IMG/VR virus record: IMGVR_UViG_3300010043_000012
Location: 1-27,417 of that record
Direction: 5' to 3' (one strand)
From: a virus
Lineage: Duplodnaviria; Caudoviricetes
Length of the DNA stretch: 27,417 nt
The notes beneath the pieces were generated by a model. The model searched no databases. It was not told the origin of the DNA and saw nothing but the letters and a program-made list of their open reading frames with translations. This document shows positions 1 to 27,417 of the stretch, piece after piece. The translations under genes and the position numbers were made by a program. Each line of letters starts with the position of its first letter. The first letter of the stretch is position 1.

Positions 1-1641
1 GGCGGGACAGGGGTAGGGACTTTAACTTTAAATGGTGTTATTTATGGGAATGGAACAGGAAATTTACAAGCAACTGCTCAAGGTGGAGCAAATACAATAT
101 TAACTGCGAATTCAGGTGCTCCTAGCTGGTCCTCTTCCCCTGTGATTGGAACGTCTGTTACAACTCCATCATTAATTGGTGGGACATCAGCATCTTCGAC
201 TTTAACATTAGAATCTACTTCTGGATCAGGAACAACCGATTCCATTCTTTTTAAAACAGCAAGCCAAACTGAAGCTGGACGCATAAATACAGGCGGAGAA
301 TGGATTATTGGTAAAGGGGAAGCATCAGCTACTCCGGTTGGGAATAACTTAAGAGCTCCTTCTGGATCTGGAAGTAATATTTCGGGAGGAGCATTGACAG
401 TAGAAGGAGGTCAATCTACAGGAAATGGCAACGGAGGGAATGTTGTATTTAAATATTCTGCTGCTGGAGTCGCCGGAAGCTCTTCTAATGCATATACAAC
501 AGCATTAACAATTGATGCTACAAATTTAATTGTTAATTCTGCAATTGGCATACAAGCTCCTAATTTCTTTTTAGCTGGCAGCTCTAGCGGATTGATTAAT
601 ATGAAACCACAAGCTGCGGCTGGAACTTATAATTTTAATTTACCTACTACAGCTGGTTCAGCCGGGTCTTTTTTATATTCTGGTGGCGGCGGTTCAACGG
701 CAATGAATTGGTTAGCACCAGGGGCGAGTGGAACTATTTTAACAGGGACGGGATCGACACCTGCTTATTCTGCTTCGCCTACTCTTACTACATCATTAAC
801 AGATCCATTAGTAATAGGTGGGACAGGCGCATCTTCTACCCTTACGTTACAATCTACATCCGGCGCCGGAACTTCAGATGCTATTATTTTTGATACTGCG
901 TCTCAAGCAGAAGCAGGTCGAATAACAACTTCTGGCAATTTTGTTATTGGTAGCGGAGAAGCAAGCGGCTCTCCATCTGGAGGAACGCTTAGGGCGCCTC
1001 AAGCATCAGGAACAAATATAACAGGAACAAATTTAACAATAGAAGGTGGTCAATCTACAGGAAATGCATATGGTGGTAAAATTTTATTACAGGTAACAAC
1101 ACCTGGATCTTCTGGAACGACATTAGCATCTTCTATCACGTCAATTACTGCATCTGCGAATGTCGCTGGTACAGGCGCTGGTACAGTTATTGGCAATAAT
1201 GACGCAACATCTACACCTTCTTTTGGCGCTATATTTTCTCCTAGCGGATCTGGAACTAATATAGGAGGAGGTACATTTTATATTCATGGAGGATCATCAA
1301 CAGGAAATGCAATAGGTGGAGATGTGGTTTTCCAAACAACTCAAGCTGGGACAAGTGGTACTTCTCAAAATTCTTATAATAATCAAATGATAATTCATGG
1401 ATCTAGTATAGGATGGGTTCAGGTTGCTAATTTTTTAGCAGTTGGAAATATTACGCCTACTGCTTCTCAAGGAGAAGTTGCTCTTCAGAAAATTACAGCA
1501 TCAGGGACAGCCCCTGGCGCAGGAAGTTTGAAATTTGAAACAGTTGCCGGTACACTTGCCGGAACATGCAAACTTATTGCGTATGCTGGTACATCTACAA
1601 CACCATCAACTATTCTAGACAATATTGGAGGAGGATGCTAA
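1..1641 (+). CDS. Tail fibre / receptor-binding-like protein, 5'-truncated by the window
   Basis: Frame 1 is open from base 1 (GGTGVGTLTLNGVIYGNGTG...), so the listed start at 142 is internal. G/S/T-rich beta-type sequence with an internal ~213-aa duplication and fibre-like motifs (YNFNLPTTAGSAG). Confidence 0.7.
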   Translation, partial: GGTGVGTLTLNGVIYGNGTGNLQATAQGGANTILTANSGAPSWSSSPVIGTSVTTPSLIGGTSASSTLTLESTSGSGTTDSILFKTASQTEAGRINTGGEWIIGKGEASATPVGNNLRAPSGSGSNISGGALTVEGGQSTGNGNGGNVVFKYSAAGVAGSSSNAYTTALTIDATNLIVNSAIGIQAPNFFLAGSSSGLINMKPQAAAGTYNFNLPTTAGSAGSFLYSGGGGSTAMNWLAPGASGTILTGTGSTPAYSASPTLTTSLTDPLVIGGTGASSTLTLQSTSGAGTSDAIIFDTASQAEAGRITTSGNFVIGSGEASGSPSGGTLRAPQASGTNITGTNLTIEGGQSTGNAYGGKILLQVTTPGSSGTTLASSITSITASANVAGTGAGTVIGNNDATSTPSFGAIFSPSGSGTNIGGGTFYIHGGSSTGNAIGGDVVFQTTQAGTSGTSQNSYNNQMIIHGSSIGWVQVANFLAVGNITPTASQGEVALQKITASGTAPGAGSLKFETVAGTLAGTCKLIAYAGTSTTPSTILDNIGGGC

Positions 1642-1642
1642 T

Positions 1643-2104
1643 ATGATAAAATATCTTATATATTTTACTTTTTTGAGTATTTTTATTATGTTGCCTTTCA
1701 CTTCTTCGGCAAATGCTTCCGGATTCTCTCCTCCTGTAAATGAAGATATGTCATGCTCATCTGTTGGCCAGGTTATATATTTTGCAGGGACCGGACAGGG
1801 GAATGCGAGTTATTCAAGTCCTGATTGGTCTTGTGGGGGGACGCCCATTTCAACATATAATTCATCTGGAACTGAAACAAATAAAAATCATATAGTAACT
1901 GGATCTACATCTCTTTCTTTAGGATCATCTACTGTAAATTTTTCAGGAAATTCTATTTTTTCTAATTCATCATCTTATATTTGTATAGGAAATGATACCA
2001 ACGGAAGCGCATTAGCTGTATCTTCTCAAAATCAATCTGGAGCACAAGTAAAATTTTTTGGCACTCTTAGTGATACGATAGCTTATATTTGTATAGGAAA
2101 TTAA
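1643..2104 (+). CDS. Small fibre-associated protein with a predicted Sec signal peptide
   Basis: ATG 1643 lies 8 nt after GGAGGAGG (1627-1634). The N-terminus MIKYLIYFTFLSIFIMLPFTSSANA looks like a signal peptide with an A-N-A cleavage motif. The C-terminal beta domain ends in YICIGN. Confidence 0.7.
   Translation: MIKYLIYFTFLSIFIMLPFTSSANASGFSPPVNEDMSCSSVGQVIYFAGTGQGNASYSSPDWSCGGTPISTYNSSGTETNKNHIVTGSTSLSLGSSTVNFSGNSIFSNSSSYICIGNDTNGSALAVSSQNQSGAQVKFFGTLSDTIAYICIGN
1974..2101 (+). repeat. Exact 20-bp direct repeat CTTATATTTGTATAGGAAAT (1974-1993 and 2082-2101)
   Basis: Read directly from the sequence. The copies are 108 bp apart, in frame, and both encode YICIGN. Confidence 0.9.
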
Positions 2105-2106
2105 AA

Positions 2107-4377
2107 TCATTTATGAGGGATAAGACTAACAACAGTCATCTTGCCAATTTTATGAACGATAGCAACCTCATTTTTTTCTAATTCCTTTAAACAATTAGAA
2201 AAATCTGAAGAGGTTTTCCCACAATAATTTTTCATTTTATCCCAAAGTTTCCGTCTTTGAATTGTAAATGGCGGCAGCCCTTTTTCATTATAAGATGATA
2301 GAATTAATTCTATTTTTTTAAAAATTTCATAATATCCTATATTATCAGACATATTGTTTTTTATTTCATTAAAAAATATATCAGATGATTGTTTGGATAA
2401 TTCAAATGCCCATCTTATATTTTCCTTACTGACAGATGGAGAAATAAAATTTTCGCAACAGGCCAAAATAGTTGCTATTTTTATTGTATTAAATGAAGTT
2501 CTAGCATAAATTTCTCCGATATCTTTATCTGAATCTATAAGAGAACAGCATTCTTTTTCTATAGAATAATATTCTAATTCAGATTCCTTGTCTTTCCAGG
2601 GAACTATATATATATCTGGTTTAGGAGATGTATTCTTATCGTGACTTCCGGACATATTACCATTTTTTGGAGCCCCTATCATGTATAAATTATACAAATC
2701 TCTTAATAATCCATCAGGTGGATTCTTAACAGATATCCTTTTATCCGGAGAAGAAAAGGTTCTCTCATCTCCCCCATCTATTAACATGAATCTATTAATA
2801 ATACCATTAGATATGTCCTTGCTTTTAATAGAATTAAATAACTGAGCGCTTGTTGTCATACAATATAAAGAAAGATGCGGAGCATAAACAGAGGTCGATG
2901 GCCTGGATCTTACGCCTCCTATTCTATAAATATTAAAATTATTTCCATATAATTTCCTTAGATGAGTTGATATTTGATTAATATAAGAAGGAGAATTCTT
3001 TGCTGTCATGTCACTTAATATTTGTCCAAATTCATCCTGAATTGATAAGGATAGAGGTTTATTTTGAATTAAATCTTCAATATATGCACCTGATTTAAAT
3101 TCACTATCAGCCATATGTTTTTCTAATTTAAGTTTATCTATAATAGAATTAATCGCTCGCTCTTGATGAGATTTCCCTCCACCTGTCGGATACGTTGCAA
3201 TAATATAAAGTTCAAGAGATCCTTCTGTTGGGGTACTTACACAGCGTCCTAACAACATAGATATTAGAGAAAGAGCTGCAGAAAGCGCTAACCATCTATT
3301 CCCTGTCGGCCCACTATCACAAATCCAATTTGTAAGATTTCCTAAGATTCCAGCCGGATATGATAAACTATCATCTAATTTATTTCTTTTTAAATTTATT
3401 TTTTCTATTGGCTTTTTGCAAGATACCTTTAAATCTATAATAATATTATCATTTTCTTCAAAATCTTCTTTCTGGAAAGAATCTGGATTTTTAGCAGGAT
3501 TAGACGTCCCGATTTTCCACCCACTTTTTATAGTTGCCTCGCATGCATATTTCCCATCTTCTTTTAATAATCCATTATGAGCACAGGCATCTAACAAGGC
3601 TTGCCGACAAATTGACTCAGTTATCCATCCTCTGGCTGAGAGACTGGCTAATCTTATAGCAGACTTATTTAATAAGTTGTTTCTACCTCCTTTCATACAA
3701 ATTTTAAGATCTTTAATTATATTATTTAAAGCAACTTGAGAATATTTTTCCATATTAGTATTAGTTGTTGACTTTTTAACTTGAATATTTTCTTGAAATT
3801 TATGAGAATGATCTTCTATTTTTATTATGCTTGATATTTCTGATAAGAATAAATCAATTTTTTCTTCAGATACAGATATTAGTTTATCTATTGGGACGCG
3901 GATTAGATCTATATTATTGAGCCATTCATAAAGCATTCCTTCTGGATGCACCCCATATCCTATAAAACTACGGCCATGACCTAAAATTTCTACAGCGCAT
4001 CCTGTATATTCATTATTGCCCAAAACTTGCTTTCTAGCTGGAGATCCTTCTAAAGCTTTATATAATATAAGATTTTTCCCAGTCCCAGATCGGGTCCGTA
4101 TAGGCCCTTTCCCTAAAAGTTCAAAAGCAATATTTCGGATATGAAGAGCAAGATCCATATCTTGAATATCAATATCGACTGCACGTAATCCATCACATAA
4201 AATTGCAGTTGACATACAATAAGGATATACAGGGCTTACAGCTGCCTCAGGCGGATTAGCGCGAGCGCGCTCAGTCCATTTTAATCCAACTGGTTTTTTT
4301 TGTTTTGTATAAACGGCAATAGGTCTATACCCATTTTTCCATAGAGATTCTCGCAATGTTTTTATATCATCTAACAT
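2107..4377 (-). CDS. Bifunctional Prim-Pol primase fused to a DUF3987-type P-loop helicase
   Basis: N-terminal AEP/Prim-Pol motifs (AVDIDIQD, VEILGHGRSFIGYGVHP), a helical GGRNNLLN..A..L domain, Walker A PTGGGKS and Walker B IQDEFG. ATG 4377 is preferred to TTG 4389. Confidence 0.85.
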   Translation of the reverse strand: MLDDIKTLRESLWKNGYRPIAVYTKQKKPVGLKWTERARANPPEAAVSPVYPYCMSTAILCDGLRAVDIDIQDMDLALHIRNIAFELLGKGPIRTRSGTGKNLILYKALEGSPARKQVLGNNEYTGCAVEILGHGRSFIGYGVHPEGMLYEWLNNIDLIRVPIDKLISVSEEKIDLFLSEISSIIKIEDHSHKFQENIQVKKSTTNTNMEKYSQVALNNIIKDLKICMKGGRNNLLNKSAIRLASLSARGWITESICRQALLDACAHNGLLKEDGKYACEATIKSGWKIGTSNPAKNPDSFQKEDFEENDNIIIDLKVSCKKPIEKINLKRNKLDDSLSYPAGILGNLTNWICDSGPTGNRWLALSAALSLISMLLGRCVSTPTEGSLELYIIATYPTGGGKSHQERAINSIIDKLKLEKHMADSEFKSGAYIEDLIQNKPLSLSIQDEFGQILSDMTAKNSPSYINQISTHLRKLYGNNFNIYRIGGVRSRPSTSVYAPHLSLYCMTTSAQLFNSIKSKDISNGIINRFMLIDGGDERTFSSPDKRISVKNPPDGLLRDLYNLYMIGAPKNGNMSGSHDKNTSPKPDIYIVPWKDKESELEYYSIEKECCSLIDSDKDIGEIYARTSFNTIKIATILACCENFISPSVSKENIRWAFELSKQSSDIFFNEIKNNMSDNIGYYEIFKKIELILSSYNEKGLPPFTIQRRKLWDKMKNYCGKTSSDFSNCLKELEKNEVAIVHKIGKMTVVSLIPHK

Positions 4378-4392
4378 TATAATTCTCAACGG

Positions 4393-4809
4393 TCAAATAT
4401 TCCATAACTTTAATTGATTCGAATATTCTAAAAATATATCTTTTATTATATCTGATAATATTTCATCTTTTCTTATTGACTCACATAAATCATCAAATGA
4501 AATATTATCTAATTGTCTTATATCAAAAATATTTTTAGAATATATTGATTCTAAAAATAATGTAATAAATGATCTTATGTTTTTAGATATAGCTATCCTT
4601 ATAGATATATCTTCTATTTCATTTAATTTCATTTTATTCATTGAATATACTCTATCCCATGTTTTAATCTCAAAACATTCTTCACATATCCACATTATAT
4701 CTGACAATTTTGAAAATTTTTTAGTTGTGATGCCATAATTATGGGCCATACATCCACAACATCCACATGCTGATGGTTTCCCAGATCTTTTTCCAAAAAT
4801 TACAGTCAT
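4393..4809 (-). CDS. Zn-finger protein between helicase and primase (possibly DUF6511-like)
   Basis: CGCC...CEEC motif. ATG 4809 overlaps the helicase TGA (ATGA) and follows GGGGAAAG. The family assignment is from memory and tentative. Confidence 0.65.
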   Translation of the reverse strand: MTVIFGKRSGKPSACGCCGCMAHNYGITTKKFSKLSDIMWICEECFEIKTWDRVYSMNKMKLNEIEDISIRIAISKNIRSFITLFLESIYSKNIFDIRQLDNISFDDLCESIRKDEILSDIIKDIFLEYSNQLKLWNI

Positions 4810-6485
4810 TCTTTCCCCATATAAGAAATCTTTAATGATTCTGGAAGACAAAAAGTATTTCCAGAACGTGAAAATTTTCTATTTGTAACTCTCTTAAAGC
4901 CATTTTCGAATTTTATTTTTATTTTAATATTTTTTAAATAGACTTCCTTCCAGTATTCAATGCATTTTTTTATAATATTTAATTCAGAATTTGAATATAA
5001 AATTTTTTGCCCAGTCATACCCTCCCACCATAAAATAGCCCTTTCTTTAGCATATCCTGTATTTTCAAAAAGAAGATATTCATTATATATGCTCAATCCG
5101 CATATATATGATATTTTTATACATTTATTCCCTGCCTTTGATGTATGCTCTTTTATATATATTTTATCTACATCTATCCATTTTTCCTCTATTTCTTGCT
5201 TTAATACTCCCATCTCTATATCTGCATATTTAGATATAATAGATGATTCCCTCTCAAATAGATGATTACATTCTGGGCAAGTCTTTGCATATTTATTTAT
5301 TAAATAATTACATTCTGGACATTCTTTAGAATTAACATCATCTTCTTTAGCTCTTTTATTTTTAAAATCAATATTTCTTGATTTATTTTCAATAGCATCT
5401 ACAGGGCCATGTCGTCTTATATTCCCAGAATAATCAAGAACAAGCGTAAAATTTTTTTCATCATGAGGTCTTGTTCCTCTTCCTAGCATTTGTACATATA
5501 ACCCAGCAGAAAGAGTCGGGCGCATCATAGATATAGAATCTATAATGGGGGCATCAAACCCAGTCGTTAAAATGTTAGCGTTTGTCAAGTATTTGAATTT
5601 ATTGCTTTTAAATTCATTTATAATTCTATCTCTTTGTAACTGATGTACCTTCCCAGTGATGCATTCTGCGCTTTCTCCAAGAGACAAAAGATAATCTTTA
5701 ACTTGATGAGCATGCTGTACCCCCGAACAAAAAACAAGACAGGATCTTCTTTTTGAAATTCGTTTTACCATATCTTCACATGAAGCATTCAATATATTGG
5801 GATCTAACGCCCTCCCTTCAACTGAAGATAGAATAAAATCTCCATTAGATTTCCCGATCCCCCTCACATCAATTTCTATTTTTCCTGCCATAGATTTTAT
5901 TGGGCAAAGGAATCCATCTCTTATTCCTTCAGTTATTCCGTAAGAATATATAAGATCATCAAATGGGCAATCTTTTCCATAAAGTAACCCCCCCTCTAAT
6001 CTATATGGAGTTGCCGTGAATCCTGCAATTTTAAGATCATCATTATAAGACTTGAATCTTTTAAATAATGATCTATATCTTCCATCTCCTATGTGGGGGA
6101 TTAGATGAGCTTCATCAATTAAAAATACATCTCTTTTCCCTATTGTATGGATGTCTTCATTTGCAATAGATTGGATAGATGCAAAAAGAATCTGATTTCG
6201 TTTATTTCTTAGTCCTAAGGAAGCAGAATTGACGCCTAAAGGGGCAGATGGCCAAATTTTTAACATTGTGCTTGAATTTTGAGCAACCAGCTCTTTGACA
6301 TGTGTTAAAATTAAAATTTTTATATCATATTTTTCAACAAGATGCTTAACCAGCATTGCAAGAACAATAGACTTTCCTGTTCCTGTCGCCATTTCAACAA
6401 GAGGGTTCCCCCCGCCCCTTTCCCAATAAGACAGTATAGACTGGACTGCTTTTTCCTGATAAGGGCGGAGGGTTATCATATGCAT
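4806..6485 (-). CDS. Superfamily 2 DEAH helicase (RadD/YejH-like) with C-terminal Zn ribbon
   Basis: LRPYQ Q-motif, ATGTGKS, DEAH, TATP, TGFDAP, QMLGRGTR and CPEC...CPEC. Confidence 0.93.
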   Translation of the reverse strand: MHMITLRPYQEKAVQSILSYWERGGGNPLVEMATGTGKSIVLAMLVKHLVEKYDIKILILTHVKELVAQNSSTMLKIWPSAPLGVNSASLGLRNKRNQILFASIQSIANEDIHTIGKRDVFLIDEAHLIPHIGDGRYRSLFKRFKSYNDDLKIAGFTATPYRLEGGLLYGKDCPFDDLIYSYGITEGIRDGFLCPIKSMAGKIEIDVRGIGKSNGDFILSSVEGRALDPNILNASCEDMVKRISKRRSCLVFCSGVQHAHQVKDYLLSLGESAECITGKVHQLQRDRIINEFKSNKFKYLTNANILTTGFDAPIIDSISMMRPTLSAGLYVQMLGRGTRPHDEKNFTLVLDYSGNIRRHGPVDAIENKSRNIDFKNKRAKEDDVNSKECPECNYLINKYAKTCPECNHLFERESSIISKYADIEMGVLKQEIEEKWIDVDKIYIKEHTSKAGNKCIKISYICGLSIYNEYLLFENTGYAKERAILWWEGMTGQKILYSNSELNIIKKCIEYWKEVYLKNIKIKIKFENGFKRVTNRKFSRSGNTFCLPESLKISYMGKE

Positions 6486-6910
6486 TATTCTTTTATCAAG
6501 GAAAGCCCTAATTTTTTAGCTTTGACTATTTTTGAAATAGGGCAATCAATAGATGTCCAAAAACTAGTCTCTTTTATTGAAACACCTGATTTAATGAGAG
6601 ACAAAATTTGAGCCATAGACATAATAAAAAATTTTCTCCATTCTTTATACTCTTCTAATGTTACGCCCTGTATTTTTGCATCAATCATATTCCTTACAGA
6701 TAATCCTAATTCCTTCCATTCAGGAAAGCTTTCAATTCCAATATTTTTTTTCTTGGCAAGGACCATGTCTTTTACAGATGCATTTTCCTCTTGCCAAGGC
6801 AAGAAGTCATTAGGAGTTAACCTTAAATCATGGGCCTTTAAAACCCATTTTTCATCGAAGAGCCACATATTCGGTATTACTTTTGACCATTCTTTAATAA
6901 TATCAGACAT
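6485..6910 (-). CDS. Hypothetical phage protein
   Basis: 141-aa ORF translationally coupled by TAATG overlaps at both ends. Confidence 0.75.
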   Translation of the reverse strand: MSDIIKEWSKVIPNMWLFDEKWVLKAHDLRLTPNDFLPWQEENASVKDMVLAKKKNIGIESFPEWKELGLSVRNMIDAKIQGVTLEEYKEWRKFFIMSMAQILSLIKSGVSIKETSFWTSIDCPISKIVKAKKLGLSLIKE

Positions 6911-7224
6911 TATGCTGCCTCCATTACTTTAATTTCAGGAAGAGAACTTTTTATACGTACAACCATGCTTGTAGAAATTATTTCAAAATCTTTGCAAGAA
7001 TCACTCCCTAAAAATTCCTTTATTTTTTTCATATCGAGCCGAATAGAAATTTGTTCCGAAATAGTTAAAGAGTATTTTCCTCCTTTTATTGAAACAATAT
7101 CTCTTTGTATTAATTCATTTTTTATATTTTTCATTCTTTCCTCTATTGCTTTTGCTTGCAGAGAAAGATGCCCATATTCATCCGCTAATCGCTCTGATGA
7201 AATATTATGGAAATTTTTAGTCAT
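6910..7224 (-). CDS. Hypothetical phage early protein (coiled coil plus small beta domain)
   Basis: ATG 7224 is preceded by AGAAGAGG. The listed upstream extension to 7317 runs through the promoter. Sequence pattern LADEYG...AKAIEERMKNIKNEL...RLDMKKIK. Confidence 0.75.
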   Translation of the reverse strand: MTKNFHNISSERLADEYGHLSLQAKAIEERMKNIKNELIQRDIVSIKGGKYSLTISEQISIRLDMKKIKEFLGSDSCKDFEIISTSMVVRIKSSLPEIKVMEAA

Positions 7225-7282
7225 GACAAGAACCTCTTCTATGTTCTGACATTTAAAAAATTTAAATGCTTCAATGGGCGGA

Positions 7283-7310
7283 GGATTACAAATTAGGCAT
7301 GAAAAGTCAA
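7283..7310 (-). promoter_or_regulatory. Putative leftward sigma70 promoter (TTGACT-N16-TAATCC) overlapping the 18-bp repeat
   Basis: The minus strand reads TTGACTtttcATGCCTAATTTGTAATCC, about 55 nt upstream of the first gene of the replication operon. Confidence 0.55.
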
Positions 7311-7448
7311 TAGACATAATTAATCATTTTTTATTAACCTTAATTAAAATCAATCTTATTGCTTGATTTTATTGATTTTTTTCAATACATTTTTTTTATT
7401 GAAACATGGTAAATTTTTTTTGTTGACAATGGATTACAAATTAGGCAT
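7283..7448 (+). repeat. Exact 18-bp direct repeat GGATTACAAATTAGGCAT (7283-7300 and 7431-7448), putative operators
   Basis: Read directly. Each copy lies just downstream of a -35 box of one of the two divergent promoters. Confidence 0.85.
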
Positions 7449-7451
7449 ACA
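7423..7451 (+). promoter_or_regulatory. Putative rightward sigma70 promoter (TTGACA-N17-CATACA)
   Basis: Perfect -35 at 7423-7428. The predicted start site falls at or near the ATG at 7458. Confidence 0.6.
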
Positions 7452-7457
7452 TGATTC

Positions 7458-7691
7458 ATGAAATTAAGCATATGGATGATAGAAAACGATATGGATGATA
7501 AAGCATTCGCAAAACGAATGGGGGTATCTATTTATGGAGTTCAAAAATGGAGATTAGGAGTCAGCGTACCAAGAGCTACTCAACTTTTGAAAATATTAGA
7601 AATCACAGCTGGAGAAGTTACGCCTAATGATTTTTTTTGGAAATATATTTCAAAAGTAGGAAGAAATGATGAAAAATACTCTAATGATTGA
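7458..7691 (+). CDS. Cro-like helix-turn-helix regulator
   Basis: MKLSIWM...FAKRMGVSIYGVQKWRLGVSVPR...ITAGEVTPNDF matches the Cro/YdaS-type pattern. First gene of the rightward operon. Confidence 0.85.
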   Translation: MKLSIWMIENDMDDKAFAKRMGVSIYGVQKWRLGVSVPRATQLLKILEITAGEVTPNDFFWKYISKVGRNDEKYSND

Positions 7692-7857
7692 TGCTATCAT
7701 TTTTTCCGGCATAGACATACAAGATGAGAGTAAGTGCATAATATATTTAATATCTATAGGATTTTTATGTAAGGAAATTATTAAAGATTTTGATAATTCT
7801 ATTATTTCAATAAAGAAGATGAGAAACTTTTTAAATGTGACGAAAGGTGATGTATAA
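7666..7857 (+). CDS. Small hypothetical protein
   Basis: 63-aa ORF filling the gap between the Cro-like and RusA genes, with AGGAAG upstream. Confidence 0.55.
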   Translation: MMKNTLMIDAIIFSGIDIQDESKCIIYLISIGFLCKEIIKDFDNSIISIKKMRNFLNVTKGDV

Positions 7858-7858
7858 G

Positions 7859-8368
7859 ATGATATATGTTAATTTACCTCTTCCTCCTTCTGTTAATAAT
7901 CTATGGCGATCCATATCAAGGAAATATGGGAAGATATCAGTTATAAAATCATCAAAATATAAAGAATGGTTACATTATGCAGGATCAGAATTAAATTCTC
8001 AAAAGCCTACCCCTGTTTGTGGAGAGTATTGTTTAGAAATCTTCCTTCCCGAAAATATGAAGGGAGATATCGATAATAGAATAAAAGCCATAAATGATCT
8101 TCTCGCTCAACATGGACTTATTGAGAATGACAGATTTAATAAAAGGCTTGTGGTAGATTTTGATAAAAATATATCAACAAGTAGATGTAAAATATATGTT
8201 TTTTCAAAAAACAGTGATGAGATTGATAAAATGGAAAGAGTAGAGCGATCTTTAGAAAGAGATACGAATGCCAGCCTTATAAAACTTACTAAAAACAGGC
8301 CTAAGCTTCATAAGATTGCTATAAATTCAGAAGAAAATAAAAGTGATGTAATATTAAATATTGATTGA
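7859..8368 (+). CDS. rusA: RusA-family Holliday junction resolvase
   Basis: LPLPPSVNNLW and GDIDNRIKAINDLL..HGLIEND motifs. ATG 7859 follows AAAGGTGA. Confidence 0.85.
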   Translation: MIYVNLPLPPSVNNLWRSISRKYGKISVIKSSKYKEWLHYAGSELNSQKPTPVCGEYCLEIFLPENMKGDIDNRIKAINDLLAQHGLIENDRFNKRLVVDFDKNISTSRCKIYVFSKNSDEIDKMERVERSLERDTNASLIKLTKNRPKLHKIAINSEENKSDVILNID

Positions 8369-8391
8369 ATTAAATATGCAATTATGTAGTT

Positions 8392-8477
8392 TGGTTGGGG
8401 CCTATTTATTAATCTTGGTCTGGAGTACGAGATAAAATAAACGAAAAGCCGTTTCTCTTCTAGCGGCGCCCCAATCA
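8392..8477 (+). ncRNA. Candidate three-way-junction structured RNA
   Basis: Closing stem TGGTTGGGGC (8392-8401) / GCCCCAATCA (8468-8477). Arm TTTATT-aATCTTG...CGAGAT-aa-AATAAA. Hairpin GCCGT (8448-8452) / GCGGC (8463-8467). GC-rich stems in an AT-rich intergenic gap. Confidence 0.55.
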
Positions 8478-8491
8478 TATATAAAAAGGAA

Positions 8492-9328
8492 ATGATAAGT
8501 ATGTGGGATAGATTAACAAATATATCAGCTAATGAATCACCGAAAATTATTATTTACGGACCACCTGGAATTGGAAAAACAACACTCGCTAGTGAGTTCC
8601 CTTCTCCTGTTTTTATTCAAATTGAAGACGGGATTCCATCTGGGATGTCTATATCATCCTTTGGTTTATTAGAAACATATGAAGAGGTTATCGAAGCTAT
8701 GAGGTCCTTATGTAAAGAGGATCATCAATTCCAGACTCTTATTATTGATAGTTTAGATAAAATGGAAGCATTATTGGCTGAAAGTATTAGTAGAAAAAAT
8801 GGATGGCAAAATATATCAACTCCTAAATATGGAGCGGGATATATTGCTTGTGATATAGAATGGAAAAAATTTTTAAATGCATTAGATGTTTTGAAATCAA
8901 GGAAAAATATGACAATTGTTGCTATATGTCATAGTTCTATAGAAAGGTTTGATGATCCGTCAATTGAATCATATAGTCAATATGATTTGAATTTGCATAA
9001 AAGATCAAAGCCTATTATTTGTGCTGAATTTGATGCAATTTTATTCCTAAAACAAGATGTTCAATTAAAAGAAGACCAGGCAGGTTTTTCAAAAAGATCT
9101 ATTGCGGAAGGATTAAACCGCATAATTTTCTGTGAAGGGAGACCATCTTTTATTGCAAAAAATAGATATAATATGCCATATAAAATCAAATATAATAAAG
9201 GAAAAGGATACGAAGAATTATCTAAGTATTTTCCGAAAAAGAAAATATTTGAAAATAAACCGATAAATAACAGTAAGGATAATGAAGATGATGAAGAAGA
9301 AAATGGGGATGAAGGTATTGTTTTATAA
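8492..9328 (+). CDS. AAA_24 / Sak4-like phage ATPase (recombination)
   Basis: YGPPGIGKTT Walker A, TLIIDSLD, YGAGY and AKNRYNMP, followed by an acidic tail. Adjacent to an SSB-like gene and a nuclease. Confidence 0.88.
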   Translation: MISMWDRLTNISANESPKIIIYGPPGIGKTTLASEFPSPVFIQIEDGIPSGMSISSFGLLETYEEVIEAMRSLCKEDHQFQTLIIDSLDKMEALLAESISRKNGWQNISTPKYGAGYIACDIEWKKFLNALDVLKSRKNMTIVAICHSSIERFDDPSIESYSQYDLNLHKRSKPIICAEFDAILFLKQDVQLKEDQAGFSKRSIAEGLNRIIFCEGRPSFIAKNRYNMPYKIKYNKGKGYEELSKYFPKKKIFENKPINNSKDNEDDEEENGDEGIVL

Positions 9329-9373
9329 TTCTTATTTAAAATTATTTTTATTTAATATTCTTAGGAGATTAAA

Positions 9374-9883
9374 ATGACTGAATTTAAAACAGAATTAATC
9401 ATTAATGAATTACCTGAAGATGATGAATTTGAACCTATTCCTGCTGGGAAATATGTTGCTGAAATTATAAATTCAGATGTTGTATCAAATAAAAATGAAG
9501 ATGGGATAATTTTAAAATTAACAATAAAAATTGTAGAAGGGGATTTCTCTGGGAGGCTTATTTTTGAAAATTTAAATATTGAAAATAAAAATGAGAAAGC
9601 TCAAAAAATTGCTCTTTCAATGCTTAGGAAACTATGCGTTGCTGTTAACTTTGAAGGAACATTAAAGAATAGTGTTGAATTACATGGCGTTCCAATAATT
9701 GTATCTGTGGTAATTAAACCGGAACAAGGTGGATATCCATCAAAAAATTCAATTCGAAAATTTGAAAAATATCAATCTAATATTCAATCTCCAAAGGATA
9801 GCAATTTAAAAAGCAAAGATGCCCCATCATGGCTTAAAAAATCTTCTATTCAAGAAGATATAGGCGATAGTGTGCCATTTTAA
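9374..9883 (+). CDS. DUF669-type single-stranded DNA-binding protein
   Basis: FEPIPAGKY...GRLIFENLNI...AQKIA pattern with an SSB-type acidic C-terminus DIGDSVPF. Strong SD AGGAGA. Confidence 0.85.
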   Translation: MTEFKTELIINELPEDDEFEPIPAGKYVAEIINSDVVSNKNEDGIILKLTIKIVEGDFSGRLIFENLNIENKNEKAQKIALSMLRKLCVAVNFEGTLKNSVELHGVPIIVSVVIKPEQGGYPSKNSIRKFEKYQSNIQSPKDSNLKSKDAPSWLKKSSIQEDIGDSVPF

Positions 9884-9891
9884 AAAAATTT

Positions 9892-9963
9892 CCCCGTATA
9901 GCTTAACAGTAAAGCATACCTTTCATGATGGCGATCATCTTGGTGCAACTCCAAGTGCGGGGA
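9892..9963 (+). tRNA. Atypical tRNA with CAT anticodon (Met or Ile2 type), weak anticodon stem
   Basis: Acceptor CCCCGTA/TGCGGGG, T8A9, D-arm GCTT-AACAGTA-AAGC, anticodon arm TACCT-TTCATGA-TGGCG (only 2 Watson-Crick pairs plus 1 wobble), T-arm CTTGG-TGCAACT-CCAAG, discriminator A followed by TCA. Confidence 0.75.
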
Positions 9964-9968
9964 TCAAT

Positions 9969-10038
9969 GGCCGGTTAACTCAATTGGTAGAGCACCGACG
10001 TAGTCGGTGGGTTTCAGGTTCGAATCCTGAATCGGCCA
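9969..10038 (+). tRNA. tRNA-like gene with a collapsed anticodon loop (GTA triloop)
   Basis: Acceptor GGCCGGT/ATCGGCC, D-arm ACTC-AATTGGTA-GAGC, T-arm TCAGG-TTCGAAT-CCTGA. The anticodon arm is CCGAC-GTA-GTCGG. Confidence 0.8.
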
Positions 10039-10103
10039 TCATCTTTATAAATTTTCAAATTAAAATTTTTTAAATAGAAACATCTAATTATTCTGGAATT
10101 GAT

Positions 10104-11045
10104 ATGTCAAATATATGTAAGAAAATAAAAAATGATATTGAGAATATGTATGAAAGATCTCAAAAAGATGAGGATTATTACCCAACTCTTAGAGCATCTC
10201 AAATTGGAGATGAGTGCTCTCGAAAACTTTGGTATAGATTAAGATGGGCATTAAAACCAAAAAAATGGTCAGGAAGGATGATTAGGCTTTTTGAAACAGG
10301 AAAGAAAGAAGAAGATAGGATTATTCAAAATCTAAAAGACGCAGGATTTGATGTCTTATTTCAACAGAAAGAAATATTGCCCTTATCGAATGGCTCCTTA
10401 ACAGGATCGATTGATGGTCAAATTCCTTTAACAATTCGTGAAGGTGAACAAGAATTCTATCTTATAGAAATAAAAACTCATAATGATATTAATTGGAAAA
10501 GCTGGAATCGCTACGGAGTAGAAATATCTCATCCTAAACATTTTGGTCAAATATGCACTTACCTCACTGGATTAGATTTAAAAAAATGTATATATATATC
10601 CCTTAATAAAAATACAGATGAGATAGGGTTAGAAGAAATAAATAAAGATGACGAAAAATGCAAAAAAATATTAAAAAAGGCGTCAGATATAGTATACTCA
10701 GAAGATATACCATTAAGAATATTAGATAAAAAAAATCTCTGGATGTGTAAACTTTGCGAATTCAATAATATATGCTATGAAGAAGATTTACCAAGAAAAA
10801 ATTGTAGAACTTGTATAAATTTTGAATTTGATTCATCCGGAACATTTGGAAAACATAAATGTAATAAGTTTTCGACTGACCTATCATTAGATCAACAAAA
10901 ACAAGGATGCAGTTCTCATATTTACAATCCGAAAATGATAAATGCAAAACAGATAAATTTCAATAAAAAAGAGGAGAGTGTAACATATAAATTAAAAAAT
11001 GGAAAAACCTTTAAAAATTGTATAAAAGGTGATATATACGAATAA
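10104..11045 (+). CDS. PD-(D/E)XK exonuclease, Cas4/YqaJ-like, with Cys clusters
   Basis: ASQIGDECSRKLWY, GSIDG, EIKT, HFGQICTY, CKLCEFNNIC and NCRTC. Confidence 0.85.
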   Translation: MSNICKKIKNDIENMYERSQKDEDYYPTLRASQIGDECSRKLWYRLRWALKPKKWSGRMIRLFETGKKEEDRIIQNLKDAGFDVLFQQKEILPLSNGSLTGSIDGQIPLTIREGEQEFYLIEIKTHNDINWKSWNRYGVEISHPKHFGQICTYLTGLDLKKCIYISLNKNTDEIGLEEINKDDEKCKKILKKASDIVYSEDIPLRILDKKNLWMCKLCEFNNICYEEDLPRKNCRTCINFEFDSSGTFGKHKCNKFSTDLSLDQQKQGCSSHIYNPKMINAKQINFNKKEESVTYKLKNGKTFKNCIKGDIYE

Positions 11046-11073
11046 TTATTTTGATATTGAAAAGGAGATCCAA

Positions 11074-11430
11074 ATGAACAGGATATATAAATTCACATTT
11101 TTTTCATGCGTAATTTCATCTAGCATTTTATTAGCCGGATGTCAGACCTTAACTCTTCAGCAACTTAATGCAGATATACAAGAAGCCACAACTATTTCCT
11201 GTATTTTAGCAGATGGATCTCAAATTGCATACACAGTTGGTTCTCAGGCAGTTCAAGCTGCAGATATTTCTGCGCAAAATTTCATTCAAGCATCAAGTAA
11301 AATAGCGCAAGGATCAACTGCTATTTGTAATGCGTTAACCAAAATTAATTCTCAAATAGCCTTGACTCCATCTATTCCTGCAGCTTCTGCTAATTTAGTG
11401 TCAACTCCAACAGTAATCCCTATTCAGTAA
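11074..11430 (+). CDS. Lipoprotein of unknown function
   Basis: ATG 11074 follows AAGGAGA. MNRIYK plus a hydrophobic stretch ending in the lipobox LAGC. Confidence 0.8.
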   Translation: MNRIYKFTFFSCVISSSILLAGCQTLTLQQLNADIQEATTISCILADGSQIAYTVGSQAVQAADISAQNFIQASSKIAQGSTAICNALTKINSQIALTPSIPAASANLVSTPTVIPIQ

Positions 11431-11458
11431 ATAATTTTTTTTTCATATATTTTCTTAT

Positions 11459-11487
11459 TTGACAAAAACAAATAAATAATATACATA
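11459..11487 (+). promoter_or_regulatory. Putative sigma70 promoter (TTGACA-N17-TACATA)
   Basis: Perfect -35 in the intergenic gap upstream of the tandem-HTH gene. Confidence 0.55.
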
Positions 11488-11535
11488 TGAATTCACCATA
11501 GAGTATTTATGGATTACTTTCTGAAAGGATATAAC

Positions 11536-11997
11536 ATGACCTCTCATATTGGAGATAAAATTCGTTTTCTTCGAAAAGAAAAAGGACTTTCATTAAATGA
11601 TGTCAGTCAATATATTGGATTAAAAACACCAAATGCAATTTTAATGATTGAATATGGACAAACAAGCCCAACCTTAGAAAGGATAGAGAAAATTTGCAAT
11701 TTATTTGATATTTCTATTCAAGATCTTTTGTCTATAGTCGTTCCAACCGAACACATTGAACGAACAGAACCAACAGCTCTTGGTCAAAAAATTAAAAAAG
11801 CTAGAATACATTTAGGCCATTCCGTTGCTGAATTAGCAAAAGCTTCTGAAATTGCAGAAAATAAAATTAAGCGTATAGAAAAAGGATCAAGCCGAGAACT
11901 TCCATCTTCATCTATTTTTTCAATCGCAAAAGCATTGAATATTTCTGTTGATTATCTTTTAGATGATTCTAAGCCTATTATAGAAAATAATGAATAA
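11536..11997 (+). CDS. XRE-family regulator with two tandem HTH domains
   Basis: IGDKIRFLRKEKGLS...IEYGQTSPTLERIEKICNLFDIS and LGQKIKKARIHLGHS...IEKG...IAKALNISVDYLL. ATG 11536 follows GAAAGGA. Confidence 0.88.
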   Translation: MTSHIGDKIRFLRKEKGLSLNDVSQYIGLKTPNAILMIEYGQTSPTLERIEKICNLFDISIQDLLSIVVPTEHIERTEPTALGQKIKKARIHLGHSVAELAKASEIAENKIKRIEKGSSRELPSSSIFSIAKALNISVDYLLDDSKPIIENNE

Positions 11998-11998
11998 A

Positions 11999-12331
11999 TC
12001 ACTTTAATGCCGTTGCTATTAAATTAAATACAAATAACCAGCCATTCGAAAGGAAAAGAGTGGCTGCTAATATCAAAGCAATAAACATTTTTAATATTTT
12101 CGGGGCTGCATCTAACCACCGCGTAATCCTATCTAAAGAATCCCCTTGAGTTCTTAAAGTTCTCTCTATTTCTGAAAAACTTTTATCTGTTTTTGCAGAA
12201 TGCAAATCTAATGATTTTTTAGATTCTTCTATTTTCTGAGAAAGATGATCAACCTTGACCTCAACCGCAGTCAATCTTTCTGCCATTTTGAGAAAATCCT
12301 CGATAATGGTCATTTCAATTCTTTCGTGCAT
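11999..12331 (-). CDS. Coiled-coil protein with C-terminal membrane anchor (XhlA-like, lysis-associated)
   Basis: ERLTAVEVKVDHL coiled coil followed by the hydrophobic MFIALILAATLFLSNGWLFVFNLIA. Adjacent to the holin-like gene. The start may be 12313. Confidence 0.6.
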   Translation of the reverse strand: MHERIEMTIIEDFLKMAERLTAVEVKVDHLSQKIEESKKSLDLHSAKTDKSFSEIERTLRTQGDSLDRITRWLDAAPKILKMFIALILAATLFLSNGWLFVFNLIATALK

Positions 12332-12379
12332 CTCTATTCTTTTCTTTAAAAAAAATATAAGAGACTTTTTATTTTCAAT

Positions 12380-12682
12380 TTATGAAGTTGAATCTGAAGA
12401 TGGAGGAGAGGGCATGCTCTTAGACGCAGAATAATCTATTAAAACCTCATCTGCAAGATTAACAGCAGATTTAATTGTCAATCCGATTTGACTCGTTGCC
12501 TTAATTCGCCCGACTAAAGCTGTAATCCCTCCGAAAGCAGCAATAAGAGATGACAGAGCAGTTCCCGAATCTCCTATTTGATAAGCGTAAATTGCTGTGC
12601 TCAATCCGGCGCCTATAGCTGCAAACGATCCCCAAACAGTTTGAGATGTCCAAATAGGCTTTTTATCTGATGATAGCGTCAT
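12380..12682 (-). CDS. Holin-like membrane protein (two TM segments)
   Basis: KPIWTSQTVWG motif, two hydrophobic helices, GRIKAT. ATG 12682 follows GGAGA. Confidence 0.65.
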   Translation of the reverse strand: MTLSSDKKPIWTSQTVWGSFAAIGAGLSTAIYAYQIGDSGTALSSLIAAFGGITALVGRIKATSQIGLTIKSAVNLADEVLIDYSASKSMPSPPSSDSTS

Positions 12683-12734
12683 GTATGTCTCCATTTCTAT
12701 CTTTTTGTAACAAAAATAATTTCTTTTATCAAAT

Positions 12735-15700
12735 TTATTTATCACTATGAACTAGCCATCTTCTAGCTTTCGCGGCATATTCAGCCAATATAGGATATTT
12801 TCGAATTAATTGATTAGCTGCAGCATTTCTAGCCTGTTTCACAGTTTCAACAATTAAATCATGGCGATCTTCAGCTGATGCTTTTCCCCATGCCCCGCTC
12901 TGCATTATTTTTAAAAGCTGTATATGAGCCGTTCGTCCAGATAATTGACTGTACTCTCTATACTGATCATCAGTAAGAGGGTGATTATTAATTTGTTTTT
13001 GTACTTTCCCAATTGAAAACCCACTTCCATCTAAATAATTCCGAACAGGATCTTGAGAAATCTGCGATCTTCGTATTCCAAGGCCTATTAAATAATGAGG
13101 GTCATCAACATCTAGTATCGGGTCTCCCCATGTATCTAATTTATTCGGAACATTTTCTGTAAGAAATGGAATTCCTTTTTCAAGATTTTGTATGAACCCA
13201 TGCGCATCTTTCATATAAGGATCTTCATATCTTGAAATCTGCCTCAAAAAAGATGAATATGGAACAAAATTTGAGATTAAAGATGATGCATAATTAATTC
13301 CATATTTTCCAGGATCATCAATGGCTTTAGCTAAATTTGACATCGCTCCGAATGGACTTTCATCTAAGAATAACCGGGAAGCAGCATGCGCAAGATGGTT
13401 AAAAGCTGCATGCAATCCATCTTCAGATAATCCATGAGATATACCCCACAAATCAGCTGAAGCTGAAAGGAGTTTCCCAATAGCCCCGAGCTTTCCAATA
13501 TCATATTGAAAATTTCCAATTTGGATACTATGAGGCATATTGCCATCATTTAACCAATTTAATCGATTCGCAGGATCAGTAGGGCCATCTCCATTTAAAA
13601 TATGTCTTGATGCCCACCATAACCCAAGTGTGGTTAACGCACTTCCAGCCAAAATCTTTGCTATCTGCATATCTTGAGCAATATTCCCATTTTTACCCAA
13701 TAAATCATTCCTTGCAGATTTAGACGCAAATGCTAATATTCCATTCTCTGTAAATGACTTTTTTGCCAATTCCCCCTGAATTCTATTAAATGGTATGACA
13801 AACCTCAATGGCCGTATCCCCGTATCCCCGATTTCTAAATCTAAAACTTTACTAGTAGCCTTCGCCACCTTCCCTGGCTCTCCCATTAAAACATCACTAT
13901 ATGCAGACTTTCCGAATTCTTTCATTTTTTCAATTGGAGGATTCTGGCTTAACTCCGCTACTCTTTGTGAATATGCTTCTCCATGAAGTCCTTCATTTGC
14001 GGCTGTTCTATATGCCCATTTTGTACGCTCTATATTATAATTAAGAACAGAAAAGAAACTATGAATAGGAGTAACCATTCTCTCGCTGGGGGCCCGGATA
14101 GCAGACCCGACCGGAACCGTCAATTTACCTCCGATATTAATATCCGGGATCGAACCTAAATTTGATCGCTTGAATGTAAAAAGAGGAGAATTTTTATCTA
14201 TCCTTCCATTTTTTATAAGATCATACATAGATAAAAATGTATCCTGAATCCCATGAAGCATTCCAACAAAATCAGGTAATAAATCAGAAAATTTTGCATT
14301 TATATTTACTTGTGGCCTTTCAACAAAATCAATTCCAGGCGAAGACGAAACAACATTTCCAGATTGAGTTTCTTTAATATCTTCACCTGGAAGCCTAACT
14401 GGGGCTCCGGCTTTAAAGGCCTCTTTGGCAGCCACAAAAGGGATAGGATTGAAAAGTTCTCGGGGGAAAGCTTTCATTTCTCCAAGCCTTACCCGTTCTC
14501 CTTCTCGACCTAGAGCAGATGCGATATTGCCAATCCCAGCTGCTGTTGGCGTTACTAGAAGATTTCTATACATAGATAATATCATATTTCCAATGGCATA
14601 TGCTTTATGAGTGATCGGATTGGATATTAAAAAATTGATATATGCTTCATGAATTTTATCTCCTACTTTACCATGAATTTCATTTCTAAGAAATGAAGAT
14701 GCCCCTTGTACAGAATCAATAGATTTTGATCTTTCAATTTCTTGTTCTAATTGAAAAAGAGTCATCCCAGCTGTTTTTTTTAAAAGATCATTTACGTCAT
14801 CCCTATTAGATGATAATAATTTACTTCTTCTAAAATTACCTAATCCCCTACCAGCATTAGCTTCATATCCAGAAAAATACCCAGAAATAAGATCAGCCTG
14901 TTGTCTAGCCTCCCAATAAGATAAAGCATCTGCCGGATCTTGAGTTTGAGTCCATTTATCTCTTGCATCTAAGTATTTTTCTAAAGAAGAAATCATCATC
15001 TGTCTTGCCGCATCAACATTTTCGGAGACAATACGAGACATATGAAAAAGATTCTGCATTTGTTTTTGATTGAATCCTACGTCTTCTCCAAATTTTAATA
15101 CATCTCCCTCTGTTAATGGTGTTTTTATCCTAAAATTCTTGAAATCATCATTTTGCTCTGCTAATTGCTCGAGTGTTTCTTTTATTTTTTCAACATCAGT
15201 TAAATTATCTAAATGAATATTTGCAGCTCTTCTTACATAGGGGGTAGGGGCTGGGGCTCGTCGTTCTCGCGCGACAGGGGAAAGATCGGATATTCCGGCC
15301 CTTCCGGAATTTTCTGATCCTCGGGCTGTTCCACTGGGAAAGCGTCCAGAGCTTTCTGCCTTATTTGTGCCGCCGCCCGCATTGATCGAACCATTTGATG
15401 TGCCGCTGATGTCGCTCTTGGAGATAGATCTGAATCCCTCGCTACTTGACTCCATTTCTGAAGCTCGTTTTTCGATTGTTGTAGTTTCTCCTTTAGATTC
15501 ATTTGAGGCAAGGATTTTGTTGATAGATTTTTCAAGTTCATTTTTTACCTCAAATGGTTGATCTGAAAAAAATCTAGATGCTTCTTCGTGAATTCTATCT
15601 GCTTCAGGAGCTTCCGGGTGAGGAATAGCATGAAGAGCATCAGTTTCATGGATATCAGATAGCGTTGGTCCTTTTGAAACATCTGGAATGATAACTGTTT

Positions 15701-18197
15701 TCTCTGGTTCTTGTGTTAACATTCTGTCAAATACAGATTTAATATCAGAAGAAATGGGCTTTCCTAAATTTTTAAGAGTTTGATAAACAGAGGTTAACCA
15801 ATCCTTAAATCTAGAAAAAACATCAGCTAACTGTGGAGACGGGGCTACTCCCTCTCTCATATATTGTTCAAATCCCCTACTCCACTTCTCATGTTGCCAT
15901 CTTTTTAAATCTGTTGGCTTTGTCATTTCTTCGGGATTTTTTACATTCAAATAATCAAGAGTAGTAAAAAAATCTTTTTTTAAATTATCCGGAGCTAATG
16001 GGTGCTGAGCAAATTCAAAAAAATCAACAAGCCATTGATGTGCCATTTCATGAATAAAAGTTGAAGCATTAGATTTCTGTGTAAGAACAATGGCAGATTT
16101 GTCTGGATCAAACAAATTCTCTATATATCCATTAGGTATCTTATTAGAAGACCTTTGTTCTAAATTATTATCTACTAAATTTTCATTCTTAAAAAGATGT
16201 TTTGTTGAATCTTTAAAATTGACAATTTCATCTTTCATAAGTCCTTCATGAGGTTTAAAGGTATAAGATTGACTCATCCCATTTTTATCTGGTTTTTTCA
16301 ATAACGTGAATATTCCATTCTCATCAATAGATGATATTAAAAGATTTTTTGCAAAACCAACGTCTATAATATTCCCCTGCTGCAAATTCTGAAATGATTT
16401 CCCCCTAACCGGCTGCCCCGTGCGAGTAAATTCTGTATTTACCCCAGATGTAGGCGTTATTTTCTCTAACTGTTCTGTTTTATTATTTATTAAATTTTGC
16501 CATATGTCATTAGATGACATTTTATTATAATCACCAAAATCAGCTTTATTATTTTCAACAATCCCCTCCTTTCTAACATTAGGGAAATATTTTTTATATA
16601 AATCTTCTGCCGTTCCAAGCTCTCCATTAAAATTAGCAGCTAATGTTTCATAATATGAAGTAGCTAGACGTGCGATATCTTCTGCTCTATCTTTCGGCTC
16701 TTTAGCAGAAACTAAATTCTGAGTAATTTCATTTGAAATAACTTGTCTCTGAATTTCTAATGGACGAGATTGCGGTGAAAGTTTCTCCATAATCTCAGGA
16801 GACTTCTCAGCTAATTGCGTTTCCTTAGGCAAAATAGATGTCTGATCATATCCGATAGAATCCGAAGCCCTTTTATAAAGATCTATCCGATCTTTTTCTA
16901 TATCACCAAGTTGTTGATTAACTTTTTCTAATTGAGATTGGGCCCATCGCGATTCATCTGATTCATGCTCGTGTTCATTAACCCAATTTGATAAAATATC
17001 TTTTTGATTATTTAAATCTTCATATTTTTCAATTAATTCAGGATTTAAATTCTTTGCCACCTCATGAATATTAGGAATAATTTGATTGGTTCCCAAAATT
17101 TGCTGTTCAACACGTGCCTCTTTCAATGCCGCTTGAGCAGCAATCGGATTTCGTTGTTCTTGTCCAGCAAAAACCTCTTGAGTAACACCCGGGCCGATCA
17201 CATTTAAACTATTGGCTTGAGAAATTGTAATTGGATTTTCTTGTTCAAATTTACTACGAATATAATTTTGTCTATATCGTTCAGTTTGATCTTCTAAAAA
17301 TTTCATCCCAGGGGTCATTTCAGCAGCCAATGTCCCTATTGATGTAAGCTTTTCTCCTATTTGATTTGATTTATTAAAAATAAACCCCAACCCTGTTGCT
17401 ATTCCAATTTTTTGCCAATCTAATGAATCTCCATTCCAAACTTCATTACCAGCCTCAAATCCCCCCATAACCGTCCCACTGATCGCCCTAGATGCTAATG
17501 GATTGGCCATTATTTTACCAAGAGTTGTTGTTGATTCTACTGCTATTTTTTCTGCAGCGCCAACGGGACTCATCGTCATAATATAGGGTGCCATAGCCCC
17601 TAACCAAGTCCCCATCGGATGCTCTAATTCTCTTTCTTCTTTTTGCCTTTCTGTTTGCCCTAATGTTTCTTGCCAAGATTCTGGCAATTTAGATATAGCC
17701 CAATTTTGAATGCCTGAAACAAGTTGCTGGCCGCCTATCATTCCTACAATACCGCCTCCAATCGCTCCAACAGCCCCTAAGGTTCCAGATCCGATATCTG
17801 CTATCGGATTTGCAGGCCCCAAGCCAAATATTTGAGGAAGAGCAACTCCGGCTAACCCTCCAAGTTTCGCCCCCCCATATCCGCTAGCAGCTAAAGATGC
17901 CATCCCGGCCGCTGAAGGCAATATATTCTCAGCAAAACTACCTGCAATTGAACCAATCAACGATGGCCTTTGAGTTTCTTCAGTAGGCTGATCCCCATAT
18001 TTTGAAAAAGGATTTTGACTTATATCTTCCTCAGCCTCAACTGATTGTCCGACTGGTTGTCCGACTGGTTGATTTGTAAGAGAATTTATATTCCCTGTAG
18101 GAGAATCCCCATATTTTTCAAATGGATTTCTATCTAAATTAGGAGTATTTAATTGAGATGATCCAACCTGAATATCTTCATCTGCTTTATCTGGCAT
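12735..18197 (-). CDS. Large internal virion / DNA ejection protein (gp16 position) with a zincin-like HExxH domain
   Basis: 1820 aa, last of the internal-protein series. N-terminal NPF.KYGD repeats and a G/A-rich hydrophobic region. STFIHEMAH...HEKWSRGFEQY...FKDWLTSVY. C-terminal helical region of the large-polyvalent-protein type. Confidence 0.8.
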   Translation of the reverse strand: MPDKADEDIQVGSSQLNTPNLDRNPFEKYGDSPTGNINSLTNQPVGQPVGQSVEAEEDISQNPFSKYGDQPTEETQRPSLIGSIAGSFAENILPSAAGMASLAASGYGGAKLGGLAGVALPQIFGLGPANPIADIGSGTLGAVGAIGGGIVGMIGGQQLVSGIQNWAISKLPESWQETLGQTERQKEERELEHPMGTWLGAMAPYIMTMSPVGAAEKIAVESTTTLGKIMANPLASRAISGTVMGGFEAGNEVWNGDSLDWQKIGIATGLGFIFNKSNQIGEKLTSIGTLAAEMTPGMKFLEDQTERYRQNYIRSKFEQENPITISQANSLNVIGPGVTQEVFAGQEQRNPIAAQAALKEARVEQQILGTNQIIPNIHEVAKNLNPELIEKYEDLNNQKDILSNWVNEHEHESDESRWAQSQLEKVNQQLGDIEKDRIDLYKRASDSIGYDQTSILPKETQLAEKSPEIMEKLSPQSRPLEIQRQVISNEITQNLVSAKEPKDRAEDIARLATSYYETLAANFNGELGTAEDLYKKYFPNVRKEGIVENNKADFGDYNKMSSNDIWQNLINNKTEQLEKITPTSGVNTEFTRTGQPVRGKSFQNLQQGNIIDVGFAKNLLISSIDENGIFTLLKKPDKNGMSQSYTFKPHEGLMKDEIVNFKDSTKHLFKNENLVDNNLEQRSSNKIPNGYIENLFDPDKSAIVLTQKSNASTFIHEMAHQWLVDFFEFAQHPLAPDNLKKDFFTTLDYLNVKNPEEMTKPTDLKRWQHEKWSRGFEQYMREGVAPSPQLADVFSRFKDWLTSVYQTLKNLGKPISSDIKSVFDRMLTQEPEKTVIIPDVSKGPTLSDIHETDALHAIPHPEAPEADRIHEEASRFFSDQPFEVKNELEKSINKILASNESKGETTTIEKRASEMESSSEGFRSISKSDISGTSNGSINAGGGTNKAESSGRFPSGTARGSENSGRAGISDLSPVARERRAPAPTPYVRRAANIHLDNLTDVEKIKETLEQLAEQNDDFKNFRIKTPLTEGDVLKFGEDVGFNQKQMQNLFHMSRIVSENVDAARQMMISSLEKYLDARDKWTQTQDPADALSYWEARQQADLISGYFSGYEANAGRGLGNFRRSKLLSSNRDDVNDLLKKTAGMTLFQLEQEIERSKSIDSVQGASSFLRNEIHGKVGDKIHEAYINFLISNPITHKAYAIGNMILSMYRNLLVTPTAAGIGNIASALGREGERVRLGEMKAFPRELFNPIPFVAAKEAFKAGAPVRLPGEDIKETQSGNVVSSSPGIDFVERPQVNINAKFSDLLPDFVGMLHGIQDTFLSMYDLIKNGRIDKNSPLFTFKRSNLGSIPDINIGGKLTVPVGSAIRAPSERMVTPIHSFFSVLNYNIERTKWAYRTAANEGLHGEAYSQRVAELSQNPPIEKMKEFGKSAYSDVLMGEPGKVAKATSKVLDLEIGDTGIRPLRFVIPFNRIQGELAKKSFTENGILAFASKSARNDLLGKNGNIAQDMQIAKILAGSALTTLGLWWASRHILNGDGPTDPANRLNWLNDGNMPHSIQIGNFQYDIGKLGAIGKLLSASADLWGISHGLSEDGLHAAFNHLAHAASRLFLDESPFGAMSNLAKAIDDPGKYGINYASSLISNFVPYSSFLRQISRYEDPYMKDAHGFIQNLEKGIPFLTENVPNKLDTWGDPILDVDDPHYLIGLGIRRSQISQDPVRNYLDGSGFSIGKVQKQINNHPLTDDQYREYSQLSGRTAHIQLLKIMQSGAWGKASAEDRHDLIVETVKQARNAAANQLIRKYPILAEYAAKARRWLVHSDK
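15233..15541 (-). CDS. Candidate overprinted gene nested in an alternative frame of the 1820-aa gene
   Basis: 102-aa ORF with TGAGGT 5 nt before its ATG. Local GC is clearly raised, and the host frame is low-complexity S/G/R here. Confidence 0.6.
   Translation of the reverse strand: MNLKNLSTKSLPQMNLKEKLQQSKNELQKWSQVARDSDLSPRATSAAHQMVRSMRAAAQIRQKALDAFPVEQPEDQKIPEGPEYPIFPLSRENDEPQPLPPM
18045..18071. repeat. 12-bp tandem repeat TTGTCCGACTGG x2 (QPVG QPVG)
   Basis: Read directly. In-frame duplication in the N-terminal linker of the 1820-aa protein. Confidence 0.85.
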
Positions 18198-20920
18198 TAA
18201 TCTCTTCCTAATTCAGGCGCCATAGATAAATCTACTGGAATAATACGTTTTGGAGTTAGATTTGTGAGATTAGGAGCAATCTTCTCAAAAATATCTCTTG
18301 AAGTAATACCAGACGGCTTAAAAAAAGTATCAAAATTTTTTATATTCTCTGGGGTTGGATGAGAGAATAAATCAGAAATAGCTGCTCCCCATTTTTGATA
18401 AGACCAAGGTTGCCCATGAACAGTCGGTCTGAAATAAACAGCAGATTGCCATGCCTTCGGATCTATCCCAGGAGGAGGAACTGGAATTATATCATTAGGT
18501 GATATAGATTTATTTTGAGCCAAAGGATTTTGAAGATTTTTATTCAAAGGAAGTTGGAAATTTTGGGCCAAAGAAGTTGGGAGATTTTGAGAAGGAACGG
18601 GGGCGTTAATTGCTGAATTTTGAAGCGTAGATATCGGGGGCGCCGTATTATAATATTTTTCAATATTTTTTTGATCAAAAAATTTATATGGATTCTTCTT
18701 TCCTTCTTCTGTATTTCTAAATGACCTGAATTCTGATTCAAATCTATTTACAATTTCAGAATCATAAAACGATCTCCCTTCAGGACTTTCTAATCTTCTT
18801 CTAGGATTTCCATTATAAACTATTTCTGTTTCAATAGATTTCAACGCAGCAAGTTTTATCTTTTGGAGCTGCTTCTCTTCAGGTGAATCTTGAATTTTAG
18901 AAAGAGCTTGAGATAAATTAATAACATCCCTGGATGTTAATCTCCCATCTATCTCAAGACGATATAAATCAGCATTCGAATCAATTGTTCCGTTTGTTAT
19001 TTTTTCCAAAGTATCATTATACAAAGGACTTGAAACTGTTCCTATAGATTTCCCTAAATCCTTAGTGGCAATTTGTGTCAACTCATTCTTTCTTTTCCAG
19101 TCTATATCATTACTATTTTGAATTTCTTGAAGAATATTAGCATTTTGGGATGGATCATGCATTTTTGTATATAAATCATTTGAAGCCTTATCTTCAACTT
19201 GTTTTTTTAATGAATTTGTTGATGCTTCTAGCATTTTTTCATCATTTGATTTTTGTATAATTTTATTTCTAGCATGATCAGCCTGATCTTCTGTTATGAC
19301 TCCATTTCTTACATCCTCATCTATTGATTGAAGAGCATGAGCACGCACAAAATCAACAGTAGGCATCGTATTCAATTTCTCTTGAGTTAACATTGAAGAC
19401 GAAATTTGAGGAGTCCCCTGAACTTGTTCTTGACCTAAAGTAGGTATCGATGAAGATTGGATTGTCCCGATATTTTCAGATTGATTAGATAATTCTGTTG
19501 AATGCTGATTATCTGGAATATTTTTAGTGAATTGAACAATCGGACCACCATATGGATGATCAATTCCGCCATGCCCATTAAATTTTTCAATCCAATAATT
19601 TGCAAACTGAGCACATGTCCAACTTTTTGCTTGTGATCTTAATTTTTCTGGCACATTATTTAATATATGACTCATTCCAACCACATCCCCCGCATTTTCA
19701 TTTGGGTTCATAAGTAAATCAGCTGCCCCTCCAGCACCCTGTTGATGAGCAAGATATATTTCTGCATCAGTAGGATACCTTCCCAAAACCCTGGATAAGG
19801 ATTGAGCATTCGCTTTAGCAAGATTAGCCGTAGCATAAATACTATCTTCTGGATTTAATCTTGATCCGCCTATAGGACCGTATTTTTTAAATTCTCTTTC
19901 TCCTACTTGGCCCAATCCAATATATCCCCCACCTGAAGATACAGCATTTGGAATCCCATTACTTTCAAGTTGAATTGTCCGAGCCAAGGCAACCGATGAG
20001 CTATAACCACCTTGTATTTGATTTAAAACAGTAGAAAAAATTGGATTATTTGGATTTGAATATGGCATAGAATTCCGAGCTTTTCCCATTGTTTCTTCAG
20101 CTTTTTGATCTCCAATCATTTTGTCTGATCTAGACTTCACCTCCATAGCAAGAGGCTCATACATCTGACCTAAAATATCTTTATTTGCCTCAACTATTTG
20201 CATAGCGTAAGCCGGATTATTAACATAAATTGCTTGAACTCTTGCCCTTGTCGCATCTCTAAGAGCACGACTCGTTGCATCTTGCATATCAGCAGCACTT
20301 CCTCCTTCTAATCTAACTTTGGTTATATATGCATTGCTTAAATCTGCAACAGAATGATTAAAATGTTCCATATCATATGGATTTCTTGATATCGAATTTA
20401 AAGCCAAATCTGATGACGATTGATTTGTACTGCGATACCAATCATTAGCTTGTTGATTAGTGTGAGATCCAATTTGTTGAGAATGATAATTTTGAAGCCG
20501 ACGGGTTGCAGCTTCAAATTCATGCTGCTGTTCCGGGGTAGAAAGACTATTTTTCCCATCTTGTATAATCTGCTCAAGCTCTCCTTCAGCTTGGGGACGC
20601 CCATCCATAGCGTCTCGTCCATTTTTACCTAAGAACCCTGTATCAACCTGGACGGACCCATCAGGACCAATGATCGTTTTACCCGGATCTCCATAAAGTA
20701 AATTTGTCATTTTTCTTGAAGCATCATTATAAGCTTCATCAACGACAGCTTTGTTATAAAATTCTTTTGCCCTTTCAGCCCCTTGTCCTAACTCCTTAAG
20801 CCCAGCTCCGATAGCTCCTCCAAATTGAGATGAATTTACATCAATGCGTTGCAAATCCTGAGGTGTATTTACTTCAGGATTAACTTGAGGAACGCCTTCG
20901 GTATATGGAACTTGCGCCAT
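18197..20920 (-). CDS. Internal virion / ejection protein (gp15 position) with an embedded lytic transglycosylase domain
   Basis: MAQVP N-terminus and a helical Q/A-rich body. Lysozyme-like motif QLESNG.PNA...YIGLGQ...IYLAHQQGAGGA at about 19577-20068. Confidence 0.85.
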   Translation of the reverse strand: MAQVPYTEGVPQVNPEVNTPQDLQRIDVNSSQFGGAIGAGLKELGQGAERAKEFYNKAVVDEAYNDASRKMTNLLYGDPGKTIIGPDGSVQVDTGFLGKNGRDAMDGRPQAEGELEQIIQDGKNSLSTPEQQHEFEAATRRLQNYHSQQIGSHTNQQANDWYRSTNQSSSDLALNSISRNPYDMEHFNHSVADLSNAYITKVRLEGGSAADMQDATSRALRDATRARVQAIYVNNPAYAMQIVEANKDILGQMYEPLAMEVKSRSDKMIGDQKAEETMGKARNSMPYSNPNNPIFSTVLNQIQGGYSSSVALARTIQLESNGIPNAVSSGGGYIGLGQVGEREFKKYGPIGGSRLNPEDSIYATANLAKANAQSLSRVLGRYPTDAEIYLAHQQGAGGAADLLMNPNENAGDVVGMSHILNNVPEKLRSQAKSWTCAQFANYWIEKFNGHGGIDHPYGGPIVQFTKNIPDNQHSTELSNQSENIGTIQSSSIPTLGQEQVQGTPQISSSMLTQEKLNTMPTVDFVRAHALQSIDEDVRNGVITEDQADHARNKIIQKSNDEKMLEASTNSLKKQVEDKASNDLYTKMHDPSQNANILQEIQNSNDIDWKRKNELTQIATKDLGKSIGTVSSPLYNDTLEKITNGTIDSNADLYRLEIDGRLTSRDVINLSQALSKIQDSPEEKQLQKIKLAALKSIETEIVYNGNPRRRLESPEGRSFYDSEIVNRFESEFRSFRNTEEGKKNPYKFFDQKNIEKYYNTAPPISTLQNSAINAPVPSQNLPTSLAQNFQLPLNKNLQNPLAQNKSISPNDIIPVPPPGIDPKAWQSAVYFRPTVHGQPWSYQKWGAAISDLFSHPTPENIKNFDTFFKPSGITSRDIFEKIAPNLTNLTPKRIIPVDLSMAPELGRD

Positions 20921-20922
20921 TT

Positions 20923-21414
20923 CTATGCCTTATTATTAAATCTTTGAATCCACATATTCGTAAATATAGACGCCGCTTCATTCGGATTCCCCCCATTTTC
21001 GCGAATATGATCATCTCCGACTAAATTGCCAGCCCTAACTTTCTGATTTTCAAGAAGTTTTACTGCGCCCGCCATTCCTTGTTGCCATGCAATATACATC
21101 TCTGCATCCGTGGGTTTCCGCTTTAAATGAGCATGCAAATATTGACCAATATCTGCCCCCATCTTTCCCAAAGCATAAATAGAATCGTCCGGATTTGTCC
21201 TAGACCCTCCTCTTGGGCCGTATTCTAAAAATTCATCCTCCCCAATTTGAACAAGCCCTAAATATTTACCTCCCAAAGAGCTGGCATCAAGCACCCCACT
21301 GCTTTCAATTTGAATCAATCTTGCCATACCAGCCGCCGAGAACCCCTCTGGATTCTCTTTTGCAGTTTTTTGCAAAAGAGGATTCGATGGATCAGTATAA
21401 GAAAAAGTAGACAT
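20923..21414 (-). CDS. Stand-alone lytic transglycosylase (lysozyme-like)
   Basis: QIESSG...YLGLVQ...MYIAWQQGMAGA, with the catalytic Glu-Ser retained. Confidence 0.85.
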   Translation of the reverse strand: MSTFSYTDPSNPLLQKTAKENPEGFSAAGMARLIQIESSGVLDASSLGGKYLGLVQIGEDEFLEYGPRGGSRTNPDDSIYALGKMGADIGQYLHAHLKRKPTDAEMYIAWQQGMAGAVKLLENQKVRAGNLVGDDHIRENGGNPNEAASIFTNMWIQRFNNKA

Positions 21415-21423
21415 AAAATATCC

Positions 21424-21996
21424 TTAAAATAAACCTTCTGACGGCACAGGAGTCTCAGATGAAGAATAAACATCTGGACTTCCCCATTTAAAATTTAAAC
21501 CTGAAGCATTCCCCAAAAGACTACCGCCCGCCCCTAAAAATCCCCCAATAAGATCGCTATTTGCAGCCGATTTATCAAGCTGTGCTTGAGATTCAAATGC
21601 TGTTGCTTGTGTCCTATATCCATAGGCTTGAAGTTGAGCATTATTTAATGTCGTCAATGTATCTAATTTATTGGTTTCTCTTGCAGATTCTTGAACATCC
21701 AAATTAGACCCTGTATTGACATCCACACCATTCGCGGCTTGACTTGCTTTAATAGCTGCCAAATTCGCTGCACCCCTTAAGCTACTTTTTTCGGTCTGAG
21801 CTTCTCCCGCTTTCATTGCATAATCTGCATTTTGGCGCTCAATAAGTGCATTATTTTCAGCAACTTGTGCTTGATATTTAGCAGCATTGCTTGAAGAAAT
21901 TCCGCCAACTATAGACCCTGCAGCCGAGACCCCGGCTCCTAAAATACCTAAGGTGAATGGGTCTAATAAATGTTGTATTTTAAATCTAGAAACCAT
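21424..21996 (-). CDS. Small internal virion / ejection protein (gp14 position)
   Basis: DPFTLGILGAGVSAAGS, Q/A/N-rich helices, AANGVDVNTGS motif and a glycine-zipper C-terminus. SD GTGAGGA. Confidence 0.85.
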   Translation of the reverse strand: MVSRFKIQHLLDPFTLGILGAGVSAAGSIVGGISSSNAAKYQAQVAENNALIERQNADYAMKAGEAQTEKSSLRGAANLAAIKASQAANGVDVNTGSNLDVQESARETNKLDTLTTLNNAQLQAYGYRTQATAFESQAQLDKSAANSDLIGGFLGAGGSLLGNASGLNFKWGSPDVYSSSETPVPSEGLF

Positions 21997-22010
21997 TTAA
22001 ATCCTCACCA

Positions 22011-22457
22011 TCACCGTCTTCTTATAATCATTTCTACCATATCCCTATCCATCCACGAGCACATCTCAAATCCTAAGAATTCTGCGAATTTAATAGATTT
22101 TTTATCATTTCTATTTACATAACAAATAATATCATTTTTTGTCATAAAAATACTTCTAAATGTATTTTTTATCTCTTTTATTGCAGATATTTTTACTTTA
22201 TGAAAAGAGTCATTTACAGCAAGCCAAACTAAACTTGTATCTGAACAAAGATTTGATTCTAACCCACCCATAGCTATTATTTGATCATTTAGAAACGCTG
22301 TTTTACAAATAACAGAATTTTTAAAATTTCTTATCATAAAGGAATGCACATCTCTTAAATTAAAATTATGAAAAATATTTTTCTTCTCTACCATATTTCT
22401 AGAAATAATTCCACAATGATGCATTTTGGAATCTATTATTTTTATATTATCTTTCAT
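22011..22457 (-). CDS. gp13-position, GNAT-fold-like virion assembly protein
   Basis: IIAMGG...VWL...YVNRNDKKSIKFAEFLGF pattern, located directly after tail tubular B. Confidence 0.7.
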   Translation of the reverse strand: MKDNIKIIDSKMHHCGIISRNMVEKKNIFHNFNLRDVHSFMIRNFKNSVICKTAFLNDQIIAMGGLESNLCSDTSLVWLAVNDSFHKVKISAIKEIKNTFRSIFMTKNDIICYVNRNDKKSIKFAEFLGFEMCSWMDRDMVEMIIRRR

Positions 22458-25400
22458 TTTTGTTCCCCTCTCCTTGCTTTTTCATAGAAGGAGATCTCTG
22501 TTCGGGACTATCGCCAGACCAAATTTCAGGGATAACGGCTAAAATTTGAAGAGGAAGAGGCTGCTCTTGCTGAACAGAAGCCTGGCCCGGAATAGCATAT
22601 CCTCCAACAAGAGGAATGCGTTCATCCCCCGTGTAAAGAGGTTGCCGCAAACTATTATATGGGGCCCTCGACTTATTTGGTATCAATTTCATATTATTCC
22701 AAACAGGCGCAATCTGAGAAGGTTTTAATGTTGATCCATCAACTTGATTACATCCAATCTCAACATTTAAAGAAGCTTCAATTCGAACCGTACATGCTGA
22801 TATTTTCTTTCTTTGTCCCTGAGCCGTGGGTTCTCCCAAATCAATATAAGGACTTTGAATTTGAACCTGAAACCCTAATCCAACAATAATAGAACTAGCA
22901 GGTTGTGATAATGTTATCATGCCATTCGGGTTAACCACTGTCGGTGGAATAACAACTCCATCAGCCAACCCCGTTACAACCATCCCAGCTAATGGCTGAA
23001 GATTCGTAAGAGTAGAAACAGGCTCCGTCATTGTCCAAGATCCAGATAATTGAGTTTGAACTAATCCCTGCGAATTAACAAAATTAGCAGAATTAGGCTG
23101 AATATCAACAATAGGATCAATGATTTGAGCCAAAACATTTTTATCATCAATAAAACCTGTTATATTCGCAACGCCCCCGCCCATTCGAATAACTTGACCT
23201 ATATTTGAAGGTGAAAAAATAGGAACAGATGATGTAAATTTTGTTAAATTATTTAGAGTTAATCGCGCTGAGGCACCCGATCCTGTATTAGATGGATCCG
23301 TTATAACAAGTTCTGGAAATATATAATTTTGACCTTGATTGCCTATAGAAAAGGTTATCGAAGTAATAACCCCGTCAACAATTGTAAGAGTCGGAACTGC
23401 ACCAGTCCCGGGGCCCTCTCCATTATCATCTACAACAAAAGCTGTTGTAAAAGATGAATATCCAGCCCCTCCCATAAGATTGGTCACCCCTGTAATAGAC
23501 CCTAAGCCATAAGGAGAAGAACAATCTAAATTCGCATTAGGTTCTGGCTGACTTAATTGAAATCCACAATCTACACACCAACAATCCTCAACAGAATTCC
23601 ATAACCGATCATCCATTCTTTCCATTACATATGCTTTCCCTGCAGGGAAATTTCTTTGAACACAAGCATATAAAGCATCTACAGGAGGTTCTGTAACAGA
23701 ACAAACCCCATAGAATATTCCATTTGTATCATGTCTGGCCCATCCTATAATTTGTTGTTCTTTTATATAAGTTAAACTCAGCAATATCCCATCACTCCTT
23801 ACAGCCCATAAAATTTTTCGAGGCTCTTCACACCATGCATGTTGAATAATTTCATACCCAGTAAAAAGATGAGAGTTCCAAACTGTTATGTCTTCCCCTG
23901 TATATATGTTTGTATAAAAATTATAAGAAGCATCTCTATATATCGATCCCTTTGACTGAACATAAACAATGTCATTTACAATCCGAATAGGAGGAACAGT
24001 CGCAGAACATCCATTATATGCCTGAGGCTGCGCTTCTTGATTCGATGGTGTAAATGGCTGAGGATTTAAAGATGATCCACCAACACCTGTTAACTGCCAT
24101 GCAGAAAGACCTGTCAGGGCTATTAGCCCACCAGGCATATTTACAAGCCATTGGATTCCATTAACCTGAACAGACCATGGAGACCCTATAATTGAATCAG
24201 TCGAAATTGTCGGGATCCTACGATCAAAATTTGTAAATGATCCAGGTTGTGACATGAAATATGTATCTGGATTATTTAATGTATTTGCGTAAACACGACG
24301 TTGTTGAAAATATGAAACGACAGCGGGGTAGGTTCCTGTTTGAGGCCCAACCTTTAATGATGCTGTCGCCCCAGTTCCATTCCCTGTAATGACAATCCTA
24401 TCTACTGGTAAATAATTTCGACCATTATTTTCTACCAAAAAGGCAACAATAGCGCCATTAACTATAACGGGTATTAGAACAGCCTCAGACCCCGTTGCTG
24501 AAATGATTGAAGCTGAAGCAGAAGTATAACCCGAGCCTTGAGAAATTACATTTACAGCAAGTATTTGACCTCTAGCAAATGGATCTAAATGCTCAGGAGG
24601 AACCTGAGTAAAATCCGCGACTGTATTAGAATCAATAAACTGAGTCCCATAGGCCGCTCCAACAAATCCGAATAACGCCCCCACAGGAGGTTGATATGTA
24701 TATCCTGGCGTTGCCTTATAAACATAATATTCACCTACACCTGAAACAGCCGACCATGTAAGCTTTATAGATCCAGTCGTAGCCGCTATATCAACTGCAT
24801 TCGGAATACTCACAATAGGAGATGCAACACTTTCTGTACCATCGTTCGCATTTATAGCCGTTACGCAATATTGATAAAATGTATTTGATGTGGCTCCCAT
24901 CGGAGCAGGGCTGGCTGTTCCTGATATAGAAGTAGGAGGAGTTATAGTAGGCTCCATTAAAACTTCTGTAAAAACCCAATCTGTATCAGAGTTTCTAGTC
25001 AAATCATAAGGCGGATATTCAACTTTAGATTTTTGATTTACACAACATAAAGACATGACATTGGCAGATTGTGTAAATTTTAAATAGGCTAAATCCTCTT
25101 CTGCATAAGGAGCCGGAGTTGTATAAATTCTTGCTGCATCCCCACCGGACGTATATGGAGAATATGATATAGAATTTATCGGATTTCCATAAACATCAAA
25201 AATAGAAAAAGATGTAGGAGTTGAATTTCCTACAACAACAGTTTGACCATTTAATTGCGTCATCCCTCCAATACCGCTCAAAAATACCCAATCTCCATTA
25301 TTAAATGGGGCCACGGAAACAGCAGACACTATAAATTGAGCCCCAAGGCCAGATCCGGATGTCGAAGCCTGATGCACAGGATTTGATGGGAAAACAGTAT

Positions 25401-26403
25401 AAATTCCAGGATTTATAAAATTTACAGATAATGGCCCAAACAACCCATATTGAAATGTCGCCCCGATTCCAGATCCAGATGTTGAGTCTTGTGTAAAAGC
25501 ATTTCCTGAAGGATTAGATGAAAAGTTTCCCCTTGATGTAATTGAAAATGAGAGTACACCAATTTGTAAATTTAAAGTTGCACCTAATAATCCTCCTCCC
25601 GTCACAGGTTCCGCTGCCGGAGTTGTCGGATTTACAGTATAATCCCCTGCAACAGATATTGAATCAACAGACGCAATCGCCCCGCTTGCAATCGTCACAT
25701 TTGCCTGGAATAACGTGCCTGTTCCTGTCGTTCCAGTCACAACAGCCGGGCCATTCGTCCCTCCAGATCCGCCTGAAGTAACAGTAGCAGAAACAACTTG
25801 CGTCGTTGAAACAGTTATAATAGCAGGAGAGAGTTGACTTCCTCCACTTAAATTAATGGTATCAGCAGGGGCATAAACACCAGATGTTCCAGAATTATTA
25901 AGCTGAAGTCCTAATAATGTTGTTGTAAGAACAGATAAAACCGCCTGAGTTGTATATATCCCACCAGCTAATGTAATCGTATCTCCACCATTATAAGAAC
26001 TATAAGTGAATGTGTTGTCTGGAGATGCAAATTTGCCACCTATTGCACTCGCCGTTATAACCGCAGGACTTGATTGCGTAATATTTGAAATAGGGATAAC
26101 ATTTTCAGTAACATAAGCGCCGTTTGAAACGACTCTCATATAAAAATTCCCGAATTCAAGAACCAATCCTTGTTCAACATTAAATTGAAATGGAATAGGC
26201 CGAAACGGATAAGTTCTCCCAGTTTGTTTTGAAAACCCGACAAAGGCCGTTCCTGCCCTAGAATATAAGCCCCCCTGATACCCAACATAAGTATTACGTG
26301 CTGTCGATGCCCCATTTCGATATCGCGCTTGATCAACCCTACCAAATAAAGCAGGAGCGATCTCGCCAGCAGTAAAATTAGTAAGAATAATAGGAGTGCT
26401 CAA
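22447..26403 (-). CDS. Tail tubular protein B / nozzle (gp12-like) with large insertions
   Basis: NFTAGEIAP.L.GR.D, RAGT.FV, LEFGNFYMR, FTQSANVM, YPAVVSYFQQR and WARHDT. The TTG start overlaps the upstream TGA. Confidence 0.9.
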   Translation of the reverse strand: MSTPIILTNFTAGEIAPALFGRVDQARYRNGASTARNTYVGYQGGLYSRAGTAFVGFSKQTGRTYPFRPIPFQFNVEQGLVLEFGNFYMRVVSNGAYVTENVIPISNITQSSPAVITASAIGGKFASPDNTFTYSSYNGGDTITLAGGIYTTQAVLSVLTTTLLGLQLNNSGTSGVYAPADTINLSGGSQLSPAIITVSTTQVVSATVTSGGSGGTNGPAVVTGTTGTGTLFQANVTIASGAIASVDSISVAGDYTVNPTTPAAEPVTGGGLLGATLNLQIGVLSFSITSRGNFSSNPSGNAFTQDSTSGSGIGATFQYGLFGPLSVNFINPGIYTVFPSNPVHQASTSGSGLGAQFIVSAVSVAPFNNGDWVFLSGIGGMTQLNGQTVVVGNSTPTSFSIFDVYGNPINSISYSPYTSGGDAARIYTTPAPYAEEDLAYLKFTQSANVMSLCCVNQKSKVEYPPYDLTRNSDTDWVFTEVLMEPTITPPTSISGTASPAPMGATSNTFYQYCVTAINANDGTESVASPIVSIPNAVDIAATTGSIKLTWSAVSGVGEYYVYKATPGYTYQPPVGALFGFVGAAYGTQFIDSNTVADFTQVPPEHLDPFARGQILAVNVISQGSGYTSASASIISATGSEAVLIPVIVNGAIVAFLVENNGRNYLPVDRIVITGNGTGATASLKVGPQTGTYPAVVSYFQQRRVYANTLNNPDTYFMSQPGSFTNFDRRIPTISTDSIIGSPWSVQVNGIQWLVNMPGGLIALTGLSAWQLTGVGGSSLNPQPFTPSNQEAQPQAYNGCSATVPPIRIVNDIVYVQSKGSIYRDASYNFYTNIYTGEDITVWNSHLFTGYEIIQHAWCEEPRKILWAVRSDGILLSLTYIKEQQIIGWARHDTNGIFYGVCSVTEPPVDALYACVQRNFPAGKAYVMERMDDRLWNSVEDCWCVDCGFQLSQPEPNANLDCSSPYGLGSITGVTNLMGGAGYSSFTTAFVVDDNGEGPGTGAVPTLTIVDGVITSITFSIGNQGQNYIFPELVITDPSNTGSGASARLTLNNLTKFTSSVPIFSPSNIGQVIRMGGGVANITGFIDDKNVLAQIIDPIVDIQPNSANFVNSQGLVQTQLSGSWTMTEPVSTLTNLQPLAGMVVTGLADGVVIPPTVVNPNGMITLSQPASSIIVGLGFQVQIQSPYIDLGEPTAQGQRKKISACTVRIEASLNVEIGCNQVDGSTLKPSQIAPVWNNMKLIPNKSRAPYNSLRQPLYTGDERIPLVGGYAIPGQASVQQEQPLPLQILAVIPEIWSGDSPEQRSPSMKKQGEGNKNER

Positions 26404-27299
26404 TAGACACTCCCATCAGAAAAACCTACAACATCCCATCCACCGCCCCACCCATCGCCATATCCTCCCCAAAACCCTATTCCTCCCGGTCCAACAGCGC
26501 CGCCCCCATATGCCGTACCCCATGATCGCACACGCATAAAATCTGGTAGATGATCAGTAGAAGATGTTCCTTCGTTTCCATCAGCAATACGCGCTGCATC
26601 AAGTTTTGCTTTTACAATTTTAATCTGCTCGCCTCGGATAGCCATGCCTATTTTTATATCTTTTGAAAGAGATAGCGCAACTTCACTAGCTAAATATGAA
26701 ACAAAGGCCCCTCTAAATAAGGCATCCCATAAACTGGGCTCACTTATAAAAGCAGTATAAATAGCCTGTGCATTTTGCATATTTGTCAAAATAACCGTTC
26801 GGCCTTGTTGGCCTTGTCCTTGTACTTCTTGATATTGAAGAGACGGGTCTGGCGGATAATTATAATCTGTTGCAACTAAGAAAGGCGCAGGAACAAGCCG
26901 CGTTCCGATTAAAGACGGAAGATTAGCCCCCGGAGCCGTTGTCGGTGGAGGTATTTGAATGTTATTTCCAGGAATGGGCGGATTCAAATATCCATTAAAT
27001 GGAATAAATCTCATTTTCATGCAATCAATAGGATATGAATATTCATATATCCACGGAATAGGGACCATATTACCAACATTTTGCGTCTGCCCACTCGCAT
27101 CAGCTAATAAAACAAGTGGAGCTGTTTTCCGTGCAAAATCCCAATTCGCGCCACGAAGCAATTGCCTAAGACACTGCCCATAAGCACGCAAACAAACTTT
27201 TGCCTCACGGGTTCCTTCCTCTAAATCACCTATTTCTATATCTGCCCCGATCCCAATGGCATCCAAAGCTTGATTTGCAATTGTTGCAGGAGTTGTCAT
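26400..27299 (-). CDS. Tail tubular protein A / adaptor (gp11-like)
   Basis: IANQAL..IG, LLR...WDFARKT..L, WIYEYSYPIDC and WDALF...LA. Confidence 0.88.
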   Translation of the reverse strand: MTTPATIANQALDAIGIGADIEIGDLEEGTREAKVCLRAYGQCLRQLLRGANWDFARKTAPLVLLADASGQTQNVGNMVPIPWIYEYSYPIDCMKMRFIPFNGYLNPPIPGNNIQIPPPTTAPGANLPSLIGTRLVPAPFLVATDYNYPPDPSLQYQEVQGQGQQGRTVILTNMQNAQAIYTAFISEPSLWDALFRGAFVSYLASEVALSLSKDIKIGMAIRGEQIKIVKAKLDAARIADGNEGTSSTDHLPDFMRVRSWGTAYGGGAVGPGGIGFWGGYGDGWGGGWDVVGFSDGSVY

Positions 27300-27301
27300 T
27301 A

Positions 27302-27415
27302 TTAACCCCTTTCATTTTCTGCTTGAGTTTTAGATGCAGTTTCGTCTGCTACTTCCATTTTAGCACTTTCCAATCCCATCAAAACAGGCGCTATTCGACG
27401 CCCTAAGGCAGAAGA
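27302..27415 (-). CDS. 3' end of an upstream gene, possibly a second adaptor-like protein
   Basis: Open frame ...SSALGRRIAPVLMGLESAKMEVADETASKTQAENERG* ending 2 nt before the adaptor ATG. Confidence 0.6.
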   Translation of the reverse strand, partial: SSALGRRIAPVLMGLESAKMEVADETASKTQAENERG

Positions 27416-27417
27416 AA

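Follow-up and report, generated by a model that had tools for sequence, protein, structure and literature searches.

The window analysed here is a stretch of 27,417 nt of a caudoviricete genome, positions 1 to 27,417 of the linear virus record IMGVR_UViG_3300010043_000012 (44% complete), which comes from soil metagenome runs. Two divergent early operons begin at 7224–7458. The rightward operon carries, in this order, a cro-like gene, a 63-aa ORF, RusA, a 132-nt gap with the element discussed below, Sak4, a DUF669 SSB, two tRNAs and a Cas4-like exonuclease, while the leftward operon comprises a 104-aa gene starting at 7224 (hereafter the 7224 gene), a 141-aa gene, an SF2 helicase, a 152-aa gene and a Prim-Pol primase (Table 1). 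The G+C content of the region around the element is ~30%, and the host is presumably an alphaproteobacterium, as the closest genomic relatives of the window's Sak4 are mostly alphaproteobacterial. The Sak4 start at 8501 is the likely one, chosen by SD spacing and alignment. The stops and starts of the leftward genes overlap or abut, which suggests translational coupling. The layout of the predicted leftward promoter is repeated, as a prediction, before the orthologous gene in 8 relatives, and the 18-bp direct repeat that covers both divergent promoters is likely to be the operator of the cro-like protein. Between these promoters the window has no cI-like gene, unlike several prophage relatives. 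The predicted rightward start site (TTGACA with standard spacing, 7423–7460) falls on the cro-like ATG at 7458, which predicts a leaderless mRNA. The two tRNA genes occupy 9892–10040, between ssb and the exonuclease gene; the anticodon arm of the second is very short when aligned to Rfam, yet ARAGORN calls this gene a tRNA-Tyr.

Table 1. Features of the window relevant to the element between rusA and sak4
Feature	Position	Strand	Remarks
Predicted RNA with a three-way junction, made up of closing stem P1, the long AU-rich arm P2, an A-rich junction and guide hairpin P3, which stacks on P1	8392..8477	+	
P3 guide loop UCUCUUCU	8454..8461	+	Unpaired probability 1.0; extends to 8452–8463 on opening of the closing U.G and U-A pairs
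Trans target: RBS of the first leftward gene	7233..7241	-	8 Watson-Crick pairs and one G.U pair with the loop
Target gene, 104 aa	6910..7224	-	Similar to RecE-like/COG5377 phage exonucleases in their C-terminal part
sak4 RBS and likely start (ATG 8501), cis target in relatives	8484..8503	+	4 Watson-Crick pairs (-3.5 kcal/mol) with the window's loop
Possible second trans target: RBS of the gene for an 1820-aa virion protein (window only)	18201..18208	-	7 Watson-Crick pairs, -11.1 kcal/mol
Rightward genes 5' of the element: cro-like repressor, 63-aa ORF, RusA	7458..8368	+	
Recombination genes 3' of the element: Sak4 annealase, DUF669 SSB (9374–9883), two tRNAs, Cas4-like exonuclease (10104–11045)	8501..11045	+	
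Remainder of the leftward operon: 141-aa ORF, SF2 helicase (4806–6485), 152-aa ORF, Prim-Pol primase (2107–4389)	2107..6910	-	
Predicted leftward promoter: TTGACT 7310–7305, start near 7275	7275..7310	-	Predicted solely from the -35 hexamer and a fixed spacing
First copy of the exact 18-bp repeat, overlying the leftward promoter as its likely operator	7283..7300		
Second copy of this repeat, overlying the rightward promoter (TTGACA 7423–7428) as its likely operator	7431..7448		

The product of the 7224 gene belongs to a family assigned to PHROG 434 in all five members compared, and its fold matches are uncharacterised phage proteins; the searches yielded no Pfam family at the cut-off, no convincing PDB sequence match and only unnamed atlas clusters. 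The weak resemblance of the protein to RecE-like exonucleases (C-terminal part) would be in line with a role as recombination partner of Sak4.

The earlier note had described the RNA between rusA and sak4 as a three-way junction, and the fold prediction bears this out: the plus strand of 8392–8477 folds with -32.9 kcal/mol (z-score -3.93, equalled by 0 of 200 shuffles), while the reverse strand folds more weakly (-20.5, z-score -1.66), a strong preference for the plus strand. P1 pairs 8392–8401 with 8468–8477 (10 bp; pair probabilities 0.99–1.0, with 0.54 for the outer pair), the long arm P2 pairs 8405–8417 with 8428–8441, the A-rich junction spans 8442–8447, and P3 pairs 8448–8453 with 8462–8467 and is stacked on P1 without a spacer. 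Of 636 tiles of 86 nt taken across the window, 6 fold equally well when compared with their own shuffles. The letters UUCUCUUCUA given for the loop at 8453–8462 are correct, but U8453 and A8462 are predicted to be paired, and the free loop comprises 8 nt (8454–8461). The likeness to the tRNA acceptor/T-arm geometry is limited to the stacking of P3 on P1; ARAGORN and Rfam give no tRNA here, and the T-loop consensus of tRNAs, a 3' CCA and a match to the tRNA model are absent at the element. The Rfam search that had been proposed gave zero matches to the element in the window and likewise in its relatives. At 8361–8388 there is a weak promoter-like spacing (TTGATT, 16 nt, TATGTA) that would place a start at the 5' end of P1 and is absent from the consensus scan.

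The exact 8-nt complement of the loop, UAGAAGAG, lies as claimed at 7241–7234, i.e. at -17 to -10 of ATG 7224, where it overlaps the SD core GAGG, and a G.U pair supplies a ninth pair. The leader hairpin AGAAC/GUUCU that was thought to present it has pair probabilities of 0.00–0.10 across four leader lengths and is not the favoured fold, in which AGAA pairs with UUCU and only GAGG is looped out. The kissing-loop geometry as originally drawn is thus abandoned, the target not being a hairpin-presented loop. The cost of opening the target site in the window is only 1.7 kcal/mol. The warning that an 8-mer may occur by chance was well founded (4 copies in the window vs 1.07 expected). Among the other called genes of the window, 0 of 19 match the loop as well by Watson-Crick length, and 2 of 19 equal or beat the target by duplex energy. 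Taken alone, the fold and the 8-mer in the window are suggestive only.

Eight related alphaproteobacterial-type (pro)phages carry a three-way junction with a 10-bp closing stem at the same place, before sak4; the eight loci with the window's exact shape and a divergent 7224-type gene are L089, L090, L167, L238, L243, L276, L296 and L346. The window conforms both to the gene order of this family (rusA-element-sak4-ssb-exonuclease, with the divergent 7224-type gene and helicase) and to its shape (P1 of 10 bp, a P2 hairpin, a GC-rich P3 of 4 bp that stacks on P1, and a pyrimidine loop). The P2 loop of most relatives is a UUCG, CUCG or GNRA-type tetraloop. An RNA pattern led to L296 and a protein search to L346, and the leftward leader was used in neither. 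The pattern scan gave 16 matches (5 known elements, 1 new, 10 unrelated), and a covariance model built from five loci recovers L296, L276, L092 and L346, with a single copy in each record within the stretches searched. For the core, the fold of minimum energy is the junction in the window and in 6 of the 7 relatives tested, the exception being L296. The stems covary in the RNAs of nine relatives, with 13 of 19 pairs changed on both sides and 98.2% paired (0 of 500 shuffles), a count taken from a nine-row alignment fitted to the model; on a plain five-row MAFFT alignment the figure is 4 of 19 pairs (1–3 of 500 shuffles). Because of excessive noise, the counts leave out automatic stem picking and the first MAFFT alignments.

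The copy in the window is AT-rich, has a longer P2 and is devoid of the 3' GGACC tail present in 7 of 8 relatives, and the window's Sak4 falls into a clade separate from theirs. In covariance-model searches, the window's model R1 finds no relative, and the relatives' models R2 and R3 do not match the window even at a threshold of E 10 and without filters; homology between the window and the relatives therefore rests on position, shape and target. This raises the alternative that the window's element is unrelated to the family and is a stable intergenic structure (an mRNA stabiliser, a processing site or a minus-strand terminator), and that its pyrimidine loop complements a purine-rich RBS only by coincidence. 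The missing covariance-model link, the four copies of the 8-mer in the window and the sequence of the minus strand, which has a GC hairpin followed by U-rich bases, are in keeping with such a structure. Against it, the position, the stem sizes and the target gene are the same as in the family, only 1 of 265 pooled RBS windows attains 8 nt with the window's loop, and the consensus terminator scan lists no terminator-like site at the element or the target. Moreover, the sole match in the window to a family-shaped descriptor is 8392–8477, compared with one match in 25 shuffled windows; this descriptor, composed after viewing both the window and the relatives, also matches 8 of 9 relative loci tested, with 1–4 further matches per GC-rich locus. 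We regard an unrelated structure as clearly improbable.

Near copies of the phage do not differ at all in the element or the leader, and the only substitution in four soil runs is at 8268, so that there is no covariation within the window's own phage. The proteins closest to the window's Sak4 are P0002–P0004 (60–65%); in cultured phages, a homologue of the 7224-type gene was not found and Sak4 is at most 40% identical. An order-wide genome search gave 1 of 401, the centre itself, and a family-wide search 17 of 401, from which 12 regions were taken, 2 of them with sak4 nearby.

The compensatory changes that the earlier note had proposed to look for were found between related phages: the loop and the leftward RBS covary. 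The loops of the relatives fall into four sequence classes, five including that of the window, namely UUUCUCUUCUAG in the window, CCCGCUCUCC or UCUCGCUCUC in L089, L090 and L167, CCCUCUCUC in L238, UCACCUCUC in L276, and UUUCGUCUC or UCUUCGUCUC in L243, L296 and L346. Scored in the 25 nt ending at the start codon of the 7224-type gene, the cognate loop matches the leftward RBS in 9/9 loci (8, 7, 7, 6, 7, 7, 9, 8 and 8 nt), compared with a mean of 4.77 nt for 60 cross-class pairs, 3 of which reach 7 nt. Permutation of the assignments gave a result as good as the true one in 36 of 362880 cases. With one locus per class, the true assignment was the best of 120 in 6/6 subsets of the first eight loci, 1/120 being the floor of a class-level test on related loci with five loop classes; the independent loop changes number about four or five. 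The loci found later fit the leftward match as well (L296, 12 bp including the stem; L346, 8 nt). The generic anti-SD motif, used as a control, matches 4–6 nt, hence the loop match extends past the SD core. Among the other genes of the same record, as called by a simple gene caller, matches to the loop of the same length occur in 0/38 for L276, 0/52 for L296, and 1/50, 1/20, 2/39, 1/9 and 2/38 for the remaining five.

The same permutation test applied to orthologous RBSs singled out the leftward gene (12 of 40320 as good) and sak4 (8 of 40320). The RBSs of ssb (8224/40320), the exonuclease (1524/5040), the helicase (490/720) and rusA (1848/5040) show no covariation with the loop, those of the primase covary weakly (18/720), and the cro comparison comprised 2 loci only; clear covariation is thus seen in only 2 of 8 orthologous sets. 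Further matches in single phages concern the RBS of ssb, the exonuclease or a probable integrase (L243, L238, L092). The proposal that the loop pairs in trans with the first leftward RBS is supported by the covariation, but its target is no hairpin loop, and there is a second target, in cis, of which the earlier note made no mention: the loop of 8/8 relatives is complementary (6–9 nt) to the RBS of the adjoining downstream gene, sak4, as well. As judged from these comparisons, the covariation speaks for pairing, not for the sign or direction of its effect.

Two other readings of the double match have to be weighed. According to the first, the resemblance between the leftward and sak4 RBS regions has a different cause (a protein-binding site common to both, or one RBS copied repeatedly); the loop would then follow the sak4 copy alone, and the leftward match would be a by-product. 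The two regions do share 9–13 identical nt in L089, L243, L276 and L296, but the shared word varies by phage and always complements the loop, and in the window the leftward and sak4 regions do not resemble each other and the loop follows the former, which makes this explanation very improbable. According to the second, the pairing serves sak4: the loop would be a cis anti-SD switch for sak4-ssb-exonuclease, and the leftward mRNA a decoy that frees the sak4 RBS with little effect on the leftward gene. Consistent with this, the sak4 match is found in every relative, the element always lies directly before sak4, and a looser subfamily has the cis pairing only. In addition, one or two purine tracts downstream of the element match the loop in the relatives, the last being the sak4 RBS, and the unprocessed sak4 leader has a fold of lower energy than the junction alone, mostly via pairing of the loop tract with these tracts; in several relatives the full leader refolds in this way. 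In the window, however, the sak4 match amounts to 4 nt (-3.5 kcal/mol), 13 of 19 genes are as good and an upstream copy is missing; the leftward match of 8–9 nt, in contrast, is kept, so that a decoy would relieve nothing; the full leader of the window is predicted to retain the junction. By its sequence, the window has lost the sak4 match and kept the leftward one. Overall, we consider a device serving sak4 unlikely. A purely cis pseudoknot on sak4 was dropped as a candidate for the window on the same match lengths.

The accessibility of the leftward RBS depends on where the transcript begins. With 50-nt leaders, the RBS of the relatives is buried in a self-hairpin, and net binding is -3.3 to +3.2 kcal/mol in 6 of 7 relatives, with -9.7 for L296 and -7.2 for the window. 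All nine leaders, however, have a TTGAC- or TTGTC-type hexamer spaced to put the start site within the self-hairpin, which would leave the anti-SD strand out of the transcript. Net binding calculated from the predicted start site ranges from -4.7 to -14.6 kcal/mol in 9/9 (window -7.2), although these energies ignore loop topology and the target of the relatives is free only if the predicted start sites hold. The anti-SD pyrimidine run lies between the predicted -10 and +1 in L274, L275, L167, L277, L285, L276, L296, L346, L283 and L278, i.e. 5' of +1, hence the RBS would be hidden only in transcripts that read through from upstream. In the window, CCUCC occupies the corresponding position.

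These results together suggest that the element is a phage antisense RNA acting on the 7224 gene in trans, the predicted pairing of its P3 loop with the RBS being expected to block translation, a reading to which we give a probability of about 0.6. The element lies within the rightward early transcript. P1, P2 and P3 are predicted to form a scaffold, with stems that covary in the relatives, that would keep the loop single-stranded, and the loop reads as an extended, phage-specific anti-Shine-Dalgarno sequence, composed of the SD core and 3–5 further nt that differ by phage. In the relatives, the unprocessed transcript is predicted to refold onto the downstream purine tracts, and release of the junction, probably by processing, would convert the self-folded precursor to a repressor active on both divergent operons. 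In the window, where the cis tracts are lost, the junction is predicted to stay folded in the precursor and the leftward target remains. Pairing there would repress translation of the 7224 gene, with a likely polar effect on helicase and primase given the coupling of the leftward genes. Changes of the loop between phages may confer specificity at the RNA level, like the difference between the C4 RNAs of P1 and P7. We also put forward, tentatively, a broader reading, which we hold possible rather than probable: the one loop may be a re-writable address, with the two lead RBSs of each lineage carrying a private extended SD word, so that one RNA silences both; the RNA would be self-inhibited in its precursor, the leftward leader would self-silence only in read-through transcripts, and loop changes would create RNA-level immunity groups among alphaproteobacterial phages.

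C4 antisense RNA is represented in Rfam by RF01695 (table in PMC2864571), and the C4 RNAs of P1 and P7 are described as having three stems, processing by RNase P, and loops over RBSs whose variation tracks the targets (PMC5320573). The element is similar to C4 in being a short three-stem RNA (~77 nt in C4, 86 nt in the window, a core of ~60 nt in the relatives) embedded in a longer phage transcript, with a hairpin loop that would pair over an RBS and covaries with it between phages, here at the level of sequence. It differs in having one guide loop, while C4 has two (a' and b') with paired target sites; the P2 loop of the window, compared by eye, offers 4–5 bp to the leader. The targets also differ, being recombination and replication genes in two divergent operons as opposed to icd-ant, and the element resides between rusA and sak4 in phages of alphaproteobacterial-type hosts, not before the icd-ant antirepressor genes. 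C4 is matured by RNase P at the GGW start of P1, and the earlier note had cited RNase P processing for both C4 and CI; such processing is unsupported for the window's copy, in which P1 has GGU at 8393 without a 3' ACC, whereas P1 of the relatives starts with GGC or GCG and is followed by GGACC in 7 of 8. The role of the 3' RCCA in RNase P substrates is treated in PMC12710915. Since the C4 model (RF01695) matched neither the window nor the 15 + 9 relative loci, and given the single guide loop and the other gene context, the element was not filed as C4.

The CI RNA of P4 is processed from a primary transcript, pairs with complementary flanking sites in the same transcript and restrains the replication genes (PMC4825925). 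Downstream complementary sites are present in 8/8 relatives, not in the window; CI, however, acts by premature termination at seqA/seqC, whereas the targets here are RBSs, one of them in a divergent transcript, and no terminator is predicted. The pyrimidine loop complementary to RBSs is also reminiscent of alphaproteobacterial sRNAs with anti-SD loops, such as MmgR/suhB (RF00519), and further of cuckoo and AbcR. In those sRNAs the loop motif is a fixed, generic anti-SD, whereas the loop of the present family changes with the two phage RBSs. Rfam identified a suhB/MmgR match above the gathering score in L287 (5505–5577, minus strand), which belongs to the L276 phage, upstream of rusA and ~470 nt from the element. 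The sequence comparisons make it likely that we are dealing with an unrecorded C4/CI-like family of phage antisense RNAs that acts by trans repression.

The literature search revealed no paper on such an RNA, most subscription papers being outside its coverage, and the main-text passages of PMC2864571, PMC5737381 and the review PMC12197685 that it returned mention no such motif. The structure may already be recorded among the candidates of Fremin et al. 2023 (PMC10690425), whose table includes five candidate structures before AAA_24 genes (DNAVirus_1662, 6303, 8244, 8263 and 8752). By their table descriptions, on which the comparison is based, these are phage structures of 64–78 nt located ≤25 bp upstream of Sak4-type genes, as here, but mostly from aquatic sources and in rows without a target. 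Few phage-encoded trans-acting RNAs have known phage targets, C4 and CI being the classic cases. A single loop that covaries with two RBSs in divergent operons would provide an allele-specific test of RNA control of the timing of phage replication and recombination, the family may inform superinfection specificity in alphaproteobacterial phages, and the natural loop-RBS pairs, with five specificities, could serve as a small orthogonal toolkit for translational control.

A closing stem, an inner hairpin and a pyrimidine tract, picked by eye, also precede distant sak4 genes in 11 of 39 non-self loci and in 12 of 42 loci of a second set (2 repeats); in many other loci rusA runs straight into sak4. 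Stop-codon read-through from rusA into sak4 was rejected as an explanation, since the gaps of 109–132 nt are not all in frame. The looser subfamily before sak4 (L007, L008, L009, L091, L096, L169, L173, L211, L219, L226, L236, L239, L240, L262, L269 and L347) is built of a long closing stem, an inner hairpin and a long tract that pairs just before the sak4 SD, as a pseudoknot or an alternative fold. Of its loci with the leftward gene, 3 of 4 (L007, L211 and L347; by eye) show no leftward match, and L008 needs G.U pairs. L215, L220, L223 and L233 have a variant before sak4 with a shorter stem and downstream pairing (by eye). The 7224-type genes without sak4 nearby (L349–L352 and L354–L357) share a different conserved leader with a GC hairpin and no Rfam match. 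The RNA scaffold of L346 resembles those of L276 and L296 while its Sak4 groups with that of L089, a discordance that points to module exchange. Finally, the 3' end of rusA in L089, L090, L167 and L296 forms, immediately 5' of the element, a strong hairpin whose loop is of the CCUCCCU type.
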